The translations under genes were made by a program, and so were the position numbers. 64,000 nucleotides of DNA, from positions 2,457 to 66,456 of the IMG/VR virus record IMGVR_UViG_3300042452_000950; one strand, written 5' to 3'. Below are positions 1-64,000 of this stretch, in pieces. The stretch is from a virus. Numbering within the stretch: the first letter of the stretch is position 1; every line of letters begins with the position of its first letter. The notes beneath the pieces are model-generated. The model was not told the origin of the DNA. It did no database searches and worked only from the letters and a program-made list of their open reading frames with translations.

Positions 1-1
1 G

Positions 2-2212
2 CCGAAAGAAATGGCGATGACGATCTACAAGCCGTTTGTTGTGAAACGTCTTGTTACCTCAGGTTATGATCCTGTGCGCGCAAGAGATCTAGCAGAAAAA
101 CGAGACGATCTAGCGATGCGTATGCTGGAACTTGAAGTGCAAGAGCGACCAGCGATTATGACGCGTGCTCCGTCGTTGCATAAGTTCAACCTTCAGGCGT
201 TCATTCCAAAACTAATTGACGGTAGGGCGGTCGAGGTGAATCCGCTAATCGTGGCTGGTTACAACATGGATTTCGACGGCGACACCGCTGGTATCCATGT
301 TCCTGTATCTGAAGAAGCCAGAAGAGAAGCAATTGATAAGATGCTTCCTAGTAAAAATCTACTGGAAGTACGCCGAGACGCTTTGATGCACGCTCCGTCA
401 AGAGAGACGACCCACGGTATTTATCTAATGACCACACCGAAGGGTGAGCCAGTTGCCTTCCCTAACAAGGAGGCAGCGATGGCAGCGTATTCTGCGAAGA
501 AAATTAAAGTGAACCAGGCTATCAAGATTGGTACCGCTGTGCAGTGTGTGGGACAGTATCTATTTGATTCGCTGTTACCGCAACAACTCAAGGTCGGTGC
601 AGTTCCTGTTAACGCTAAAAAGCTCGACGAGGTACTTTTAAGAGTTTCTAAGGAACTCAAGTCTGATCAGGCAGCCGACTTAATTTCAAAGGTCAAGGAT
701 CTCGGAAACCACTACGTCACTGAGGTAGGTTTCAGCATTTCGTTGGATGACCTAGAAATTGATCGCAAGAAACGCGATCAGTTGTTGGCGCAAGCTAAGA
801 AAGACATTCCAGTCAAGGGATTCGCTCCTGTCGCGAACAATCTTGTGAAGGATGTGGCCGGATTAGTAGCGTCACACACTGATAATCGATTTGTTGATCT
901 CGCGTTTGTTTCCGGCGCTCTTGGTAAGCGTGGAGATGTTGCGCGTCTAGTCGCAACGCCTGTTGCCGTAGAAGACCACAAAGGAAGAGTGGTCCCGATC
1001 CTTATCGAGAAATCTTACGCTGAGGGACATGACATCGGATCGTACATGGCAGCGACTCCCGGCGCTAGAAAAGGCATGATAGATAAGGGTCTGACCGTAG
1101 CCGACACCGGCTACTTCAACCGCCGAGTTGTTAACTCCGCAATTGAATACAAAGTAATCATGCCCGATTGCGGTACGTCGCTCGGCGTTAAGATGCCGCT
1201 AACATCATCAGAAATTTATGACAGATTTGGTGTATCCGCGGAGCTTAAGGATAAGTTGATCACGCCTGAACTCGCAAGACAATTGCTAGCTAAGGGCAAA
1301 ACCGATATTGTTGTGCGATCTCCTTTAACATGTCAGGCTGCGGGTGGAGTATGCGCTAAATGTTTCGGACTTACCGAAAACGGTCAGTTGGCTCCTATCG
1401 GTCTTCATATTGGAGCACTAGCAGGTCAAACAGTCGGAGAACGTGCCACGCAAATCACCCTCAAGAGTTTCCATTCAGGCGGGGCAATCGGAGGCGCGAA
1501 GATCGGATTTGATCGTATCTCTGAACTAGTTGAGATGCCGCAGAACGTCAAAAATAAAGCCACGCTCGCCTCTGTTGCAGGAAAAATTACTAAGATTGAG
1601 CAGTCCCCAACTGGTGGTTGGTATGTAACAGTAGACAAAACTAGACACTTCGTTCCCCAAGAGTTGGGACTAGGTGTTAGCTCTGGACAGACTGTTCAAG
1701 CAGGAGAGCAGCTGAGCAAGAGCGGATCAATTAAGCCACAAGAACTTTTAGAGTACACTGGAAGCGTTAACCGTGTCCGTGATTACCTAGTTGACGAGTT
1801 GGCAAAGAATTACAGCAAGGAACAGGGCGCTTACGTCAAACGTAAACTAATTGAAACGATTGTTAGACCTCTAACCGATAAGGCGACTGTAACTGATCCA
1901 GGAGACGCCGGTGCTAAGTTCGGAGTTTACCCCGGAGATCTTCTCCAGATCAACGCGATCAAGGATATGAACCGCAAATTGCGAGAAACCGGCAAGAAAG
2001 AGATTCAGTTCAATCCGACACTTTACGGTATCAACTCTGCTCCGTTTACAAGCGGTGATTTTGTTGGAATGCTGATTCACGAAAGACTCAAGGACCAACT
2101 ATCTAAAGCGCCCGCACTCGCGCTTTCGACTGATTTAGAGGTCGGACATCCAATGGCCAGACTGGCTCTGAAAAACCTTAAGAGCATCGAGGATATCAAG
2201 AAAGGTCGTTGA
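2..2212 (+). CDS. rpoC: Phage-encoded multisubunit RNA polymerase, beta'-like subunit (C-terminal part; ORF open at window start)
   Basis: RAPSLHKFNLQAF, catalytic NMDFDGD (canonical NADFDGD), bridge helix GARKGMIDKGLTVADTGYFNRR, Zn site DCGT..RSPLTC..GVCAKCFG, trigger loop GERATQITLKSFHSGG; frame reads PKEMAMTIYKPF from position 2, so truncated by the window. Confidence 0.93.
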   Translation, partial: PKEMAMTIYKPFVVKRLVTSGYDPVRARDLAEKRDDLAMRMLELEVQERPAIMTRAPSLHKFNLQAFIPKLIDGRAVEVNPLIVAGYNMDFDGDTAGIHVPVSEEARREAIDKMLPSKNLLEVRRDALMHAPSRETTHGIYLMTTPKGEPVAFPNKEAAMAAYSAKKIKVNQAIKIGTAVQCVGQYLFDSLLPQQLKVGAVPVNAKKLDEVLLRVSKELKSDQAADLISKVKDLGNHYVTEVGFSISLDDLEIDRKKRDQLLAQAKKDIPVKGFAPVANNLVKDVAGLVASHTDNRFVDLAFVSGALGKRGDVARLVATPVAVEDHKGRVVPILIEKSYAEGHDIGSYMAATPGARKGMIDKGLTVADTGYFNRRVVNSAIEYKVIMPDCGTSLGVKMPLTSSEIYDRFGVSAELKDKLITPELARQLLAKGKTDIVVRSPLTCQAAGGVCAKCFGLTENGQLAPIGLHIGALAGQTVGERATQITLKSFHSGGAIGGAKIGFDRISELVEMPQNVKNKATLASVAGKITKIEQSPTGGWYVTVDKTRHFVPQELGLGVSSGQTVQAGEQLSKSGSIKPQELLEYTGSVNRVRDYLVDELAKNYSKEQGAYVKRKLIETIVRPLTDKATVTDPGDAGAKFGVYPGDLLQINAIKDMNRKLRETGKKEIQFNPTLYGINSAPFTSGDFVGMLIHERLKDQLSKAPALALSTDLEVGHPMARLALKNLKSIEDIKKGR

Positions 2213-3291
2213 TGGCCGGTAGCATCCGAGACGCGTTTTCCTCATTCAAAGGATCTAGGACCAGTTCTCAGATCACTACGGGGGAAGTGCGCGCGTATGA
2301 TCCTAGAACAGCACTCTACAAAGTAAAGTTAGACAGCGACCAGTCCATCAAAATGGCTAGGGCGGTATCCACTGGCGGAGCCATTAGACCCTACACTAAT
2401 TACTCAAAGGTGGTGATAGTGCAGTGCGGCGTTGCGGGCTGGTTCATTATGGCTGAATACGTCGCCCCTCAGCCAAACTACGACGTCGCTGCTGCCGGGT
2501 TCAACGCACGAACGATTGCGGCTGAACAGACTGATTTTGGAGCATTCTCAGAAGTTGATTACCGGTTTGGTGGTGGTCAGGCTAACTTTAGAGAAGTGGA
2601 CAGTGACGGTCAAATTGCCCCCTCCGCGTTCTCAGGAGGGGCGAAACTAAGCAACAAGCAGGCAAGGCACGCTGACGAATCCTCTATCCGCATAGAAGAC
2701 TTTGGAGATATTCTCATAGAGGCGTCCAAGATGGCGTTCATGTGGCTATCGAAAAAGACCGAGCGTGTCTTTTTAAAGTGCCGAGAATTTGAGCTACGCT
2801 CAGTTGGTTATCGATTTAATACAGTCTGCCCCTCTGTCGCTGAGGAAGATGAGGCCGAAGTAATTAACAAGGTAACCGTTGCCGCTGAAATTTATCCAGA
2901 CGCGGTAAATTTAAGTCCAGCGGCACGCTGTTACGAGTTCATTAGTGGGTTCCAGCAGTCGTTTGTTGGAACAATTATTAAGTTAGGTCAAATACTTTCG
3001 TTCAAGGCCGACAACACAAACAAGAAAGTGTCGATGGTTCTTGGAAACGATAAGAAGACTACTGTCAATTTTGATGAGTCGAGTGATTCAATCAAAATTG
3101 AAAAAGATGGTCAGGTTATTGAGATGACCCCCACAACATTAGCTTTTACTCATAAGGGTCAATACATAAAGTTGACGGATGCGGGCCTAGAAATAACAGC
3201 TAAAGCCATTCGCATCGATTCGCAGGAACAGACGACAGTCAGCTCCAGTGGACCGGTAACGCTCGTCGGCACAGTGATCAATATGAATTGA
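2212..3291 (+). CDS. Baseplate central spike protein (gp5/gpV/VgrG-like)
   Basis: N-terminal OB-fold-like TGEVRAYDP..YKVKL; C-terminal short beta-strand repeats ending SSGPVTLVGTVINMN; TGATG overlap with the upstream stop. Confidence 0.65.
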   Translation: MAGSIRDAFSSFKGSRTSSQITTGEVRAYDPRTALYKVKLDSDQSIKMARAVSTGGAIRPYTNYSKVVIVQCGVAGWFIMAEYVAPQPNYDVAAAGFNARTIAAEQTDFGAFSEVDYRFGGGQANFREVDSDGQIAPSAFSGGAKLSNKQARHADESSIRIEDFGDILIEASKMAFMWLSKKTERVFLKCREFELRSVGYRFNTVCPSVAEEDEAEVINKVTVAAEIYPDAVNLSPAARCYEFISGFQQSFVGTIIKLGQILSFKADNTNKKVSMVLGNDKKTTVNFDESSDSIKIEKDGQVIEMTPTTLAFTHKGQYIKLTDAGLEITAKAIRIDSQEQTTVSSSGPVTLVGTVINMN

Positions 3292-3338
3292 TGATTCTCA
3301 GTCAAATAGTGTTATAATAGGGTGATTGGATCAAAATC

Positions 3339-3725
3339 ATGACAAGATACACAGTTGGAAGAATGGTTGTCCCGTCGATGAACCAGCCTCCGTACGCGAG
3401 CCCGGGTTCACCGATAAGTTTCAATATTGGCAAGATGCCCGATATTGGCCCAACAACGGCCAGTTTAGGTGTCTATTCTGTATCGGTTAAAAACGTGGGC
3501 ATTACGCCCATCTTCTTCCGCGGAAGAAACGGGACAACACCTACCGCAGGACAGTCTCCTTTTACCAGACTGGATATAGGACATACTGGTGTAATCTATT
3601 ACCAGGGATCTCCCAACAAAGATATCTTTGTGGATCTATTCCAATATCCACATGTCCGATACATCAGTTTTGCTGATGGTGCGTATACTAACGATTACCC
3701 CGGCCAAGTAGAACTAGACGACTAG
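3339..3725 (+). CDS. Hypothetical beta-rich protein, possibly virion-associated
   Basis: 128-aa ORF in the structural operon; 4 Ser-Pro dipeptides. Confidence 0.6.
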   Translation: MTRYTVGRMVVPSMNQPPYASPGSPISFNIGKMPDIGPTTASLGVYSVSVKNVGITPIFFRGRNGTTPTAGQSPFTRLDIGHTGVIYYQGSPNKDIFVDLFQYPHVRYISFADGAYTNDYPGQVELDD

Positions 3726-3738
3726 TCGGAGATAAAAT

Positions 3739-5415
3739 ATGATCAGAAAATTCAAAGGCGAGTCGTTATTCCTTGAGCGGGAACGTGATTTCTCTAAAAC
3801 TGCTGCCATCAAGGTTGGAAAAAATCCTGCTGAATGGCCCACAGAGATAATCGAGATGCTACATGAACAGCATCCGTATTTAGCTGAAAGTAACATCCAG
3901 ATCAGCATGAAGAAAACTGACGAGGATTCAGGAGCCGGGCTCGGTAGTATTGTTATTGATGATAAGGCGATGATCCCCCTTGTTATCGAGAATAACAAGG
4001 TTGCGTCTTTGGATATGTTCTACGACGGTGATCAGCTCTTCCCGATGACTCGGGATAGAATTGAAGCAGTTAGCCGAGGTACTAGCATCGGAAAGCCGGT
4101 AACACCTGCCAAGGGAGAAGTTACTGATAGTTCACTCGTCCAAAGTGTGCATCCTCCGTACGATGGCAAGTACACTTTTGCATCTGATCTTACTTATTCC
4201 AAGAAAGACTTTTCAGATGCTATCAGCCGATCGTTCAGCTATCAAGGCCTAGTTGCCGAACTTTCCAATCCAATCTGGAAAGAAGCGCTAGCGGCTTACA
4301 TCGGTTCGGATAAGAAGACCGTATCCGAGACTACAAACAAACCTGCTTTGGTCAAAAAAGCAAGCTCTGTTTACACAGCTCCTAAACACAGTGGTGTCTA
4401 TGAAGTTGTAACAGAGAAGGGCCCTATGGTCGGTATGTTTGTCAGCCAACTACAAAAGTTCGCTGAGCATAGTGGGCATAGCGGCTTATTCATCAATACT
4501 GCGACAGGGCAGTATTCGAAATTGACAACTGAAGAAGTAGCGGCGCGTGAAGTAAACCAGTTACCTCAGGTCAAGTTAGCCAACTTATCGGGTAAGGGAG
4601 TCTTCGTTGTTCCCGGAGATAAGCACGGCGTAACTGTGACCGATCCTATTGAAATCAAATACCGGGACGGTGATCACTACGAGGCCGTCGATGAATACGG
4701 AAGAAAGTTCACGCTTTATAAGAGTGCTGAATTTGTCAATATCGAGGTTGCCGGACGAGTCATTGGTATCCCAGAGCGCTCGGTATTTGTTCCACTGACT
4801 GAACAGATTAAGCTTGCCAGCCCAAACTTCCTTGACCGAGGCGGCAACCGGCTCGAAATTTCGCGGATGGGTGATAAGTACTTTGCCAAAACTGCGGCAG
4901 AAATCCCAACTGTGTCCGAGCTTCCTGACGACGGTGCTTACATCGACGAAATGATCCTGGCTCTTCAGGCCCACTTTAATGTTGCGCCGATCGAGTCTGA
5001 TTTGCGCAAGTTGGCGAACAAATCTAAGATAAACCTATCTTGGACAACCGCTCCTGTAGTTGAAAAGACCGCCGGAAAAACGATTGAGCTATCTCTTACG
5101 GAAAAATCAGCGCTAACTAAGGTCGCATCGTACTTCGATGAAAAGACCTTGCGCATGATTAAGCTCTCTCAAGAGCAAGGTAAGAAAACAGTAGACGCAC
5201 TTCTCGGACTGAACTTTGTCGGTCCAGAAAACATGCAAAGATTTGTAGACAAAATTGAAACCATTTCTCAAGCACGGCAGGCTGTGGGCGAGTTACTTCT
5301 TGCTTCGAGACTTGGCTTGGATGTTGACCAAATGCCACTTAAGACTGCATTCCAAGCACTAGATAAGATCGAGTCCGAGTTACGACAGTTACGTACCATG
5401 GAAAGTGCCGTATGA
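3739..5415 (+). CDS. Hypothetical head-associated protein rich in K-x-A motifs
   Basis: 558-aa ORF, GGAG RBS; about 15 K-x-A motifs (SKTAA, NKVAS, VKKAS, IKLAS, EKTAG, TKVAS...). Confidence 0.7.
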   Translation: MIRKFKGESLFLERERDFSKTAAIKVGKNPAEWPTEIIEMLHEQHPYLAESNIQISMKKTDEDSGAGLGSIVIDDKAMIPLVIENNKVASLDMFYDGDQLFPMTRDRIEAVSRGTSIGKPVTPAKGEVTDSSLVQSVHPPYDGKYTFASDLTYSKKDFSDAISRSFSYQGLVAELSNPIWKEALAAYIGSDKKTVSETTNKPALVKKASSVYTAPKHSGVYEVVTEKGPMVGMFVSQLQKFAEHSGHSGLFINTATGQYSKLTTEEVAAREVNQLPQVKLANLSGKGVFVVPGDKHGVTVTDPIEIKYRDGDHYEAVDEYGRKFTLYKSAEFVNIEVAGRVIGIPERSVFVPLTEQIKLASPNFLDRGGNRLEISRMGDKYFAKTAAEIPTVSELPDDGAYIDEMILALQAHFNVAPIESDLRKLANKSKINLSWTTAPVVEKTAGKTIELSLTEKSALTKVASYFDEKTLRMIKLSQEQGKKTVDALLGLNFVGPENMQRFVDKIETISQARQAVGELLLASRLGLDVDQMPLKTAFQALDKIESELRQLRTMESAV

Positions 5416-6505
5416 AAGGACAGTCTTGGTTGAGCCGGTATATTCAAGACCGCGCATCGCCAAAGAGTTTAAGATAAATGAGAAAACTCTTAGTTGGTTA
5501 GAGCGAACTGGTCGAATCCATATTGAGTGGAGAGCTGAAAACGGTCTCCTCGTAGCAGAACTATCTGAAGATACTCAAAGAGTTCTCCGGTGTGCTTCGT
5601 CGTCTATACCCGCACTAAAAGTTCCTGAAGGACTAACTCTTCTACCTTTCCAGCGCTTCTTACATTTACGGTTCTTACAGCTTTCTCTGGAGGAACTATA
5701 TCAAGAACTGCAGGATAGGAATCTAATCAATCCTAACGTTTTCCCTTTGAGTCAACTGGAGGCGTTAAGAGAGATGTTCATTGCGGGACTTCCCTTATTG
5801 GTTCAGAGGTCCCTCCGCACTGGAATCCGTCCAGAGACCGATGAAGAAAAGTTGGAACTAGCTACCGTGTTAGACGTCTGCGAGATAGCTGTCGCATATC
5901 AACATCCTGAACTTGAGCAGGCTTTCAAATTCATGACAGAGAGTCCGGTTAAGGACTGTTTAGACTGCGCTTTGAGCACTAAAGCCACACTTGTAGAAGT
6001 GCAGACATTCCTAAAAGAAGTTGCGGACTTTCCTATATCGGTCGAAGGTCTTGCGTTCTATCAATCTGTCTTCCATGATATCTCTCTAGTAAGCCCAGAT
6101 CAGTTTAAAAAATATCTGAAGCTCATAAAACCATCTCTGCGGGCTAAAATGGCTTTAGCAGTTAACTGCACGATAGAAGACTTTAGACTCAAGTCAGGAT
6201 ACGAGCGTGACTTCGAGGTTGATCAAGTTCTCAACGCCTTTAAGGGCGCGCTGACCGATAACCTCATCTCATTGATAAATACGAAAACACCTGACAGCGA
6301 AAAGGCGTTCCACTACACGCTTAGAAGTCTCATGATGGTGATTGACCGACTTGAGAAAGCGGGTCTAAAAAATAAAGGCTCGAATACAAAGTTATTAGAG
6401 TCTCCTGATTTACTAAAATCGATACAATTAGAGCCCCAAGAAATGAGTCGGATGGGCATATTTCGAAGTGTCTCCGACACAGACGTGAACGCTAACCTAA
6501 GTTGA
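5405..6505 (+). CDS. Hypothetical helical protein (terminase small subunit candidate by position only)
   Basis: 366-aa ORF directly upstream of the large terminase; possible N-terminal HTH (RIAKEFKINEKTLSWLER). Confidence 0.55.
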   Translation: MPYERTVLVEPVYSRPRIAKEFKINEKTLSWLERTGRIHIEWRAENGLLVAELSEDTQRVLRCASSSIPALKVPEGLTLLPFQRFLHLRFLQLSLEELYQELQDRNLINPNVFPLSQLEALREMFIAGLPLLVQRSLRTGIRPETDEEKLELATVLDVCEIAVAYQHPELEQAFKFMTESPVKDCLDCALSTKATLVEVQTFLKEVADFPISVEGLAFYQSVFHDISLVSPDQFKKYLKLIKPSLRAKMALAVNCTIEDFRLKSGYERDFEVDQVLNAFKGALTDNLISLINTKTPDSEKAFHYTLRSLMMVIDRLEKAGLKNKGSNTKLLESPDLLKSIQLEPQEMSRMGIFRSVSDTDVNANLS

Positions 6506-6506
6506 T

Positions 6507-8342
6507 ATGCTTAATACATTCGGTGGGACGTTAAGTTACTCTACGCTAGAGTTATTTGAACAGCTCGTTAAAACTGCTGACCCAGCCCAATTAGACGAGG
6601 CGTTTGATTGGGAGGAGTACAATAAGGAAGTAGAGGAACTAGCGCTTGTCGCGGCAGAGACCGCGCAAAGTACACAGGCAAGGCTTGTTAAAGACGATGA
6701 ACAGTTAGCGATAACCCACATCTCGAAAATTGTGGGAGGATTCCTGACAGTAGATGGCCAGCCGTTTTCTTTTGAAGGACGCGAGTACATACGCGGACTG
6801 TACGATCTGGTTAAGGAATATCCATCAGGTTGTAGAAATCAGATCTGGCACACAGGTCGTCAGGTAGAGAAATCGACTAGCCAGGCAGCTAAATCAATCG
6901 CTTTGGGAATAGCTGTTCCTGCTTATAAAACACTGTACATCACGCCACGGTTTGACCAGGTGACTGTATTTTCGCAGCAGCGCTTCAAACCAATGTGCGA
7001 AGATTCTAAAAAAATAGTAGGACGTTGGGTTAAGCCATCTGAGTGTCTATGGCAAGTAGGCGCCAAGCAATTCGCTAACGGCAGCTTTTACAATTTCAGG
7101 TCCTGCTATTTGACCGCAGACAACTCGCGTGGTATTTCGGCCAATCACCTATTGATTGACGAAATCCAGGACATCCTCTCAGAAAATATCCCAATCGTTG
7201 AACAGTGTCAATCGCACTCAAGTGCAGAACTTCGTTTCAGGACGTACGCCGGTACGCCGAAAACTAATAGCAACGTCATTACGCGACGATATCAAAACTC
7301 TTGTCAATTTGAGTGGCTTAGTAAGTGTGGCGCGTGCAACCATTGGAACTATCTAGACGAGAACGTAATCGGAGCACAATTTTTTGAGTGTGTACGTTGC
7401 CATCGAGAGATCGACCCTAAAAATGGACAATGGGTTCCTGCTCGGCCAGAGCTCCTCGATAAGTGCTGGGGTTTCCGTATTCCCCAGATTATGGTACCGT
7501 TCAAATCTCACAAAGACATCAAAGAGCTCCGAGACGATCCACAGACATCTAGACGACAATTCTACAACGAGTGTTTAGGCCTGCCTTATGATGAAGGCGA
7601 ACTTGTCTTAACTGAGAAAGACATGGTTGAGGCAGCCGCTGAAGGTGACGGTAATGAGATGTGGAGCGCGGCGCAGTCCTATGGTTTGTTCCGAAGAGGA
7701 GTTCCAGTATTCGCCGGCATTGATTATGGAACAGCTGAAGGAACAACACCATCTTACACGGTCATAACGATCGGATTCATGAACGCGTACGAGAAGTTCC
7801 AGGTTATTTACATGGAGAAACTTCTTGGAGAGAGGGCCAACCTAGCCAAACAGCCCCACTATCTGAACAGCTTGATGCGAGCGTATGGAGTCAGATGGGT
7901 TGGCGCTGACTGGGGATTTGGTGCACCGATTAACCAACGACTGATTGAAGAGTTTGGCTGGTCTCGCGCAAATGCGCACCATGTGCTCATGGAGTTCCAG
8001 TACGTCAAACAAAAAAACAAAGCCAACTGGAGCAGCAAGGCTTCTCGTTACATGCTTGATCGTAATCAATCAATGAACGACATGATCGACGCGATTAGGA
8101 ACAAAAAGATAGTATTCTTCAAATTTGATGAGCTACGTCCATTTGTCCTAGACTTTACGACTATCTACATCGAATTCGACGATTACCACGGGAACATGCG
8201 ATACGACCATCAAATGCCAGATGACTGTTTTCATTCTCTGAACTACGCGTTCTCGGCAGCTAAACAGTATTACGGTAAACTGACTCCCAAGTTGTTGCCG
8301 GATGTTAACGATGAAGAAAATAACGAATACGATATGATGTAA
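6507..8342 (+). CDS. terL: Terminase large subunit (GpA-like)
   Basis: GRQVEKST Walker A-like, LLIDEIQD Walker B, GTPKT coupling motif, CxxC..CxxC, GQWVP, FYNECLGLPY, nuclease GIDYG and DDCFHSLNY. Confidence 0.92.
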   Translation: MLNTFGGTLSYSTLELFEQLVKTADPAQLDEAFDWEEYNKEVEELALVAAETAQSTQARLVKDDEQLAITHISKIVGGFLTVDGQPFSFEGREYIRGLYDLVKEYPSGCRNQIWHTGRQVEKSTSQAAKSIALGIAVPAYKTLYITPRFDQVTVFSQQRFKPMCEDSKKIVGRWVKPSECLWQVGAKQFANGSFYNFRSCYLTADNSRGISANHLLIDEIQDILSENIPIVEQCQSHSSAELRFRTYAGTPKTNSNVITRRYQNSCQFEWLSKCGACNHWNYLDENVIGAQFFECVRCHREIDPKNGQWVPARPELLDKCWGFRIPQIMVPFKSHKDIKELRDDPQTSRRQFYNECLGLPYDEGELVLTEKDMVEAAAEGDGNEMWSAAQSYGLFRRGVPVFAGIDYGTAEGTTPSYTVITIGFMNAYEKFQVIYMEKLLGERANLAKQPHYLNSLMRAYGVRWVGADWGFGAPINQRLIEEFGWSRANAHHVLMEFQYVKQKNKANWSSKASRYMLDRNQSMNDMIDAIRNKKIVFFKFDELRPFVLDFTTIYIEFDDYHGNMRYDHQMPDDCFHSLNYAFSAAKQYYGKLTPKLLPDVNDEENNEYDMM

Positions 8343-8352
8343 AAATTTAGGT

Positions 8353-8392
8353 AAAGAAAAGAGGCGGAGCCTTGCGGCCCCGCTTCTCCTCT
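8353..8392 (-). terminator. Intrinsic terminator with GCAA tetraloop
   Basis: Minus strand GAAGCGGGGCC-GCAA-GGCTCCGCCTC followed by TTTTCTTT. Confidence 0.75.
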
Positions 8393-8408
8393 GTATACCG
8401 ATTTTGAT

Positions 8409-8606
8409 TCATTTTTCTCTGCTCCTCGTCTTTTTATACGCCTGTTCCCAGAACAGGCGGTGTCGCAGTCGGGCCGCGTATTCTACGGCCTCGTCCTCCC
8501 AGTGGAAATACGCGGCTCTCCAACCCTGTGGGTCGAGCGCGCGGTTTACAACAACCCACCACATTCCGCAGGTGGGTTCGCTCATCATGTAGCATTCAAT
8601 GTCCAT
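8409..8606 (-). CDS. Small hypothetical early-type protein
   Basis: 65 aa, AGGAGG RBS, lies between a repeated promoter motif and a terminator. Confidence 0.65.
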   Translation of the reverse strand: MDIECYMMSEPTCGMWWVVVNRALDPQGWRAAYFHWEDEAVEYAARLRHRLFWEQAYKKTRSREK

Positions 8607-8668
8607 AGGCCCTCCTAGACCCGAACATTATTGAGGACCTCACCGTACCAACGGGCACGGTTCCTCCT

Positions 8669-8709
8669 CAATAATCTTATGCCATATTTAGGGCAGTTTT
8701 GGCTAAAAG
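8669..8709 (-). promoter_or_regulatory. Repeated phage promoter motif TAGCCA-N18-CATAAGATTATTG
   Basis: Near-identical copies at 10629-10669 and 10694-10734; sigma70-like geometry with TGn before CATAAG. Confidence 0.7.
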
Positions 8710-8735
8710 GAAAGGACCCTTGCGGGCCCTCTCCT
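8706..8735 (-). terminator. Intrinsic terminator with GCAA tetraloop, fused to the next promoter
   Basis: AGGAGAGGGCCC-GCAA-GGGTCCTTTCCT then TTT running into TAGCCA. Confidence 0.75.
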
Positions 8736-8740
8736 AACAA

Positions 8741-9163
8741 CTACCGGAGCATGCTGTCCCGGAGAAGATCGAGATCCTTTTGCACCTGAATCTCAAATTT
8801 CTTCTCGTGCTCCAGATCCTCTGTCTTCTTCCTTCCGTGCCATTCAGGCATGCCGTGGGACCGAGAACTCACGGCCCGCTTGATTCGTGCCATCTTCTTG
8901 TTGTCTGAGATTTCATCGACAACCTGGCAGAATTTTCTGCCGGACAGCGGAATCCAGGTTCCGTAAGCAAGCCTGGCCGCGAGCAGAGTCTCGCGCTTGT
9001 TCAGCGGGACCTCATTAACCGACGCCCCGTTGACAATGTCGTCCCGGCGATCGAGCGGGACCAGATATGCGCAGTCTCGGCGCACCCGGACGACCACCCA
9101 GTTTGATGCCCCTTTTGCCAGACGCACCACTTCCGCAATGCGGAACTCTCTTTTTGTGCTCAT
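8741..9163 (-). CDS. Hypothetical basic protein (start MSTKREF)
   Basis: TAATG stop/start overlap with the upstream ORF at 9163-9165. Confidence 0.6.
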   Translation of the reverse strand: MSTKREFRIAEVVRLAKGASNWVVVRVRRDCAYLVPLDRRDDIVNGASVNEVPLNKRETLLAARLAYGTWIPLSGRKFCQVVDEISDNKKMARIKRAVSSRSHGMPEWHGRKKTEDLEHEKKFEIQVQKDLDLLRDSMLR

Positions 9164-9480
9164 TAGTTTGTTGAAGGATCTGTTACAACCAGATCCGGTT
9201 TGTTGAAGTTGCAGAAACATACATCTTGGAGGATGTAATGAACTCGATCCAATTTTTCTTGGAGCGGCAGATCTGAGAGCTTATCCCAGACACTTTCGAT
9301 TAGCCGTCCTGTATACCTACCGCGCAGCCACTCGCTGGCAGCCCACGCGTTTTCCATGTCATGGCGAGTCAGCCCGCCATTAGCCATCTCGAAAAAGATT
9401 TCTGGAGGACTCAGGAATCCTTCCTTGGATGACCAGTACGCAGCGGTCACCAAAGTAGAGAACATTTGTTTGTCTAGCAT
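9163..9480 (-). CDS. Hypothetical protein (start MLDKQMF)
   Basis: AAGGAGG RBS at 9488-9494; the longer ORF-track start runs through a terminator. Confidence 0.65.
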   Translation of the reverse strand: MLDKQMFSTLVTAAYWSSKEGFLSPPEIFFEMANGGLTRHDMENAWAASEWLRGRYTGRLIESVWDKLSDLPLQEKLDRVHYILQDVCFCNFNKPDLVVTDPSTN

Positions 9481-9499
9481 TGTTTTACCTCCTTTGCTA

Positions 9500-9547
9500 G
9501 TAATTTTCTTATGACATAAAAGGAAGGGCCCTTGCGGACCCCTCCTT
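9500..9547 (-). terminator. GCAA-loop terminator followed by partial promoter motif TGTCATAAGA
   Basis: AAGGAGGGGTCC-GCAA-GGGCCCTTCCTTTT-ATGTCATAAGAAAATTAC. Confidence 0.7.
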
Positions 9548-9796
9548 TCATTTTCCACGGAGCCCCTGGAGCTTAGCTTTTTGCTCCAGGAGTTCTTGGC
9601 GATGCGTTGTCACAAATCGCTCAAGGATCTCAAGATCCTCCTCCATGTCATTGATCACGCTGAGCGTCTGTTCGACGTCCGCGTATTGCTTCGGGGTGTT
9701 GGCCCCGATTACCCATCCTGCGACGCTTGAAACGGTGAACATGACCACCATCAATACAAGCATCACGAGAGACAGGAAGCATCCTGCCTTTCTCAT
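9548..9796 (-). CDS. Membrane-anchored coiled-coil protein
   Basis: N-terminal hydrophobic helix FLSLVMLVLMVVMFTV then heptad-like tail; ATGA overlap with the upstream gene. Confidence 0.65.
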   Translation of the reverse strand: MRKAGCFLSLVMLVLMVVMFTVSSVAGWVIGANTPKQYADVEQTLSVINDMEEDLEILERFVTTHRQELLEQKAKLQGLRGK

Positions 9797-10185
9797 TCTT
9801 CCCACCTAGCGCGCATGCGCTCAATAGTGGTCTGGGGAACCGAGTGTACACTCCCGAACATCCCTTTGCAGGTGATTACCTGAGGAATGATCGAGCGCGC
9901 CACGCACGCTTCCATGTACGGAAGCATCTCTTTCTGCGTGGTGAACGTGTTGCTCACCACGACAAGGTCTTGCTCACCCGACGAGATATCGTGGGTGAAC
10001 CGCTCAAGGCACTGGCCGTGGGCCTGTGCCAATAGCGCTCCGTCGAAGTAGCCCAGCTTCTCAAAGAAGTGGTCAGCTTCGTGATTGATCGCCCGCAGGT
10101 TCTCTAGGCGAGCCCCGAGGACAATCCTCTTGCCAAGGGTGGTTTTACCCGACCCCGGCAAGCCTCTGATGAGCACTACTTGCAT
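9793..10185 (-). CDS. AAA_33 / polynucleotide-kinase-like P-loop protein
   Basis: LIRGLPGSGKTT, EADHFF, AHGQC, VVVSNTFT, VHSVPQTTIERMRARWE. Confidence 0.85.
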   Translation of the reverse strand: MQVVLIRGLPGSGKTTLGKRIVLGARLENLRAINHEADHFFEKLGYFDGALLAQAHGQCLERFTHDISSGEQDLVVVSNTFTTQKEMLPYMEACVARSIIPQVITCKGMFGSVHSVPQTTIERMRARWEE

Positions 10186-10607
10186 GAGTAGAACTCACAG
10201 TAGAACTGAGTCACATTCTTGACCCAGTTCTTGTTTAACCCGTTGGGGTCGTTCTCTGCGCCAACAGGGCAGTAACGATTACCCAAGAAGGTGATGAAGT
10301 CCACCTTACGGCCTGACTCCACCCAGCGGTCCCAGTTCTTCTGAACTGTCGCCGCACACCATCCCGCCTGTTTGCGGTAGGTGTTGGCCTTGGCATTCAA
10401 GATGCCAAACTCTTTCCCGGCTCCACCGTTTTCGGCGTACCGGATGGCGGCCACGATAGGCCGCAGAATCTCCCGCAACTCGGGACGAATGTTCTCCCGA
10501 ATTGCTTCCTCGAAGGCGGCGTCCGCCGCCTTGCCGTCCTTTTTCTCAATGGGCGACTGCCCAAAGAGAGGGAGGACGAGCATCAAAATCATGAGAACTG
10601 TTCTCAT
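10176..10607 (-). CDS. Secreted lysozyme-superfamily (glucosaminidase-like) cell-wall hydrolase
   Basis: Signal peptide MRTVLMILMLVLPLFG; AAIRYAENG (candidate catalytic Glu); RYCPVGAENDPNGLNKNWVKNV; AAGGAGG RBS. Confidence 0.6.
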   Translation of the reverse strand: MRTVLMILMLVLPLFGQSPIEKKDGKAADAAFEEAIRENIRPELREILRPIVAAIRYAENGGAGKEFGILNAKANTYRKQAGWCAATVQKNWDRWVESGRKVDFITFLGNRYCPVGAENDPNGLNKNWVKNVTQFYCEFYSCK

Positions 10608-10628
10608 AATGAGAGCCTCCTTGTCTCT

Positions 10629-10790
10629 CAATTATCTTATGCCAAAAGCTGGTCAGTTATGGCTAAAAGAACGGCCGTTGAAAACGTTTCTACCAATAAT
10701 CTTATGACACATTTATGCCAGTTTTGGCTAAAAGGGAAGGGGGCCGAAGGGGCCCGCCTCGCTGATCTTGATTCAATAATCTTATACAAC
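10629..10790 (-). repeat. Three tandem copies of the promoter motif separated by short hairpin/T-tract spacers
   Basis: caa(t/a)(t/a)atcttat at 10629, 10694 and 10774; cagtt(a/t)tggctaaaag at 10654 and 10719. Confidence 0.8.
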
Positions 10791-10875
10791 AAATATGACT
10801 TGATTGCCCTGCTCCTGATCGTATCCTAAGTAAGATCTAGATTTTAGGTCCAATACGATTGGATCATAACTGCCC

Positions 10876-12081
10876 ATGAATTTCATCAACTATTATCTGT
10901 TCGCTAAACAGGCTGCGGCTGATTTTCTAACAAAGGGTATAGATTTGAATGAGTCTATCGCCAAGATTGCAGAAAAGAGCGGGCTGTCACAGGTCCAGAT
11001 TCAGCGGGTAGTCGAGTTCGCCAATCACGAGACGAACGACAACCTACGTAAGACGGCAGAAGATAAGACCTTCACGTTCCCCGTAGCATCTTTAGACACA
11101 GTTTTATCAAAAATGTCTAAAGTTCCGGATGTTTCTGGAGTAGAAGTAACTAAGGTAGCCCAACTTGTTCGATCATTCTCGGCTAGTCAGGAAGCTGAAA
11201 TTGAGAAAAGAGCTTCTGCGATGCTGGCGTCAGACTCGCGCGCGCAAGAGCTTAAAGTGCGAGAGTATCGCATAGCTTTAGAAAAGGTTGCGCAGCAGTT
11301 GACAGTTGTTCAAAAACAACTTAAAGCTGAGTACGCGGGCGTTTGCCAAGAGCTGCACGATAAGTTAGCTGAGTTCAAACAAGATATCAAAGACTACTTA
11401 ATCCTCGATGGTGGAGAGTTTTCAGACATTCATAAATACGCAAAAGCCGTCGATTCCGGTTGGGATAATGGCTGGGACGTAGTTTTTGATAGTATTAAAA
11501 AAGACCTGATAAAACTTGGACAGCCGGTTTCCGGAAAATTGCTGGCCACTAATTTCGGCGAGGCGCACAAACGTTCCGGGTCTGCTGTGCCGGAACCTGC
11601 AGTGACGGTCGTTAACGGCCAAACAACTTTGGCCAAAAAAGTCAAGCAGCTGCACGAGACGATTACGTTAGGCGATCGACTCCAGGATAAACTTCGGGCC
11701 ATGGATAACTTTAAAGATACTGTGGATGTGGAAGTCAAACGGCTCAAAACTGACGCAGACTACCAGTCGGCCATCGACGATATCGAAAACAAGACATCGG
11801 CAGTGAAGGCGCTTTACACAACACTAACTGCCCCCGATGATGTTCATTCTAAATCTACCTTGTCTAAGCTGGGTGAAAACGGTGAGGGCAACCCAGAAAA
11901 AAAATCTGGGGCGGGCGTTAAGGCCCGCGCTCTGATGGGCCTCGGTGCAGGACACGTGCTTCATAGCATGCACCGCGGCGTAGTTTCAGCAGCGGCTGAA
12001 AATCTTTTACAGCCTAATGTTCCTTCAGCATTTGATCCTACTAAACAACTCGATCCCTATCTTCGCGGATCCCGTAAATAG
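10876..12081 (+). CDS. Head-associated/inner-core protein with K-x-A motifs
   Basis: 401 aa, coiled-coil; AKQAA, AKIAE, RKTAE, TKVAQ, EKRAS, EKVAQ; first gene of the head cluster. Confidence 0.7.
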   Translation: MNFINYYLFAKQAAADFLTKGIDLNESIAKIAEKSGLSQVQIQRVVEFANHETNDNLRKTAEDKTFTFPVASLDTVLSKMSKVPDVSGVEVTKVAQLVRSFSASQEAEIEKRASAMLASDSRAQELKVREYRIALEKVAQQLTVVQKQLKAEYAGVCQELHDKLAEFKQDIKDYLILDGGEFSDIHKYAKAVDSGWDNGWDVVFDSIKKDLIKLGQPVSGKLLATNFGEAHKRSGSAVPEPAVTVVNGQTTLAKKVKQLHETITLGDRLQDKLRAMDNFKDTVDVEVKRLKTDADYQSAIDDIENKTSAVKALYTTLTAPDDVHSKSTLSKLGENGEGNPEKKSGAGVKARALMGLGAGHVLHSMHRGVVSAAAENLLQPNVPSAFDPTKQLDPYLRGSRK

Positions 12082-12102
12082 TTAACAACAATCGAGGAAA
12101 GT

Positions 12103-12756
12103 ATGACTATTCTTGACAGCTACTCCGGAGTCTACGGCGGTTATCTAACGCCCGAAGAGCGCAAAGAACTTGGAAAATTTGCGGCCGATCTACTACAGGC
12201 TAAAGTTACAAAAGATAGCGCTAAAATTGAGGCGCTGTTAAAAGAGGCCTCACTAACATTAACCGAAAATTATTCAGATTTTGAGGCCTTTGTTGGTTTG
12301 GTTGGCTGGCTAGAAAAACACGCGGCCGATGTACCCAAAGATAAAAAGGCAAATATTTCCAATATTCTGCAAGCTATAAGCGCGACAATGGCACTGGCTC
12401 CGGCTGTTTATGCTGGAGCAAAGTGGGCTGGTCGTAAGATGCAGTTAAACAAATCAAAAGAGCAAATTCTTCGCGACAATCCTGCCCTAAGAAACGAACC
12501 GAAATTCGATCAATATTTTGATATGATCGCGAGCTTCTCGCCAGAAGTTGCAGCTCAGCCAATACTCGCGGGCAACGTGCTAGAAAACATTAGAAGACTC
12601 GGACCTGCGGCTGTAACTCCTCAAATGATTAATGATTTGCTGGGACTACAAGGTCGCCTAAGCCCAAGCGCTGGAGAAATGCTCGGAACAATTTCTAGCA
12701 GCGTCGGGAAAGCCTCTGACATTGGCGTGCAGGCGCTCAAACCTAGCAAATCCTGA
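12103..12756 (+). CDS. Head-associated protein with K-x-A motifs
   Basis: 217 aa, GAGGA RBS; GKFAA, LKEAS, EKHAA. Confidence 0.7.
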   Translation: MTILDSYSGVYGGYLTPEERKELGKFAADLLQAKVTKDSAKIEALLKEASLTLTENYSDFEAFVGLVGWLEKHAADVPKDKKANISNILQAISATMALAPAVYAGAKWAGRKMQLNKSKEQILRDNPALRNEPKFDQYFDMIASFSPEVAAQPILAGNVLENIRRLGPAAVTPQMINDLLGLQGRLSPSAGEMLGTISSSVGKASDIGVQALKPSKS

Positions 12757-13009
12757 GAGCTCTGTGCAACCTTACCTAGAAACACAGCCGCACTACCAGT
12801 CAGACCGTCAGGTTATGACGCACTCCGGATTTGACGGAGGAAATCCTCGGATCGATAACAAGATCGCGGATAGAGCTAGGAATGAAGCCCGAAAAGTCCA
12901 GCAGGGTTACAATAAAGAAGGTATTCCCGGTCAGTTAATTGCAACTGCCGAGAGCGCGTCCGATCCATTTTTTAGTGCATTCCTGAGCGAGATATTAAGA
13001 AATGTTTGA
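12722..13009 (+). CDS. Hypothetical protein (start uncertain)
   Basis: Open frame filling the gap before the protease; no clear RBS. Confidence 0.4.
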   Translation: MACRRSNLANPESSVQPYLETQPHYQSDRQVMTHSGFDGGNPRIDNKIADRARNEARKVQQGYNKEGIPGQLIATAESASDPFFSAFLSEILRNV

Positions 13010-14369
13010 AAAATTCTTTGAGTGTGGTGCCTATGACAACTGGGGTGAGGTATACACCCACATTCATGGTCCAACTATGGACAAGGTCGCCTCTCAGAGT
13101 TGCATTCCTGCGTCATTACTAACTGTTATCGAAAAATTGCAGCCACGAGCAGAGGGCCGTTACATCCTTCTCAACGCCCTGGGTGCTTACGAATATTGGT
13201 CGAGCAACAATAACGGAGACGCCTTTCCGGAGTGGAGCCTCAAATCGATGGTTCCACCACCTTCGGTGCAAAGGATTATTGATACCAAGGTTAAAGAGCG
13301 TTTGCCGTCTTTCATGGTTCCGCCCTGCACGGAGTATGGAACTGGCTCGTTTGTTCAGCACGCCAAAGTTTATCAACACCACGTTAACAAAGATCCTTTA
13401 ATTGCTTGCGGCGATGTTGTAGCGGCAGCCTACAACGATCTCATGCACCGGACGGAGCTGATCGTCTTCGTTTACCAGCAACGTGCCCCAGATATTGTAA
13501 AACAGATTGATGATGGTATTCCGATCCCCTTTTCGATGGGCGCGAAACTGCCGTTCGACGTCTGCTCAATCTGCTCAAACGTTGCACGCAATAGGGCAGA
13601 ATACTGCGACCACCTTAAAAATGAGCTTCGGCAGTTCTATCCTGACGGTCGAAAGGTTTTCTCATATAACTATTTCCCACGATTCTTCGACATCTCAAAA
13701 GTGTCCGTGCCTGCAGACAAGAGTGCGTGGATGCTCAAAAAGATTGCCTCAGCTGAATCAGCAGCGCCTATTCAAAAGGCTGCTCAGATTGAGAAGCGGA
13801 CAATCACCACAGAGCAACAAGATCTCGGCAGTGCGCCAGTTAATCCAAAACTGATCAATTTTATTCGAAACAGCGGGTGGGACGGCGCGTGCAGCGACGA
13901 GCCGCTCGATCCTCAGCTAGCTTTGCTCAAAAATCAGTACAGTGTTAAGGATATCTTGTCCTCAATGCTTACTTTAGGGATGTTGCCGTCGTCATCTGAG
14001 ATAAATACCTTAACAAATGGTGACGATAGTGCGCTTCCCAGCAGCCTCGATGTTGTCAATCCAAATCGCAGGCTTATAATGATTTTGAGCAAACACGTTC
14101 CAAGTCGCTCTTTGCTTGACCCTTATTTCACTAAGCGTGCTGCTTATGGAAAGAAGGGCCCAAAGTCTAGTAAGGCACATAAAAAATTTGCCAGCTTGCT
14201 AACCAAAGTAAATTATCGTGATTTAGTCAATACAATGGAGCACAACCCATCGGTTGCGCTATCATTGAATAGTGACGCTCTGGGGTTAGCACTCTTTAAG
14301 AGCGCAAGCACAAAGGAACCTTGTTGGTTACCTTTTATAGTTTGTTGTTCTATCTACACGGAGTCATAA
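13002..14369 (+). CDS. Prohead maturation protease (HK97/assemblin-fold serine protease) with Zn-finger insert
   Basis: YQHHVNKD (His), PFSMGAK (Ser), CSIC..YCDH, RFFDISKVSVPADKSA matching the E/D-x-S-x-V-x-x-PA motif; upstream of the capsid gene. Confidence 0.8.
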   Translation: MFEKFFECGAYDNWGEVYTHIHGPTMDKVASQSCIPASLLTVIEKLQPRAEGRYILLNALGAYEYWSSNNNGDAFPEWSLKSMVPPPSVQRIIDTKVKERLPSFMVPPCTEYGTGSFVQHAKVYQHHVNKDPLIACGDVVAAAYNDLMHRTELIVFVYQQRAPDIVKQIDDGIPIPFSMGAKLPFDVCSICSNVARNRAEYCDHLKNELRQFYPDGRKVFSYNYFPRFFDISKVSVPADKSAWMLKKIASAESAAPIQKAAQIEKRTITTEQQDLGSAPVNPKLINFIRNSGWDGACSDEPLDPQLALLKNQYSVKDILSSMLTLGMLPSSSEINTLTNGDDSALPSSLDVVNPNRRLIMILSKHVPSRSLLDPYFTKRAAYGKKGPKSSKAHKKFASLLTKVNYRDLVNTMEHNPSVALSLNSDALGLALFKSASTKEPCWLPFIVCCSIYTES

Positions 14370-14371
14370 TT

Positions 14372-14773
14372 ATGAACATCGAGGACCTCTTCGCAACTGT
14401 TTCAACGCAGCTGAGAGGCAACTCTGAGGCCGCCAACGCAGATGTCGAAAAGACAGCCTCGGATGCGTCTGTTGGTTACGCTGATTCAAAGGATGAAAAT
14501 ATGAACAAGATCGCAAGTGAACTTTATGCCGGTGGCCAAATCATGGCCGAAGGCTTTATCGACCGTTTCATCGAAAAATTGGCCGGATCTGGCGTACCAG
14601 CAGCAGGCGCGGGCATCAATGCTCCTCGTAGCGGTTGGGAATCGATCGCCAAGAAGGTCGAAAACATGCACAACCGTCCTCCAATGATGGGTGGCGGTAG
14701 TCTGTCAGCCGAACAGGCTGGCGCACTTAGCGGCGCCAAAGGCGTCGTTAATCCAGCTAAACCCCTAGTCTGA
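14372..14773 (+). CDS. Scaffold/inner-head protein
   Basis: GGAG RBS; EKTAS, NKIAS, EKLAG. Confidence 0.7.
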   Translation: MNIEDLFATVSTQLRGNSEAANADVEKTASDASVGYADSKDENMNKIASELYAGGQIMAEGFIDRFIEKLAGSGVPAAGAGINAPRSGWESIAKKVENMHNRPPMMGGGSLSAEQAGALSGAKGVVNPAKPLV

Positions 14774-14794
14774 TAACCTACGTAGGAGAATTTT

Positions 14795-15202
14795 ATGGCA
14801 TCTTTAACTGAAACGTTTGAAATGATCAAGCAGGCCGAATACGACGCCAAGCTTGAGACCCTCCAGGAAGCTTGGGCTAATGACGAAGTTCGTCAGGGCA
14901 TGCTCAGCGAAGCGCTCGACATGATCAAGGTCGCGCAGGATCAGGGCGAACTGCCCGAAATGGATCCCGCTCAGATTCTTGACTACGGCGTCGCTCTCGT
15001 TGAAGAGGCTCTCTCCGAAGATTCGGAAGATGGCGTTGAGAAGCTCGCTGAAGAGGACGTCGCTGAACTCGGCTTCCTCGCCGGTCAGGTCCTTGCCGAA
15101 AACGGCATCGACGCCGAAGAGCTCTCGAAGCTCGCTGAAGAAGACGCTGAAGAGCTCGGCCGCATGGTTGCCCATGAAGTCGCCGAACTCCTCGCCGAGT
15201 GA
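14795..15202 (+). CDS. Highly acidic scaffold-like protein
   Basis: AGGAG RBS; internal repeat KLAEED-x-x-ELG twice; C-ending codon bias like the capsid gene. Confidence 0.75.
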   Translation: MASLTETFEMIKQAEYDAKLETLQEAWANDEVRQGMLSEALDMIKVAQDQGELPEMDPAQILDYGVALVEEALSEDSEDGVEKLAEEDVAELGFLAGQVLAENGIDAEELSKLAEEDAEELGRMVAHEVAELLAE

Positions 15203-15230
15203 TTTTGTAATTCATTAAAGGAGGCGACCG

Positions 15231-15449
15231 ATGCTATTTTCAGAGCTTGAACAATTAATCAAGAACGCGACGGACCAGGCCCACGGGAACCAGAGCGCTG
15301 AAGTAGAAAAGGTCGCCTCTTCCTCTGAAGGTGAAGTCGATTCGCTAATTTCTGAAATTGATCAGGAGTTAGCGAATCAAAATACGCTTGAGAAGCGTGC
15401 CAGCAAAGTGGCTCTGGCAAAACTGATCGCTGCTATAGATATTCTTTAA
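15231..15449 (+). CDS. Small head-associated protein
   Basis: AAGGAGG RBS; IKNAT, EKVAS, EKRAS, SKVAL in 72 aa. Confidence 0.7.
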   Translation: MLFSELEQLIKNATDQAHGNQSAEVEKVASSSEGEVDSLISEIDQELANQNTLEKRASKVALAKLIAAIDIL

Positions 15450-15456
15450 ATAACTC

Positions 15457-15825
15457 ATGGGTCTGAGAAAATCAGCCGAGCTGCTCGCAAAATCAAAAGA
15501 AGCTCTTGTAAAGCTAAAAACAGAGCTGAGCGATACTCACGAAAAGGTCGCCAGTCTTCAAGCTGAACAAGATCTTCTTATTGGTGTTATGGGATTAGTT
15601 CAGGATGGTCAAATCGACCCAGCCGACATATTAACTAAATTAGCTGAGTTTAAAGAAGACCCAACGAAATTGCTGTTTATGCAGCAGGCCTCGTCAATGG
15701 GTCTTCAAAAACAAGCGTTCACTTTAGGTCAGGTAACCGAGCTAGGACCTAGTTCAGAAGAACTTCCAAGCGGCTCCTCGGAGGAGAAGTTTGCAGCTCG
15801 GGTCAAAAATCTTTTTAACTCGTAA
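15457..15825 (+). CDS. Scaffold-like coiled-coil protein
   Basis: RKSAE, EKVAS, TKLAE, QKQAF, EKFAA. Confidence 0.7.
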   Translation: MGLRKSAELLAKSKEALVKLKTELSDTHEKVASLQAEQDLLIGVMGLVQDGQIDPADILTKLAEFKEDPTKLLFMQQASSMGLQKQAFTLGQVTELGPSSEELPSGSSEEKFAARVKNLFNS

Positions 15826-15837
15826 TGAGGTTATTCC

Positions 15838-16356
15838 ATGGCACGTAAATCACAAACGCTGGTTTCGGTTAACTCGAAGCTCTCAGCGGTAAACATCATG
15901 ACTGTTCCGATCGACGGCAGCGCAAGCTTCGCCGCTGGTCAGCCGATTAAGCTTGACACGACGACCGGTAAGGCTGCCGCGATCGCTTCTTCGGATTCGC
16001 CCGCCCAGACAAACCCACCCGCGGTTTTCATTAACTGGTTCGCCTCGTCACGCTCGGACGTCTCGTTCATTCAGGGCGACGCGTTCGACGATACGGCACC
16101 CGATGTTCACATCGATGGCGGCGGTCTCGCCTGCATCGTCGGTAACGTTGTCGACGTCGGTCTACCCGCGTCGCTCTGGGCCGCTAACCAGCTTCCAACG
16201 GTAGGCAGCGTCGTAAAGGTAGTCGGTGCCACGCCGACCAAGTTCGCCGTCGATACTAACCCGGTTGTTGGTTCGGCTTACTACGGTAAGGTCTACCGCC
16301 ACTACAATGGTCGCGCTTACTTCCTCTTCTCGTCGATGCCTATCTGCATCACCTGA
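15838..16356 (+). CDS. Capsid decoration/cement protein candidate
   Basis: 172-aa beta-rich ORF immediately upstream of the major capsid gene, high-expression codon bias. Confidence 0.6.
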   Translation: MARKSQTLVSVNSKLSAVNIMTVPIDGSASFAAGQPIKLDTTTGKAAAIASSDSPAQTNPPAVFINWFASSRSDVSFIQGDAFDDTAPDVHIDGGGLACIVGNVVDVGLPASLWAANQLPTVGSVVKVVGATPTKFAVDTNPVVGSAYYGKVYRHYNGRAYFLFSSMPICIT

Positions 16357-16373
16357 TAAGTAATTAACAAATA

Positions 16374-16404
16374 TGGGAGAGTCGTCAGGATGGCGGCTCT
16401 CCCA
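16374..16404 (+). promoter_or_regulatory. Stem-loop upstream of the major capsid gene (mRNA stabiliser/processing site candidate)
   Basis: TGGGAGAGTCGTCA-GGA-TGGCGGCTCTCCCA, 14 bp with two G.U pairs, no adjacent U tract. Confidence 0.55.
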
Positions 16405-16445
16405 GTCACTAAGGTTTTATTTTTGGACATCAAAAAGGATTGAAC

Positions 16446-17723
16446 ATGGCAGTTAACATTAATGCTAATGAAATTAATCAGCTTTTTGGTGAAGCCCTGA
16501 ACCGTGGTGGCGAAGCTCTTGAGAAGGTCGGTGAGGTCACTGGTCTTTACATTCAGGACAAGCTTCGCGAGAATTCATTCTGCGGAAAGATTCTCCCACC
16601 TCAGACTGTCACCGAAGCCGAACTAACCCGTAACGTAAACGATGAAGGTCTAGTCTACATCGACGACATCGAACCGGACTCACTCGCCATGCGCGTGAAC
16701 TTCCGTGGCGAGCCTGAGAAGACCTACATCGAAGGCAAGCGTTACGAAATCCGCATGAGCACGATTTCTTCGGACAAGTTCCAGAAGTCGGAGCAGGAAC
16801 TCCGTTCCTACCGCATGCCGATCACGAAGATCATCGAGCAGAACACCGTTAAGGACATTCAGGAGCAGAAGGACAAGACCTTCATGCAACACGTCCGCGC
16901 CGGTCTCGTGCTCGCCACCCGCCGTCGTATGAACGACCTCGTTGACCGCGGTTTAGTTCGTAACGGTAACCAAGGTGGTACGATCGCTGTGCCGGATAGC
17001 TTAAGCGGTACGACAAACAAGAACTTTGGTACGCCTACCCAGTTCGCTGCTTACCTATACACTCGCCGCATAGAAGCCGGCTACGGTATTGACTCCAACG
17101 GTGCTTGGGACGGTGCTTCAGGTGACCCGGCCAACATCGTGGACGCCAATTACTCCAACATCATTCTCTCGACAGAGACGAGCTTCACCCGCACGGTTCT
17201 CCGTGATGCGGTCAAGGTTCAGGCTGCTCGTGAGATGAAGTGCCGTTGCTTCCTAATGCACGAGTACGACTGGACCGATACGGTCGGTTGGCTCGACTCG
17301 GAAGCCGGTCTCCAGATCACTGGCGAGATCGTTCGCGATGGTTACAAGTACACCACTGTCGGTGGCTACACCTTCGTGACGACCGTCCGTGATAACCCCG
17401 ACATCGTCGAGCCCGGCCAGATCTACACCTTCCCAGCACCCGAGTTCCTCGGTCGCCACCTTTCGCTGGAAGGCGTCAAGTTCTGGATCAACAAGACGGG
17501 TCGCTTCATTGAGATGGAAGCTTGGGAAGAGTGCGGAATTGGCTTTGGCAACGTCAAGGGCCTCGGCCTCATCCTTCTGAGCGGCGCTGGCGTAACGCTG
17601 CCAAAGATCTTCCAAGACGAAGCAGGCGTTGCAATTACTGACGGCAGCTCTGGAACCTTCCGGTTCACAAACCTACCGCTAGCATCTGGCGGTGACGTGC
17701 CAACCACCACGCCGATCAGCTAA
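16446..17723 (+). CDS. Major capsid protein (HK97 fold inferred)
   Basis: About 425 aa after protease/scaffold genes; YIQDKLRENSFCGKILPP, terminal MEAWEECGIGFGNVKG strand; strongest codon bias; followed by a terminator. Confidence 0.8.
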   Translation: MAVNINANEINQLFGEALNRGGEALEKVGEVTGLYIQDKLRENSFCGKILPPQTVTEAELTRNVNDEGLVYIDDIEPDSLAMRVNFRGEPEKTYIEGKRYEIRMSTISSDKFQKSEQELRSYRMPITKIIEQNTVKDIQEQKDKTFMQHVRAGLVLATRRRMNDLVDRGLVRNGNQGGTIAVPDSLSGTTNKNFGTPTQFAAYLYTRRIEAGYGIDSNGAWDGASGDPANIVDANYSNIILSTETSFTRTVLRDAVKVQAAREMKCRCFLMHEYDWTDTVGWLDSEAGLQITGEIVRDGYKYTTVGGYTFVTTVRDNPDIVEPGQIYTFPAPEFLGRHLSLEGVKFWINKTGRFIEMEAWEECGIGFGNVKGLGLILLSGAGVTLPKIFQDEAGVAITDGSSGTFRFTNLPLASGGDVPTTTPIS

Positions 17724-17745
17724 GTCACGTACCTGTCTGATCTAA

Positions 17746-17786
17746 AAAGATACCTCGGTATAATCTACCGGGGTATCTTTCATTTT
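17746..17786 (+). terminator. Intrinsic terminator after the capsid gene
   Basis: AAAGATACCTCGGTA-TAATC-TACCGGGGTATCTTT then CATTTT. Confidence 0.75.
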
Positions 17787-17798
17787 AGGAGTCGATAA

Positions 17799-18281
17799 AT
17801 GGTTTTGAAAAAAGTTTTTTGGTTTGGAACAGTCTCATTAAAGGTATTCAGAGGGCTTGAGCCTGGTCGCGGCCGCGTCGTCGACGCTAGAACAATTACC
17901 CCAGCGATTATGAACCAATTTGGAAATCAGCTTATCATCGCTGACGCTGCAGGAGAAGAAGTTGAGCATGTCGGAAAAAACGTGAGCCAGATTCGGGCAA
18001 AATCGCTATTTCCAGGTCTCGATTTCTCATCCGTTGCCGCTCCTAAAGTAGAAGAACCCGTTGCCCAGATTCCTGAGGAACCGGTCGAGGAAGTAGTAGC
18101 GCCAGAAATTGAAGAATTGGCGGTATTCGAGGCGCAGCAGTTACCGCCAGTTATTGAACCTTCAGTATCTGAGCAAACCGCCGAAGAAAAAGTAAAATCT
18201 AAGAAGGGGCGCAAGTCTAAAATTGAGCAGCCTTCAGATATTTTAAGCAATGACGGAACAACAGATATCTCAGTCGAATAA
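17799..18281 (+). CDS. Hypothetical protein with Glu/Pro-rich disordered tail
   Basis: AGGAG RBS; typical small gene after a capsid gene. Confidence 0.65.
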   Translation: MVLKKVFWFGTVSLKVFRGLEPGRGRVVDARTITPAIMNQFGNQLIIADAAGEEVEHVGKNVSQIRAKSLFPGLDFSSVAAPKVEEPVAQIPEEPVEEVVAPEIEELAVFEAQQLPPVIEPSVSEQTAEEKVKSKKGRKSKIEQPSDILSNDGTTDISVE

Positions 18282-18780
18282 TCCTATCGGCGTGCCTCTG
18301 ATCCTGATTCGTCAGGTGCGCGCCTTTGTACAGGATTATGCGCAGGTCAATGAGCTTTTTGATGGACAAGAATCCACCGATGAGCTCATTGGCCGTTGTC
18401 TTGTCGACACAATTGATGACTGGAACTATACTCCACCACTAATTGGGGTTAATTACTCTTTAGCGCAACTAATTGAGTTACCAGCATTAGGCGCTATCCG
18501 CAAGAATGTCGTAGATATGGCCGCTGCTAGGTTGTTGCGCATCCTAGTTATAAAACATGCCCGTCAAGACATTCCCTATACAGCAGGCAACGTAAATATT
18601 CAACCCCACTCAATCTGGCGCAACCTTGAAGGAATTATTGCGCAGATGGAGGCTAAGTACGAAAACTTTAAGCTACGTTACAAGTCGGCACAGAACGTCA
18701 CTGGCGGTTACCGTGCAACAATGACCGAGCTTTATGACGGGTACGATTACGGATACGACGGGACTGTGGAAGAGTACTAA
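18250..18780 (+). CDS. Head-tail adaptor (neck) protein candidate
   Basis: Helical 176 aa, IRQVRAFVQDYA..IDDWNYTPPL; position after the capsid gene. Confidence 0.6.
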   Translation: MTEQQISQSNNPIGVPLILIRQVRAFVQDYAQVNELFDGQESTDELIGRCLVDTIDDWNYTPPLIGVNYSLAQLIELPALGAIRKNVVDMAAARLLRILVIKHARQDIPYTAGNVNIQPHSIWRNLEGIIAQMEAKYENFKLRYKSAQNVTGGYRATMTELYDGYDYGYDGTVEEY

Positions 18781-19274
18781 TGACAAAAGAGCAGGAAGCA
18801 TTCATGCGCGGCTACCTAGCGGCGCTACGCGAAAAAAATGATCCAAGTTTACTGGATCAGCAAGTAACGTCTTACAAGGCCATTCGGTCTGGAGAAGAAC
18901 TTCCAGCTAACCTAGTCGCCAACCCAGAACTAATTGGCAATCGTGCCGTTGAAGGATTCAAGAGTGGATTCTTACAGAGCGTTATTTGGGCGATATTAGG
19001 CGCTGTGGCAGGATTAGGAGTAGGATCTACCGTAGGCATTCCGATGCAAGGAGCCGCTGCAGGCGGAGCATTGGGGTCCGCTTTAGGTTATCCTATAGGT
19101 AACACTGTCGGTCAGTTGGGAGCTGATAGACGGTTCTTAGCACAAAGAGGACTAGAAGCTTCTAGACCTCTTCCTTTAAAGGAGGCGCTGTTGCACCCCG
19201 CGATGAGTGCGGCAGCTCCAATATCATCGTTTACACGAATTAGGAGAATGCAAAGCAATGGATCACGTATCTAA
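18780..19274 (+). CDS. Glycine-zipper membrane-like protein
   Basis: ILGAVAGLGVG, GAAAGGALGSALGYPIG (GxxxG repeats). Confidence 0.65.
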   Translation: MTKEQEAFMRGYLAALREKNDPSLLDQQVTSYKAIRSGEELPANLVANPELIGNRAVEGFKSGFLQSVIWAILGAVAGLGVGSTVGIPMQGAAAGGALGSALGYPIGNTVGQLGADRRFLAQRGLEASRPLPLKEALLHPAMSAAAPISSFTRIRRMQSNGSRI

Positions 19275-19587
19275 AAGAATAGTTGATGAGCTAGTAAAAG
19301 TCGCGTCAAAATATCGCGATGAGACTGACGCAGAGCGTGAAGAACGCGTTACCAAGAGTAGCCGCAAACTCGGCCGCGCCGCCGGTGCGTTGGCTGGAAT
19401 GGGGGCTGGCGGGTATTTAGGATTAAAATCTAAGCATCCTGCAGGCATTCCGCTGGGCATGATTCTAGGCGGTGCGACCGGTAGAGCTCTCGGCGGTAGA
19501 ATCGGTCAATACAGCGCGGAGGCCAGACTTGGTGCAAAGGAGCTGAGCACTGAGCGCCGCAAGAAGAAGCGCGGATTCTTCGGTTAA
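19258..19587 (+). CDS. Basic glycine-zipper protein with N-terminal ELVKVAS leader
   Basis: AGGAG RBS; GRAAGALAGMGAGGYLG, GMILGGATGRALGG. Confidence 0.7.
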   Translation: MDHVSKRIVDELVKVASKYRDETDAEREERVTKSSRKLGRAAGALAGMGAGGYLGLKSKHPAGIPLGMILGGATGRALGGRIGQYSAEARLGAKELSTERRKKKRGFFG

Positions 19588-19595
19588 GCTAAATC

Positions 19596-20474
19596 ATGAC
19601 CGAAAGTTCTGTCAAGTTCGGTCAGATTATAGTTGCCCAACAGACTACTGATTCGCAAGTAATCGGCTGGCAAATATTAGGCATTGGCGCTCCGATGACG
19701 GGCGCCATTGTCCGCATTTACCGGTCATATGTAGAAAACACTGGATACGAACTGATCGCATCAGTCCCTGCAACTTCTCTAGTTTACAGAGATGAAACAG
19801 TAAACCTGTCCGATCGCTGGAGAATACCTTTCTACAAACTGGAGGTTGTCGACGGTCTCGGTTACACGAGGATGAGTGCGCCAGTTCGTGTCAGTGGTGA
19901 GCAGCTGGCCCCTGGAATAGACCTAGTTCGGGCAACTATAACCCTTCTTAGACTAGGTGGAAATCCCATCTTGGTATACCAGCGTAAATTCGATACCACC
20001 GAACGGTGCTCAAACTGCTGGGATCCGAAGTTACGCCAGGTGACGATTTCTAACTGTGAGGTATGTTACAATACAGGCTACAGTGGGGGCTATCACCTAC
20101 CAGTTCTGACGCTAGCTATCATTATTCCAGAAATGAAAGTGGACATTCCGGGAGACACTCCGCGTCAACAGAGCGCAACGGAATCTACAATGTCCAATTA
20201 TCCGTTGATGCGTCCGAGAGACTTAATTTACGAGATTAATACGGGGCGTCGATTTAGGGTTGTAGCCGTTCGAACAGCTGAAAAGCATCGAATGCTCATA
20301 AACCAGACACTGCAGTTAGAGGTTTTAAACCCTAGCGATGTTGAGCATCGTATCCCTGTACCAGACATTTCAACGCTTACACCGGTTATAACTAGAGCGA
20401 GGGCTACCCATCGGGAAATGCTCCGCGATAATTTTTCACCCTCAAACGAGGCATTTAAAACAATCTACATTTGA
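19596..20474 (+). CDS. Neck/head-closure protein (FN3-like N-terminus, Cys-rich finger)
   Basis: CSNCWD..CEVCYNTGYSGGY; PRDLIYE..GRRFRVVAV stopper-like strands. Confidence 0.6.
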   Translation: MTESSVKFGQIIVAQQTTDSQVIGWQILGIGAPMTGAIVRIYRSYVENTGYELIASVPATSLVYRDETVNLSDRWRIPFYKLEVVDGLGYTRMSAPVRVSGEQLAPGIDLVRATITLLRLGGNPILVYQRKFDTTERCSNCWDPKLRQVTISNCEVCYNTGYSGGYHLPVLTLAIIIPEMKVDIPGDTPRQQSATESTMSNYPLMRPRDLIYEINTGRRFRVVAVRTAEKHRMLINQTLQLEVLNPSDVEHRIPVPDISTLTPVITRARATHREMLRDNFSPSNEAFKTIYI

Positions 20475-20515
20475 ACAAATCATATGTAGTCGCATAATTT
20501 TACAAGGAGATCTTT

Positions 20516-20746
20516 ATGGCAGTTTCATCAGAATCACGTTTTTTCCAATCAATGGCAGCAATCATTGGCTATCAGCCTGAGATTGAAAAGCAGGCTAGCG
20601 ACTCAGTAGATCCGATGGAGAAGATCGCTTCGATGTCGATAGATCAAATTATGGAAGACGACAACTTCCTCCGCGGTATTGAAGATCGTTTCGCCGCACG
20701 CGCCCACGAGATTGATGCAGCTATCACTGCATACATGATGCAATAA
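20516..20746 (+). CDS. Small K-x-A protein
   Basis: AAGGAG RBS; IEKQAS, MEKIAS. Confidence 0.7.
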   Translation: MAVSSESRFFQSMAAIIGYQPEIEKQASDSVDPMEKIASMSIDQIMEDDNFLRGIEDRFAARAHEIDAAITAYMMQ

Positions 20747-21531
20747 TGTCTTTTGGACCGGACTTCGGTGACTTAGTCACTCCCACGCTTAATCCGCTAA
20801 TATATCCTCGGCGGATTTTGATCGAAGTTCTTGAAAACTTTTTTTCGCAGGAACAATTAATCACACCCGACGGTATCACGGCTAATCCCTTCAAATATGT
20901 TCCTGAAGGCGATGAACCTGATAGAAGAAGTAGATTGATTATAGCGGACAGCTATAGTCAAGAACTATCTAGAAAAGATGTGCGGCCAACAGTTCTCATA
21001 GGACGGGGTCCACTAAATTTCACCGGCGGGACAATTAATTCAAGACGCGACAATTTTCTGATTCATCAGTTACCGTCTGGATCGCCTGCGATTGGATTTG
21101 AGTCTCGGTCTAAAAGTAATTTCTCAGATATGGTTGCAATGCCTATCTCGATCAACTGCTACGCCAGAAATGTGGCGGAAGTCGAGCAGTTGGCCTGGCT
21201 AGTTGCAGGTGTTCTCAAGTTTTTTAAACAGCAGATACGAGATGGGGCGCGTATCCACAAAATTGATAGTCCGTCGATTAGCGCCGCAAACCCGTTTAAA
21301 TCCGATAGCAGTATTGATCTGTTCGTAATTAACATCACACTAATGATGTACCAGACAATTGTTTGGGTGATGCAGAGTACGGCTACAACAGGAGCAATCA
21401 GAAACGGGCTTACGAATTTCTCTGGCAGCGATTATCCAAAGGTGTGGGGAAATCCAATTGGAATTGACGCCATACCACTGGAAATCAGTGACAGTCCTAG
21501 CCTGATTGCAAGATGGTTGAGTCCTGGTTAA
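20746..21531 (+). CDS. Tail terminator/completion protein candidate
   Basis: RPTVLIGRG, ISINCYARNVAEVEQLAWLV; directly before the sheath. Confidence 0.6.
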   Translation: MSFGPDFGDLVTPTLNPLIYPRRILIEVLENFFSQEQLITPDGITANPFKYVPEGDEPDRRSRLIIADSYSQELSRKDVRPTVLIGRGPLNFTGGTINSRRDNFLIHQLPSGSPAIGFESRSKSNFSDMVAMPISINCYARNVAEVEQLAWLVAGVLKFFKQQIRDGARIHKIDSPSISAANPFKSDSSIDLFVINITLMMYQTIVWVMQSTATTGAIRNGLTNFSGSDYPKVWGNPIGIDAIPLEISDSPSLIARWLSPG

Positions 21532-21547
21532 ATAGAAGGTAACTAAT

Positions 21548-24500
21548 ATGACTGGTAATAACTTACGTCCCGATATCAGAATCACGCAAGTATTCACCCC
21601 GCAGGCCCCCGTCGTACTGCCCGCGGACCTTCCCGTTGTTCTCCTCGGACTTAATAGAAAGTTTAACGTCCGTGTGCCGGTTGGGTCAAGCAGCTGGGCC
21701 GGAAGCGACGTGTCTTCATGGGAGGAATCGTTCCCGGTGACCGGAGCAGGTGCTTTCCTTGGAGGCACCGTTGATCCAACTACCGCGGTGAAAAGACTGC
21801 AGCCAAAAGTTCATATTTCTGGAACTTACGGCATCGCTCAAATACAAGACGTTACGTTTGATCTAGCTGCGACGCCCCCGACGTTCACTGTCGCTGCAGG
21901 CGCTGACGCAGAATTTTTAATGACGACCGGCGTTAGCGGTACGTACGCGGTTAATTCCTCATCGCCGTCTGTCGGAACGTTTGCTGATGATGATGGAGAC
22001 TTTATCGGTGACAAAGTAAGAGCCGGAGACAAAATCTACGTTGGTGGTGTGGCTACTTACGAAGTAATCACCGGCGGGCTCGTATCTGATACAGAGCTCC
22101 TTGTTACGAGAATTGATAAAGGTCCAAGCACCGCAGGCAACACCGAGACCACTAAGTTTGTCCTGACCCCGGAAGACTCAAACGACGTTCGTCGACTTAT
22201 TGTCAACAGTACATCATTCTCCGAGGCCGGTGGTTTCGTTGCCAACGGCGTTCGCACCAATGACCTTGTTCGTATAGACCACTGGGATACAGAAGTCGGT
22301 GGCTCCGGTGCTACATTCACCTACGTTGGAGAGAGTGAAGGGACTACGGTTAATAGCCAGGTCGTTCTTTCTGACGAGCGCGTGATCACCTATCCAACCT
22401 CTGAACAAGCGCGTGCATGGAATAACAGCACCCAGGTCGGCGGTGTGACATTCCTGCTTAATGACCTTAATGAGTTCTACCCAGCGTTCTACAACGCCAG
22501 CTCACCAAGTAGCTCGGTAACGACACAGATCGTAAAGGACTACGTATCTACGCCGCTTCTCCCTGAGGCGGATGAAGACGTTGGCGGGGTGTTCAAATCG
22601 TATGACTACGCAAGACGCCGTAGTCCGTCGGCGACCGGTTCGTTTACCGCAGAAGTAGACGGCCTACGCACGTTTACTGACAGTCAGGCAAAACTGTCTG
22701 GTCTTCAGATCAATGACCACGTCGCGGTCAAAGACACCGACGGAATCTACCGCCCAGTATTCGTTGTGACCGCGAGCCCTGTAAGCGGCTCGATGGAAGT
22801 CGAGCAGTTCACGGAATCTCTGATCAACGTCAACTTCTCGGCCTCGAACGTCGAGTATGTCATCCTCAACCCAGGAGCTCCGTATGCGCAATTCCTGGGT
22901 GCGGGTGTAGGCAAGACTGCTGATCATATCGTAAACATCGACGGAAACTCTGCCCCGACAATCGGCTCCTACACCTTAAGTGGTGATGAGCGTAAGTTTA
23001 CCGCAGGTGGCGCCTCGTTCAGCACGAGCACCGTAAGCGAGGGAGATCTAATTTTCTCTGACTCAGGTATCCTTGCTTACGTTGTGACCTTCGCCCCATC
23101 TCCGTCAGCCGCAGGCACATCACTAGCGGTTAAACTTCACGACTACTCTGGTTTCGTACTTGGCAGCGGCGACACGGTATCCCCGTTCGGATACTCGATT
23201 CGCCAGGATGGTAATCGCGCAGACTTCCGTGTCCGCCGCGTAGTTAGCTCAACTGAACTAGAGCTGGCCGCGCTTACCACCACGCCTAACGTAATCCCAG
23301 GGACAAAGCTTGTTAAGGGCGGAATTTACTTCCAAACGCCGATCAACGCGGTCGCGAATACGTACGGCTCTAACCCAGCTCTCGTAATCGCCCCAGATTC
23401 ATCGTCGTCCTTGTCGTACGAAGTGAAGAAAACGATTTCGGGAGCCGATCTATCTGGCCAGTTGTTACTTTCGTACTCTGAGGTACGTAACGACCAGCCG
23501 ACCATGATCGAGGTAAACTCGTCGAACTACGAAGATCAACTCGGCCCAGCAGTCCCTGACAACCCGCTGTCACTGGCGGCCCAGATTGCTACTGCTAACA
23601 CCGATACGGCAGTAATGGCGATGCAGGTTGCCACTGACGATGTTAGCGGATGGACGGACGCACTAGATGCAATCAAAGTTGATACGATTTACTCAGTTGT
23701 CCCGCTAACGCAGGATCCAGCTATCTTAACACTTGCAGCTACTCACGTTAACACTGAGTCGCAGCCAGATAACAAGAGAGAGCGTATCCTCTATCAAAGC
23801 GCGCTGTTCCCAAGATCGACTACCGTCTTTACTAGAAATCAAGAAGAAATTACTATAGAGCGAGACGGAGCCGGTGTTACCACTCTCAAGATTGTTGGAG
23901 AAGACTTTAGCACCGTCATCTCGTCTACGAACGTGGTCACTGGAACAGCATTCAACGGTACCGAGGAGATCGAGTTTTCGGGAACTGTTCAGGACGTTGA
24001 TTACACAGGTGATACAGAATTAGTAGTTCTACTCACTACTTCCACGATCGCTGTCAGCACGGCTGCTCTATCAGTAGTCACACTTGAGATCAACACCAGA
24101 CTACTGACCGACGCACAGCTACGTGATTCGGTGGCAGATTACGCCACAAATATGGCGAACCGCCGTATCCGTAACCTTTACCCGGATAACATCACGGTAA
24201 ACTTTACGGACACGACCGATGCGACCAACGGCATCTACAGCAGCGGAGAAGTTACAGCTTACGCAGCTGGTGGTTTCTATCTGTGCGCAATGGAAGCAGC
24301 TAAGCGGGCGAACTACGGGCCAGCTAAGCCACTAACAAGAACGCCAGGTGCGGGAATCAATACGATCGTTGATCCGTTCGTTAAGAAGCCCGCTTTCCAG
24401 GATACCATGATTAACGCAGGTATCTACTACATGGAGCAGCCTAGCGGAGCAGGTACTGCGGTTCAGGCCATCAGGGCTTTGAGCACTGATACGACCGACC

Positions 24501-24790
24501 TTGTCTTTGCTGAGGACAGTGTGACGACCCAGATTGATAACTTTGCAAGACTGCTGCGTCGCCAGCTTAGACCACTGGTTGGTCCATACATCTTAGATGA
24601 GGCGTTCTTCACATTGATCAGCACCCAGCAGCAGGCTGTAATTAACTTACTGTTAGCGAATAAGCACATGAAGACAGTAAAGCTCAACAGCATCTCTGAA
24701 GATCCGGACGTAGCTGATACGTTCCGCATGAACTACACCGTCCAGCCTTTCTACTCTGGAGCAAGAGGAGATATCACGATTTATGTATAA
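21548..24790 (+). CDS. Contractile tail sheath protein with large beta-rich insertion
   Basis: N-terminal LRPDIRITQVF..PVVLLG; WTDALDAIK..YSVVPLT; C-terminal EDSVTTQIDNFAR..YTVQPFYSGARGDITIYV; 1080 aa; precedes the tube gene. Confidence 0.85.
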   Translation: MTGNNLRPDIRITQVFTPQAPVVLPADLPVVLLGLNRKFNVRVPVGSSSWAGSDVSSWEESFPVTGAGAFLGGTVDPTTAVKRLQPKVHISGTYGIAQIQDVTFDLAATPPTFTVAAGADAEFLMTTGVSGTYAVNSSSPSVGTFADDDGDFIGDKVRAGDKIYVGGVATYEVITGGLVSDTELLVTRIDKGPSTAGNTETTKFVLTPEDSNDVRRLIVNSTSFSEAGGFVANGVRTNDLVRIDHWDTEVGGSGATFTYVGESEGTTVNSQVVLSDERVITYPTSEQARAWNNSTQVGGVTFLLNDLNEFYPAFYNASSPSSSVTTQIVKDYVSTPLLPEADEDVGGVFKSYDYARRRSPSATGSFTAEVDGLRTFTDSQAKLSGLQINDHVAVKDTDGIYRPVFVVTASPVSGSMEVEQFTESLINVNFSASNVEYVILNPGAPYAQFLGAGVGKTADHIVNIDGNSAPTIGSYTLSGDERKFTAGGASFSTSTVSEGDLIFSDSGILAYVVTFAPSPSAAGTSLAVKLHDYSGFVLGSGDTVSPFGYSIRQDGNRADFRVRRVVSSTELELAALTTTPNVIPGTKLVKGGIYFQTPINAVANTYGSNPALVIAPDSSSSLSYEVKKTISGADLSGQLLLSYSEVRNDQPTMIEVNSSNYEDQLGPAVPDNPLSLAAQIATANTDTAVMAMQVATDDVSGWTDALDAIKVDTIYSVVPLTQDPAILTLAATHVNTESQPDNKRERILYQSALFPRSTTVFTRNQEEITIERDGAGVTTLKIVGEDFSTVISSTNVVTGTAFNGTEEIEFSGTVQDVDYTGDTELVVLLTTSTIAVSTAALSVVTLEINTRLLTDAQLRDSVADYATNMANRRIRNLYPDNITVNFTDTTDATNGIYSSGEVTAYAAGGFYLCAMEAAKRANYGPAKPLTRTPGAGINTIVDPFVKKPAFQDTMINAGIYYMEQPSGAGTAVQAIRALSTDTTDLVFAEDSVTTQIDNFARLLRRQLRPLVGPYILDEAFFTLISTQQQAVINLLLANKHMKTVKLNSISEDPDVADTFRMNYTVQPFYSGARGDITIYV

Positions 24791-25178
24791 AGCAATGACA
24801 AAAATTGCCGAAGGACTGTCAAAGACAGCCTTCGGAATTAGAAGAGGCGCGATGTACGGCGCGTTAGGTGGCGCAATGCTCGGGGCAGCCAGAAAAGCTA
24901 CGGATCCTAACTATGAAGGTCCTGGAATACTTTCGTCAGCTGCCAGTGGTGCAGCATTTGGAGGACTGACCGGAGGAGCACTAAAGCACACTAGAGTTGG
25001 ACGAGAAGCTAAGGTTGGTGTCGGGCGCTTGTTTAGAGGTAAGTCAGCGTACCCTGGTGCTACACCAACCCCAGCGCAAGTCCCCGCGCCGCCCACAGCG
25101 CCCGGCGCAGCGCCGACGCGCTCGCGCAGAACACAAAACCGCCCCGGCGCCGTGACAGCACGGAACGTACCCCGCTAG
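24783..25178 (+). CDS. Glycine-zipper protein with K-x-A leader and Pro/Arg-rich tail
   Basis: MTKIAEGLSKTAF then GAMYGALGGAMLG, GAAFGGLTGG. Confidence 0.65.
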   Translation: MYKAMTKIAEGLSKTAFGIRRGAMYGALGGAMLGAARKATDPNYEGPGILSSAASGAAFGGLTGGALKHTRVGREAKVGVGRLFRGKSAYPGATPTPAQVPAPPTAPGAAPTRSRRTQNRPGAVTARNVPR

Positions 25179-25225
25179 CAACGACTGGCGCTTTCAGCGA
25201 AAAGCGGATTAAATAAGGAGTTTAT

Positions 25226-25939
25226 ATGGCTAATTACTTAGACTGGAACTGGGCTGGAGAACACGTCCAGAGTGAAGTGAAGAACGGTGAGTATCTCTCA
25301 TCAGAATCAACCTTACTCCTAGCGGGCCCATCTCGGTTTGTTCACCTCAACACAGCAGGCGGACTTACTAACTCTATTGTTCCGCTCGGACTCATTTCAA
25401 ATATGAGCATGTCGCAGCAGCGCGGCGTTCAACGTTTGTATGAGATCGGATCTAAGAGAGCGTACTTTGTCCCAGGAAGAATGTTCGCAAACTTCAACAT
25501 GGGTCGCATTATGTTCTACGGGCCGTCACTGATGCGTATGCTTTATGCACTCGCACCTGTTGGCCTAAACTCTGAGTTAGGACCTTTCGGAGCTCCGCTA
25601 GCTACGGGCGCCGCACAGCCGCAAACGCCTCCGGATTATCAAGCCCTCTTCCCAAATACCACGCTCGCGTCCGCCCCAGGATTTGGTGGAACCGGTACAG
25701 GGAATGATATTGAGAACAGAGACTTCTTTATCAACCTGGGTTCTGAACTGTTTAACGTTCCTTTTGGACTGATTGTTGTCTTCAAAGACACGAGAAACCG
25801 TCCTTATGGCGCGACATACTTAGAAGAATGTTATCTAGAAACTCACGGAATGAGTCTAGATTCTGGCTCAATTGTGATTGGTGAGCAGGTATCAGGTCAG
25901 TTCGATACCTTGACACCAATTCAGCTAGTTACTGCCTAA
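25226..25939 (+). CDS. Tail tube protein
   Basis: QQRGVQRLYEIGS..YFVPGR, YLEECYL; follows the sheath; AAGGAG RBS. Confidence 0.75.
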   Translation: MANYLDWNWAGEHVQSEVKNGEYLSSESTLLLAGPSRFVHLNTAGGLTNSIVPLGLISNMSMSQQRGVQRLYEIGSKRAYFVPGRMFANFNMGRIMFYGPSLMRMLYALAPVGLNSELGPFGAPLATGAAQPQTPPDYQALFPNTTLASAPGFGGTGTGNDIENRDFFINLGSELFNVPFGLIVVFKDTRNRPYGATYLEECYLETHGMSLDSGSIVIGEQVSGQFDTLTPIQLVTA

Positions 25940-25954
25940 AATTAAAGTCATCCT

Positions 25955-25986
25955 AAATAACTAGGGCAGGAGCCCTAGTTATTTTG
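25955..25986 (+). terminator. Terminator between convergent tube and sigma genes
   Basis: Perfect 13-bp stem AAATAACTAGGGC-AGGA-GCCCTAGTTATTT. Confidence 0.7.
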
Positions 25987-26823
25987 ATTCCGAAATACTG
26001 ACTCAGATTCAAGCGACTTCATTTTTCTCCACAACATTCGTAATCCGGAGTTTTCTAGTTGGCGAATACGCTCTCGGGTGTAGCCGTAAAATTTAGCTAG
26101 ATCGTCGTACGTCTCAGAAGTTTCATATCCAAGCCCGTAGTGTCTACGAATGATATCTTCTAATTCCGGGGGAAGTTCATTCAGAGCCGCCTCTAGCTGT
26201 TCGTAAGTTTCGCTAGAAATCAGGGACTGAATACCTGCGGCCTCGTCATCTATGAGAAGGGGATCGTTGTTCAGTACACCGGCTTCCGATGCTGACTCGA
26301 TCTTTTCTAAAGGTATGATTTGTTTATCTGCGTCATGCAGGAATGTAGCTACGGTCTCTCCATCCCAATTAAGCGCACCGAACACTTCTTCCTGCGAAGG
26401 AATATGTCCTAAGTCTTCCTTAAGTTTGTTAAACATCGATCGAAATTTAACATGCAAGGATTTATGCTGGTGTGCCTTAGGCTGGATGCTGATAATGGTT
26501 TTTCGGATCTTCGCTTGAATCCACCAGACAGCATAAGTAGAGAACCGGTTGTTCTTCTCAACCTTAAAATCATCAATAGCTTTTAAAAGGCCGAGTGTTC
26601 CGGCGGAAACAAGATCCATCGCCTTAGCATCGTTTGAGTCGACAAACCGTAGAACACAGCTAAGAACAAGGCGCATGTTGTGCACGATAAACTTGTTTTT
26701 AGCCGCTTCGTCTCCTGCCTTAATTCTCAGGAGAAGTTGCCGTTCTTCCTCAGCATTAAAGAGACCCTTGTCGCGGAACTCCTCGTAATAGCGCTGAAAA
26801 TCGGTTTTGTCTTTATTACTCAT
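25975..26823 (-). CDS. Sigma70-family (RpoD/RpoS-like) RNA polymerase sigma factor
   Basis: HNMRLVL, DLVSAGTLGLLKAIDDF, RFSTYAVWWI (region 2), TYDDLAKFYGYTRERIRQLE (region 4.2). Confidence 0.93.
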   Translation of the reverse strand: MSNKDKTDFQRYYEEFRDKGLFNAEEERQLLLRIKAGDEAAKNKFIVHNMRLVLSCVLRFVDSNDAKAMDLVSAGTLGLLKAIDDFKVEKNNRFSTYAVWWIQAKIRKTIISIQPKAHQHKSLHVKFRSMFNKLKEDLGHIPSQEEVFGALNWDGETVATFLHDADKQIIPLEKIESASEAGVLNNDPLLIDDEAAGIQSLISSETYEQLEAALNELPPELEDIIRRHYGLGYETSETYDDLAKFYGYTRERIRQLENSGLRMLWRKMKSLESESVFRNQNN

Positions 26824-27227
26824 GCTCTGAATGTGTCCTTAATTTGCTGGATGATCTGAGATCGGATGAGAGGTGCCTGCATAACTGGGACTTCAAAATA
26901 GATAAAGTCCCAACAGTTCCTAAATTCAGGGTTTGCGCTACCTGATGCAGACGCCGTCTTAATATTAAGACGAGAGACTAGGTCGTAAAGCGACTTACCG
27001 ACGGTCTGCATATCACTTATCGAGATATGTCGGAAGTGAAATATAATCTTAGCGGTTGACGCATATGTAGTATCGATAGCATGCTCGATGATCATTTGCG
27101 GACTCTTAGGTGTCGCAAAAAGCATCGTCTCGTATTTAACGGGTGTAACGCCGGAAGGAACCATGCTCTTCACAGCGTCAATTGTTTCTTTCCAGTCGTT
27201 TTTCTTAGGTAGCGGAGTTTCGGTCAT
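26820..27227 (-). CDS. Hypothetical protein
   Basis: 135 aa, GAGG RBS, ATGA overlap with the sigma gene. Confidence 0.65.
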   Translation of the reverse strand: MTETPLPKKNDWKETIDAVKSMVPSGVTPVKYETMLFATPKSPQMIIEHAIDTTYASTAKIIFHFRHISISDMQTVGKSLYDLVSRLNIKTASASGSANPEFRNCWDFIYFEVPVMQAPLIRSQIIQQIKDTFRA

Positions 27228-27687
27228 TTATGGCCTCGTTTAGCGTTTCTATCAGGTCTTGTCCATTTTTGAAAAACTCGATCCAAAAATGTGTTGGATT
27301 TGAGTTTAATTGTATTAGACAGCAGAGACCCACCAAGTATCCAGAGCCTCCATATCGATAACCCTGTGTCTTGAAATGAATACCGTGTTTCCATGCAATA
27401 TCATAGAGCGACGTATACCATTTTTTTGGAAGTCTCGTGCGAATTGGTGGAGTGTCATACCAATTTTCGTTACTCAGGGTATAGCATACTATCTTATCCC
27501 ATCCCAACTCTTTTTCCGATTTTCGGACAAAAAATCGTAAAATTTCAGGAATCGATCTATTCGATCCTCGGACAATCTGTCTTAAGGCCAGAGTTATTGT
27601 TGGCGTCGTGCAGACCTTGACCAGCATCCCCTGGGAATGAAGTTTTAACAACTGTCTCCCAAGTTGCCCCGCATTGGTCACAGACAT
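27205..27687 (-). CDS. Hypothetical protein (start uncertain)
   Basis: Open frame in operon; 5' part overlaps the Zn-ribbon ORF. Confidence 0.45.
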   Translation of the reverse strand: MSVTNAGQLGRQLLKLHSQGMLVKVCTTPTITLALRQIVRGSNRSIPEILRFFVRKSEKELGWDKIVCYTLSNENWYDTPPIRTRLPKKWYTSLYDIAWKHGIHFKTQGYRYGGSGYLVGLCCLIQLNSNPTHFWIEFFKNGQDLIETLNEAINDRNSAT

Positions 27688-27772
27688 ATTGAAATAGTCC
27701 CACTTCTCTTACAGCCTCTATATGGTTATTAGGACAAGCAATCACCGTATATTTGACTAGTTCTTCGGACAT
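27557..27772 (-). CDS. Small Zn-ribbon-like protein
   Basis: CPNNH..CDQCG; start overlaps the end of the RuvC gene. Confidence 0.5.
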   Translation of the reverse strand: MSEELVKYTVIACPNNHIEAVREVGLFQYVCDQCGATWETVVKTSFPGDAGQGLHDANNNSGLKTDCPRIE

Positions 27773-28278
27773 GTTGAAAGTGCTACCCATCCTAAAGCTA
27801 TGGCATCCGAGATATCGTGATGGCTTTTTAGAAGTCCCGCCTCAAATCCTAGGCGAGTGAGATCCGCCTTAAACTTTAAATTGATAATTTTTCGGGTCTC
27901 GTCTTTTTTATCTCTTTTAGCTTTGTTTTCAATTCTTGCGCGAACAGTGCTCGCAGTAATTAGTATAGGATCAAATCCAGCCATTGCAGCCGTCATCTGA
28001 GCAACCCCAATTGACATGGCTACCTTTGTCAGGGCACCGAAATTTGGAGCTCCCATATTAAATTTAAGATCTTCAATGGCGACGTGAGTTGGTGAGTGCT
28101 TTTTGATTAAATCAAGTATTTGTCTGTGAAAATCAAAGAAGCGGGTAGCCATGCTGTCGTCGGAGTCCAGCTTAATTGTTCCTGCCGCAGCAAGAATGGG
28201 GGGATCCACATCGTTTTGTGTTATTACACTAAATCCACAAACACGAGTAGCACAATCAAGGGACAGGATGGACAGCAT
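27757..28278 (-). CDS. ruvC: RuvC-like Holliday junction resolvase
   Basis: ILSLDCATRVCG, HVAIED, HDISDAIALG acidic catalytic set. Confidence 0.85.
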   Translation of the reverse strand: MLSILSLDCATRVCGFSVITQNDVDPPILAAAGTIKLDSDDSMATRFFDFHRQILDLIKKHSPTHVAIEDLKFNMGAPNFGALTKVAMSIGVAQMTAAMAGFDPILITASTVRARIENKAKRDKKDETRKIINLKFKADLTRLGFEAGLLKSHHDISDAIALGWVALSTCPKN

Positions 28279-28284
28279 GGCTAT

Positions 28285-28656
28285 TTAATTCTTCTTACGC
28301 TTAGAGGGAGGAGTATTTTTGGGAAGGTCTTTCGGGACTTCCGGAATACCTTCAAATTTTGAAGAAAATAGTCGGCTTAGCGCATCGACCACATCTCTCG
28401 CGCAGATTTCATCAGCACGTTTATTGGGGAAAAACACACGCGGAAGAATGAGTTCAATCGGCTCGTTCGCCGGCGTGAGCGGCGGTGTCCACATTTGTGG
28501 CTCATTACCTCCGCTGTCATTAGCGACCTGACTGATCTGGGCAAAGGAGAACCAGCCTTTGGTGCTGATTTGATCTCCTTTGATGATAATCGAGTCGGGG
28601 ATGAAGGTCCAGAACTTGATGTCATCTAAAGAACTTATGTTAGAGTTTTGCTTCAT
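28285..28656 (-). CDS. Hypothetical protein
   Basis: 123 aa in a tightly packed operon. Confidence 0.6.
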   Translation of the reverse strand: MKQNSNISSLDDIKFWTFIPDSIIIKGDQISTKGWFSFAQISQVANDSGGNEPQMWTPPLTPANEPIELILPRVFFPNKRADEICARDVVDALSRLFSSKFEGIPEVPKDLPKNTPPSKRKKN

Positions 28657-29950
28657 AAGCTAGTCCGATCACCCATTTGGCGACTGCATTTACTAACTGA
28701 CGCTGGCTAGCGTGTTCAGTCTTCATTTGTTTGACTCGCTGGTTGTACCCGTCTTCGGAAATCACCTTACGGACGATCAACTCTTTAGCTAGCTTCTTAA
28801 TGATATCGGCTTTTGACTGCGAGTCGATAAGATCGAGATCGGTCTTATATAGTTTCTGAACATATTCGGAGGTTGTATTCGCGGTGTCGCTGACTTCCGC
28901 CGTGTTCTGCGGAGCTTCTTCAGTGTCCGCTGCCTCTACCTTCGGTGAATTAGCGGTGCCTTTGAGCGAGGCACTCACCGTCAAAGGATACTTACGGTAG
29001 TTCTTACCGAGAATTTCTTCCGCCTCTTCATCAGACGAGGCGAGGACATGGACGATCTCCTTCTTACCGCCAACTTCCTTTACGCCCTGGTAAACGCTGT
29101 GCGCGACGTCGACCCCGAGAGAGTCGTACGAGTACTGTTCAGCGTCGGGAGCGAGGAACACGACAGTAAGACCAGGCACGATCGACTCTGCCGCTCTCTT
29201 AAGGTTGGCAAGTCCAGCGGCCTTAGCTGCCTCCATCTCATTTGATGTGATTCGGGCGAACAGATGCTCCATTGCCATGACATAATGAGAACTCTGTTCT
29301 TCGAGTCCTGTGGCAGTCGCGACTACATCGTGGTAGCTCATGACTGCCTCAACCTTATCGTTAGGAACCTGCATCTTCATAACGACAAAGTCTTTCTTAG
29401 CGGCTTCTTTCTCTGAGAGGCCCATGAGACGGCGGACACGACTTTCAATGTCCTTATCTCTGAGAGACTCCGCCCCGGCTGCCTTGATATAGGGAAGCCA
29501 TTCGTACACGTTGTCGCTGGTGATAACCCCGGCCTTAATTGCCGGGCGGAGGAGTCGGAACTTGCTCCAGCTAATTCTGTTCTCTCCGCCGAGAAGCGTG
29601 ACAGGGAGTCCGAGGTCAATAAAATGCCCCCACGCCTGCACGAGTCCACTAGCCTTGCTTCGACTGATCTTGATTTCAGCCTCAACATAGTCGTCGAACG
29701 TCGCGTAATGTTTATCTAGGAAGCCGCGGTTACCGCGCAACGTGTATAGCACGAAGCTGAGCTCCGCTTCGCTCGCATCTTTAGTCGACGCCAGCACCTT
29801 GGCCTTGGCTTCGAATGTCTCAAAATTTCCCTCGATTTCAAAGGGAGCTTCCCCTTGTTCGAGAGTCATTTTTCTACCGAGTTCTAAGCGGGCGCGCGCA
29901 GCCTTCGCTGCCTCACGTTCCGCTTTAGGAGTATTGCTGAGTTCAGACAT
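28640..29950 (-). CDS. Hypothetical protein, possibly DNA-binding
   Basis: 436 aa; YATFDDYVEAEIKISRSKA HTH-like segment. Confidence 0.65.
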   Translation of the reverse strand: MSELSNTPKAEREAAKAARARLELGRKMTLEQGEAPFEIEGNFETFEAKAKVLASTKDASEAELSFVLYTLRGNRGFLDKHYATFDDYVEAEIKISRSKASGLVQAWGHFIDLGLPVTLLGGENRISWSKFRLLRPAIKAGVITSDNVYEWLPYIKAAGAESLRDKDIESRVRRLMGLSEKEAAKKDFVVMKMQVPNDKVEAVMSYHDVVATATGLEEQSSHYVMAMEHLFARITSNEMEAAKAAGLANLKRAAESIVPGLTVVFLAPDAEQYSYDSLGVDVAHSVYQGVKEVGGKKEIVHVLASSDEEAEEILGKNYRKYPLTVSASLKGTANSPKVEAADTEEAPQNTAEVSDTANTTSEYVQKLYKTDLDLIDSQSKADIIKKLAKELIVRKVISEDGYNQRVKQMKTEHASQRQLVNAVAKWVIGLAYEAKL

Positions 29951-30956
29951 TGGTTACTTTCTTTGTTTTATAAGGAAAACAGTGAAGACGGAAGGGGCAT
30001 TCTTTTGCGTAAGTGTCGTTACGATCGCGGCATTTTTTCTGCCCCGCGAGCGGTTGATTACGTTCAACCAGCTCGTTAATCGTATCGATCTTGTCTCTAG
30101 CAAAGACGTAGGCGTTAGGATTCGGCTTTACCCGAAAACTTCTTGTCTTGTACGTGTCGCGTGAGACATAGGTAACAATATAGCCGCCACACTTGTCGGG
30201 GTCAAGGCCCCAATCTTTAGCATAGCGATTAATTATGATAGTAGTATAGAGCGAGGCCTGATCCAAGTGATGAGCAAACGGCAAGAAATTATGCGCTTCC
30301 TCAAGTAGAATCTTGCCATCTTTCTTGACTCTTTTCACATTGTTTAGGATATCATCGGCTGTGCTTTTCAGTTCCAGAATAAACCATTTTCCATCATTAA
30401 TGATGATTCCGTCAACGCGACCGCTGATGTTTGTGCTCGGATCATAGATCTTTAGCTCCTTGTATTCCCATGGCATTTGATCCGATAATAGCACATCAAA
30501 ACACGAGAGTCGTGTAGTCTCCTCAGGGGAGGCAAGAATCGAGCCGACGGTTACGACGTTACGGCAGCGGAACTCTGGGATACGGCCGATGGTTTCTTTA
30601 CGACAATGCTTGCAGACCCAAGAACCGAAGAGGTTATTCGAGTATGAGAGCACTTTAGACTGCATCCACTCGTGCGTACCGTTACCCGCCTCCATGATTC
30701 GGAGTTTATCAGCGTCCAGAGTCGGCTCTTCCCACTCCGGAAGGGTGCGCTTAAACGCCTCCTTTACCATACATCCGTTGATGATACTGGAGGGATGAAA
30801 GCTGGTGGGCTTTTTGGATTTGGTTCTTTGCTTACGAAGCACCGAGGAAGTGATTATTTCATCAATTGTAGCAGCTTCTACGGTCGGCTGCGAGAACGCT
30901 GTGGGAATCTGAGAAATAAAATCTGTCAGATTAGTGGTATCAACCAATCCATTCAT
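29943..30956 (-). CDS. Cas4-like PD-(D/E)XK exonuclease
   Basis: FHPSSIINGC, GRVDGII, ILELKS, Q-x-x-x-Y, C-terminal C..CPFRLHC Fe-S-type cysteines; alternative start at 30995. Confidence 0.8.
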   Translation of the reverse strand: MNGLVDTTNLTDFISQIPTAFSQPTVEAATIDEIITSSVLRKQRTKSKKPTSFHPSSIINGCMVKEAFKRTLPEWEEPTLDADKLRIMEAGNGTHEWMQSKVLSYSNNLFGSWVCKHCRKETIGRIPEFRCRNVVTVGSILASPEETTRLSCFDVLLSDQMPWEYKELKIYDPSTNISGRVDGIIINDGKWFILELKSTADDILNNVKRVKKDGKILLEEAHNFLPFAHHLDQASLYTTIIINRYAKDWGLDPDKCGGYIVTYVSRDTYKTRSFRVKPNPNAYVFARDKIDTINELVERNQPLAGQKKCRDRNDTYAKECPFRLHCFPYKTKKVTNV

Positions 30957-31743
30957 TAATTTTTCTTGCGGCTGCTTTTGTTGTTTGGTCTGCATCGAGT
31001 TCGGAGGTGTTTAGAACATGGTATCTAGGTATTCTCGACATTAGCGCTAATCGACTACGTTCGTTGAGCGTTTCGTAGAACCGGTTAGACAGCTCCCTTG
31101 GTTTGTTATTCTCCTGTACGAAGTTAAAGTACTGGTCTCGCGACATTCCAAATATCTGAGGAACTAGGCGGTAACAACCAAGTATTTGTTTTGTGTTACT
31201 GTCGTAGTGACAATCTTTTTCGTGTCTGGATGTGGCTACAGATTCGGTAGAATCTAAGATCACGCATCCCGCATTCCAATCTTCTGATATCAGCGAGCTG
31301 TACGAATTCCAGATATTTTGGATTAGGTGCAGCTTCATAGGAACAAGCGCTTGATACACAAATGTTGAGATGATGGAGCGATCCTTTAAAACAAGGATTT
31401 TCTTGTTCGTCCCCGCTAACTGCGCAGATAGTTTTCTGACAAAATCACATGACTGGGCCATACAGGCAATCATAATAGCAATGCTTGCCTCGCTACACGG
31501 CGAAGACGTAACATACAGTTCTTCGAACGGGATGTCAATAGTTGATTTAATTTTTTCTAGGTCTGGCTGAACGATCTCCGCCTTTTTTGCAATATCTCTC
31601 AGACCTCTTATTAGCTTATTCGGTTCGGCGATGGGTATTACGACCCATCCTTCAGACGAGAACTTAGCGGCTAAGTTTCTGACAAGCGTCGTTTTACCGG
31701 TGCCGTCAGATCCTTCGATTATGATACTTTTAATTTTGGTCAT
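30940..31743 (-). CDS. tmk: Thymidylate kinase-like dNMP kinase
   Basis: IIIEGSDGTGKTT, AEP, LKDRSIISTFVYQ. Confidence 0.8.
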   Translation of the reverse strand: MTKIKSIIIEGSDGTGKTTLVRNLAAKFSSEGWVVIPIAEPNKLIRGLRDIAKKAEIVQPDLEKIKSTIDIPFEELYVTSSPCSEASIAIMIACMAQSCDFVRKLSAQLAGTNKKILVLKDRSIISTFVYQALVPMKLHLIQNIWNSYSSLISEDWNAGCVILDSTESVATSRHEKDCHYDSNTKQILGCYRLVPQIFGMSRDQYFNFVQENNKPRELSNRFYETLNERSRLALMSRIPRYHVLNTSELDADQTTKAAARKINEWIG

Positions 31744-32221
31744 TACTATCGCCCTCTAATGCGCGCTTCAAATCAATGAAATCTCTTTCTGTAATTACAG
31801 ATGTCATATGTCCTGACCAGTCGATATCAAGGCTTCTTGTAGTTAGCATTTCAGCCAGATCTTCAGTAGTAAACGACATCGATTTACTATTTGTGACAGT
31901 TCTGTCAGTCCGAGCTTTACGAACGTCATTATCCACCATGTCCAGTATCCAGGAAGGAACATGGTAAAATCGGCATCTTCCTATGGTATAACTTACGGCA
32001 AAGTACGGTTTATTAGTTATTTTTGACTGGTAGTCCGCTTTTTCAAAATTATGTAATTTTAAGACAATCCGATTTTGTCTGGTGGATTTATCTTCTACAT
32101 GCCAGTTTCGATCTCCGTTATCTCCTTTAAATATCTTGCCGCAACCGGACCCAGGATTTCTCTTGAGTCCGGTCACGAGCTCGATATCTGCCTCACTCTT
32201 CCTCGATTGACTCCGGTTCAT
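31730..32221 (-). CDS. PD-(D/E)XK resolvase-like nuclease (start MNRSQSR)
   Basis: RNPGSGCG..KGD..HVEDKST; GGGGAG RBS before ATG 32221. Confidence 0.65.
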   Translation of the reverse strand: MNRSQSRKSEADIELVTGLKRNPGSGCGKIFKGDNGDRNWHVEDKSTRQNRIVLKLHNFEKADYQSKITNKPYFAVSYTIGRCRFYHVPSWILDMVDNDVRKARTDRTVTNSKSMSFTTEDLAEMLTTRSLDIDWSGHMTSVITERDFIDLKRALEGDSNDQN

Positions 32222-33662
32222 CGCTCTCCCCAGTGGCGTCAAGGTCGAGCTCTTCTCCGGCATCGAATCCTGAAGCTTCTTCTGTAACTTCATTGACTGC
32301 GTGGTTTGGTTGGGCATGCGTTTGAACAGATCGCCCAACTTGCTTTGATGCTTCATTGATTAGCTCCAGGATCGGCTCATCTTTAAACGGACAATAGCTG
32401 TATGTATCTGCCTTGAGGTGTTGTCTCATTTGAGGAGAAAACTTCATGGCGAATATTGGGAATCTAAGCATGTATCCGATGTCCGGTCTGCTTAGAAATA
32501 GTTGAATCTCTTTGGCTGTGGAGAAGGTTCGGCCAAGGACATGGTATCCCTTGCTGTCTTTATGGAACCAGCGCTTATCTCCGAGACCCTCCCCAATCTC
32601 TTTGACGTAAGACCAGAGTTTAGCGCCTTCATCTGTATCACCCGCGCTATAGTCTACACGACTAACTGACATTGGCTTTAGATATACTCGATATCTAGCT
32701 TCCGCGCCGACGTCTCCACTGAATTTATCTTTCTTAACTTTAACGGTTGTTTCGCCATAGGCCTTGATGCCCTTGAAACCTCCGGTCTCGTCAGAATAAT
32801 TGGTGGTCAGATGTAGAGATTGAACCGACATGTACGCCGGAGAGAGGCCGCCAGCTGCGGTGCGGGGATCGGCCATTGGACTGATTCCCCCGATCTTCAT
32901 ACGATACTGATTAGGATACACCATGGTGGGACAGGTGCCGTAATTGATCCAGCATTTAGCCAAACCAGAAGTGATGCCCGCCATCAGTTTGCTAATTGCC
33001 CGTGCCCGAGTTCCTGGTTGGTCTTTGCCTTGTGACGACTCTCTCGACATGAGCGCTGCCAGTGAGTCGCAGATAACAAAATCTGCAGCACCCTCTGACA
33101 CGAGCTGCGTCGCCACAACCGTAAGCTGATCCAGATTCTCTAGGCGGATAACAACAAACTTTGAGTTAGGAGAAACCTTTACTCCAGGAGTTATCTCGGC
33201 ATAACTGGAAAGATCTTCAGAACCGAGCTGAACACCCCAAGCGGATGCCCAGGCCGGGTCGAATTCTCCTTCCATATCAATATAGACAGCAGTCATGCCG
33301 TCGTTTTTCCCACACTTGCACGTGGTGATTATCTCTCCTGTCCGATCATTAGTGAACGGGATAATCGGAGTAATACACTGGCGACATGTCCGCTGAGCGG
33401 CCCCAACCAACATGTAAGACAGAAGCGTCTTACCCGCGGAAGGGTCACCTAATAGTTGTAGTCGAGATCCAAATCCGAGTTTAAGGATCAGGTCGACCTC
33501 GATCAGGCCGGTGAATATCAGATTTTTATTAAACTCGGCGATATCCGCAGTTGCTCTTAACTTACCGTCGGTATTGGCAAGTAGGAGCTGAGCCTTAGAC
33601 AGGCTGTCCGCCAAAGTAGGACGATGGCCATCTATCGGTTTATCTTGCTTTTTCGGTCTCAT
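32193..33662 (-). CDS. recA: RecA/UvsX-like recombinase
   Basis: TGLIEVDLIL, GDPSAGKT, YIDMEG, ICDSLAAL, NQYRMKIG..AGG, VKVKKDK. Confidence 0.85.
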   Translation of the reverse strand: MRPKKQDKPIDGHRPTLADSLSKAQLLLANTDGKLRATADIAEFNKNLIFTGLIEVDLILKLGFGSRLQLLGDPSAGKTLLSYMLVGAAQRTCRQCITPIIPFTNDRTGEIITTCKCGKNDGMTAVYIDMEGEFDPAWASAWGVQLGSEDLSSYAEITPGVKVSPNSKFVVIRLENLDQLTVVATQLVSEGAADFVICDSLAALMSRESSQGKDQPGTRARAISKLMAGITSGLAKCWINYGTCPTMVYPNQYRMKIGGISPMADPRTAAGGLSPAYMSVQSLHLTTNYSDETGGFKGIKAYGETTVKVKKDKFSGDVGAEARYRVYLKPMSVSRVDYSAGDTDEGAKLWSYVKEIGEGLGDKRWFHKDSKGYHVLGRTFSTAKEIQLFLSRPDIGYMLRFPIFAMKFSPQMRQHLKADTYSYCPFKDEPILELINEASKQVGRSVQTHAQPNHAVNEVTEEASGFDAGEELDLDATGESDEPESIEEE

Positions 33663-33990
33663 CGCCATCTCCAAAATAAGGACGCTGACCTTGCTTTACC
33701 AACACTTCGTTGATAATACCACGCTGGAAATTGACAGCACGGTCGAGGTACTTAGAAACGAATTCTTCAAACTTATTGGGGTCGCCGGGACCCTTCAAGA
33801 ACAGGCCGACTTCCATAGAGGAGTAGCGGCCAAAAACTTCGGGGACGCGCATGGAGACATTGAATCCGATCTCTCCATTGGACGCCGAAGGTGTGGGGTC
33901 GATAACCTTATTCTCTGTGCGGAGAACTTCGGTAGTCTCGCCTTCTTCTTTCTTTACTTGTATTTGAGCAGTAACAGGGTTAGTTGTCAT
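33640..33990 (-). CDS. Hypothetical protein
   Basis: 116 aa overlapping both neighbours. Confidence 0.65.
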   Translation of the reverse strand: MTTNPVTAQIQVKKEEGETTEVLRTENKVIDPTPSASNGEIGFNVSMRVPEVFGRYSSMEVGLFLKGPGDPNKFEEFVSKYLDRAVNFQRGIINEVLVKQGQRPYFGDGDETEKAR

Positions 33991-35452
33991 AGTTGGTTCT
34001 TTCTACAGCATACCGGATAGTATTTCCAGCCTGCTTGTAAGTTTTTATGCGTTTGTTTAGAAGACCTCTGAAAATGTCAACATTAGGGACACTGAAGTCA
34101 ATAATGACAGGGATAGGTTTATTAGCGGCAAAACGCTCGACCCGACCCTTAGCTTGCCGCACATCGGAGATTGGTGTAGCTAGTATAGCCGTGTCTTTAT
34201 GAGGAACATCTAGCGCTTTGTTTGCAATGCCGTAGGTGCAGAACGTAATCTGGCGGCTCATTGCCTCATCCCGTTTGGCCTTGTCTGATTTTTTCGATGA
34301 GCCCATATAAATACCGCAGACCTGCTCCCCAAATTCAGCACATGCCCATTGGTAGAGTTCTTTAAGGTGCTCTCTCAGATGCGAGAACACCATCACTTGT
34401 CGACGTTTCTTTTGCATAGTGACAATCACCTGCTTAAGAACTTGTGAGAACTCTTCAGATTTAGCAAACTCCTTGATAAGATCGACCAAGATCATTCTAT
34501 CTGTCGGAGGAAGTCGCCCTCCGCAATCTGGATATAAATGATATAGGTGACATTGCAGGCATTTATTTTCCCATGTAGATCTCTTTTCGCGTTTACACCA
34601 CCATACACGGTAGCGATTTATGGAGTCTGCAAATCCCGGTACAGGAATAATCCGTACCTCACCGAGATTTGACGCGGCAGAGACATCAATAACCGCATCT
34701 CCTAATATCGAGTTAAATACCCAGGTTAGTTTGTCCTTTCGCTCTGGGGTAGCCGTAAGAGCTAGGGAATACCCGAAATGGATATTGGCTATTGAGCCCG
34801 CAAAGCAGGGCGCTGAAAATACGTGAGCTTCGTCGACAACCAGGATTGTACAGGCTAGCTGATCGTCCAGCCAGTCACGGCGCATTAGCGACTGCGCTAA
34901 CACTATTTTAAAGAGCGACGTATCTTTTCGGCAGTTGTCGATGTCTTCAAATTCGCCGCCAAAAATCTTACAGCTGGACTCTGGAAGAAACTGCTCTACC
35001 CGCTCTTTCCACTGTTTAGCGATATTATTTTGATCCACTAATATTACAACACATTCAGGCTCCCATTTAGACACTGCGTTAAGTGCCATGACGGTTTTGC
35101 CTGTACCGCAGTCCGCACGTAATAGAGCACCGGACTTAATCGTCCATGTCTGTAGAAGTTTGTCAACAGCGTCTGCCTGGTAATCCTTGAGTGGGAAGGC
35201 GTCGTTCCATTTTAGTATTTTTCCCCAACCAACCCTGGCGGCTGGGTACTTAAACGGCTCGGTGACTCCAACCGCAGATAGAAATTTAGGAATCAGTACA
35301 TAGCGCTTAGTGGCGTTTTCTTTATATACGGGAAAGACTGTTCCAGATTCATTGTCAGCCCGCGCGGTCAATTTATCTTGAAGAGGTTTAGACCTCAAGA
35401 AGTCGTCATAATGATCACCACTAAGTTTGAGTAACCCAACGTTTTCAATCAT
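33980..35452 (-). CDS. Superfamily 2 helicase (UvsW/DEAH-like)
   Basis: LKDYQ, ADCGTGKT, VVDEAH, LTATPER, ALDVP, QAKGRVER. Confidence 0.92.
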   Translation of the reverse strand: MIENVGLLKLSGDHYDDFLRSKPLQDKLTARADNESGTVFPVYKENATKRYVLIPKFLSAVGVTEPFKYPAARVGWGKILKWNDAFPLKDYQADAVDKLLQTWTIKSGALLRADCGTGKTVMALNAVSKWEPECVVILVDQNNIAKQWKERVEQFLPESSCKIFGGEFEDIDNCRKDTSLFKIVLAQSLMRRDWLDDQLACTILVVDEAHVFSAPCFAGSIANIHFGYSLALTATPERKDKLTWVFNSILGDAVIDVSAASNLGEVRIIPVPGFADSINRYRVWWCKREKRSTWENKCLQCHLYHLYPDCGGRLPPTDRMILVDLIKEFAKSEEFSQVLKQVIVTMQKKRRQVMVFSHLREHLKELYQWACAEFGEQVCGIYMGSSKKSDKAKRDEAMSRQITFCTYGIANKALDVPHKDTAILATPISDVRQAKGRVERFAANKPIPVIIDFSVPNVDIFRGLLNKRIKTYKQAGNTIRYAVERTNYDN

Positions 35453-35879
35453 TGGGAACACCTTCCGATCCGACTACATCCTGAAATTTATGATTCTGAG
35501 AAATCAGTGATAATAGAGGAATATTCCTAGATTTTAACCAGTGCCATCGAATGGCGGACGAGTCAATAGCACTGGTTTTATGAAACATAACATCGTCAAT
35601 TGTGGCGCCAGTTTCGAATACAAAAGAGTCGATAAATCGATCTGTTGCATCCGGCGTCCTATTGGAAGGGATTTCCATTGCAACGTCCGGTTCTGTGAGC
35701 CTGGTAATCAATATTCGGTCACTGGGGACTCGCGGCGGAATAACGAATATCTTATTTTTGTAAGAGACAGCACAATTACTTTCAAGTGCTCGACGAATGA
35801 CGAGTTTCAATAATGCCATCTCTATATCAGCGGCATGAATTAGGCATGCCTTTACTTTTTGACCAAAATATGACGTCAT
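35445..35879 (-). CDS. Hypothetical protein (start MTSYFGQK)
   Basis: AAGGAG RBS before ATG 35879. Confidence 0.6.
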   Translation of the reverse strand: MTSYFGQKVKACLIHAADIEMALLKLVIRRALESNCAVSYKNKIFVIPPRVPSDRILITRLTEPDVAMEIPSNRTPDATDRFIDSFVFETGATIDDVMFHKTSAIDSSAIRWHWLKSRNIPLLSLISQNHKFQDVVGSEGVPND

Positions 35880-35880
35880 C

Positions 35881-38346
35881 TTAAATCTCCTTTGTTTGTT
35901 TTTCGGCGAGCTCTTCTTCACGTGTGATTACACGCGTCAATTTCTCAGTTCTAATAATTGGGCCGTTGTCGGGAACAATAGTTCGAGCAAAGGCTTTTTG
36001 TTGTGGCGTAAGATGTGCACAGGCACTCTTAGTACCGATTTTCATGGTCTTATCTTCCTGGATATGCATCCATTCGGCCCAATTAGTTTCATTGAATACT
36101 CTCGGTATCCCGTCAACTTCGGCGTAAAACACCCCAACTTCAGGAATTGCCTCGTTGTTATTGTCCGCCCAGCACGCGCACACTCTAGCACTGGCTAGTA
36201 GCGGAACGCGTACAGAGAACCACGGATATTCCATGATGTATTTTATGAGGACGGCTACCTCTGCAGAAAATCTTTTAGGGCATCTAGCGACAAGTTCGTC
36301 GTGTACCTGCAGCAACAGAGCAAAGCCTGGATATCTCGGCTTAAGAATCCTGTTGATAACGTAGATGCATGCCTTTAAGAGATCTGCGCCAGATCCCTGG
36401 ATCTTAGCATTTAGAATCTTTCCAGCAGCCACCTTTTCGTCTCTAAAGTGTCTATGTCGTCCAGATATAGTCGGAAACTCGCGTTGGTCCTCTAAGAACC
36501 ATCTTGTTCTAAGGGCTTCCATGGTAGCTGGGATTCTTGGATATGTCTTAAAGAATCCGTCCTTATATTGTTGAGCTTTCTGAATATCATATTGAAATGT
36601 GCCAGGAATAAACAATTTGACCTGTCGGGCAAACTTTTCAGCGCCCATCCCATAGTTGAATCCGAAGTTGACGTTTTTCGCCAACTTTCTTGGGACATTG
36701 AGAGCTGCGGTTGTCTTGGCGTGAATATCACCGATAAAGAAAGTCATGTCCTCATATTGGACACCCTCGTTATACACACGCAGAAGCTCTGTATCTCTGG
36801 AGAAGTGAGCGAGTAAACGAAGCTCAATCTGAGACTGGTCAGCAATAATTAGATCATATCCTTCAGGAGCTAATTCATCCGGGGGCGGGGCAACGAATAA
36901 TTTACGTAACTGCGATCCTAACTTACGAATACGCTCGTCATAATTGTTATCTTTCGCCCTAGACGGGATATTCTGCAGGTTGGGTCCAGCGCTGCTAAAT
37001 CGGCCGGTATCCGTCCCCGTCGTGTTGAATCTCGTGTGCAATTTTCCATCACCGGCCTGCTCCAATTTCTCTCCAATCCCGACGATATATGTATCGTACA
37101 GTTTACGAACTGTGCGGTAATCGAGGATTGCCTGACCGATGGGATGATCCAATCTCTCAAGAACGTCCTTATCCGACGCCAGATACTTTTCAATTATCTC
37201 TGGCGTCAGCGTTTCGGGCCGATCTAGATCGAGATTAATCATATTATCAATAACATATTTCTGACCCGCCGGTGTCAACTTAGGCCACCACGATTTATTA
37301 ACGAACTGGTACTTAGGAGGTAAGACGCCCAGGACATTAAAGATGACATGGCTAACCTGTTGCGGACTATCAGGATTAAATTCCATTTTCGCCAGGTTAT
37401 AAATATTGGCTTGGAATTCATTCACAAGAGGCTCGACTTTTTGTTTAAGTTTTTCGAGTTCCATCTGAATGGCGGCTTTGTGAACAGCCATCTCAACAGA
37501 AATCCACTTCATGTTGACTCGATGAGCCACCATGCGCATCAATTTGCCGTATAAACGGAGAAGCCATTTCGCGTCATCTCTGGCATACTCGCGCATTTCG
37601 ATTTCTGCCAGCATCTCGTGCTTCTGTTTCTTAAGTTCGAGATCGAGTAATTTATTTTTAACGAATGCGGCGTACTCATTCTTTTGATCATCGCTAAAAA
37701 GATTGGCTAACTCTTCTTCAGTCTTTTGCGCGATTACCTTCTTCTTCACGTCGGGATTCATTGCATCAAGATCCTGTTTTATAAGTTTCTTGATGGCAGA
37801 TCTCTTAACCGGGGCATCCGTATAAGAAGGATACGGCCGAGCTTTCTCCCAGTTTTCAATATTACTATTCAGTACCGCCTTATCTTCCTTGAGCATAGCA
37901 ATAGTTTGCTGTGTTTGAGAAGTTTGGCTAACTTCTTTATACGTGACCATTTTGTGTTTGAAGTGCTGGAGCACTAAAGGCTTCAAACCGTGGTCGTTCT
38001 CCTCATCTAGTAGCCACGACAGCACAAGCGTATCGATTTGCTGACAAGCTATCTCATCAAATCGAATCCACTTGTTATAGTGCAGCGCTTGGCCGTCGTA
38101 AGGCCAGTAATGAACAACAGCTACATAGGCAGAGTTCTTCAACAGATTAACTAGAACGTCTCTAGTTTCGTCTGTAGCGCCTAGGCAGATGCTCGCACCT
38201 TTGGCAGCAAGAGCCACGTGGGTGATCCTAGCTAGTCTAGGATTTTTAGCGTCACTAGGATCACCCGTTGTGGACTCCGCTTCCAGGTCGAAGGCAAATA
38301 CCTTATGCTTGGCAATTAATGCCAAGACGTCTTGAAGCGTGTCCAA
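35881..38346 (-). CDS. polA: Family A DNA polymerase with 3'-5' exonuclease domain
   Basis: AFDLEAE, YARDDA, TGRFSSAGPNLQNIP, ADQSQIELRLLAHF, RKLAKNVNFGFNYG, IQGSGAD, QVHDELV. Confidence 0.96.
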   Translation of the reverse strand: MDTLQDVLALIAKHKVFAFDLEAESTTGDPSDAKNPRLARITHVALAAKGASICLGATDETRDVLVNLLKNSAYVAVVHYWPYDGQALHYNKWIRFDEIACQQIDTLVLSWLLDEENDHGLKPLVLQHFKHKMVTYKEVSQTSQTQQTIAMLKEDKAVLNSNIENWEKARPYPSYTDAPVKRSAIKKLIKQDLDAMNPDVKKKVIAQKTEEELANLFSDDQKNEYAAFVKNKLLDLELKKQKHEMLAEIEMREYARDDAKWLLRLYGKLMRMVAHRVNMKWISVEMAVHKAAIQMELEKLKQKVEPLVNEFQANIYNLAKMEFNPDSPQQVSHVIFNVLGVLPPKYQFVNKSWWPKLTPAGQKYVIDNMINLDLDRPETLTPEIIEKYLASDKDVLERLDHPIGQAILDYRTVRKLYDTYIVGIGEKLEQAGDGKLHTRFNTTGTDTGRFSSAGPNLQNIPSRAKDNNYDERIRKLGSQLRKLFVAPPPDELAPEGYDLIIADQSQIELRLLAHFSRDTELLRVYNEGVQYEDMTFFIGDIHAKTTAALNVPRKLAKNVNFGFNYGMGAEKFARQVKLFIPGTFQYDIQKAQQYKDGFFKTYPRIPATMEALRTRWFLEDQREFPTISGRHRHFRDEKVAAGKILNAKIQGSGADLLKACIYVINRILKPRYPGFALLLQVHDELVARCPKRFSAEVAVLIKYIMEYPWFSVRVPLLASARVCACWADNNNEAIPEVGVFYAEVDGIPRVFNETNWAEWMHIQEDKTMKIGTKSACAHLTPQQKAFARTIVPDNGPIIRTEKLTRVITREEELAEKQTKEI

Positions 38347-38350
38347 TTAG

Positions 38351-39289
38351 TTAGTTCTCTAGATTAAACTCATCCCCATCAGGGATGTCTTCGAGCGATT
38401 CCAAAGAGCCCTTAGCAGCGTCGATTTTCAACGGCGCCTTAGGCTCTTCTTCAATCACATCGGTCGGCTTAATTGCAGGCTTTTCGTTGAGAATTTTAGC
38501 CATCTTTGCGGCGTCATAAATCAAAGCGCCCGAAGGTTTCGGGAACTTGGCTGCCACGTTTTTGTGCTGACGCAGCAAGGCAATTGCCTGAGCATCAGTC
38601 AAAATGGGGAAACCTTTATTGATATCGATGCGGGAAAGCTGATCTGCCACGTCCGGAAGATCTGCCATAATATCAGCAAGGCTCGTGTGCTTGCGATAGG
38701 TCCAACTATCGCCGATGCGCGGCGCCTTATCATTATTAGAACGCTGCACGCTGAACATAGCATACTGCATATCTTTGCCAGTAATCTCAGAAACAGCGGT
38801 GAGCTGTTCAATGACATTACCAGAGGAAGGAATGTAGATCGATTTAACGGACATTTTGACTTCTGTCCCATCCTTGCGCTTGAAGGGCGTCAGATCGAGG
38901 ATCTTGGCTACCCACATCAGCCGCGGCTTACGTCCCAGGGCTTCTTCGATGAGACAGCTGTCGCGACCCTGCATCATTTTAATTTCACCGTCCGCCGATA
39001 CATCGACAGCTGTCATGGACCGAACATAATCCGTCCCAGGGTAGTGACCCTTCGGGCCGCTAACGGCCGCGAACGCCAGCTCATGGACAAACAGCGGTTG
39101 AACATCCGTGAGGAAAACAACACCTGTTTTAGCTCCTGAGGCGATCTTGAACGGGAAGCCGCCTCGGTGCTTCCACATCTCGGCCCACACATTACTATCC
39201 TGATTCTTGTTGACGTACTCGGTATTGCGCAGATTTTTGAAGGCGCGGAGGTTGCCAACGGGCGGGCGGTTGTCGTCTAAAAGACCCAT
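38351..39289 (-). CDS. Single-stranded DNA-binding protein candidate
   Basis: Between primase and polymerase; acidic C-terminus EDIPDGDEFNLEN; high-expression codon bias. Confidence 0.5.
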   Translation of the reverse strand: MGLLDDNRPPVGNLRAFKNLRNTEYVNKNQDSNVWAEMWKHRGGFPFKIASGAKTGVVFLTDVQPLFVHELAFAAVSGPKGHYPGTDYVRSMTAVDVSADGEIKMMQGRDSCLIEEALGRKPRLMWVAKILDLTPFKRKDGTEVKMSVKSIYIPSSGNVIEQLTAVSEITGKDMQYAMFSVQRSNNDKAPRIGDSWTYRKHTSLADIMADLPDVADQLSRIDINKGFPILTDAQAIALLRQHKNVAAKFPKPSGALIYDAAKMAKILNEKPAIKPTDVIEEEPKAPLKIDAAKGSLESLEDIPDGDEFNLEN

Positions 39290-39292
39290 GTT

Positions 39293-40285
39293 TTATCCTT
39301 TTGTTAACTTTGTGAGTTGTTGAGTTGTCAGATTTTTGGGATCACAATCTGGTATTACATTTTTGGATTCGATTCCATATTTCGATAGGGCTGTCTGGAT
39401 TCTTGAGACGGCGCGCTGTCCTTCTGGATCCGGATCCAGCATAAGAATAACCTGCTGTATTCCGGATTCCAGTAGCCTGAGAGCTTTATTTTCACTCAAA
39501 AAGAGACCCATTAGCGCAGCAGCTCTAAACCCTTCTTGGGCAATATGTAAGGCGTCTAGCGGACCTTCAACTAAAATCAGGGTCTGGTCTTTCCTGGTAT
39601 CGAGCATTTGTTCTCCAAATAAATAGCCGCTGCCTTCGAAAGGCATCACCGCGTAGTATTTGGAAAAGCCGTCAGGTGGGTCGATGTACCTGCCTTGAGC
39701 GCCGACACACACGTACCTGTCATTTATTTTAGTGAATACTGGCAGGACTAGGACGTCATGGGGAACCCTTTTAATATCTTTTTGATTCGGTAATATTAGC
39801 TCGGTTCCTTTGGGTATAAAACCACAGCCAAACTTAATGGCTGTCAATAATCTTATGCCCTTTTTTGATAGGAAATTTGCGATACGCTCGTCAGCCGATT
39901 CTGTAAGTTTATACTGCTTAACGAGTTGTGAATAGTCAATACGGTTACGGTATAATTTAGGACCAGGTTTGGTCTCTATTTTTTTAAGGGTTTTGTTCTG
40001 CTCCAGTTGTTGCGCTTGGAGGGCTAGGGCGGCAAAACCTCCTACCGCTGTATTGAGTTCAAACAGCATATTAACAAATGGCTTTTTGTACCCACAGGAA
40101 AAGCAGGTAACAAAGGAGTCGTCATTTCCGTGACTGATCGTCATGGATGGTCGACTATCCTTTCCGTTAACGTGCCTGATGGGGGCGACAAGACAAGTGA
40201 GACTTAAATGATTACTTCCGGAATTACTTATTCGACCGATTCCATCAATCTGTTCTAAGAGGTTACGAAGGTCGTGTTCTTGCAT
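39293..40285 (-). CDS. dnaG: DNA primase (Zn-binding + TOPRIM)
   Basis: C..H..D..PS..CFSCG, ILVEGPLDAL, LMLDPDPEG. Confidence 0.88.
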   Translation of the reverse strand: MQEHDLRNLLEQIDGIGRISNSGSNHLSLTCLVAPIRHVNGKDSRPSMTISHGNDDSFVTCFSCGYKKPFVNMLFELNTAVGGFAALALQAQQLEQNKTLKKIETKPGPKLYRNRIDYSQLVKQYKLTESADERIANFLSKKGIRLLTAIKFGCGFIPKGTELILPNQKDIKRVPHDVLVLPVFTKINDRYVCVGAQGRYIDPPDGFSKYYAVMPFEGSGYLFGEQMLDTRKDQTLILVEGPLDALHIAQEGFRAAALMGLFLSENKALRLLESGIQQVILMLDPDPEGQRAVSRIQTALSKYGIESKNVIPDCDPKNLTTQQLTKLTKG

Positions 40286-40326
40286 TGTGATGGTTTGGTT
40301 AGCTGCAAAACCTATACTTTATCAAT

Positions 40327-42582
40327 ATGCCGAGAAAGATAAATAGACGAGGACAACCGCCGGGTCAAGAGGTCACAAGCGGACAGAGTGGCCTGCTTCC
40401 AGGCTATTTATTTGATAAGGTTGTCAGTATACCTGACCAGTACCTAACACTGGGCTCAGAATTACCTTCTGGGCTGTTAATCGGAGGTACCGGAAGTGTC
40501 GGAAACTCTGGAAAAGCGGCACCGCTGGATCACGTTCATACCGTAAGCCACGGAAACCTGATTGGAGGAACGCTGCACGCACTCGCTACCATGATAACTC
40601 CAGGTTTCATGAGTGCGGAGGATAAATACAGATTAGATACGTTATGGAATAGTCCTTCTGGTGGCGGAGGTGGAGGAACCTCGGCGACATTTATTTGGCA
40701 CGAATCTCCGGTAGGCACTAGGAACGGTGTAAACGCAGTATTTACCTTAGCCCAGTCTCCTGATCCTGCAAGCAGTTTAACGCTTTTTAGAAACGGTCTT
40801 TTACTGCGGCCAGGTTCCCCGTACGACTTCTTGTTATCTGGTAATACGGTCACGTTTAATTCGCCGTCGATCCCTATCAGTCCAGATATCCTCAGAGCAA
40901 ACTATCAAATCAGTGATGTATCTCCGGCTGCCCTTGATCACGGAACTTTAACGGGGTTGGCAGACGACGACCACCTTCAATACCTAACATCACCTAGAGC
41001 CAGTACTTGGCTGGCCACCAAGACAACCACAAACCTTACCGAAGGTTCAAATCTATATTTTACTAACGAGCGGGCCCAGGACGCTGTTGGCAACATTTTG
41101 ACGAACTCGTCTACGATAAGTTGGACGTACAACGACGGCCTCGGAACCATATCTGCGGCAGTAATCGCTGGTGGTGTTTCTCACGCGTCCTTAGCGAGCC
41201 TTACCTCAGGTGATCCGCATACACAGTACCAGTTACGTTCTGAAAAGAACGCTAATAGTGGTTACGCTGGGCTAACATCTCTCGGGCTGCTGTCTCCCTC
41301 AAGAATTCCAGCGATGCCACTTTCGTTCTTAAGTGACGTATCTCCTGGAATACCTCTAAATGGTTACGTATTAACGTACAACGCTAGCAGCGGTCAGTGG
41401 CAGTCGCAATCCCCTACTGGTGGCGGTGGCGGGGGTGTGACCGATCACGGGGCTCTAACTGGGTTGACCGATGACGACCACCCGCAGTATCTAACCTCAC
41501 CAAGAGCAAATACGTGGCTCGCCACAAAGACCACATCAAATCTGACCGAGGGATCTGGACTCTACTACACGGACGAAAGAGTCCAGGATGCTGTGGGGGC
41601 GATGGTTTCACCGTCGTCGACCATTCGGTGGTCTTACAATGACGCAGCTGGCAAGATCCAGGCTTTCATATCGCCAGCGAACATCTCTCACGCCTCGCTA
41701 TCAAACCTAACCGTCGGGGATCCACACACTCAGTATCTTCTTGAGTCAGCGGTAAGCGCCTTAATTTTTAGTCCTGGTCAGATATCTCCTCAGGGTTCCG
41801 GATCAGGATTTGATGCAGACACTGTAGACGGTTACCAGGCATCCGCGTTCGCCTTGTCTGGCCACGTACACACCTTAGCGCAGCTAACTGACGTTTCACC
41901 TGGAACTCCGACAAACGGCCAGGTCTTAACTTACAACTTCTCTAGCGGCCAATGGCAAAGCCAGTCTCCTGCTACCGGAGGGGTCTCTGACCACGGATCC
42001 CTTACAGGTCTCGGTGACGATGATCACACTCAGTATCAACTAAGATCAGAAAAGAACACAACCAACGGGTACGCCGGTCTAGATTCTTCCGGGCTGCTCT
42101 CGCCGTCCAGGATACCGTCATTTTCTATAGGGAACCTGTCTGATGTATCTCCAACAACGCCCACCAATAACCAGATTTTGGCGTATCATTCGGCGTCCGG
42201 TCAATGGCGTAACCAATCCCCAACAGCTACTGAGGATATAATTAGTTGCTATATTGATGCTTCGCCAGATCTGATAGCTGTCGGAAAAAAGGCCTACAAA
42301 TTAATGCCTTATAACTGCTCAGTAACCGGCTGGTACGTTGTGGCCTCGACAACTGGAACTATCGCATGGGATGTTAAAAGGACATCATTTGCGTCGTATC
42401 CATCGACAGTATCAATTGTGAACGGAAACAGCCCAATACTTTCTTCTCAATCAAAAAATTCTTATACAACAATTTCAAGCTGGTCTCCGATCTCTGCCGG
42501 GGATGTGCTCGATTTCTTCATAAGCAGTAACAGCGACATTACTAACTCAGGACTATTCCTCAAGATCAGGAGAACCTCGTGA
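40327..42582 (+). CDS. Tail fibre-like protein with His/Asp repeat modules
   Basis: DHGxLTGLxDDDHxQY, NLTEGSNLYFTNERAQDAVG, DPHTQY, DADTVDG, LSDV..GQVLTY..GQW modules. Confidence 0.75.
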   Translation: MPRKINRRGQPPGQEVTSGQSGLLPGYLFDKVVSIPDQYLTLGSELPSGLLIGGTGSVGNSGKAAPLDHVHTVSHGNLIGGTLHALATMITPGFMSAEDKYRLDTLWNSPSGGGGGGTSATFIWHESPVGTRNGVNAVFTLAQSPDPASSLTLFRNGLLLRPGSPYDFLLSGNTVTFNSPSIPISPDILRANYQISDVSPAALDHGTLTGLADDDHLQYLTSPRASTWLATKTTTNLTEGSNLYFTNERAQDAVGNILTNSSTISWTYNDGLGTISAAVIAGGVSHASLASLTSGDPHTQYQLRSEKNANSGYAGLTSLGLLSPSRIPAMPLSFLSDVSPGIPLNGYVLTYNASSGQWQSQSPTGGGGGGVTDHGALTGLTDDDHPQYLTSPRANTWLATKTTSNLTEGSGLYYTDERVQDAVGAMVSPSSTIRWSYNDAAGKIQAFISPANISHASLSNLTVGDPHTQYLLESAVSALIFSPGQISPQGSGSGFDADTVDGYQASAFALSGHVHTLAQLTDVSPGTPTNGQVLTYNFSSGQWQSQSPATGGVSDHGSLTGLGDDDHTQYQLRSEKNTTNGYAGLDSSGLLSPSRIPSFSIGNLSDVSPTTPTNNQILAYHSASGQWRNQSPTATEDIISCYIDASPDLIAVGKKAYKLMPYNCSVTGWYVVASTTGTIAWDVKRTSFASYPSTVSIVNGNSPILSSQSKNSYTTISSWSPISAGDVLDFFISSNSDITNSGLFLKIRRTS

Positions 42583-44993
42583 AATCTGCCGTAGAACACC
42601 ACTTCACTGGAACAACAGAACCGCTTACAGGTACTTACAACTCCTCTAAGACGATGCTCGGATCGCTGCTGCGCCAGGCAACCGGAGCAACCGCTGAGGA
42701 TAAGTTTATATCCACCAAAGCCTCTGTGATGCTCAACATTCCAGAAGTTATGATCGGATCGCAGCATATGCCGCACGTGTACAAGTGGTCAGATAATATC
42801 TATTGGATATTTGCCACGTCGTCGGCGACAGCTTCTGCCACTCGTACGATAACCTTAACAGAATTTAATTCTAACGCCGGAACACTCAGTTACCGAGGCT
42901 TTATCACCCTTTCAGGTACGACCATCTCTACAAGCAAGACCGCCCGTGGTCTGCGCGCGTTTGTCTATGAACATACCACGGGAACAGTCTCTACAAGTGG
43001 CGCTTCGACCACTATTACTGGATCAAGTACGCAGTTCCAAGCGGAAAGGATTGCAGTTGGCGCCCGCATTGGATTTGGAACAACAGATCCGACGGCTGTA
43101 ACGACGTGGTATGACATAACTGCCATAGCTAGCAATACGTCCTTAACGATAAACGCGCCGGTCACACTATCAGGTGGAACGTCCTACGTAATTGAGGAAA
43201 TTAGAATAACGCTACTAGTCACGAACGCAACTGCGATTAACGGAGGGATCCACCTTATTAAAGGGTTGAACTACGGCACATTTATTAGCGGCGGTACAAC
43301 AATACCAGAGGCGACTACAGTAGACAATATTAGAGCGTCATATCTGTTGAAAGACCCTGTGTTCGCTGGTTCTCAGACAGCGACTGTGACGATGACAATC
43401 GCAACGCCATGTGTCGTAACGTTAAACAGCCACGGATTGATTGAAGGCGATACTATCGTACTTACTACCACTGGTGCGCTGCCCACTGGTCTGACAGCTT
43501 CCGCAACTACCGCGACCCTTTATTTTGTTAGAAACCCGACAACTAACACGTTCAACCTCTCGACTACTAGAACGGGTGCACTTGTAAACACATCAGGATC
43601 CCAGTCAGGTACGCACACTATCCACCACTACCCAAGTATGAACGGGGGAGGAATAGCCGCCGAAGATTTTGTTAGCAACACTGACCACTCTTTATATTTG
43701 GTAGGAGTTATTGGTGCTACGGAAGGAGTCATTCTGGAGTACAACATGCGCGCATCGCTGACCGTCGGCGCATATGGATCCGTTCCCAACATTACAGCTG
43801 GCGTTACTCCTAGCGCGTTTGTTTTACGAACTGGAACGGTGACCACGGTACAGCTAACACAAAACAACGGAGCACGTGTGTTTTCAGTCTCTCACGGAGC
43901 GGCCTCCGGTGTGAATAGCCTATACTTTACGGGAACTACTAGAATTTACCGTGCGGCGGTGTCTGGCATCACTTCTGGAAGTACGACCTTTCTTTCGGAC
44001 GCGGGTATGTTGGAGGTTCCTCCGGGAGCAACAGTCACGTACACTGCTCAATCTACGATGTCGCAACTGGATTACTCGTCAATGGTTGACCGCATATTTA
44101 TCTCTAACTCCGGCGGACGATTTGGAATATACGTAGCACCGTACAACACCGCCGGTGATCAATTTGAGAAACTCATGGGAGCTAACCTTAACAGACTCAA
44201 GTTAACAACCACACCATCCGGTGCGTCGGACGGCCTATTCCCAACAACGGTTGTAACCATGTGGACAGAAGATGGGTGGATGTTCACCATCCCCTCCACG
44301 ACAACTACAGGTCAAAACTGGTTGTTGGTTTGGCCCTTCGGAGCGGATGCGTTTTATAACAGCGACAGCGACCAGCACGTGATTACGCCAAAACTGGCAA
44401 CAACTGATGCAAGTAAACTATACCACGTGTACGTCGACCACCAGGAGTACGCGGGCACATACGGACTAGGGTTCCCAGTAGAGAGTTATAAAATTTGGTA
44501 CAGGACTACGGGAATTGATGATGATTCCGGGGCTTGGACAGCGGTCGGTCTTGGAGCCGACCTCACGGGCGTCACTCCAAGCGACTACATTCAGTTTAAG
44601 ATTGCTTTTGATATTATGGGAGAAATCTGCGCCCCAACGAGAATCTATTCAATCTGCTGCACATACGAGGACTCTTCACAAGATTCGCACTACCAACCGT
44701 CACTTTCTAAATCGTCGACGGCCAGCAAGATCTTTGCTTGGAAGCAGGTGGTGGCATGGGGAAGCAATATTCCAAACCTTCGTGTCAGACTGTATGACGC
44801 CAGCACTGAAGTGGAACTACTTAACGACACGGTGACGCTGTCTTCCTACGGTACGTGGCAATACTCTACCGACGGCACTACTTGGAACTCTTGGAGCTCA
44901 TCTGCCGACGCGGTAGGTAATTTTATCAGATATACCGCGAGCGGCTTCGGATACAGCGGAGTGACTGTACGAGTACTACTAACACAGGCATAA
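42579..44993 (+). CDS. Thr/Ser-rich virion (fibre-associated/receptor-binding) protein
   Basis: 804 aa beta-rich; TIATPCVVTLNSHGL..TTTGALPTGL..YFVR module; GTGA overlap. Confidence 0.65.
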   Translation: MKSAVEHHFTGTTEPLTGTYNSSKTMLGSLLRQATGATAEDKFISTKASVMLNIPEVMIGSQHMPHVYKWSDNIYWIFATSSATASATRTITLTEFNSNAGTLSYRGFITLSGTTISTSKTARGLRAFVYEHTTGTVSTSGASTTITGSSTQFQAERIAVGARIGFGTTDPTAVTTWYDITAIASNTSLTINAPVTLSGGTSYVIEEIRITLLVTNATAINGGIHLIKGLNYGTFISGGTTIPEATTVDNIRASYLLKDPVFAGSQTATVTMTIATPCVVTLNSHGLIEGDTIVLTTTGALPTGLTASATTATLYFVRNPTTNTFNLSTTRTGALVNTSGSQSGTHTIHHYPSMNGGGIAAEDFVSNTDHSLYLVGVIGATEGVILEYNMRASLTVGAYGSVPNITAGVTPSAFVLRTGTVTTVQLTQNNGARVFSVSHGAASGVNSLYFTGTTRIYRAAVSGITSGSTTFLSDAGMLEVPPGATVTYTAQSTMSQLDYSSMVDRIFISNSGGRFGIYVAPYNTAGDQFEKLMGANLNRLKLTTTPSGASDGLFPTTVVTMWTEDGWMFTIPSTTTTGQNWLLVWPFGADAFYNSDSDQHVITPKLATTDASKLYHVYVDHQEYAGTYGLGFPVESYKIWYRTTGIDDDSGAWTAVGLGADLTGVTPSDYIQFKIAFDIMGEICAPTRIYSICCTYEDSSQDSHYQPSLSKSSTASKIFAWKQVVAWGSNIPNLRVRLYDASTEVELLNDTVTLSSYGTWQYSTDGTTWNSWSSSADAVGNFIRYTASGFGYSGVTVRVLLTQA

Positions 44994-44994
44994 T

Positions 44995-45135
44995 ATGGAC
45001 GACATTTTATTTGTTTGCAAGTTTTTCTTCCTGGATATGCCTGTTCAGGGTCCTGGAAGTGTTGCCAGAATAGAAGCTCCCACTTCGCTGTTTGTTTTGA
45101 GAATAGCGCTTCCAGAGCGGATCAGTATTTCTTAA
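44995..45135 (+). CDS. Small hypothetical protein (46 aa)
   Basis: ATG..TAA frame MDDILFVCKFF...RISIS fills the gap between two fibre genes. Confidence 0.5.
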   Translation: MDDILFVCKFFFLDMPVQGPGSVARIEAPTSLFVLRIALPERISIS

Positions 45136-45147
45136 TAGGAGCAATCT

Positions 45148-48100
45148 GTGGCCAGACTTAATATTCAATCACCTGATATTGGAACTGGAATAGTAACCAG
45201 TCAAAAGCTGGCTAATACAGGAGTAGTCGCCGGAACTTACAGCCTTCCGACATTAACAGTTAATGCAAAAGGACAGCTTACCAGCATTAACTCAGGAGCA
45301 TTCTCTCCAGGAATGCTGTCACCGACAGGATCTGGCTCGGGTCTAGATGCCGACCTTCTAGATGGATATCACGCATCCGCTTTCGCTCTTGCAGGCCACA
45401 GCCACGCTCTGAATGATTTAACTGACGTAGTCACTCCGTCACCTAAAAATGGACAATTATTAGAATTCGATGGCACCAACTGGGTAAATGCAGTCCGTCC
45501 ATCAAACGAGCCGATCGGACACGAAGACTTCACTGAGAGTACGATATCCTTTGACGAGAGCACTCGTATATTCTCAATTGCTCCAGTTGGTGTATCTCAC
45601 ACGGTGTGGTGTGTTGGTATTCGATATATAAAGACAACAACTGAAACGGTTACCATACCGGACACTACTGCTCTCTACTATATCTATTACTCGTCTTCTG
45701 GAGTTTTATCATATAAGACAAGTTTCTTCACCTGGGATCAGGAAGCTCCTGTAGCATACATTTACTGGAACGCCGACGATAATCGGGCGTACTATCTAGC
45801 AGATGAGCGTCACGGGGTAACGCTGGATTGGGCCACACACGAGTACCTACACAGAACGCGTGGAGCTGCTTACGCTAGTGGGTTTGGGGTAAACAACTAC
45901 ACAACGACAGGCAACGGTAGCCTCGATTCACATGCTCAGATTGATCTGGCTGACGGAACGTTCTTCGACGAAGATCTTCAAATCGATATTGTTCACGCCG
46001 CTTCTCCTGTAGTAAATACTTGGCAACAGCATCTACAAGGTCACGGTCGGTTTCCGATCTTTTATAGAACTGGTAACGTCTGGAAAAGGACATCTCCGAC
46101 CAATTTCCCCATTTATTATACTACGGCGGCTAATTACAACCTGAACTCTGCGGGTCACTGGTCGCCCGTTACTCTAGCGAACAATAGGTATGGAATCTCG
46201 TGGTTAGTTGCCACAAACAACCTTACGTATCCCGCTATGGTTATTTTAGGTCAGGCGGAATACACAAACGAGGCGGGTTACGCGGCAGCAAACTGGAGTG
46301 ATTTGGATCTCTCCGGATTTCCGTCGGTGGAATTCAGACCGCTCCACAAGATTGTTTACCAAACTAGCACTTCGTACGCGAACACACCGAAATCGAGATT
46401 TGTTCACGTTTACGATCTTCGGTCAATCCTTCCAACTGGTGGCGTAACTTCTTTACCAGTTACTGACCACGGGGCTTTAACTGGACTAGGGGATGATGAT
46501 CACCTTCAGTATCTAACATCTCCGAGAGCTAACACATGGCTGGGAACTAAGTCTATCGGAGCCTTGTCCGACGTATCTCCGTCGACACCGCTAGACGGCC
46601 AGGCGCTCATTTATCACTCAGCCAGCGGACAGTGGAGAAATTCTACTCTTCCTTCCGGTGTTACTGACCACGGTTTGCTGACCGGACTTAGTGACGACGA
46701 TCACTTACAGTATTTAACGTCTCCGCGTGCTGATACTTGGCTATCAACTAAAACCACGACCAACCTGCTCGAAGGTACAAATCTGTACTACACAGACGAG
46801 CGGGCACAAGACGCGTTTGGGGGAATGGTATCTCCGTCCTCCACCATTAAATGGTCGTATAACGACGTTGCCGGAAAAATCACCGCGTCAGTATCTCCAG
46901 CAGGAATATCGCACTCGTCGTTAGCAGACCTAACTACAGGAGATCCACATACACAGTACCAGATTGAGTCAGAAAAGAACTCCGCGAACGGGTACATGGG
47001 ACTTGATTCCGGTGGTAGAGCGTCTCCGACTAGGTTAGGTTCAGGTACGCCAACATCGTCAGTTTGGTTACGTGGAGACGGTGTTTGGTCAACGGTTCCG
47101 TATTCTCCTGCCGACGCAATCACGGTCGATGCTACCGCAGTAAAGAATCCAAACTTTGAATCGACTCCAGGAACAGCTCCTCTAAATGCTGTTTTGGTGA
47201 CTTGGGGAATTGATAACGGCGTAAGCCCTGTGGACGTCTACGGGTACGTGACGTACTCAGGTTTAAACACTTGGCTCGGAACCCGTACCACAACTAACTT
47301 AACTGAAGGAACTAACCTCTATTATACGGATGAGAGGGCTCAGGATGCTTTTGGCGCAATGGTATCTCCATCTAGCACTATAAGATGGACTTATAATGAT
47401 GCGGCTGGAAAGATTCAGGCTTTTGTTTCCCCAGCAAATATTTCTCATGCCGATCTAGCGAACCTGACATCCGGAGATCCGCATACTCAGTACCAGCTAA
47501 AATCTCAAAAGAACGTGGCGAATGGCTACGCGGGGCTCGACGCAAGTGGGCTGGTTTCTCCTGTCCGTATTCCAGCGATGCCGCTGTCTTTCCTAAGCGA
47601 TGTCTCGCCAGGAACTCCGACAAATGGACAAGTTCTAACTTATCACACCACTTCTGGTCAGTGGCGCAGCACGTCTCCGACTGTGTACGTTACAGATCAC
47701 GGCGCACTGACCGGATTGGCCGATGATGATCATACTCAGTATCTCACTTCTCCGAGAGCTAATACTTGGTTAGCTACAAAAACTACCACGAACCTACTTG
47801 AAGGTTCTAACCTGTATTACACGGACGAGAGGGTTCAGGATGCGGTCGGGGCAATGGTGTCGCCATCCAGTACCGTGCGGTGGACGTACAACGACGCGGC
47901 AGGAAAAATTCAGGCGTTCGTCTCTCCGGCAAATATCGATCACGGTGCATTAGGCGGCCTTACTGATGACGATCACCTACAGTACCTAACATCTCCTAGG
48001 GCCAACACCTGGTTAGCAACTAAGACCACGACCAATCTAACCGAAGGTTCTAATCTCTACTACACCGATGAAAGAGCGCAGGACGCTTTTGGTGGGATGG

Positions 48101-50475
48101 TCTCGCCCTCGTCAACTATAAAGTGGTCGTACAACGACGTCGCTGGGAAAATAACAGCGTCAGTATCTCCAGCGGGTATCTCTCACGCATCTTTAGCTGA
48201 TCTTACTTCTGGAGATCCGCACACCCAGTACCAGCTAAAATCTGAAAAGAATACGGCTAATGGCTACGCAGGATTAAACTCTTCAGGATTATTGTCTCCT
48301 AGCCGAATTCCCGCGATGCCCTTGTCATTCTTGAGCGACGTTTCGCCAAGCAGTGTGACAAATGGACAGGTTTTGACTTACCATTCGGCAAGCGGCCAAT
48401 GGAGAAACTCCTCTCCTAGCGTGGTAATAACAGATCACGGGCTGCTTACCGGCCTAGCTGACGACGACCACACGCAGTATTTGACCTCTCCCCGCGCGAA
48501 TACGTGGCTGGCTACAAAGACCACGGACAACCTAACGCAAGGATCAACCAATCTTTATTTCACAGACGAGCGCGCACAGGATGCTGTTGGAAACATCCTA
48601 ACTAATACGTCCACCATAAAATGGACCTATAACGATGGATCAAATATTATCTCGGCTGACGTATCTCCAGCTGGTATTTCACACGCCTCGTTAGCCAACC
48701 TAACGACTGGGGATCCGCACACCCAATATCAATTAGAGTCTGAGAAGAACGTGGCCAATGGGTATGCTGGCCTTAATAGTTCAGGACTTCTGTCGCCAAG
48801 CAGAATTCCTGCCATGCCGCTCTCGTTCCTTAGTGATGTATCTCCAAGCAGCGTAACTAATGGACAAGTTCTCACATATCACGCAGCAAGTACTCAGTGG
48901 AGAAACACGTCGCCCAGCACTGTAATAACAGATCACGGACTTTTGACGGGGCTTGTGGACGATGATCACCTACAATATTTAACGTCGCCTCGTGCTAATA
49001 CTTGGTTAGCCACAAAAACTACCACAAATCTTACCGAGGGTAGCAACCTCTACTACACAGATGAACGGGCACAGGATGCTGTTGGCGGAATGGTGTCCCC
49101 GTCATCTACCATAAAGTGGACATACAACGATGTTGCTGGAAAGATAATTGCTCAGGTATCTCCAGCCGGTATTTCCCACGCATCTTTAGCTAACCTAACC
49201 ACAGGTGATCCGCATACCCAGTATCAACTCAAATCTGAAAAGAACGCTGTTAACGGCTACGCCGGTTTGAATTCCTCCGGATTACTGTCCCCAAGCAGAA
49301 TCCCGGCGATGCCGCTCTCGTTTTTAAGTGATGTGTCGCCGTCTTCTTCAACAAATGGACAAGTACTAACTTATCACTCTGCTAGCGGGCAGTGGAGAAA
49401 CCAGTCTCCAACCGTGTATGTGACAGATCACGGAAATCTGACGGGATTAGCAGATGATGATCACCTGCAGTATCTGACATCGCCGCGGGCAAATACATGG
49501 TTGGCAACCAAGACCACCACGAACTTAACTGAAGGAACTAATCTTTACTACACGGATGAGCGAGTTCAGGACGCTGTCGGAGCGATGGTCTCGCCGTCCA
49601 CAACAATAAGGTGGACATATAACGACACCGCGGGGAAGATCCAAGCCTTCGTATCTCCGGCTAACATTTCCCACGCCTCGTTAGCAAACTTAACCACGGG
49701 CGATCCACATACCCAGTACCAACTTAAGTCTGAAAAGAATTCTGCCAACGGTTACGCCGGTCTTAACGCGTCTGGTCTGCTATCGCCCAGCCGTATACCG
49801 GCGATGCCTCTGTCGTTCTTGAGCGATGTTTCCCCAACGGCGCCAACTAATGGCCAGGTGTTAACCTACCATTCTGCCTCTAGTCAGTGGCGTAACCAGT
49901 CACCTACGGGTGGCGGAGTAACTGATCACAGTGCGCTAACAGGACTGGGAAATGACGATCACACTCAATACGCTTTACTGGACGGCACACGTCCATTTGA
50001 TAATAGCGGCTTAAAAATATGGGACTCTATTACAACTTATTCACTTACTTTCACAAATAATTCAGCACAGTCTACAGATCATTTTATTTATTTAGATACT
50101 ACTAGTCCAGTAATCAACGTAACACTTAGAGGCGATTTAACGGTATCCGCCCTAGGGGCGCAGGTCAGCGGAAACAACAACGGCGACGTGACATTAGCCG
50201 GGTCGTATGACTATATCACCTTAGCTAACCAGGTGATCACGCGTGGCCAAATTGATCTGACAACAGACGTTACTGGTGATCTTCCATTCTCAAATATTAC
50301 ACCGGCTACATCACCTAGTGTTTTATTAGGAAGAGGATCAGCGAGTTCAGGGGACTTCCAGCAGATTACACTTGGTTCTGGTTTGACCATGACCGGTACT
50401 ACGTTATCCTCGTCGGGTGGAAGTGGGACTAGTTTTGCTACGGTAATGGCGATTAACAGTTTTGGAGGTTTCTAG
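45148..50475 (+). CDS. Long tail fibre protein with tandem ~165-aa repeats
   Basis: 1775 aa; AGGAG RBS; TGVVAGTY..TVNAKGQLT; repeated DHG..DDDH, TDERAQDA, DPHTQY, LSDVSP modules. Confidence 0.8.
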   Translation: MARLNIQSPDIGTGIVTSQKLANTGVVAGTYSLPTLTVNAKGQLTSINSGAFSPGMLSPTGSGSGLDADLLDGYHASAFALAGHSHALNDLTDVVTPSPKNGQLLEFDGTNWVNAVRPSNEPIGHEDFTESTISFDESTRIFSIAPVGVSHTVWCVGIRYIKTTTETVTIPDTTALYYIYYSSSGVLSYKTSFFTWDQEAPVAYIYWNADDNRAYYLADERHGVTLDWATHEYLHRTRGAAYASGFGVNNYTTTGNGSLDSHAQIDLADGTFFDEDLQIDIVHAASPVVNTWQQHLQGHGRFPIFYRTGNVWKRTSPTNFPIYYTTAANYNLNSAGHWSPVTLANNRYGISWLVATNNLTYPAMVILGQAEYTNEAGYAAANWSDLDLSGFPSVEFRPLHKIVYQTSTSYANTPKSRFVHVYDLRSILPTGGVTSLPVTDHGALTGLGDDDHLQYLTSPRANTWLGTKSIGALSDVSPSTPLDGQALIYHSASGQWRNSTLPSGVTDHGLLTGLSDDDHLQYLTSPRADTWLSTKTTTNLLEGTNLYYTDERAQDAFGGMVSPSSTIKWSYNDVAGKITASVSPAGISHSSLADLTTGDPHTQYQIESEKNSANGYMGLDSGGRASPTRLGSGTPTSSVWLRGDGVWSTVPYSPADAITVDATAVKNPNFESTPGTAPLNAVLVTWGIDNGVSPVDVYGYVTYSGLNTWLGTRTTTNLTEGTNLYYTDERAQDAFGAMVSPSSTIRWTYNDAAGKIQAFVSPANISHADLANLTSGDPHTQYQLKSQKNVANGYAGLDASGLVSPVRIPAMPLSFLSDVSPGTPTNGQVLTYHTTSGQWRSTSPTVYVTDHGALTGLADDDHTQYLTSPRANTWLATKTTTNLLEGSNLYYTDERVQDAVGAMVSPSSTVRWTYNDAAGKIQAFVSPANIDHGALGGLTDDDHLQYLTSPRANTWLATKTTTNLTEGSNLYYTDERAQDAFGGMVSPSSTIKWSYNDVAGKITASVSPAGISHASLADLTSGDPHTQYQLKSEKNTANGYAGLNSSGLLSPSRIPAMPLSFLSDVSPSSVTNGQVLTYHSASGQWRNSSPSVVITDHGLLTGLADDDHTQYLTSPRANTWLATKTTDNLTQGSTNLYFTDERAQDAVGNILTNTSTIKWTYNDGSNIISADVSPAGISHASLANLTTGDPHTQYQLESEKNVANGYAGLNSSGLLSPSRIPAMPLSFLSDVSPSSVTNGQVLTYHAASTQWRNTSPSTVITDHGLLTGLVDDDHLQYLTSPRANTWLATKTTTNLTEGSNLYYTDERAQDAVGGMVSPSSTIKWTYNDVAGKIIAQVSPAGISHASLANLTTGDPHTQYQLKSEKNAVNGYAGLNSSGLLSPSRIPAMPLSFLSDVSPSSSTNGQVLTYHSASGQWRNQSPTVYVTDHGNLTGLADDDHLQYLTSPRANTWLATKTTTNLTEGTNLYYTDERVQDAVGAMVSPSTTIRWTYNDTAGKIQAFVSPANISHASLANLTTGDPHTQYQLKSEKNSANGYAGLNASGLLSPSRIPAMPLSFLSDVSPTAPTNGQVLTYHSASSQWRNQSPTGGGVTDHSALTGLGNDDHTQYALLDGTRPFDNSGLKIWDSITTYSLTFTNNSAQSTDHFIYLDTTSPVINVTLRGDLTVSALGAQVSGNNNGDVTLAGSYDYITLANQVITRGQIDLTTDVTGDLPFSNITPATSPSVLLGRGSASSGDFQQITLGSGLTMTGTTLSSSGGSGTSFATVMAINSFGGF
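46459..49975 (+). repeat. Protein-level tandem repeats (unit 495-498 bp) inside the fibre gene
   Basis: TDH(G/S) module starts at 48430, 48928, 49423 and 49921; partial and shuffled units upstream. Confidence 0.85.
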
Positions 50476-50477
50476 TA

Positions 50478-51671
50478 ATGGCTATAACGCTCGATGCGAC
50501 TACACACAGTTTAGAAATTACCACAAGTGCTGCTGTGAGCATGCACTGGAACACTGCCTGGGTTGATGCTACCGCGTCAGCATTTACACCTGGAAGTAAT
50601 CAAGGAACTATTAGCACTGCTACTACTACAGCGATAGTGGCCGCTCCTTCGCCGTCTACACAGCGCGGTGTAAAATTTATTAGTGTGTACAACAATGGAG
50701 TATCATCTCCTCAGACTGTAACAGTCAAAAAGGATGTTTCCGCGACTGAATACACCTTATTTAAAACAACGATTCTTCCTGGGGAATCTCTTCAGTATTC
50801 TGACAACTCTGGGTGGGGGACTTTTGACGGTGTTGGTAGAAGAAGGGCGATTGCGCCAGAGCTGTCTACTGTTGGTGCGACAACGAGTCGAAGCTACTAC
50901 AAAGTTGGTAGCACTAGTTACGGAGCAAACGTTTGGTATTGTTTCGCTAAAGACGCCGGAATGCCGGGAGCCTGGGCTCCAGGGACACCTGGCGTTGGTG
51001 GTAGGGCAACCGACGGAACGACCTCGGCGGACAACGGATGTTTTATTATTCCAAGCTCATCAGCTTCTCAGTACATAACACAGGCAAACTTACACACCAG
51101 TTCCGCGGCGGCGTATACTCTGTGGGATATTCTTTTAGTCAATTCTGGTATGAACCAGACGCAGACAACATCTCAAACACTTAATACCGTAACGCTTCCT
51201 GCAAGAGACAATAACGGAACCACATCCGGTGAAGGATGTTACGCTGGACTTCTGTTTACAAGCGGAGGTACACACAGTGTTAATCCCTCTGCCACAATTA
51301 CCTACACTAATTCCGCTGGAACCGGATCTAGAACAGGCACATTGACAGCAATCGCTGGTGAGCAAATAGGCTCTAACCAAGTCGCTGGATCAGTAATTTT
51401 CTTTAAATTAGCCAACGGAGATAAGGGAGTACAATCAGTACAGTCAATAACACTCGCAGTATCTCTAGGAACTGCTGTGGCGTCTCTAATTATAGCTAGG
51501 CCGATTCTATCATTTGCGGGCGCGAGTAACTATTACACTTTAGTCAGGCAGTATGCCGATGGAAATCCTGGAATCAGAATCTTCAGTGGCTCCTGCCTAC
51601 ATGTTTTTATGCGTCCGAGCTCTAACCTGCAGTCCACCATATACGGACAATTGATGATTTCCGAGAGATGA
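50478..51671 (+). CDS. Fibre-associated virion protein, paralog 1
   Basis: 397 aa; shares THSLE, GRATDG, LPxRDNNGT, GEGCYAGLL, FKLAxGDxGV, LIIARP with the next gene. Confidence 0.7.
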   Translation: MAITLDATTHSLEITTSAAVSMHWNTAWVDATASAFTPGSNQGTISTATTTAIVAAPSPSTQRGVKFISVYNNGVSSPQTVTVKKDVSATEYTLFKTTILPGESLQYSDNSGWGTFDGVGRRRAIAPELSTVGATTSRSYYKVGSTSYGANVWYCFAKDAGMPGAWAPGTPGVGGRATDGTTSADNGCFIIPSSSASQYITQANLHTSSAAAYTLWDILLVNSGMNQTQTTSQTLNTVTLPARDNNGTTSGEGCYAGLLFTSGGTHSVNPSATITYTNSAGTGSRTGTLTAIAGEQIGSNQVAGSVIFFKLANGDKGVQSVQSITLAVSLGTAVASLIIARPILSFAGASNYYTLVRQYADGNPGIRIFSGSCLHVFMRPSSNLQSTIYGQLMISER

Positions 51672-52855
51672 TTCAACTTACTAATACTTCTCACTCTCTT
51701 GAACTTCAAACAAGCGGCTCCAGTACAATAAACTGGTCTTGCTACTACGTAGATATCGGAGCAGCTAGCACAACGCCAGGAAGCGCCCAAGGGTCGGTTG
51801 CATCGGCAACTACCACAACCATAGCCTCGGCTCCCGGAGCCAGCACGACCAGATTGATAAAAAATATTATGGCTGTTAATACTGGTACGGCTTCCCAGAC
51901 ATTAACAGTCAAAAAAGATGTTAGCGGATCTGAAACAATAATTCTAAAGGCGACTATTAATAAAGACGAGTCGTTACTCTATTCGGCAGAACGAGGCTGG
52001 ACTAGATACGATAGTGCTGGAAATGAAATTATCGATCTCGCTCAAAGAGATATAGCGGTAGATTTTTCATCTTCGTATAGAAAAACGGGCACAACGCCAG
52101 AGGCGGGTGCGACCTGGTATACACACGCTAAAGATACACCGGTGTGGTCACCGTTTACAAGCTCAACAGCAGGGCGAGCGACAGATGGAAGAACTTCGCC
52201 TGATTGGGCCGGGTGCTTGAGGCTATATTCACCGGCGAACACCTGGTATCTCAACGAGGTGGAGTTTTCTACGACGTTTAGAGGTGCCTACTCGTTCTGG
52301 GATATATTGTGGGCCAACGGGGGCATAGTTGTAACTACGACAACTCAACAGATAATGAATAGCCCTATCACCGTTAACCTTCCACCTCGTGACAACAACG
52401 GAACATCAAATGGAGAAGGGTGCTACGCTGGATTATTAATTCTTACGGCCACGACGAACGCATCAGCAATCTCTAACTCAACCATACGCTACACCAGCGC
52501 GGCAAACTCACCTAATAAAGTTGGAACCTTCAGCGCTATAACCGGTGATAGAATTGCGCCAACATTTGTCGCCGGATCGGTAGTCTGGTTTAAATTGGCT
52601 GCGGGAGATACCGGAGTCCGATCCATACAAGCGCTTACACTGAATACAAGCTTAGGCGGTGGCCGTGTTGCGTTAATCATCGCTCGGCCAGTAACAGGAA
52701 CCATCACCTACCAATATAACCCTTTTAATGTCAGCACAGGTTTCGATTTTCCAGGAATTAAGGTGTTCGCTGGATCTAATATGCACATGTTTTCAATTTA
52801 CGAGTCAGCTATTAATAGCACTGTTTCCGCTGTAGTCAAATTTTTTGATGTGTGA
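51668..52855 (+). CDS. Fibre-associated virion protein, paralog 2
   Basis: 395 aa, colinear with the previous gene; ATGA overlap. Confidence 0.7.
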   Translation: MIQLTNTSHSLELQTSGSSTINWSCYYVDIGAASTTPGSAQGSVASATTTTIASAPGASTTRLIKNIMAVNTGTASQTLTVKKDVSGSETIILKATINKDESLLYSAERGWTRYDSAGNEIIDLAQRDIAVDFSSSYRKTGTTPEAGATWYTHAKDTPVWSPFTSSTAGRATDGRTSPDWAGCLRLYSPANTWYLNEVEFSTTFRGAYSFWDILWANGGIVVTTTTQQIMNSPITVNLPPRDNNGTSNGEGCYAGLLILTATTNASAISNSTIRYTSAANSPNKVGTFSAITGDRIAPTFVAGSVVWFKLAAGDTGVRSIQALTLNTSLGGGRVALIIARPVTGTITYQYNPFNVSTGFDFPGIKVFAGSNMHMFSIYESAINSTVSAVVKFFDV

Positions 52856-52886
52856 TCTTTTAAGCTGTTCCAGGCTCTGATCACAC

Positions 52887-53570
52887 CTACGATATGGCCG
52901 ACGCTTTTCGTATTGATACCGGGGGACGGTCGGAGTAAATCAGGCACATCCGATAGAACCAGCCACCGCTATGGGCCGGAGGAAATTTTCTGATGGCTCT
53001 CGAACCATAGCAAAGGATTTCTCCGTCAATCTGAACTTTTAACTGCGGCGGTTGCCAGATTTGTCTATCTTCAATAACACTATTAATCGATGTCATGACT
53101 CTATCTTCAGGCTGATCAAGATCGAGTACCATTGACGTAGGCTCATCTATAAAAACGGGATGGTGCACACCGTCGACCTCTGAACTAGTGACGGCGTCGA
53201 AGTATCGGAACATTTTATAGAGATGGTATAGCTCTTTGAATTTATCTTTATCCGCTTTGGAGAAAAGTCGATCCGGTGTGTGCCACCTTATATTTCCGAA
53301 TAGGTGTCCCGATGAGAAGTAACCAGCAATAATCGTGACGCTTGCATGTAATTGTTTCGATCTTACCGCATCAGATTGTTCTAGAGCAATATAAGTAGAG
53401 TCTTTTAAAACTTCAGAGAGGAGGTGTCTTGTTATGACACCCCCTCTTTTTACAGCGTCTTCGTAAGAAATACCATGAAGAGTAGGCTCGGTCTTAATAG
53501 CGTTCATACCGAACTTCGGCACAAACGTTACCCGACGAACGTCGGTTTTAAATTTGATCGAGCTCTCCAT
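52887..53570 (-). CDS. Hypothetical protein
   Basis: Open frame downstream of RNR; start 53570 or 53609. Confidence 0.55.
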   Translation of the reverse strand: MESSIKFKTDVRRVTFVPKFGMNAIKTEPTLHGISYEDAVKRGGVITRHLLSEVLKDSTYIALEQSDAVRSKQLHASVTIIAGYFSSGHLFGNIRWHTPDRLFSKADKDKFKELYHLYKMFRYFDAVTSSEVDGVHHPVFIDEPTSMVLDLDQPEDRVMTSINSVIEDRQIWQPPQLKVQIDGEILCYGSRAIRKFPPAHSGGWFYRMCLIYSDRPPVSIRKASAIS

Positions 53571-53574
53571 GAAA

Positions 53575-55548
53575 TCACTTAATAGGGCAAGCCCCGCCTT
53601 CACATTCAAAACTATCCTTTAACTCTACATGAGTAGTTAATCCTGCTGTGATGGGCTTAATCTTCGCGGCCATGGTCTCGAATTGCTCCTTCGTGATCTC
53701 TTCGTAAGGAGCCTGAGCAAATCCGTGGTCCGAGTGGAGCAGGAACGAGATCGCTTTAATCGATGTGTTAAAGTTAGCTTTCAACCAATCTTTTATCTGA
53801 TCAAGTTCCTCGTACTTATAGTAGACAGTACAGGAAACACTGTTATCAGACCAATGCGTCTGCAGGAATTTGACCGTTTCGAGCATCTCGATCGCCGTAA
53901 CCTCTTTCGCTGTCTTTCCGCTACGAGACCGGACAGGGAAACTGACCACCATAGTATCGTGATCCTTTGAACCGTCGAGTCGGAGCACCGGCTCAACGTG
54001 ATGACCCGTGTTTCTGCAGAGCGCGACTAACGGATCGTTTGCAGCCATGCGCACACGACGGATATAGAACGGTGCGTAGTCAGGGTGGGCGCCAGGAGCG
54101 ACACCTGACAGGAGTGACAGTGTTCCGGACGGCTTGATTGTTGTTAGTTTGATCGAGGGATTGATCTGCTTGCCGTGAATCTGAGACAGCGTCTTAGAGA
54201 ATTCTACGTCGGTCTGCTCAAGATGCTGATAGACAACATCAAGAGCCTGCTCATTAACAAATGACGGGCGCTGATACCATCCGGTAATTCCTTGACCGAG
54301 ACGACGGTTCTTTTCTAAGATCTTATTGGCTTCGGGCCAGTGGTGCGGAACTGTGGTAATGATCTTCTGTACCTTATACAAAAGTTCAGCTACCTCTTTA
54401 AATTCAGCGATATCGCGGATGTTCGGCAAGTGAATTTCGGCGAGATTGCAGCTTTCTTTATCTTCTAATGTAATCTCCGCGCACGGGTTAGTTCCCATGA
54501 CGTCCGGATCGATCCTGTGGAGATCTTTGAGACGGCCCTTCTGGCGGCAAAGCTTAAGGTTCATCAATCCGTAAGGCTCACCCTCCTTCGGCATATACCC
54601 ATTCCAGAACTCGTCAGGAATGTTGTCGAACGAGTTAGCAACAATCGTATTATTGCTCTTGTCTCTCCACGACGGAATAGCTCCCGTGGACCACCGCTTG
54701 GCACGGAGGAAGTTGAAATCATCCGGATCTCCAAGAGCCAGCTCCGCAGAACGGCGGACGTTACCAGCTACAACGATTGATCCTATGATGTTAGCAATGT
54801 CGAGCACATCAATAGGTCGCAGACGCTTCATCGTGCGGCTCTTAAAGATTTTGCAGATGTCTTCTAACCCAGAGCACAGGTCTTCGGGGCCGCTAGCTAC
54901 CCCACCGAATCCTTTGATAGGCGTCCCTTTTCCGCGCACACATATAGTTGAATACGAGAAGGACTTACCCGTCTCGAAGAACGATTCTAAAGTTCTTGCT
55001 AGGAGTTCTACCCAGCCCTCACGTGAGTCCGGAACAATGAAATCGGCGTCGCTTGTATCCTGACGGGTAATATTGACGCCCCGCTTGATGATGGGAAGTT
55101 GATATACGTGTTCTTTCTGAATGTTAAAGCCGACACCACCTCCTAGCATCAACATTTCAAAAAGGAAACAGAACGCCGACGGCTTATCAAAGGTGACGAA
55201 GTAGCAGTTATTAAGACTGGCAGATCCAATACGATCGACGGTTTTGGATCCGAGTTGCCAGAAGGCTCTTCCAGATACGGTTCCTTTTAGGTTGAAGATA
55301 TGGTCATAGAGACGCATACCCTCGTCAATCGTCATAGCTCCGCGAGATAGCTTTAACACAGCGTTAACAACGCGCTCGCAGGTTTCCCACATCTCCTCAG
55401 TTCTGTCTTGTCCTTCAACTTTGCGGGAATACGTACGCTTGTAGACAATATACCCGACGGGGCCCCAGGGAACTGAAAGATTGCGGTAGGCCTCCACAAA
55501 AGCCTTGGGCAATTGCGGAACGGAATTGATAACTTCAGTAGTCTGCAT
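53575..55548 (-). CDS. nrdJ: Class II (B12-dependent, monomeric-type) ribonucleotide reductase
   Basis: VYKRTYSR, SLNNC, MLGGGVGF, VVAGNVRRSAE, GTNPCAEI, TTIKPSGT, C-terminal CEGGACPIK; no small subunit adjacent. Confidence 0.93.
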   Translation of the reverse strand: MQTTEVINSVPQLPKAFVEAYRNLSVPWGPVGYIVYKRTYSRKVEGQDRTEEMWETCERVVNAVLKLSRGAMTIDEGMRLYDHIFNLKGTVSGRAFWQLGSKTVDRIGSASLNNCYFVTFDKPSAFCFLFEMLMLGGGVGFNIQKEHVYQLPIIKRGVNITRQDTSDADFIVPDSREGWVELLARTLESFFETGKSFSYSTICVRGKGTPIKGFGGVASGPEDLCSGLEDICKIFKSRTMKRLRPIDVLDIANIIGSIVVAGNVRRSAELALGDPDDFNFLRAKRWSTGAIPSWRDKSNNTIVANSFDNIPDEFWNGYMPKEGEPYGLMNLKLCRQKGRLKDLHRIDPDVMGTNPCAEITLEDKESCNLAEIHLPNIRDIAEFKEVAELLYKVQKIITTVPHHWPEANKILEKNRRLGQGITGWYQRPSFVNEQALDVVYQHLEQTDVEFSKTLSQIHGKQINPSIKLTTIKPSGTLSLLSGVAPGAHPDYAPFYIRRVRMAANDPLVALCRNTGHHVEPVLRLDGSKDHDTMVVSFPVRSRSGKTAKEVTAIEMLETVKFLQTHWSDNSVSCTVYYKYEELDQIKDWLKANFNTSIKAISFLLHSDHGFAQAPYEEITKEQFETMAAKIKPITAGLTTHVELKDSFECEGGACPIK

Positions 55549-55581
55549 GAAATAGTTCCTTGTAAAAATGTTGGTTCCCTT

Positions 55582-55609
55582 ATTTTAGCATGACTTGTTG
55601 TCCCTACAA
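55582..55609 (-). promoter_or_regulatory. Sigma70-like promoter for nrdJ
   Basis: TTGTAG-N16-TAAAAT with TG extension (TGCTAAAAT). Confidence 0.45.
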
Positions 55610-55619
55610 CTACCTTATT

Positions 55620-55672
55620 AAAAAAATAAATGGTAGCGGAATACGACACAACAAGTGACGCATCCCGCTACC
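55620..55672 (-). terminator. Intrinsic terminator after the helicase gene
   Basis: GGTAGCGGGATGCG...CGTATTCCGCTACC followed by ATTTATTTTTT. Confidence 0.7.
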
Positions 55673-55699
55673 TCCAAACCATTCCCAATAGTCTTATGA

Positions 55700-57064
55700 C
55701 TAATAATCGCCGTCTTCTGCGGCCTCCAGATCTTCGGTTCGACCAATCTGATCAAACTTCATCTCGTGATAGTCCCAGTTAAACCTATAAGGATTACCGG
55801 GAGTACCGTCACGAACCTTCATCGAAGTGATGTCGATCTGCTTGGCTTTACGCAGAGCCGGAGGTTGAAACAAGCCGATAATGTTGTTTGAGTCTTGGCC
55901 GATGCTCATAGAGAAGGCGATGTCATCGGTCGAGGATGTATGAATATTTTTAGATCCTTGTTTGAATTGCGTGGCAAGCATGTAATGCCTGTCGGTTAGA
56001 AGAGTGTGAAGACGCATCTGCTGCATATTAGCCTCGACACGTTCCCAGCGCTTCTCTCCGGGACCTTGCATGTAATAGAATCCGTCAATGACCACGAGTG
56101 AGGCCCCGAAGTCGTCCGCCTGCGCCCTAATCTGTTCCGGTGTTCCTGCGGTATCGGGGCCGACGATGCGAATGTTATCGCCGACCACGACCCCGTAGTC
56201 GTTAGGAACTGTCAGCAGATCGATTCCTTTATTGTAGGCTGCACGTTCTTCTGGAGATATTTTTCCAGACCTGAGTCTGTTAAAGCTGACTCTCGTGTAG
56301 AGAGATGCCAGGCGTCTTGAAATATCTAGAACAGGCATTTCACAGCTAACTACAAGAACCTTAGTTTGTAATTCTTTCTTGCGAGCGTCAGTGAGCGGAA
56401 TAATATCCTGAGGTCGATGAACAATAAAAGGATCTCCGCTAGCAGCAGAAATCGCAGATAGAAGTACGAACCAGGTTTTCCCTACACCGGTCTTTGCTAG
56501 AACACCCGTAATTTGGGCAGGCTGCCATCCAAGTAGTTCCTCATAAAGGAAATAAAACGGAATAGGAATTCCAGCGGCCTCGCCAGCGATCACCTTATCG
56601 AGATCGTCCCTGAGCAGAGGAACCATCTCTGACAAGGTGGCTACACGTCCGCTGGACCTCGTATACTTTGAATGCATCTTGCGGAGAGCCTCGTCCATAA
56701 ACTGGAGCAGTGGCTTTCCGTCCGGAGTGCTTTCGTATTCTTTTGCCAAATCATTAGAGAACGCCTGTATATCTACCCTAATGGAGCGGCTTACAACCTC
56801 GTCGTATAGAGACTGAAGCGGGGCTCTAGGAATTTTTGAATTGAACAGCACTTCCTTAGGAAGCTGTTCAAATCTCTGGAGTACCATTTTGTGATCAGGA
56901 ATCTGCTTGTATTTATTCCTGTATTCAACAATGTACTCTACAACGTCTTTATAGGGCTCGGAAAAGACAGTTGGAGTCAGCCCTTGTTTGAGAAGCTGGT
57001 TAACCTCTCCAGCATCGGCTGTGACTAACTTAGTTAGAAACAGCGGCTCAATCCGTTCCATCAT
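55700..57064 (-). CDS. dnaB: DnaB-like replicative helicase
   Basis: LAKTGVGKTW, VSCEMP, RLRSGKI, VVIDGFYY, LATQF, SIGQDS, KVRDG. Confidence 0.9.
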   Translation of the reverse strand: MMERIEPLFLTKLVTADAGEVNQLLKQGLTPTVFSEPYKDVVEYIVEYRNKYKQIPDHKMVLQRFEQLPKEVLFNSKIPRAPLQSLYDEVVSRSIRVDIQAFSNDLAKEYESTPDGKPLLQFMDEALRKMHSKYTRSSGRVATLSEMVPLLRDDLDKVIAGEAAGIPIPFYFLYEELLGWQPAQITGVLAKTGVGKTWFVLLSAISAASGDPFIVHRPQDIIPLTDARKKELQTKVLVVSCEMPVLDISRRLASLYTRVSFNRLRSGKISPEERAAYNKGIDLLTVPNDYGVVVGDNIRIVGPDTAGTPEQIRAQADDFGASLVVIDGFYYMQGPGEKRWERVEANMQQMRLHTLLTDRHYMLATQFKQGSKNIHTSSTDDIAFSMSIGQDSNNIIGLFQPPALRKAKQIDITSMKVRDGTPGNPYRFNWDYHEMKFDQIGRTEDLEAAEDGDY

Positions 57065-57591
57065 GACTTGAGGGCGTCTTCCAGTTGTTTGTACTGAATA
57101 ATCGAGGGTAATGTGTCGTGATTAGGTCCGATAACGATTGTGATATTGCGATGTCGCTGTTGACGACTATTGATGATCTTATCCAACTCAGCTCTATGAT
57201 TACGACAGATTGCTTCTGAGGTATTGTCTGGGATATTTGAAATGATCAATACATCTGCGGTTTTGTAACTGGTGAAGATGTCAGTTTCTGTCCAATTACA
57301 CATGGCAACTTCTCTACCAGGGTTCCTTGGAAACTTTGTGCCATCACACCACATGGCGATATCAGCATAGTTGCTAAATGCTTTGACAATCGAAGCTACC
57401 TGCTTGATGTCTCTCATGCTATCGATATTGAAAATAGGGATATCTTTCGCAATCATATATGGAGTTTTTACCAGCTCGATCGGAGCGCACTTAGCGATCA
57501 GCTCAATTATCTTTGGCTGAAATCCTGTATCAGTGTTATCGAGCCAATCCTTAATGGATCTCGACTCGTGAATCGGTTTATCCCATATCAT
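57061..57591 (-). CDS. Degenerate DnaC/IstB-like helicase-loader candidate
   Basis: ADVLIISNI..LDKIINSRQQRHRNITIVI resembles the C-terminal half of DnaC; coupled to dnaB; no Walker A. Confidence 0.45.
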   Translation of the reverse strand: MIWDKPIHESRSIKDWLDNTDTGFQPKIIELIAKCAPIELVKTPYMIAKDIPIFNIDSMRDIKQVASIVKAFSNYADIAMWCDGTKFPRNPGREVAMCNWTETDIFTSYKTADVLIISNIPDNTSEAICRNHRAELDKIINSRQQRHRNITIVIGPNHDTLPSIIQYKQLEDALKS

Positions 57592-58616
57592 CGGAACTTG
57601 TTTTGTTGAAGGATGTGAGGGTAATTCTCCAGCAGGGCGCTGCTAGAGATCCGGATGAATTTAGCTCGATTTTTAAACTCTTCTAGGGTTGTAGCACCGA
57701 CATAGGACATAGACGAGCGAATTCCCTCGAAAATTTCTCGGAATACACGAGAAGTACTTCCTACTTCTTGGGTAGTGACCATCGTAGTAATGCCTTCATC
57801 GTTAGCAAACTTGCCTTTAAACGCTTCTTGCGCGGCCTTGCTTGCCATGCCTCGGTATGTAGATATTCCCATTCCATACCCATCGGTAAAGTCCGTTCCG
57901 GCAAACATAGAACCCGTCATGACGGCCTTAACGTTAGGAAGTGCTAGAGCCTTGGCGATATCTCCAGTGTGCTTAAATCCACCATCTGCAATGATCTGAA
58001 CGCCAACTTCTGAGCAAAGACTGAGTGCAGAGAACTGCGGCATTCCGACGCCTGTTTTAAGCCTGGTAGTGCAGACAGATCCGGCTCCGATGCCAACTTT
58101 GATAATATGCGCTCCCCACTCATGTAATCTGGATACAGCTTCAGGTGTGCACACATTACCGGCGATGACTCGGCATCCAGGATACTCATCTCGGATATAC
58201 CAAATGGTCTCCTTCATATTCACTGAGTCGCCGTGAGCGATATCAATACACATACCACAGTTTAATTTTCCAAGCATGTCGATGCGTTCTCTATCCTGGT
58301 GAATAACTCCCACTGAAAAGAACGACTCATCAGACCATGTATCGACTACAGCTTTTTTCATTTGCTCAACCGATAGATATCGGTGAAGAATACCGATGCC
58401 GATCTTTTCCATAGTAACGTATTTAACCATGGCTACCCCACTGATGGTATCCATGTTGGCAGGGATGACCGGTTTTGTTTTGATATAACCGAGATCGCCA
58501 AAATCGAATTTAGTTTCTATTGAAACATCAGATCTTGATCTGACTGCTGAATGTGCGGGAACAATCAGGACATCATCAAACGTTAGATAATTGATAGCCG
58601 GGTTGTACAGGTCCAT
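57588..58616 (-). CDS. guaB: IMP dehydrogenase / GMP reductase family protein, no CBS domains
   Basis: LTFDDVLIVP, ANMDT, GILHR, DIAHG, KVGIGAGSVCTTR, IADGG, YRGMAS; IMPDH vs GMPR not resolvable by eye. Confidence 0.9.
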   Translation of the reverse strand: MDLYNPAINYLTFDDVLIVPAHSAVRSRSDVSIETKFDFGDLGYIKTKPVIPANMDTISGVAMVKYVTMEKIGIGILHRYLSVEQMKKAVVDTWSDESFFSVGVIHQDRERIDMLGKLNCGMCIDIAHGDSVNMKETIWYIRDEYPGCRVIAGNVCTPEAVSRLHEWGAHIIKVGIGAGSVCTTRLKTGVGMPQFSALSLCSEVGVQIIADGGFKHTGDIAKALALPNVKAVMTGSMFAGTDFTDGYGMGISTYRGMASKAAQEAFKGKFANDEGITTMVTTQEVGSTSRVFREIFEGIRSSMSYVGATTLEEFKNRAKFIRISSSALLENYPHILQQNKFR

Positions 58617-58627
58617 GGTGTTTCTCC

Positions 58628-58661
58628 AAAAGAAAGGGCCGCACCCAAATAGATGCGGCCC
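58628..58661 (-). terminator. Intrinsic terminator
   Basis: GGGCCGCATCTA-TT-TGGGTGCGGCCC followed by TTTCTTTT. Confidence 0.7.
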
Positions 58662-58686
58662 AATACCAACATTTCAGAATTTAGAA

Positions 58687-59841
58687 CTATTTAACCAACT
58701 CAAGCTTAGGGGCCTGTGCGGCCTCAGTCGGCGGATGAGCCTGGGCAAAAATTTGCTCGACGTATTCACGCACCTTGAGGTCGGGAAGACCGAGGTGATC
58801 TTCAAACACGCCATAGATGCTGAGCTGGACCTCTTTATTCTGAGTCACGCCCACGCGCCAGTTCTTAGCACCGAGAAGGAGCTTATTGTCCTTACCGACC
58901 ATGGCAATGCTGATAGTGAATCCGTATGTGGGCTGATTCTTTTGACCATCTTGCTCCATATCAATAATGGAGCCGTTGGTGTTGAGTAGCCCGAATTGAT
59001 AAAGTATGAGATACTTGGCGCCCAACCGCATCACTTCGCGAGCGAGCGTCTGAGTACGCTGTTGATCGCTCTGTGCTTCCGAGATGTTAAGCACCAGCGT
59101 CTCATTATTTCCAACTAGAACGGCAACCATGGGGAAAGGCCACATTCCATTTTGCAGCATCTCCACCCGTCCAGGAGTATTTAACACATTAGCGAGACCG
59201 TGCATAATGACACTGTCAAGATCGGTGTGCTCGATCTTTTCCCATTTGAATTCAGTTTTATCTTCTGCGAAATTTAGAGGGAAGACAGTGCCATCGGTCT
59301 TGGTACTGACGTAGGGCATGCCCATCAGCGGCCAATTCTGCGGCTTAAACTTGATCTTTGCCTTATTTTCGGGCCTGATTTCTCGACTGATAATAGAATT
59401 GATAATTGTTAATGAATCTTCGATCTGCTTTGCATACTGAGAATGCAGCTTTGCGATATCGGTAGTAATAACTACCGGTTCATTTTGTGTCAACGCTCGG
59501 ACGTAGACTCCCTTAGCCGACCCTTCGGACACAATGCGAAGAGGAAGAAGTCCGCCGAGACGTACGACAATATCCGACATCAGCTTCGACGCGTAGAAGC
59601 TATACGACTTCATATCCTGATCATATTGATAATATTGCGAAGCCAGCTTTTCGTTGAAGGCCTCGGTCTCGTTGTAGAGCGCGGTCATTAGAGCTGTCCG
59701 TTGTGTCGCTGTGCTGTTCATGAGCTCAACGATACGATCGAACTCGTGCTGCTCGCTCTCCGTTAGTTGGACCTGCTGTCCAACGGTATAGGTTTTATTC
59801 TGGATTGAAAAAGTATTAGGATTGAGTGCGGTGGTTAGCAT
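58687..59841 (-). CDS. Hypothetical protein
   Basis: 384-aa ORF with its own terminator. Confidence 0.7.
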   Translation of the reverse strand: MLTTALNPNTFSIQNKTYTVGQQVQLTESEQHEFDRIVELMNSTATQRTALMTALYNETEAFNEKLASQYYQYDQDMKSYSFYASKLMSDIVVRLGGLLPLRIVSEGSAKGVYVRALTQNEPVVITTDIAKLHSQYAKQIEDSLTIINSIISREIRPENKAKIKFKPQNWPLMGMPYVSTKTDGTVFPLNFAEDKTEFKWEKIEHTDLDSVIMHGLANVLNTPGRVEMLQNGMWPFPMVAVLVGNNETLVLNISEAQSDQQRTQTLAREVMRLGAKYLILYQFGLLNTNGSIIDMEQDGQKNQPTYGFTISIAMVGKDNKLLLGAKNWRVGVTQNKEVQLSIYGVFEDHLGLPDLKVREYVEQIFAQAHPPTEAAQAPKLELVK

Positions 59842-59907
59842 AACTAAGATTCCAAAATGGTGTGGTGATATTAGTCTAAATCGCAGTCCGGCTAGTTGGT
59901 AGAATTT

Positions 59908-60576
59908 TTAGGATTTTTGTTCGTCCGGTGTCTCTTTGTTCTTGAAGAGATTGCTCAATTTCATCGAATCAAAATTCATCTTGGGCTTAGCCTCGGTATC
60001 GATAGGCTTTGTTGCGCCCTGATTGATGACATTGAATGGATAATATCTGGCTAACGTCCCTAAAGCCTTAATCCAGTAGCCGGGATAAAATCCCACTTCT
60101 TTTGCTTTGGGCATAACTTCGCAGAAATTTTCCCAGCTAGCAAACCACTGCTCAATAATCAGCAGTGCCTCTTTTCTAGAAAGTGAGAAATGCTGAGCCA
60201 GGGCGTCTACAAAATCTCGGGATTGTTTCACTGCGAATGAAACAGATTTCGTTGATTTGGATAAATCTGTATCAATTCCGTGCTTGACACTCAAGAGCAT
60301 GAGGTAAGCGCGTAGCTTTTCTCCGCTCCATTTGTGCGCCTGCTCCAAATCGTATTGGGATTTTCCAGAGAACACCTGGATCTGTTCTTTCATACGCTCA
60401 AGTCTTTTACCACTTGCGGGCCTAGTGCTCTTGTTGCGCTCGGCGCGCTTCTCAGCTTTGCGTTCGATGCGGCGCGAAGCCTCGATGAACTCCGATGAGT
60501 TAAGAGCATCTTTCAGTGATTTAGGGTCTTTTCTCATTTTGTGCATCGGCGGATAAGCGACGTTGTCGTTGGTCAT
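59908..60576 (-). CDS. Hypothetical basic protein
   Basis: 222-aa ORF, Lys/Arg-rich N-terminus. Confidence 0.65.
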   Translation of the reverse strand: MTNDNVAYPPMHKMRKDPKSLKDALNSSEFIEASRRIERKAEKRAERNKSTRPASGKRLERMKEQIQVFSGKSQYDLEQAHKWSGEKLRAYLMLLSVKHGIDTDLSKSTKSVSFAVKQSRDFVDALAQHFSLSRKEALLIIEQWFASWENFCEVMPKAKEVGFYPGYWIKALGTLARYYPFNVINQGATKPIDTEAKPKMNFDSMKLSNLFKNKETPDEQKS

Positions 60577-60586
60577 GCGGTACAGT

Positions 60587-60862
60587 CTAAACCATCTGTG
60601 CCGGACATGTACAAGTTTTCCTAGGTTTTTCTGATCCAGGACCAGACCGCACAGGAGCGTGTATAACGCGTTTCAATTTTCTCATTGATGGCAGAGCCGT
60701 GTTTATCTTCTGAATCGAAGCTAGGTCGGTTTCCGTTCGTTTATTGCCAAGCGGCAAGATTACCCAGACCTCGTTCTGCTTTCTACCTCTCCAATCGATT
60801 GTTTCAAAAAGCCACAAAGAAAGATAACCTCCTTGGATGGTTTTAATGGTTTTCTCTCTCAC
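60587..60862 (-). CDS. Hypothetical protein
   Basis: 91 aa, GTG start with purine-rich leader. Confidence 0.4.
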   Translation of the reverse strand: MREKTIKTIQGGYLSLWLFETIDWRGRKQNEVWVILPLGNKRTETDLASIQKINTALPSMRKLKRVIHAPVRSGPGSEKPRKTCTCPAQMV

Positions 60863-61034
60863 ACTCTCTCTTTCCTTTAATCCTTATAACCTCCTTACAA
60901 AGAAATATATATTATATAAGAGATGCGCGTACGCGCGTGATAAGACATTTCTCTAGACAAGCAAGCGAAATACTGGATTTATTTTCTGATCGAACATAAG
61001 TCGTGTGCTAGCATGAGTTTCGCTAGATGTACAT

Positions 61035-61070
61035 AAAAAATTAGCAAGGTACCTTTCGGTACCCTGCTAA
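61035..61070 (-). terminator. Intrinsic terminator with GAAA tetraloop
   Basis: TTAGCAGGGTACC-GAAA-GGTACCTTGCTAA followed by TTTTTT. Confidence 0.8.
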
Positions 61071-61090
61071 TCGTTATTTGATCAGTCGGA

Positions 61091-61729
61091 TCAGAGTGCC
61101 TGAACGATGATGTTATACGGATTTTGGACAACGAAGTACGGCTCTTGCTCCCATTCCGCAACCGTTGAGAAGTTATCTCCGTATTCCGTGAGAATAGCAA
61201 ACCAGACGTACCACGTCGCAGTGTCCAACGAGTAGAGCGTCTTTTCGCTTTCAGGAAGTTTCGGATAGTGTTGGGAATCGAGCAGGAGCTTTCCTTCTCG
61301 GCTGACCGGGATTCGATCGTACCCAGATTGCTGTCTAGTCGCCTTCTTTCGAGGGAGATTCTTCAGCGTCTCTTGGTCGATCTTGTTCGGTCTATCGGCA
61401 ATGGCTCTTACTGCCGTTGCTCCAATGCGACCGATATCCTCCCGCTCTTCCTTGACCTTCGCCACGTTAATCATCTTGGACGAGAAGAACACATAGGTTT
61501 CTTCAAGGTTTTCAGATGAGTGAACGCAACAAAGGTCAATCGGCATCCGAGGATCTGTCGTAAGTCCAGCAATTTGATCTGATTTAATCGGATGCACCTT
61601 GCGAGTGCCCGACTTAGGATGACCGAGATAGAGGGCGCGTCTGTCCGGAGACATCAGCGAGGAGTTAGCATAAATCTGAGGTGTTTGGCTCGGATACGTT
61701 AACAGCTTTTGACTCGTGCTTGCAATCAT
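61091..61729 (-). CDS. Hypothetical protein
   Basis: 212 aa, AAGGA RBS, terminator downstream. Confidence 0.7.
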   Translation of the reverse strand: MIASTSQKLLTYPSQTPQIYANSSLMSPDRRALYLGHPKSGTRKVHPIKSDQIAGLTTDPRMPIDLCCVHSSENLEETYVFFSSKMINVAKVKEEREDIGRIGATAVRAIADRPNKIDQETLKNLPRKKATRQQSGYDRIPVSREGKLLLDSQHYPKLPESEKTLYSLDTATWYVWFAILTEYGDNFSTVAEWEQEPYFVVQNPYNIIVQAL

Positions 61730-61746
61730 GATTACTGTTCCTTTAT

Positions 61747-62194
61747 GTAAGGGATACGGTAATCATACCCTTACCTGGTGAGATATGACGAAAATTATTG
61801 TAATTTTGATACGAACCGTTTTTAGCGAATGGCGTATCATAAATTATTCAATAGACTCTGCGAACTAGTTGATGGTAAGTAGTTAATCTCGTGCTCCCAG
61901 GTCGTAAAGCTAGCTACTTTAGTAAACTGGGAGCTCCTAGTTGTAGGTTTGTACCTACTCGGCCAAGGCGTGTGACGTTTACTAAAGTAGCTAGTTTTAC
62001 GTCCTGGGTGCACGAGTATTAACTTCGTACCAACCCTTTGACCTTAGTGAGACTTGGTTGGCGTAAGCCGTAACAGCTTACGTCTCATTTCATAGTGAGA
62101 ACATACTTCGCAGTTGATAGTTGAGCGCGGAAGATTTTACTTCCATCTGTGGATTTTATCCACTGTTTTCTAATCAGATTTTAAACTAGCGCTC
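61747..62194. ncRNA. Structured non-coding region (ncRNA or origin candidate)
   Basis: ~47-bp inverted repeat 61881-61927/61977-62024 plus several further hairpins and a long-range ctgcgaa/ttcgcag pair; no ORF of 60 aa or more. Confidence 0.5.
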
Positions 62195-62249
62195 TGACAG
62201 CTAAGACTCCTTCCCACCCCTGTCCTTCTCTGGTACGAGGGAATTTGAC

Positions 62250-62450
62250 TTAGCTGTTTTTTCGTTTGCCGACCGTATATGTTTCGATCATGTCGATCAT
62301 CGTTTTAAGCATGATAAGGTAATGCCTTTCTCGAAGCTCTTCCTTATCTTTGGACTGGTCTTCCAACGTTTTATACCCGTCCAAATATTTTTTGATAGCG
62401 TTTTCGTAATGAATCAGTCTGCTTGATTCAGAGCTGTCCTTTGCTACCAT
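62250..62450 (-). CDS. Small hypothetical protein
   Basis: 66 aa, GGAGG RBS. Confidence 0.65.
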   Translation of the reverse strand: MVAKDSSESSRLIHYENAIKKYLDGYKTLEDQSKDKEELRERHYLIMLKTMIDMIETYTVGKRKNS

Positions 62451-62462
62451 ACGCCTCCAGTT

Positions 62463-62714
62463 TTAGTTATCGGGAACTTCGTCTTTTTCTAAGAAAATTA
62501 ACGTATTGAAGTTGTGCTGATACTCTCTACGTAGCGCCTCAGAAACGCTGTCATCAAGATTAGTCATCCATCTGATTTGGGCCTCGTGTGCCTGTACTGC
62601 CGCCTCAACGATTCCTTGAGCGCGCACAAAGTTATCTTCTTCTGTCTTGTCTCCAGAAGTAGGAAATCCAGCGGCTACCAGCTCAACAGCTTCTCTAAGT
62701 CCCATGTACTTCAT
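62463..62714 (-). CDS. Small hypothetical protein
   Basis: 83 aa, AAGGAG RBS. Confidence 0.65.
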   Translation of the reverse strand: MKYMGLREAVELVAAGFPTSGDKTEEDNFVRAQGIVEAAVQAHEAQIRWMTNLDDSVSEALRREYQHNFNTLIFLEKDEVPDN

Positions 62715-62868
62715 TATCTTTCTCCTTTTCGACTAGTTTAGTCAGCACTTCTACAGCTAGCTGGTAGTTGCTCCAATCATGTGCACAACTGGGATCTGAG
62801 TAGTCGAAGTGATACGAATACCTCGGATCTCCTACGATCAGAATTTTTAGCGCTTCTTCGGGTTTCAT
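62695..62868 (-). CDS. Small hypothetical protein (start MKPEEALK)
   Basis: AAGGAG RBS; the ORF-track start lies inside the tRNA. Confidence 0.6.
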   Translation of the reverse strand: MKPEEALKILIVGDPRYSYHFDYSDPSCAHDWSNYQLAVEVLTKLVEKEKDNEVHGT

Positions 62869-62913
62869 GTTCTCTCCTTGTACCGGGCTAAGTTTCCTCT
62901 GCCCAGATTTGAA

Positions 62914-63017
62914 TGGTCGGCCCGGAGGGACTCGAACCCTCAACCATCCCTATATCAGAGGGCGCCTTTCGGGGCGGATTATAAATCCGCTGCTCTAACC
63001 AATTGAGCTACGGGCCG
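62914..63017 (-). tRNA. tRNA-Ile(UAU), 104 nt, with a 27-nt insertion containing a second GAU anticodon-like arm
   Basis: CGGCCCG/CGGGCCG acceptor + ACCA; D arm GCTC-AATTGGTTA-GAGC; GCGGA-TTTATAA-TCCGC; T arm GAGGG-TTCGAGT-CCCTC. Confidence 0.9.
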
Positions 63018-63114
63018 TTTTAGGTTAGAGCAGCCAGGCAAGGGAAGCCTGAACACAGAGATGGTTACTTACAGTCTATCAGAATTTCTAGGCGATTGTT
63101 ATCAATTTAGATTT

Positions 63115-63261
63115 TTATTGGTGCTTCATTTCTTCACCACATAGATAACAGACGAGCTTTCCCGTATTTGGAATAGCTCCATTGTAGCGGTACTTACAGT
63201 AAACACCTTCCATAGGTGTGCCGCTATTATAGATGGCAAACGTTCGTGAACAGAGATTCAT
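63115..63261 (-). CDS. Small Cys-rich protein (48 aa)
   Basis: MNLCSRTF...VYCKY...VCYLCGEEMKHQ; GAGGAG RBS; ATGA overlap. Confidence 0.55.
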   Translation of the reverse strand: MNLCSRTFAIYNSGTPMEGVYCKYRYNGAIPNTGKLVCYLCGEEMKHQ

Positions 63262-63569
63262 TTGCTCTCCTCGTCGCTGTCTTCAATTCCGTACCCGGAT
63301 CCTTTACCGACCGAGTAGCCGTAGTTTTCTCCACGACCGTCGCCGTGTCCGTCTCCATCACTATAGCCATATCCGTATTTACCTAACCCGTGACCCTCAC
63401 CGAAGGATTCTGCCATACCGTAGGCACCTTCATAACTGAATCCGTTTCCACTGCCGTGCCCATCGTCTCCCATATAGTCACCGTACCCGGATCCGTTTCC
63501 GTAACCTTCAGAATACCCGAACCCCTCGCCTTGACGGCTCATTTTGCCCCTAATCATTTTGGGATTCAT
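63258..63569 (-). CDS. Gly-X (GY/GD/GS) repeat protein
   Basis: MNPKMIRGKMSRQG then Gly at alternate positions; GAGGA RBS. Confidence 0.7.
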   Translation of the reverse strand: MNPKMIRGKMSRQGEGFGYSEGYGNGSGYGDYMGDDGHGSGNGFSYEGAYGMAESFGEGHGLGKYGYGYSDGDGHGDGRGENYGYSVGKGSGYGIEDSDEESK

Positions 63570-63589
63570 CCTGAACTATATCCTCTTTG

Positions 63590-63998
<409 letters not shown>

Positions 63999-64000
63999 AT

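What the first reader, a model, noticed from the sequence alone, without database searches (positions are those of the whole stretch)
62914..63017. tRNA-Ile with two tandem anticodon arms (UAU and GAU)
Seen (minus strand): CGGCCCG UA GCUC-AAUUGGUUA-GAGC A [GCGGA-UU UAU AA-UCCGC] C CC-GAAA-GG C [GCCCU-CU GAU AU-AGGGA] UGGUU GAGGG-UUCGAGU-CCCUC CGGGCCG ACCA. After a perfect UAU anticodon arm there is a GNRA mini-hairpin, then a second 17-nt stem-loop with a 7-nt loop CU-GAU-AU, then a normal 5-nt variable loop. Both triplets are isoleucine anticodons. Removing either arm plus the linker (27 nt) gives a canonical 77-nt tRNA-Ile. Established: most bacteria read AUA with lysidine-modified CAU (TilS), UAU anticodons are rare, and E. 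coli IleRS identity includes A73, C4:G69, U12:A23, C29:G41 and the GAU/LAU anticodon. Here A73, C4:G69 and U12:A23 are present, and C29:G41 occurs only in the GAU arm (which has U38 rather than A38). Inference: a division-of-labour tRNA that shows the GAU arm to IleRS for charging and the UAU arm to the ribosome, bypassing TilS. Alternatives are a decoy arm against anticodon nucleases or a precursor processed to either isoacceptor. I do not know a described example, but could not check the literature.
Basis: partly seen in the sequence, partly recalled or inferred. Interest (0 to 1): 0.95.

Follow-up and report, generated by a model that had tools for sequence, protein, structure and literature searches.

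The report
Phage isoleucine tRNA with two anticodon arms
This lake-phage gene is a real tRNA for the rare isoleucine codon AUA. Besides its UAU anticodon arm it has a tiny hairpin and a second, conserved arm showing GAU, the ordinary isoleucine anticodon; I found no paper on this layout, and it may be how the charging enzyme accepts the tRNA.

Summary
Window 62914-63017 (minus strand) is a 104-nt tRNA gene, scoring 64.5 bits against Rfam's cut-off of 29. It has a UAU anticodon arm, a CC-GAAA-GG mini-hairpin and a second arm, G-CCCU-CUGAUAU-AGGG-A. ARAGORN misses it.

It is not an assembly error: contigs from two other studies span it unchanged.

It belongs to a large recurrent class.
- Of 124 IMG/VR matches to a pattern that fixed only a CWGAUUA loop in the variable region, 117 carry anticodon UAU.
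- The second-arm helix covaries.
- Twelve distinct sequences, the window's included, share the window's exact layout with an invariant CCGNAAGG.
- Matched scans with CAU or GAU anticodons gave 13 and 10 loci, few of them truly long-armed, against 54 for UAU.

E. coli tRNA-Ile(GAU) aligns to the window's second arm.

My best reading, at about 40%, is that the GAU arm supplies isoleucyl-tRNA synthetase (IleRS) identity that a UAU anticodon lacks. This is untested. Against it, 23 of 37 long-armed UAU tRNAs lack GAU, and the loop usually has A33 and U37.

Five literature searches found no description. This scan has noted the same class before on other DNA.

The parts
62914..63017 (-). Whole tRNA gene, 104 nt including the encoded CCA (101 nt up to discriminator A73 at 62917)
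   Evidence: Rfam RF00005 scores 64.5 bits at 62917-63017, minus strand. Sequence read. It is the only tRNA in the 66,456-base record.
63011..63017 (-). Acceptor stem, 5' strand CGGCCCG. It pairs with 62918-62924 (CGGGCCG). C4:G69 is present.
   Evidence: All 7 acceptor pairs covary in both family alignments.
62992..63008 (-). D arm GCUC-AAUUGGUUA-GAGC, a 4-bp class I type stem with U12:A23
   Evidence: It is identical to the D arm of the tRNA(CAU) annotated tRNA-Met in Acinetobacter phage ZZ1.
62974..62990 (-). Arm 1, the primary anticodon arm GCGGA-UUUAUAA-UCCGC. The anticodon UAU lies at 62981-62983.
   Evidence: The Rfam alignment places it at model positions 27-43. UAU is invariant in alignments A2 and A4.
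62965..62972 (-). Mini-hairpin CC-GAAA-GG with a GNRA tetraloop, flanked by single C residues at 62973 and 62964
   Evidence: Fold. CCGNAAGG is invariant in 12 of 12 sequences of this subtype, although the search pattern allowed any S-S pairs.
62947..62963 (-). Arm 2, the second anticodon-type arm G-CCCU-CUGAUAU-AGGG-A. GAU lies at 62954-62956. C29:G41 and C30:G40 equivalents are present.
   Evidence: The helix is 99.5% paired with 4 of 4 pairs compensatory in 54 sequences, and 5 of 5 pairs compensatory in the 12-sequence subtype. E. coli ileV aligns here.
62942..62946 (-). Five-nt variable loop UGGUU between arm 2 and the T arm
   Evidence: The 3' linker is 4-6 nt in 60 of 61 parsed relatives (L018 has 2 nt). 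GGUU is shared with the phage ZZ1 tRNA(CAU).
62925..62941 (-). T arm GAGGG-UUCGAGU-CCCUC

Best explanation
This is a working phage tRNA that reads the isoleucine codon AUA with the UAU anticodon of arm 1, with no need for lysidine (TilS).

Its variable region holds a GNRA mini-hairpin and a second arm that copies the anticodon arm of the ordinary tRNA-Ile(GAU). I think the most likely job of that arm is to give the host isoleucyl-tRNA synthetase (IleRS) the G34-A35-U36 (and C29:G41) contacts that a UAU anticodon does not offer. The tRNA would then be charged with isoleucine through one arm and would decode with the other.

Shown here:
- It is a real, conserved gene.
- The second arm is conserved, with a GAU centre and a covarying stem.
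- That arm is tied to a UAU primary anticodon.

Inferred, not shown:
- The geometry. Either arm 2 takes the anticodon-arm position in an alternative stacking, or it is reached as a side arm.
- That the RNA is expressed and charged.
For: Gene quality. Rfam scores it 64.5 bits. Independent assemblies are identical. Related two-arm genes sit inside phage tRNA arrays, directly next to ordinary tRNAs.

Tie to UAU.
- The pattern AGAGC..CWGATTA..T-loop did not specify the anticodon. Of its 124 matches, 117 carry UAU, 5 are not tRNAs and 2 are odd.
- The same long-variable-region pattern gave 54 loci with UAU. With CAU it gave 13 loci, at most 3 truly long-armed; with GAU it gave 10 loci, 5 truly long-armed. 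None of those has a GAU hairpin.

GAU loop where the loop was not specified. 14 of 37 unique long-armed tRNA(UAU) have a 7-nt loop centred on GAU on a stem of at least 3 bp. Chance is 1 in 64 per loop.

Helix. Columns 56-59 with 67-70 are 99.5% paired, with 4 of 4 pairs compensatory. In the window's subtype 5 of 5 pairs are compensatory.

Identity-type conservation. C29:G41, a minor E. coli IleRS determinant (PMC9976931 Table 1 passage), is kept in:
- 26 of 29 distinct second arms,
- 10 of 34 first arms,
- 27 of 76 arms of normal-length phage tRNA(UAU),
- 25 of 137 other tRNA arms.

The primary loop has C38 instead of A38 in 22 of 34 distinct arms, against 11 of 76 in normal-length tRNA(UAU).

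MAFFT aligns E. coli ileV to the window's arm 2, with 6 of 7 loop letters the same plus C29:G41 and C30:G40.

Need for a handle. E. coli IleRS charges tRNA-Ile(UAU) poorly, and Trp905 is the key residue (PMC3575796 abstract and section 16). The bacterium that carries a two-arm tRNA of this subtype on an ssrA island (L307) has Trp at that site and has tilS.

Use of AUA. AUA makes up 163 of 16,588 codons in 35 long ORFs, 16.8% of Ile codons. This is the phage fragment's only tRNA.

Positions needed for decoding on the ribosome vary in arm 2 (mostly A33 and U37), while G34-A35-U36 stay. This fits a protein-read loop better than a second decoding anticodon.
Against: There are no experimental data on expression, size, charging or structure.

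IleRS is a class I synthetase. By general knowledge, which I recall and did not test, such enzymes leave the variable region facing solvent. A side arm could therefore reach the anticodon-binding domain only after a rearrangement.

The second loop is not a faithful copy. A33 occurs in 25 of 29 distinct arms and U37 in 25 of 29 (most of those loops were fixed by the search pattern). t6A37, reported as an IleRS determinant, cannot form on U37. The window itself has U38, not A38.

C29:G41 is kept in only 7 of 12 members of the window's own subtype, and C4:G69 in 4 of 12.

23 of 37 long-armed tRNA(UAU) have no GAU loop: 14 have CUNNCAA and 9 have other hairpins. At least 120 loci hold normal-length phage tRNA(UAU). 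The extra GAU arm is therefore not required for every phage tRNA(UAU).

Counts are not corrected for shared ancestry. Many sequences come from a few related phage lineages.

The host of the window's phage is unknown.
Confidence: 0.4

Rival explanations
1. The tRNA decodes AUA and is charged through arm 1 and the body in the usual way. The second arm is a handle for some other partner, for example a modification enzyme acting on U34 or A37, a stabilising or anti-degradation fold, or an anti-determinant against a wrong synthetase. GAU would be kept for that partner, not for IleRS.
For: Long variable arms on tRNA(UAU) also come with non-GAU loops: 14 CUNNCAA and 9 others among 37. An extra arm as such therefore seems useful to UAU tRNAs. 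The second loop departs from a true Ile anticodon loop at positions 33 and 37. Normal-length phage tRNA(UAU) are common. CCGNAAGG is conserved in sequence, not only in pairing, which suggests a specific contact.
Against: No candidate partner was found. No protein family is shared near the gene: the largest neighbour cluster covers 22 of 113 loci. The conserved letters, GAU and C29:G41, are exactly those of tRNA-Ile(GAU), which this reading leaves as a coincidence.
Confidence: 0.3
2. Decoy or bait: the GAU arm soaks up a host defence or toxin that attacks the anticodon loop of tRNA-Ile(GAU), protecting translation during infection.
For: Phages do counter tRNA-targeting defences (general knowledge, recalled). 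The arm resembles the tRNA-Ile(GAU) arm.
Against: A decoy could sit on any tRNA, yet 117 of the 119 tRNA-like matches carry UAU. I know of no nuclease specific for tRNA-Ile(GAU), and none turned up in the listings. A33 and U37 make the loop a poor copy.
Confidence: 0.07
3. Two decoding heads: either arm can enter the ribosomal A site, so that one tRNA reads AUA (with UAU) and AUU/AUC (with GAU).
For: In the window, arm 2 has a canonical loop with U33 and A37, followed by a normal 5-nt variable loop. Taking out either arm plus the linker leaves a standard 77-nt tRNA (arithmetic 104-27). E. coli ileV aligns colinearly through arm 2.
Against: Across the family the second loop mostly has A33 and U37 (25 of 29 distinct arms; mixed in the subtype). 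That would break the U-turn needed for decoding. Hosts already have abundant tRNA-Ile(GAU).
Confidence: 0.06
4. Precursor: the 27-nt block is an intron-like insert, or the RNA is cut and rejoined to give one or other isoacceptor.
For: Removing 27 nt gives a canonical tRNA in two ways.
Against: No intron or ribozyme family matches, even at E<=1. 27 nt is far too short for a group I intron (general knowledge). The insert is conserved as a helix with a conserved loop, which is not expected of a spacer. A contig from an RNA library holds 62909-63003 unspliced, but this is weak evidence because DNA may be present in that library.
Confidence: 0.04
5. Class II-type mischarging: the long variable arm makes it a substrate of LeuRS, SerRS or TyrRS, recoding AUA. 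This would be like the nematode nev-tRNAs or the allo-tRNAs.
For: Class II tRNAs with a UAU anticodon exist: nev-tRNA (PMC3333845, abstract as listed) and allo-tRNA(UAU) (PMC5389517, passages).
Against: The body is class I. It has a 4-bp D stem, a 7/5 acceptor/T branch and A73, and its D arm is identical to that of a T4-like phage tRNA(CAU). The extra arm has a 7-nt loop and a 5-nt 3' linker, unlike class II variable arms (the class II features are recalled). Of 6 AUA codons in the DNA polymerase, two fell in the stretch aligned to Taq polymerase, opposite Leu and Ala, which is uninformative.
Confidence: 0.03
6. Artefact or dead gene: a mis-assembly of two tRNA genes, or a decaying pseudogene.
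For: ARAGORN does not call it.
Against: Contigs from runs of two other studies span it unchanged, and an identical copy lies in another record. All stems are intact. The architecture recurs with compensatory changes in 12 distinct sequences.
Confidence: 0.02

Closest known systems
TilS-independent bacterial tRNA-Ile(UAU), e.g. Mycoplasma mobile tRNA-Ile2 (PMC3575796; abstract and section 16 read)
   Same: A UAU anticodon reads AUA without lysidine, and A73 is present. It faces the same problem: ordinary Trp905-type IleRS recognises UAU poorly.
   Different: The known solution is a change in the enzyme (Arg865 in M. mobile IleRS), and the tRNA is of normal length. Here the tRNA itself carries an extra GAU arm, and the one host checked (that of L307) keeps Trp and has tilS.
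Bacterial tRNA-Ile(GAU), e.g. E. coli ileV (fetched)
   Same: Arm 2 plus the 5-nt variable loop aligns to the ileV anticodon arm: loop CUGAUAU against CUGAUAA, with C29:G41 and C30:G40. A73, C4:G69 and U12:A23 are shared.
   Different: ileV has one arm and 77 nt. The window's tRNA has a further UAU arm and a mini-hairpin between position 26 and that arm.
Class II tRNAs with long variable arms, including nev-tRNA(UAU) (PMC3333845, abstract in the listing only) and allo-tRNA(UAU) (PMC5389517, passages)
   Same: An extra helix lies between the anticodon arm and the T arm. Some carry the UAU anticodon.
   Different: Those are Leu or Ser bodies, or have 8/4 or 9/3 branches, and are charged without regard to the anticodon. 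The window's tRNA has a class I Ile-type body and a 7/5 branch. Its extra arm has a 7-nt anticodon-like loop and a 5-nt 3' linker.
Anticodon-loop mimics in mRNA leaders that bind their own synthetase (E. coli thrS operator; PMC9976931 passage)
   Same: An RNA hairpin shows an anticodon-like loop to a synthetase away from a normal tRNA anticodon position.
   Different: Those are regulatory mRNA elements. Here the mimic is built into a decoding tRNA.
T4-like phage tRNA(CAU) annotated tRNA-Met in Acinetobacter phage ZZ1
   Same: The D arm is identical, arm 1 is near-identical (stem GCGGA/UCCGU) and GGUU is shared in the variable loop. Over the 42 nt compared, identity is 90.5%.
   Different: ZZ1 has C34 and no insertion. 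The window's tRNA has U34 and 27 extra nt after position 43.

Membership tests
tRNA (Rfam RF00005) | Score above the curated cut-off over the full model, i.e. a cloverleaf with acceptor, D, anticodon and T arms | tested here: met
   64.5 bits against a cut-off of 29, model positions 1-71 of 71. The fold shows all four arms.
Bacterial tRNA-Ile identity set (E. coli; PMC9976931 Table 1 passage) | A73, C4:G69 and U12:A23 | tested here: met
   Read directly from the sequence.
Bacterial tRNA-Ile identity set (E. coli) | G34 or lysidine-34, with A35, U36 and C29:G41, in the anticodon arm | tested here: inconclusive
   Arm 1 has U34 and G29:C41, so it does not meet this. Arm 2 has G34-A35-U36 and C29:G41, so it does. 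Whether IleRS reads arm 2 is unknown.
Bacterial tRNA-Ile identity set (E. coli) | A37 (t6A), A38 and G16 | tested here: inconclusive
   Arm 1 has A37 and A38. Arm 2 has A37 and U38. The D loop has U16, not G16. Modification state cannot be tested.
TilS-independent tRNA-Ile(UAU) system (M. mobile type) | UAU anticodon on a tRNA of normal length | tested here: not met
   The UAU anticodon is present, but the variable region is 32 nt instead of about 5.
TilS-independent tRNA-Ile(UAU) system (M. mobile type) | Partner IleRS with Arg or Lys at the E. coli Trp905 site, in a host lacking tilS | not testable with these tools
   The host of the window's phage is unknown. The one bacterial carrier of the subtype (L307) has Trp at that site and has tilS.
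Class II tRNA (Leu, Ser, Tyr) | Long variable arm on a class II body: short-looped variable arm with a 1-2 nt 3' linker, and the class II D-arm layout (features recalled, not from a call) | tested here: not met
   The D stem has 4 bp. The extra arm has a 7-nt loop and a 5-nt 3' linker. The 3' linker is 4-6 nt in 60 of 61 parsed relatives.
allo-tRNA (PMC5389517) | 8/4 or 9/3 acceptor/T-stem branch | tested here: not met
   The window has a 7-bp acceptor stem and a 5-bp T stem. The definition was read in the passages.
Intron-containing tRNA | Group I intron, or a bulge-helix-bulge intron removed from the precursor | tested here: not met
   No intron or ribozyme family matches at E<=1. The insert is a conserved helix with a conserved loop. 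Splicing itself cannot be tested here.
Recurrent two-arm tRNA(UAU)/GAU class (this scan; not in print as far as searched) | UAU primary arm, then a second hairpin with a GAU-centred 7-nt loop, then a 4-6 nt linker and the T arm | tested here: met
   The window aligns without gaps to 53 relatives and to 11 of its own subtype.

The most novel reading that the evidence does not exclude
This is a switch tRNA in which charging identity and decoding sit on two separate arms. In one stacking the GAU arm lies under the D stem, followed by its normal 5-nt variable loop, and is read by IleRS as if the molecule were tRNA-Ile(GAU). In the other stacking the UAU arm takes that place and reads AUA on the ribosome. 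The invariant CCGNAAGG mini-hairpin would act as the hinge, or would dock its GNRA loop to set the geometry. Mobile elements could then bring in an AUA decoder that needs neither TilS nor an adapted IleRS.
Probability: 0.2. Interest if true: 0.93.

Novelty: new variant of a known kind. Interest (0 to 1): 0.8.

Why it matters
Every textbook tRNA has one anticodon arm, which serves both the synthetase (for most amino acids) and the ribosome. If this class separates the two roles, it would be a natural way to change what a tRNA reads without changing who charges it. Synthetic biologists try to engineer exactly this.

It would also explain how phages and islands supply AUA decoding in hosts whose IleRS rejects UAU, and without waiting for TilS.

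There is a practical point too. ARAGORN called none of the 10 such genes I gave it: the window's and those in 9 related loci. That suggests these tRNAs are under-counted in phage annotations, although other tRNA finders were not tried.

Tried and rejected
Close relatives of the phage. The search for related loci with the 212-aa neighbour protein and with the DnaB-like helicase found nothing in viral contigs. My first strict DNA pattern also found nothing. blastn of the 2-kb region against GenBank phages matched only 42 nt of a tRNA in Acinetobacter phage ZZ1.

Neighbour proteins. Five of the ORFs nearest the tRNA (window 62463-62714, 62695-62943, 63258-63569, 61091-61729, 59908-60576) match no PHROG family, and the last two match no Pfam family; the 48-aa ORF immediately upstream (63115-63261) was not scanned. 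I clustered 1,835 ORFs lying within 3 kb of two-arm tRNAs in 113 loci. No widely shared partner emerged; the largest cluster covers 22 loci.

Meaning of AUA. Alignment of the DNA polymerase to PDB homologues covered only two AUA positions, opposite Leu and Ala in Taq. I dropped this test as uninformative.

Expression signals. The consensus scan found no sigma-70-like promoter in 62600-63400. It found one terminator-like hairpin at 63152-63165 on the minus strand, upstream of the tRNA.

RNA evidence. The only RNA-library hit is one 190-nt contig that covers 62909-63003 and then diverges. It does not show transcription. Parts of the stretch without cover in runs X5 and X17 say nothing.

False positives.
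- L294 is a normal tRNA-Ile(GAU), and L299 is a different tRNA-like RNA.
- L302, L304, L305 and L309 (Vibrio and Enterovibrio) hold the same RNA as L299. L303 and L308 are chance matches.
- L056 (two matches), L067, L104 and L149 are not tRNAs. L109 and L135 are odd.
- L008, L012, L017, L030 and L046 are not simple long-armed tRNAs.

Rows dropped before counts.
- The scripts kept only stretches with AGAGC at the expected place, at least 6 of 7 acceptor pairs and a length of 84-101 nt. Truncated L039 fell out.
- The 88-nt subgroup (L066, L079, L084, L103, L128, L130, L131, L146) and the shifted-register genes (L075, L080, L148, L162) fell out of the 61-sequence set.
- L061 fell out of the 61-sequence set because its second stem pairs poorly.
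- Alignment A2 holds 54 of those 61, after removing rows with the same arms and acceptor stem.

I considered a pairing between positions 33 and 37 of the second loop (A-U in 47 of 54, U-A in the window). I did not lean on it, because ordinary anticodon loops also have U33 and A37 without pairing them.

Supplementary files of PMC3575796 (IleRS alignment and kinetics) and of PMC5389517 could not be seen. They may bear on how general the Trp905 rule is.
Full report
**What is there.**
The parts in order are:
- a 7-bp acceptor stem;
- a 4-bp D arm;
- arm 1, GCGGA-UUUAUAA-UCCGC, with anticodon UAU at 62981-62983;
- a single C;
- the mini-hairpin CC-GAAA-GG (62965-62972);
- a single C;
- arm 2, G-CCCU-CUGAUAU-AGGG-A (62947-62963, GAU at 62954-62956);
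- a 5-nt variable loop, UGGUU;
- a T arm, then A73 and an encoded CCA.

The outermost position of arm 2 is a G.A mismatch, so arm 2 has four Watson-Crick pairs.

Rfam's tRNA model scores 64.5 bits against a cut-off of 29. It reads arm 1 as the anticodon arm and treats the rest as an insertion in the variable region. No other RNA family matches, even at E<=1. ARAGORN finds no tRNA in the window. The minimum-free-energy fold shows the cloverleaf and both extra hairpins.

**Context.**
The window is most of a 66,456-base viral record, rated 34% complete. This is its only tRNA. The fragment encodes a family A DNA polymerase, a DnaB-like helicase, a class II ribonucleotide reductase and a GMP reductase-type enzyme. 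The tRNA lies on the same strand as its small neighbouring ORFs, which match no family. AUA makes up 163 of 16,588 codons in 35 long ORFs, which is 16.8% of isoleucine codons.

**Not an artefact.**
Contigs from runs of two other studies span the gene. One covers 62500-63160 with no difference. The other covers 62812-63452 with a single difference at 63396, outside the tRNA. A further metagenome record holds an identical copy (L293).

**A large family.**
- *Scan for long-armed UAU tRNAs.* This IMG/VR scan fixed only a D-stem strand, the loop UUAUAA and the T loop, and required a long variable region. It returned 54 loci. Of 37 unique sequences that my script could parse, 14 have a 7-nt loop centred on GAU on a stem of at least 3 bp, 14 have a loop CUNNCAA, and 9 have other hairpins.
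- *Scan for the CWGAUUA loop.* This scan fixed that loop in the variable region but left the anticodon free, and it hit its 120-locus limit. Of 124 matches, 117 carry UAU as the primary anticodon, 5 are not tRNAs and 2 are odd.
- *Matched controls.* The same long-arm pattern with CAU or GAU as the anticodon gave 13 and 10 loci. Most of these are normal tRNAs where the match ran on to a second site. At most 3 and 5 loci respectively have a real long arm, and none has a GAU hairpin. I did not measure how many normal-length CAU and GAU tRNAs the collection holds, so these are raw counts.
- *Normal-length tRNA(UAU).* These are also common in phages: at least 120 loci and 102 unique sequences.

**The second arm is a real helix.**
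In an alignment of 54 two-arm tRNAs, into which the window fits without a gap, the arm 2 helix is 99.5% paired. All four pairs show changes on both sides, and the whole structure beats all 500 shuffles and every slid register.

**The window's exact layout recurs.**
A pattern for UAU loop, S-S-GNRA-S-S and GAU found real examples in metagenome records (L288-L292, L295-L298, L300), in IMG/VR (L089) and in two Nevskiaceae genomes (L306, L307).

In the 12 distinct sequences:
- all five arm 2 pairs covary;
- the D stems differ widely;
- CCGNAAGG is invariant, although other G/C pairs were allowed by the pattern.

These genes sit inside phage tRNA arrays, next to ordinary tRNAs. ARAGORN calls none of them. 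In L307 the gene lies just after ssrA and a phage-type integrase, so it is on an integrated element.

**What the second arm resembles.**
MAFFT aligns E. coli tRNA-Ile(GAU) (ileV, fetched from the annotated genome) colinearly to the window's arm 2. The loops are CUGAUAA and CUGAUAU, and C29:G41 and C30:G40 are shared. A T4-like phage tRNA(CAU) aligns to arm 1 instead, with an identical D arm.

Across the AGAGC-type family the C29:G41 equivalent, a minor E. coli IleRS determinant (PMC9976931, passage), is kept in:
- 26 of 29 distinct second arms;
- 10 of 34 first arms;
- 27 of 76 arms of normal-length phage tRNA(UAU);
- 25 of 137 arms of other neighbouring tRNAs;
- 7 of 13 phage tRNA-Ile(GAU) arms.

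The primary loop has C38 rather than A38 in 22 of 34 distinct arms, against 11 of 76 in normal-length tRNA(UAU). These contrasts are not corrected for shared descent.

**How it most likely works.**
E. coli IleRS charges tRNA-Ile(UAU) poorly, and Trp905, which stacks on the wobble base, is responsible. M. mobile solved this by changing the enzyme (PMC3575796, abstract and section 16).

A mobile element cannot change the host enzyme, but it can change its tRNA. The tie between a GAU-centred second loop and a UAU primary anticodon, the Ile-type stem pair, and the loss of A38 from the primary loop all fit a second arm that supplies isoleucine identity. The one bacterial carrier I could check has Trp at the Trp905 site of its IleRS and has tilS, so its enzyme is of the type expected to reject UAU.

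In the family the second arm keeps G34-A35-U36 but often has A33 and U37. Those positions matter for decoding on the ribosome. This argues that the arm is read by a protein rather than used as a second decoding head.

I put this reading at about 0.4.

**What speaks against it.**
- Nothing has been measured.
- By general knowledge (recalled), a class I synthetase leaves the variable region facing away from itself. The arm could serve only if the molecule restacks so that arm 2, with its normal 5-nt variable loop, takes the anticodon-arm position. That is an inference from linker lengths, not a result.
- U37 excludes t6A37 in most second loops, and the window's loop has U38.
- In the window's own subtype C29:G41 is kept in only 7 of 12 and C4:G69 in 4 of 12.
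- 23 of 37 long-armed tRNA(UAU) have no GAU.
- Normal-length phage tRNA(UAU) are abundant.

A different partner for the arm therefore remains a serious rival (0.3). The decoy, dual-decoding, processing, mischarging and artefact readings are weaker, for the reasons given under rival explanations.

**Known or new.**
It is not an allo-tRNA, because its branch is 7/5 rather than 8/4 or 9/3 (PMC5389517 passages). It does not have a class II body.

Five full-text searches returned no paper describing a tRNA with a second, anticodon-like GAU arm. Subscription-only papers are outside that library.

This scan's own notes show the same class reported many times on other DNA: 102 notes. One of them is a 101-nt form with a GNRA hairpin. 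Later checks there priced the IleRS reading at 13-42 in 100. I re-derived the main counts independently. My new contributions are:
- the matched CAU and GAU controls;
- the normal-length control for C29:G41 and position 38;
- the alignment of the subtype;

**Verdict.**
This is a real, conserved and unusual tRNA-Ile(UAU), with a mini-hairpin and a second GAU arm, and a member of a recurrent class that I could not find in print. The division-of-labour mechanism is plausible and directly testable, but unproven.

Noticed in passing
L004, L013, L019, L023-L026, L028, L029, L035, L037, L038, L045, L055 (positions listed): A second class of phage tRNA(UAU) has a long variable arm whose loop reads CU-NNC-AA. 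The middle triplets are AGC, CAC, GAC, AAC or UAC, so it is anticodon-loop-like but not GAU. There are 14 unique sequences. Its role is unknown, and it weighs against a single explanation for all long-armed UAU tRNAs.
   Followed up: partly
L307:4513-7377: In Sinimarinibacterium sp. CAU 1509 a two-arm tRNA(UAU) of the window's subtype (6384-6482) sits on an element integrated at ssrA. The order is tmRNA gene, phage-type integrase (5036-6268), the tRNA, then an HD_4 domain protein. The host's IleRS has Trp at the E. coli Trp905 site, and the host has tilS.
   Followed up: yes
L066, L079, L084, L103, L128, L130, L131, L146 (88-nt tRNAs): In this subgroup the UAU arm has either an A.C mismatch closing a 7-nt loop UUUAUAU, or a 9-nt loop. 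The second hairpin is only 2-3 bp, CC(C)-AGAUUA-GGG.
   Followed up: no
L302, L304, L305, L309 and L299: Vibrio and Enterovibrio genomes share a conserved tRNA-like 3' domain with a GCGAAAGC hairpin that matched my pattern by chance. It looks like the end of a larger RNA, possibly tmRNA. I did not check.
   Followed up: no
L020, L326, L327, L331: A variable arm of the form GGCCAnnUGGU occurs on phage tRNAs with either a UAU or a GAU anticodon. L320 is a tRNA(CAU) with a GNRA-capped variable arm. Long variable arms on Ile- or Met-type bodies are therefore not limited to UAU, only much rarer.
   Followed up: partly
L046:2812-2912: A 101-nt tRNA(UAU) whose variable region holds a GAAA hairpin followed by a near-repeat (GCAGCAGAUCGAGA / GCAGCAGGUCGAG). 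It may be a duplicated or decaying second arm.
   Followed up: no
window 53575-58616: The phage fragment carries a class II (B12-type) ribonucleotide reductase and a GMP reductase/IMPDH-family enzyme next to its DnaB-like helicase. These are nucleotide-metabolism genes.
   Followed up: no
L289:2134-2312, L290:1868-2043: In two phage tRNA arrays the two-arm tRNA(UAU) lies immediately beside a tRNA with anticodon CAU. That neighbour could be Met or a lysidine-dependent Ile2. If it is Ile2, the phage carries both AUA-decoding solutions.
   Followed up: no

What the first reader, a model, noticed from the sequence alone, without database searches (positions are those of the whole stretch)
62989..63034. 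tRNA 5' leader carries a 12-nt perfect antisense to its own D arm
Seen: 63023-63034 (ggttagagcagc) is the exact reverse complement of 62989-63000 (gctgctctaacc). In the precursor, leader GCUGCUCUAACC, 5 nt upstream of position 1, can pair with GGUUAGAGCAGC (D loop, 3' D stem and the first two bases of the UAU arm). Inference: an alternative precursor fold that blocks the cloverleaf or destabilises the first anticodon arm until 5' processing, possibly a switch tied to the two-arm architecture.
Basis: partly seen in the sequence, partly recalled or inferred. Interest (0 to 1): 0.7.

Follow-up and report, generated by a model that had tools for sequence, protein, structure and literature searches.

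The report
Phage tRNA locked by its leader
In this lake-water phage, the RNA just in front of an unusual isoleucine tRNA is built to base-pair with two parts of the tRNA, so the fresh transcript should fold into a non-tRNA shape until the leader is removed; related tRNAs elsewhere lack this.

Summary
The tRNA lies on the minus strand (63017..62914, Rfam 64.5 bits). The 12/12 leader/D-arm repeat is exact. A second, collinear helix was missed. Leader 63067..63052 pairs with tRNA nt 62-77, which cover the GAU of the second arm, its 3' strand and the variable loop. This helix has 16 pairs: 11 Watson-Crick, 5 G.U and no mismatch.

With a 58-nt leader the precursor folds at -70.7 kcal/mol (z -5.4). 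That is 18.8 kcal/mol below any cloverleaf-containing fold. The leader-body interaction energy is -16.8, against -7.2 for the next best of 86 other natural tRNA loci.

One 96%-identical relative (L067) keeps the leader unchanged. However, 14 metagenomic and 23 genomic two-arm tRNA-Ile loci have no such complementarity. The lock is therefore specific to this lineage and not part of the two-arm design.

No data show that the leader is transcribed. My best reading, at moderate confidence, is a cis-antisense lock that gates tRNA maturation.

This scan has noted antisense leaders or trailers at other tRNAs on other DNA, and the two-arm tRNA-Ile many times.

The parts
62914..63017 (-). 104-nt tRNA-Ile gene with encoded CCA. 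It has a UAU anticodon arm (nt 28-44), a CC-GAAA-GG mini-hairpin, a second arm CCCU-CUGAUAU-AGGG showing GAU, a 5-nt variable loop and a T arm.
   Evidence: RF00005 64.5 bits. Cloverleaf MFE -41.9 kcal/mol. The same layout is seen in metagenomic and genomic relatives.
63023..63034 (-). Leader arm of helix P3 (GCUGCUCUAACC), 12 Watson-Crick pairs with tRNA nt 18-29.
62989..63000 (-). tRNA arm of P3: D loop GGUUA, D stem 3' strand, A26 and the first 2 nt of the UAU arm.
63052..63067 (-). Leader arm of helix P1 (UAACCAUCUCUGUGUU), 16 pairs with tRNA nt 62-77: 11 Watson-Crick, 5 G.U, no mismatch.
   Evidence: (I4, 10-nt core)
62941..62956 (-). tRNA arm of P1: the GAU of the second arm, the rest of its loop, its 3' stem strand, the variable loop and the first T-stem base.
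63035..63051 (-). Leader hairpin CAGGC-UUCCCUU-GCCUG between the two leader arms. Function unknown. By my reading its loop is complementary to GAGGG of the T stem.
   Evidence: the loop/T-stem complementarity is read from the sequence
63018..63022 (-). Unpaired linker UAAAA between the lock and tRNA nt 1 (the expected RNase P site is 63018/63017).
63068..63114 (-). Distal, A+U-rich part of the 97-nt intergenic leader, with no strong structure. It holds the only 2 leader differences from L067.
63115..63261 (-). Upstream 48-aa ORF on the same strand. The only relatives found are within its own 90% cluster.
62695..62868 (-). Downstream 57-aa ORF on the same strand (ATG 62868..62866, preceded by AAGGAGAG). 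A trailer hairpin lies at 62906..62883.

Best explanation
The 5' leader is a cis-acting antisense lock on this phage's two-arm tRNA-Ile(UAU).

How the lock forms (shown in silico): as the transcript is made, leader 63034..63023 captures the D loop and D stem as soon as tRNA nt 29 emerges. Leader 63067..63052 then captures the GAU arm's 3' half and the variable loop at nt 70-78. The result is a five-way junction of P1, the leader hairpin, P3, the UAU arm and the GAAA hairpin. In this junction the D arm, the tertiary core and, in the nested model, the acceptor stem cannot form.

What follows (inferred): the tRNA becomes functional only after the leader is cut off and removed. One possible route is a cut in the exposed A/U-rich linker or by RNase P acting on a minor or pseudoknotted conformer, followed by 3'-exonuclease or helicase clearance of the 28-bp duplex. 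The lock would therefore delay or limit the supply of mature AUA-reading tRNA, or protect the polycistronic message from RNase P. It evolved in this phage lineage only and is not part of the two-arm tRNA design.
For: - Two independent, collinear helices target the same molecule: 12 Watson-Crick pairs plus 16 pairs.
- All 5 non-Watson-Crick positions are G.U on the tRNA-sense RNA, and there are no mismatches. The sense RNA folds at -70.7 kcal/mol (z -5.4, 0 of 200 shuffles as good). The opposite strand folds at -59.6 (z -2.6).
- The lock beats the cloverleaf by 18.8 kcal/mol, and P(leader:D helix) is 0.998.
- Leader-body interaction energy is -16.8 for the window and -16.6 for L067. The next of 86 other natural loci is -7.2, and most are near -1. 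RNAduplex z is -4.95, with 0 of 200 shuffles as good.
- Stepwise folding shows P3 is formed by nt 29 and P1 by nt 78, before the 3' acceptor strand exists.
- Either helix alone abolishes the acceptor stem in silico. With both arms reversed, P(acceptor) returns to 0.67, against a mean of 0.65 for shuffled leaders.
- L067, a relative with 29 differences in 683 nt, has 0 differences in 192 consecutive nt. These cover 58 nt of leader, the tRNA and 30 nt of trailer. Third codon positions of the flanking ORFs differ at about 13%.
- The P1 target AGGGATGGTT occurs in 0 of 117 other tRNAs examined, so the leader is matched to its own tRNA.
- Genes on both sides are on the same strand, and no sigma-70-like promoter was found between them and the tRNA. 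Read-through transcripts would therefore carry the leader.
Against: - Only one lineage is known (the window plus L067), and the two leaders are identical, so there is no covariation.
- Against the neighbouring non-coding baseline (5 differences in 92 nt), zero differences in 50-58 nt is only P of about 0.04-0.06 (my arithmetic). A recent exchange of the block would also explain the identity.
- The lock is absent from 14 metagenomic and 23 genomic two-arm tRNA-Ile loci.
- There is no transcript evidence for the leader. The two RNA-library contigs that hold the tRNA start inside it, or stop 4 nt into the leader, and both run into different downstream sequence.
- In 24% of shuffled leaders the predicted acceptor stem is also lost. 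Many natural precursors also show this predicted loss. Loss of the cloverleaf in silico is therefore not special by itself; only the size of the energy gap is.
- Nearest-neighbour models ignore tRNA tertiary structure, modifications, proteins and pseudoknots. An acceptor/T minihelix (about -14 and -4 to -7 kcal/mol) could coexist with the lock.
Confidence: 0.45

Rival explanations
1. The complementarity is a mutational by-product without function. It could be a decayed inverted partial duplication of the tRNA, or a quasi-palindrome 'corrected' by template switching. The cell's RNases, helicases and tRNA-binding proteins would resolve it, or transcription would start downstream of it.
For: - It is found in a single lineage only and is absent from 37 related two-arm loci.
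- The order of the leader arms is what an inverted copy of the D-arm-to-variable-loop segment would give.
- Perfect 12-nt inverted repeats are not rare window-wide.
- The conservation evidence is weak against the non-coding baseline.
Against: - All 5 non-Watson-Crick positions in 28 pairs are G.U on the sense RNA, with no mismatch. If substitutions were random, each would keep pairing with a probability of at most about one third, so 5 of 5 has P of about 0.004 or less (my estimate).
- The segment between the leader arms bears no likeness to the tRNA's middle part, and no tRNA-like match exists on the plus strand at E up to 10.
- The two helices differ in decay (0 of 12 against 5 of 16).
- The sense strand is favoured by 11 kcal/mol.
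Confidence: 0.28
2. P1 and P3, stacked through the leader strand, form a quasi-continuous double-stranded region of about 28 bp. This could be a processing site for RNase III or a similar nuclease. Its purpose would be to cut the operon transcript, or to limit or destroy this tRNA, rather than to gate RNase P.
For: - 28 pairs in two collinear helices, separated only by a hairpin on one strand.
- The tRNA sits inside a same-strand operon of small genes.
- From recalled knowledge, phages commonly use RNase III sites between genes.
Against: - The tRNA strand between the helices carries 32 nt of other structure, so the duplex is far from regular.
- No host or nuclease is known for this phage.
- Nothing was tested here.
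Confidence: 0.1
3. After RNase P cleavage the released leader acts in trans as a small antisense RNA. Its target would be the phage tRNA itself, or host tRNAs that share the D-arm sequence.
For: - The D-arm 12-mer is common: 16 of 117 other sampled tRNAs carry GGTTAGAGCAGC and 105 of 117 carry GGTTAGAGCA, although that sample was selected for this D arm.
- Many other organisms' tRNA contigs in the same lakes match 62975-63014.
Against: - The longer helix P1 targets a sequence found in 0 of 117 other tRNAs.
- Both arms are arranged to fit one molecule in cis.
- Folded, modified tRNAs are poor antisense targets (general knowledge).
Confidence: 0.08
4. The inverted repeat works at the DNA level (a recombination or protein-binding site), or in a plus-strand transcript.
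For: The 12-nt repeat is a perfect DNA palindrome pair.
Against: - The 22-nt spacer holds the tRNA's 5' end.
- The second helix has 5 positions that are G.U only on the minus-strand RNA and would be A.C on the other strand or mismatches in DNA.
- The plus-strand fold is weaker.
- No credible plus-strand gene lies here.
Confidence: 0.04

Closest known systems
Synthetic aptazyme-controlled tRNAs (Ogawa & Maeda 2008; Berschneider et al. 2009), as described in the introduction of PMC7897497 (section read; the original papers were not seen)
   Same: In the primary transcript the tRNA structure is disrupted because its 5' part is paired with an upstream element. The tRNA becomes usable only after the upstream part is cut away.
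   Different: Those are engineered and use a ligand-dependent hammerhead for release. Here no ribozyme or aptamer family matches at E up to 10. The pairing covers the D arm and the variable region, and the releasing activity is unknown.
Rationally designed RNase P riboswitches (PMC7897497: abstract, introduction and passages read; PMC8925977: abstract in a search listing only)
   Same: The structure of the 5' leader decides whether RNase P can mature the tRNA.
   Different: The riboswitch sequesters the single-stranded leader next to the cleavage site and deliberately leaves the tRNA body untouched. Here the 5 nt next to the site stay unpaired and the tRNA body itself is sequestered. There is no evidence for a ligand.
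Two-arm tRNA-Ile (UAU arm plus GAU arm), found repeatedly in this scan and here in metagenomes, Actinomyces, Nevskia/Lysobacteraceae and Dehalococcoidia. I found no paper on it.
   Same: The tRNA of this window is a member. The UAU arm follows A26, and the second arm with loop CUGAUAU lies one base plus a 5-nt variable loop before the T stem.
   Different: This copy has an extra CC-GAAA-GG hairpin between the arms and a weak 4-bp second arm. Of 39 two-arm loci examined, only this one and L067 carry the antisense leader.
Antisense leader or trailer modules at other tRNAs noted by this scan (e1-5266566 tRNA-Gly in Bacteroidales; e1-4329853 tRNA-Arg in Clostridia; e1-5735330 phage tRNA with an antisense trailer). 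These are AI notes and were not checked here.
   Same: A flanking segment of the precursor is antisense to part of the adjacent tRNA.
   Different: Those target the anticodon arm or the first 29 nt. Some include a decoy copy of the tRNA, and they are reported as conserved across many genomes. This one targets the D arm and the variable side in two helices and is known from one lineage.

Membership tests
tRNA (Rfam RF00005) | Covariance-model score above the gathering threshold over the full model | tested here: met
   64.5 bits against 29, model positions 1-71 of 71, with a 28-nt insertion placed in the variable region.
tRNA (Rfam RF00005) | The isolated sequence folds into acceptor, D, anticodon and T arms | tested here: met
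   The MFE of the 104-nt RNA is the cloverleaf plus two extra hairpins, -41.9 kcal/mol, with P(acceptor) 0.99.
Two-arm tRNA-Ile (UAU + GAU) | UAU anticodon arm directly after A26, then a second hairpin with loop C-U/A-G-A-U-N-N, followed by one base, a 5-nt variable loop and the T stem | tested here: met
   Read from the sequence. Same register as L014, L016, L025, L027 and the Actinomyces loci.
Two-arm tRNA-Ile (UAU + GAU) | The antisense leader is a family trait | tested here: not met
   0 of 14 metagenomic and 0 of 23 genomic two-arm loci show it. Only 100 nt upstream and 60 nt downstream were examined.
RNase P riboswitch type leader | The sequestor pairs with the single-stranded leader immediately 5' of the cleavage site | tested here: not met
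   The 5 nt UAAAA before nt 1 are unpaired in the MFE and centroid folds.
RNase P riboswitch type leader | Ligand-binding aptamer | tested here: inconclusive
   No Rfam riboswitch match at E up to 10 in 62700-63300. An unknown aptamer cannot be excluded.
Ribozyme-released (aptazyme-like) tRNA | Self-cleaving ribozyme in the leader | tested here: not met
   No ribozyme family among the 6 matches at E up to 10.
Inverted tRNA pseudogene or fragment | tRNA-like match on the plus strand of the leader | tested here: not met
   No plus-strand RF00005 match at E up to 10. The middle of the leader is unlike the tRNA middle (sequence reading).
Intrinsic terminator or attenuator | G+C-rich hairpin followed by a U run | tested here: not met
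   No terminator-like site between 63114 and 62869 in the scan. The leader hairpin is followed by GCUGCU, not by U's.

The most novel reading that the evidence does not exclude
This may be a natural 'pro-tRNA': a tRNA transcribed in a self-inhibited, stably misfolded form. A dedicated step would activate it, for example removal of the antisense leader by a nuclease or helicase at a particular stage of infection. The phage could thereby time the supply of its AUA-decoding tRNA to late genes. The fibre-like genes at 40327-52855 hold 59 of the 181 AUA codons counted. It would be the natural counterpart of engineered leader-controlled tRNAs.
Probability: 0.25. Interest if true: 0.7.

Novelty: new variant of a known kind. 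Interest (0 to 1): 0.5.

Why it matters
The influence of pre-tRNA leaders on RNase P processing is known from in vitro and synthetic work (PMC7897497). In the searches I ran I found no natural tRNA whose own leader clamps its body with 28 base pairs. If real, it would show that tRNA supply can be gated at the folding step. It would also give a compact natural design, with two antisense arms around a hairpin, for controllable tRNAs. It concerns a tRNA class (two-arm Ile) that itself appears undescribed.

It also carries a caution. The lock is not part of the two-arm architecture, so it should not be used to explain that architecture.

Tried and rejected
- **Homologous loci in IMG/VR.** Four DNA patterns and the neighbouring 212-aa protein gave no relative of this locus. 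One search gave 5 other long-variable-arm UAU tRNAs. The one match lies in coding sequence. The exact D-arm inverted-repeat pattern with a 10-33 nt spacer has 0 matches in viral contigs.
- **GenBank phages.** Only a 42-nt tRNA match to Acinetobacter phage ZZ1.
- **PHROGs on 10 neighbouring ORFs.** Only a dehydrogenase and a DnaB-like helicase were named.
- **Neighbour proteins.** The 57-aa and 48-aa ORFs have only their own 90% clusters, with 4 and 2 members.
- **Promoter.** No sigma-70-like site in 62400-64000. A TG-n-TAGACT motif ends 6-7 nt before helix P1, but it is not repeated in the window: 7 matches with up to 3 mismatches against 5.4 expected. I make no promoter claim.
- **Plus-strand tRNA fragment, ribozyme or riboswitch in the leader.** None at E up to 10.
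- **Reads.** The 4 runs laid were all contigs. No RNA contig covers the leader, so nothing can be said about its transcription. The two DNA runs hold the identical sequence and no variants.
- **Errors.** timed out and was replaced. The P(D stem) column and the P(acceptor) column used a wrong index and are not used. The 'ORF58' begins one codon too early: the true ORF is 57 aa, 62695-62868. The difference at 62869 therefore belongs to the trailer, and I recounted by hand.
- **Supplements.** Supplementary files of the papers were not seen and are unlikely to bear on this locus.

Full report
**What is there.** The window is the last 64 kb of a 66,456-base IMG/VR virus record, estimated 34% complete. 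The same sequence occurs in lake-water and other freshwater runs of 17 studies. Its only tRNA lies on the minus strand at 63017..62917, with an encoded CCA to 62914. Rfam RF00005 scores 64.5 bits against a gathering score of 29. ARAGORN does not call it because a 28-nt insertion sits in the variable region.

Read on the minus strand, the gene has these parts:
- acceptor strand CGGCCCG and a standard D arm;
- an anticodon arm GCGGA-UUUAUAA-UCCGC (UAU);
- a CC-GAAA-GG mini-hairpin;
- a second arm CCCU-CUGAUAU-AGGG that shows GAU;
- a 5-nt variable loop, the T arm, discriminator A and CCA.

Alone, it folds as a cloverleaf with the two extra hairpins at -41.9 kcal/mol. Genes on both sides are on the same strand. 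A 48-aa ORF ends at 63115, 97 nt upstream. A 57-aa ORF starts at 62868 behind AAGGAGAG.

**The observation.** The 12-nt repeat is exact and at the stated coordinates (pair I2). The 12-mer occurs nowhere else in the window, even with one mismatch. On the tRNA-sense RNA the leader arm is 63034..63023 and is followed by UAAAA and tRNA nt 1. It pairs with nt 18-29: the D loop GGUUA, the 3' strand of the D stem, A26, and the first two bases of the UAU arm.

Window-wide, such a repeat is not remarkable. The window has four distinct perfect repeats of 12 nt or more within 100 nt, and 24% of simulated windows have at least one. As a match between a tRNA and its own 100-nt leader it is unusual. None of 200 shuffled leaders reached 12 (maximum 9). 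In 115 other tRNA loci with long inserts the longest leader-body complement was 9.

A second helix lies outside the first. Leader 63067..63052 (UAACCAUCUCUGUGUU) pairs with tRNA nt 62-77. That stretch covers the GAU and the rest of the second arm's loop, its 3' stem strand, the variable loop and the first T-stem base. The helix has 16 pairs: 11 Watson-Crick, 5 G.U and no mismatch (I4, 11, 73). Between the two leader arms sits a hairpin, CAGGC-UUCCCUU-GCCUG.

Together these form a five-way junction: P1, the leader hairpin, P3, the intact UAU arm and the GAAA hairpin. The main figures are:
- With a 58-nt leader the MFE is -70.7 kcal/mol, z -5.4, and 0 of 200 dinucleotide shuffles fold as well.
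- The same stretch read as plus-strand RNA gives only -59.6, z -2.6. This fits the G.U pairs, which exist only on the sense RNA.
- Forcing the cloverleaf costs 6.6 kcal/mol with a 17-nt leader. It costs 18.4-18.8 kcal/mol with leaders of 58-150 nt. The leader:D-arm helix has ensemble probability 0.998 throughout.
- Folding growing transcripts shows P3 complete as soon as nt 29 is made and P1 by nt 78. That is before the 3' acceptor strand exists.
- Reversing either leader arm alone still gives P(acceptor) of 0.000. With both arms reversed it returns to 0.67. Shuffled leaders give a mean of 0.65, and 24% of them are below 0.1.

**Controls with natural precursors.** Of these, 88 had a leader of at least 60 nt and a pairable acceptor stem. 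I computed E(precursor) - E(tRNA) - E(leader) for each. The window gives -16.8 and L067 -16.6. The next best is -7.2, and most values lie between -1 and 0. Several natural precursors also lose the predicted acceptor stem. What is exceptional here is the size of the energy gap, not the loss itself.

**Relatives.** L067, a 1,946-base metagenome contig, matches window 62581-63263 at 95.75% identity, with 29 differences in 683 and no gaps. The differences are distributed as follows:
- 13 in the 48-aa ORF;
- 2 in the distal leader (63076, 63082);
- 0 in the 50-nt paired leader;
- 0 in the tRNA;
- 3 in the 45-nt trailer;
- 5 in the 57-aa ORF;
- 6 in the part of the next ORF that is covered (trailer and ORF boundary recounted by hand).

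The block 62884-63075 (192 nt) is identical. Third codon positions differ at 19 of 151, about 13%. At that rate, zero changes in 50 nt has P of about 0.001. Against the flanking non-coding rate (5 of 92) it has P of only about 0.06. Conservation is therefore suggestive, not decisive. There is no covariation because the two leaders are identical.

**Is it tied to the two-arm design?** No. The scans uncovered a real family of tRNA-Ile genes with a UAU arm followed by a GAU-showing arm.
- In metagenomes the members are L014 (closest, with the same T arm), L016, L025, L027, L033, L035, L050, L058, L060, L070, L073, L074, L110 and L116. Some of these are near-identical to each other.
- In genomes the family occurs in about two dozen Actinomyces assemblies. 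It also occurs in Nevskia and a Lysobacteraceae MAG (with an extra hairpin between the arms, as here), in Dehalococcoidia and in a Thorarchaeota MAG. The Pelagibacteraceae matches lie in what looks like coding sequence and are not tRNAs.

None of the 14 metagenomic members has leader or trailer complementarity beyond chance. Leader z-scores run from -0.74 to +0.64 and trailer z-scores from -1.30 to +1.23, against -4.95 for the window and L067. None of the 24 genomic loci scanned, 23 of them two-arm, has it either: longest complements are 5-7 nt and z runs from -0.9 to +1.4. The exact D-arm inverted-repeat pattern has no other match in IMG/VR.

**Cis or trans?** The D-arm 12-mer is common: 16 of 117 other sampled tRNAs carry it. 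The P1 target occurs in 0 of 117. Both arms are ordered to fit one molecule. A cis target is the economical reading.

**Origin.** An inverted partial duplication would give this arm order. Three points argue against a plain relic:
- The leader's middle is unlike the tRNA's middle.
- No plus-strand tRNA-like match exists.
- All five non-Watson-Crick positions are G.U on the sense RNA. If random substitutions had hit a once-perfect helix, each would keep pairing with a probability of at most about one third. Five of five then has P of about 0.004 or less (my estimate).

This favours selection on the RNA helix, whatever its origin.

**Mechanism (inferred).** The lock sequesters G18 and G19, the D stem, the variable loop and the GAU arm. 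That is the whole tertiary core. The UAU arm stays free.

In the nested model the acceptor stem is lost too. However, an acceptor/T minihelix could form as a pseudoknot with the P3 loop. The duplex is worth -14.0 and the T hairpin -3.8 to -6.7 kcal/mol. By subtraction from the energies, the non-native 3' hairpin it would replace is worth about -10. RNase P might therefore still cut. The product would remain duplexed to the leader through 28 pairs until a nuclease or helicase clears it.

Either way, functional tRNA should appear late or in limited amounts. Alternatively, the message around the tRNA is spared from RNase P.

AUA makes up 181 of 18,775 codons in the 52 ORFs of 120 aa or more. Of these, 59 lie in the five fibre-like genes at 40327-52855. 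A delayed supply would fit late-gene demand, but this is speculation.

**Expression.** No data bear on the leader. Two RNA-library contigs contain the tRNA. X16 covers 62909-63003 with 0 differences, and X20 covers 62913-63021 with 1 difference. Both continue into unlike downstream sequence, and the X20 alignment stops 4 nt into the leader with 5 letters left. This shows that the same tRNA exists in other contexts. At most it hints that the leader there differs. DNA carry-over in those libraries cannot be excluded.

**Literature.** Searches for two-anticodon or second-arm tRNAs and for Actinomyces tRNA-Ile(UAU) found nothing on the two-arm design. Searches on pre-tRNA leaders pairing with the tRNA body found only synthetic systems and general RNase P work. 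PMC7897497 (abstract, introduction and passages read) describes designed leaders that control RNase P. In its introduction it also describes earlier aptazyme-tRNA fusions in which the tRNA structure is disrupted in the primary transcript. That is the closest known principle.

Earlier notes of this scan report antisense leaders or trailers at other tRNAs on other DNA, and the two-arm tRNA-Ile many times. I used them as leads only.

**Verdict.** The alternative-fold reading is supported in silico for this lineage. The tie to the two-arm architecture is not supported. Function remains untested.

Noticed in passing
L128-L186 (e.g. L129 1957-2002, L135 3880-3940, L158 4284-4344, L173, L184, L185, L172): Two-arm tRNA-Ile (UAU arm plus a CUGAUAA arm) occurs in cellular genomes: about two dozen Actinomyces assemblies, Nevskia and a Lysobacteraceae MAG (with an extra hairpin between the arms), Dehalococcoidia and a Thorarchaeota MAG. 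I found no paper on it.
   Followed up: partly
window 63258-64000, minus strand: Three or more tandem small ORFs rich in Gly-Tyr repeats (GYGYGYG...) lie upstream of the tRNA operon. Their coding repeats (GGCTATGGCTATGG) trigger the terminator-like hits.
   Followed up: no
L029, L059, L084, L087, L099, L100, L107, L120, L125 and others: Many metagenomic tRNAs with anticodon loop CUGUUAA (GUU, Asn-type) carry 20-45-nt inserts directly after the loop's AA. These are intron-like insertions at the canonical 37/38 position, in bacterial or phage-like contigs.
   Followed up: no
L013, L018, L019, L038, L041, L061, L082, L102, L113, L123: A recurrent 110-nt tRNA-like gene (acceptor TGCAGAA...) has a roughly 45-nt insert in the anticodon region. 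It is conserved across several assemblies.
   Followed up: no
L003 4273-4362; L006 6629-6719, 7615-7699: Large-phage tRNA clusters hold tRNA-Lys genes of 85-91 nt, i.e. a class-I identity with a long extra arm. They sit next to normal-length copies.
   Followed up: no
   Followed up: no
window 40327-52855: AUA codons are concentrated in five large fibre-like genes: 59 of the 181 AUA codons counted in 52 ORFs.
   Followed up: partly
window 62909-63021 (runs X16, X20): RNA-library contigs carry this exact two-arm tRNA joined to different downstream sequence. The tRNA therefore also exists in other genomic contexts in fresh water.
   Followed up: partly
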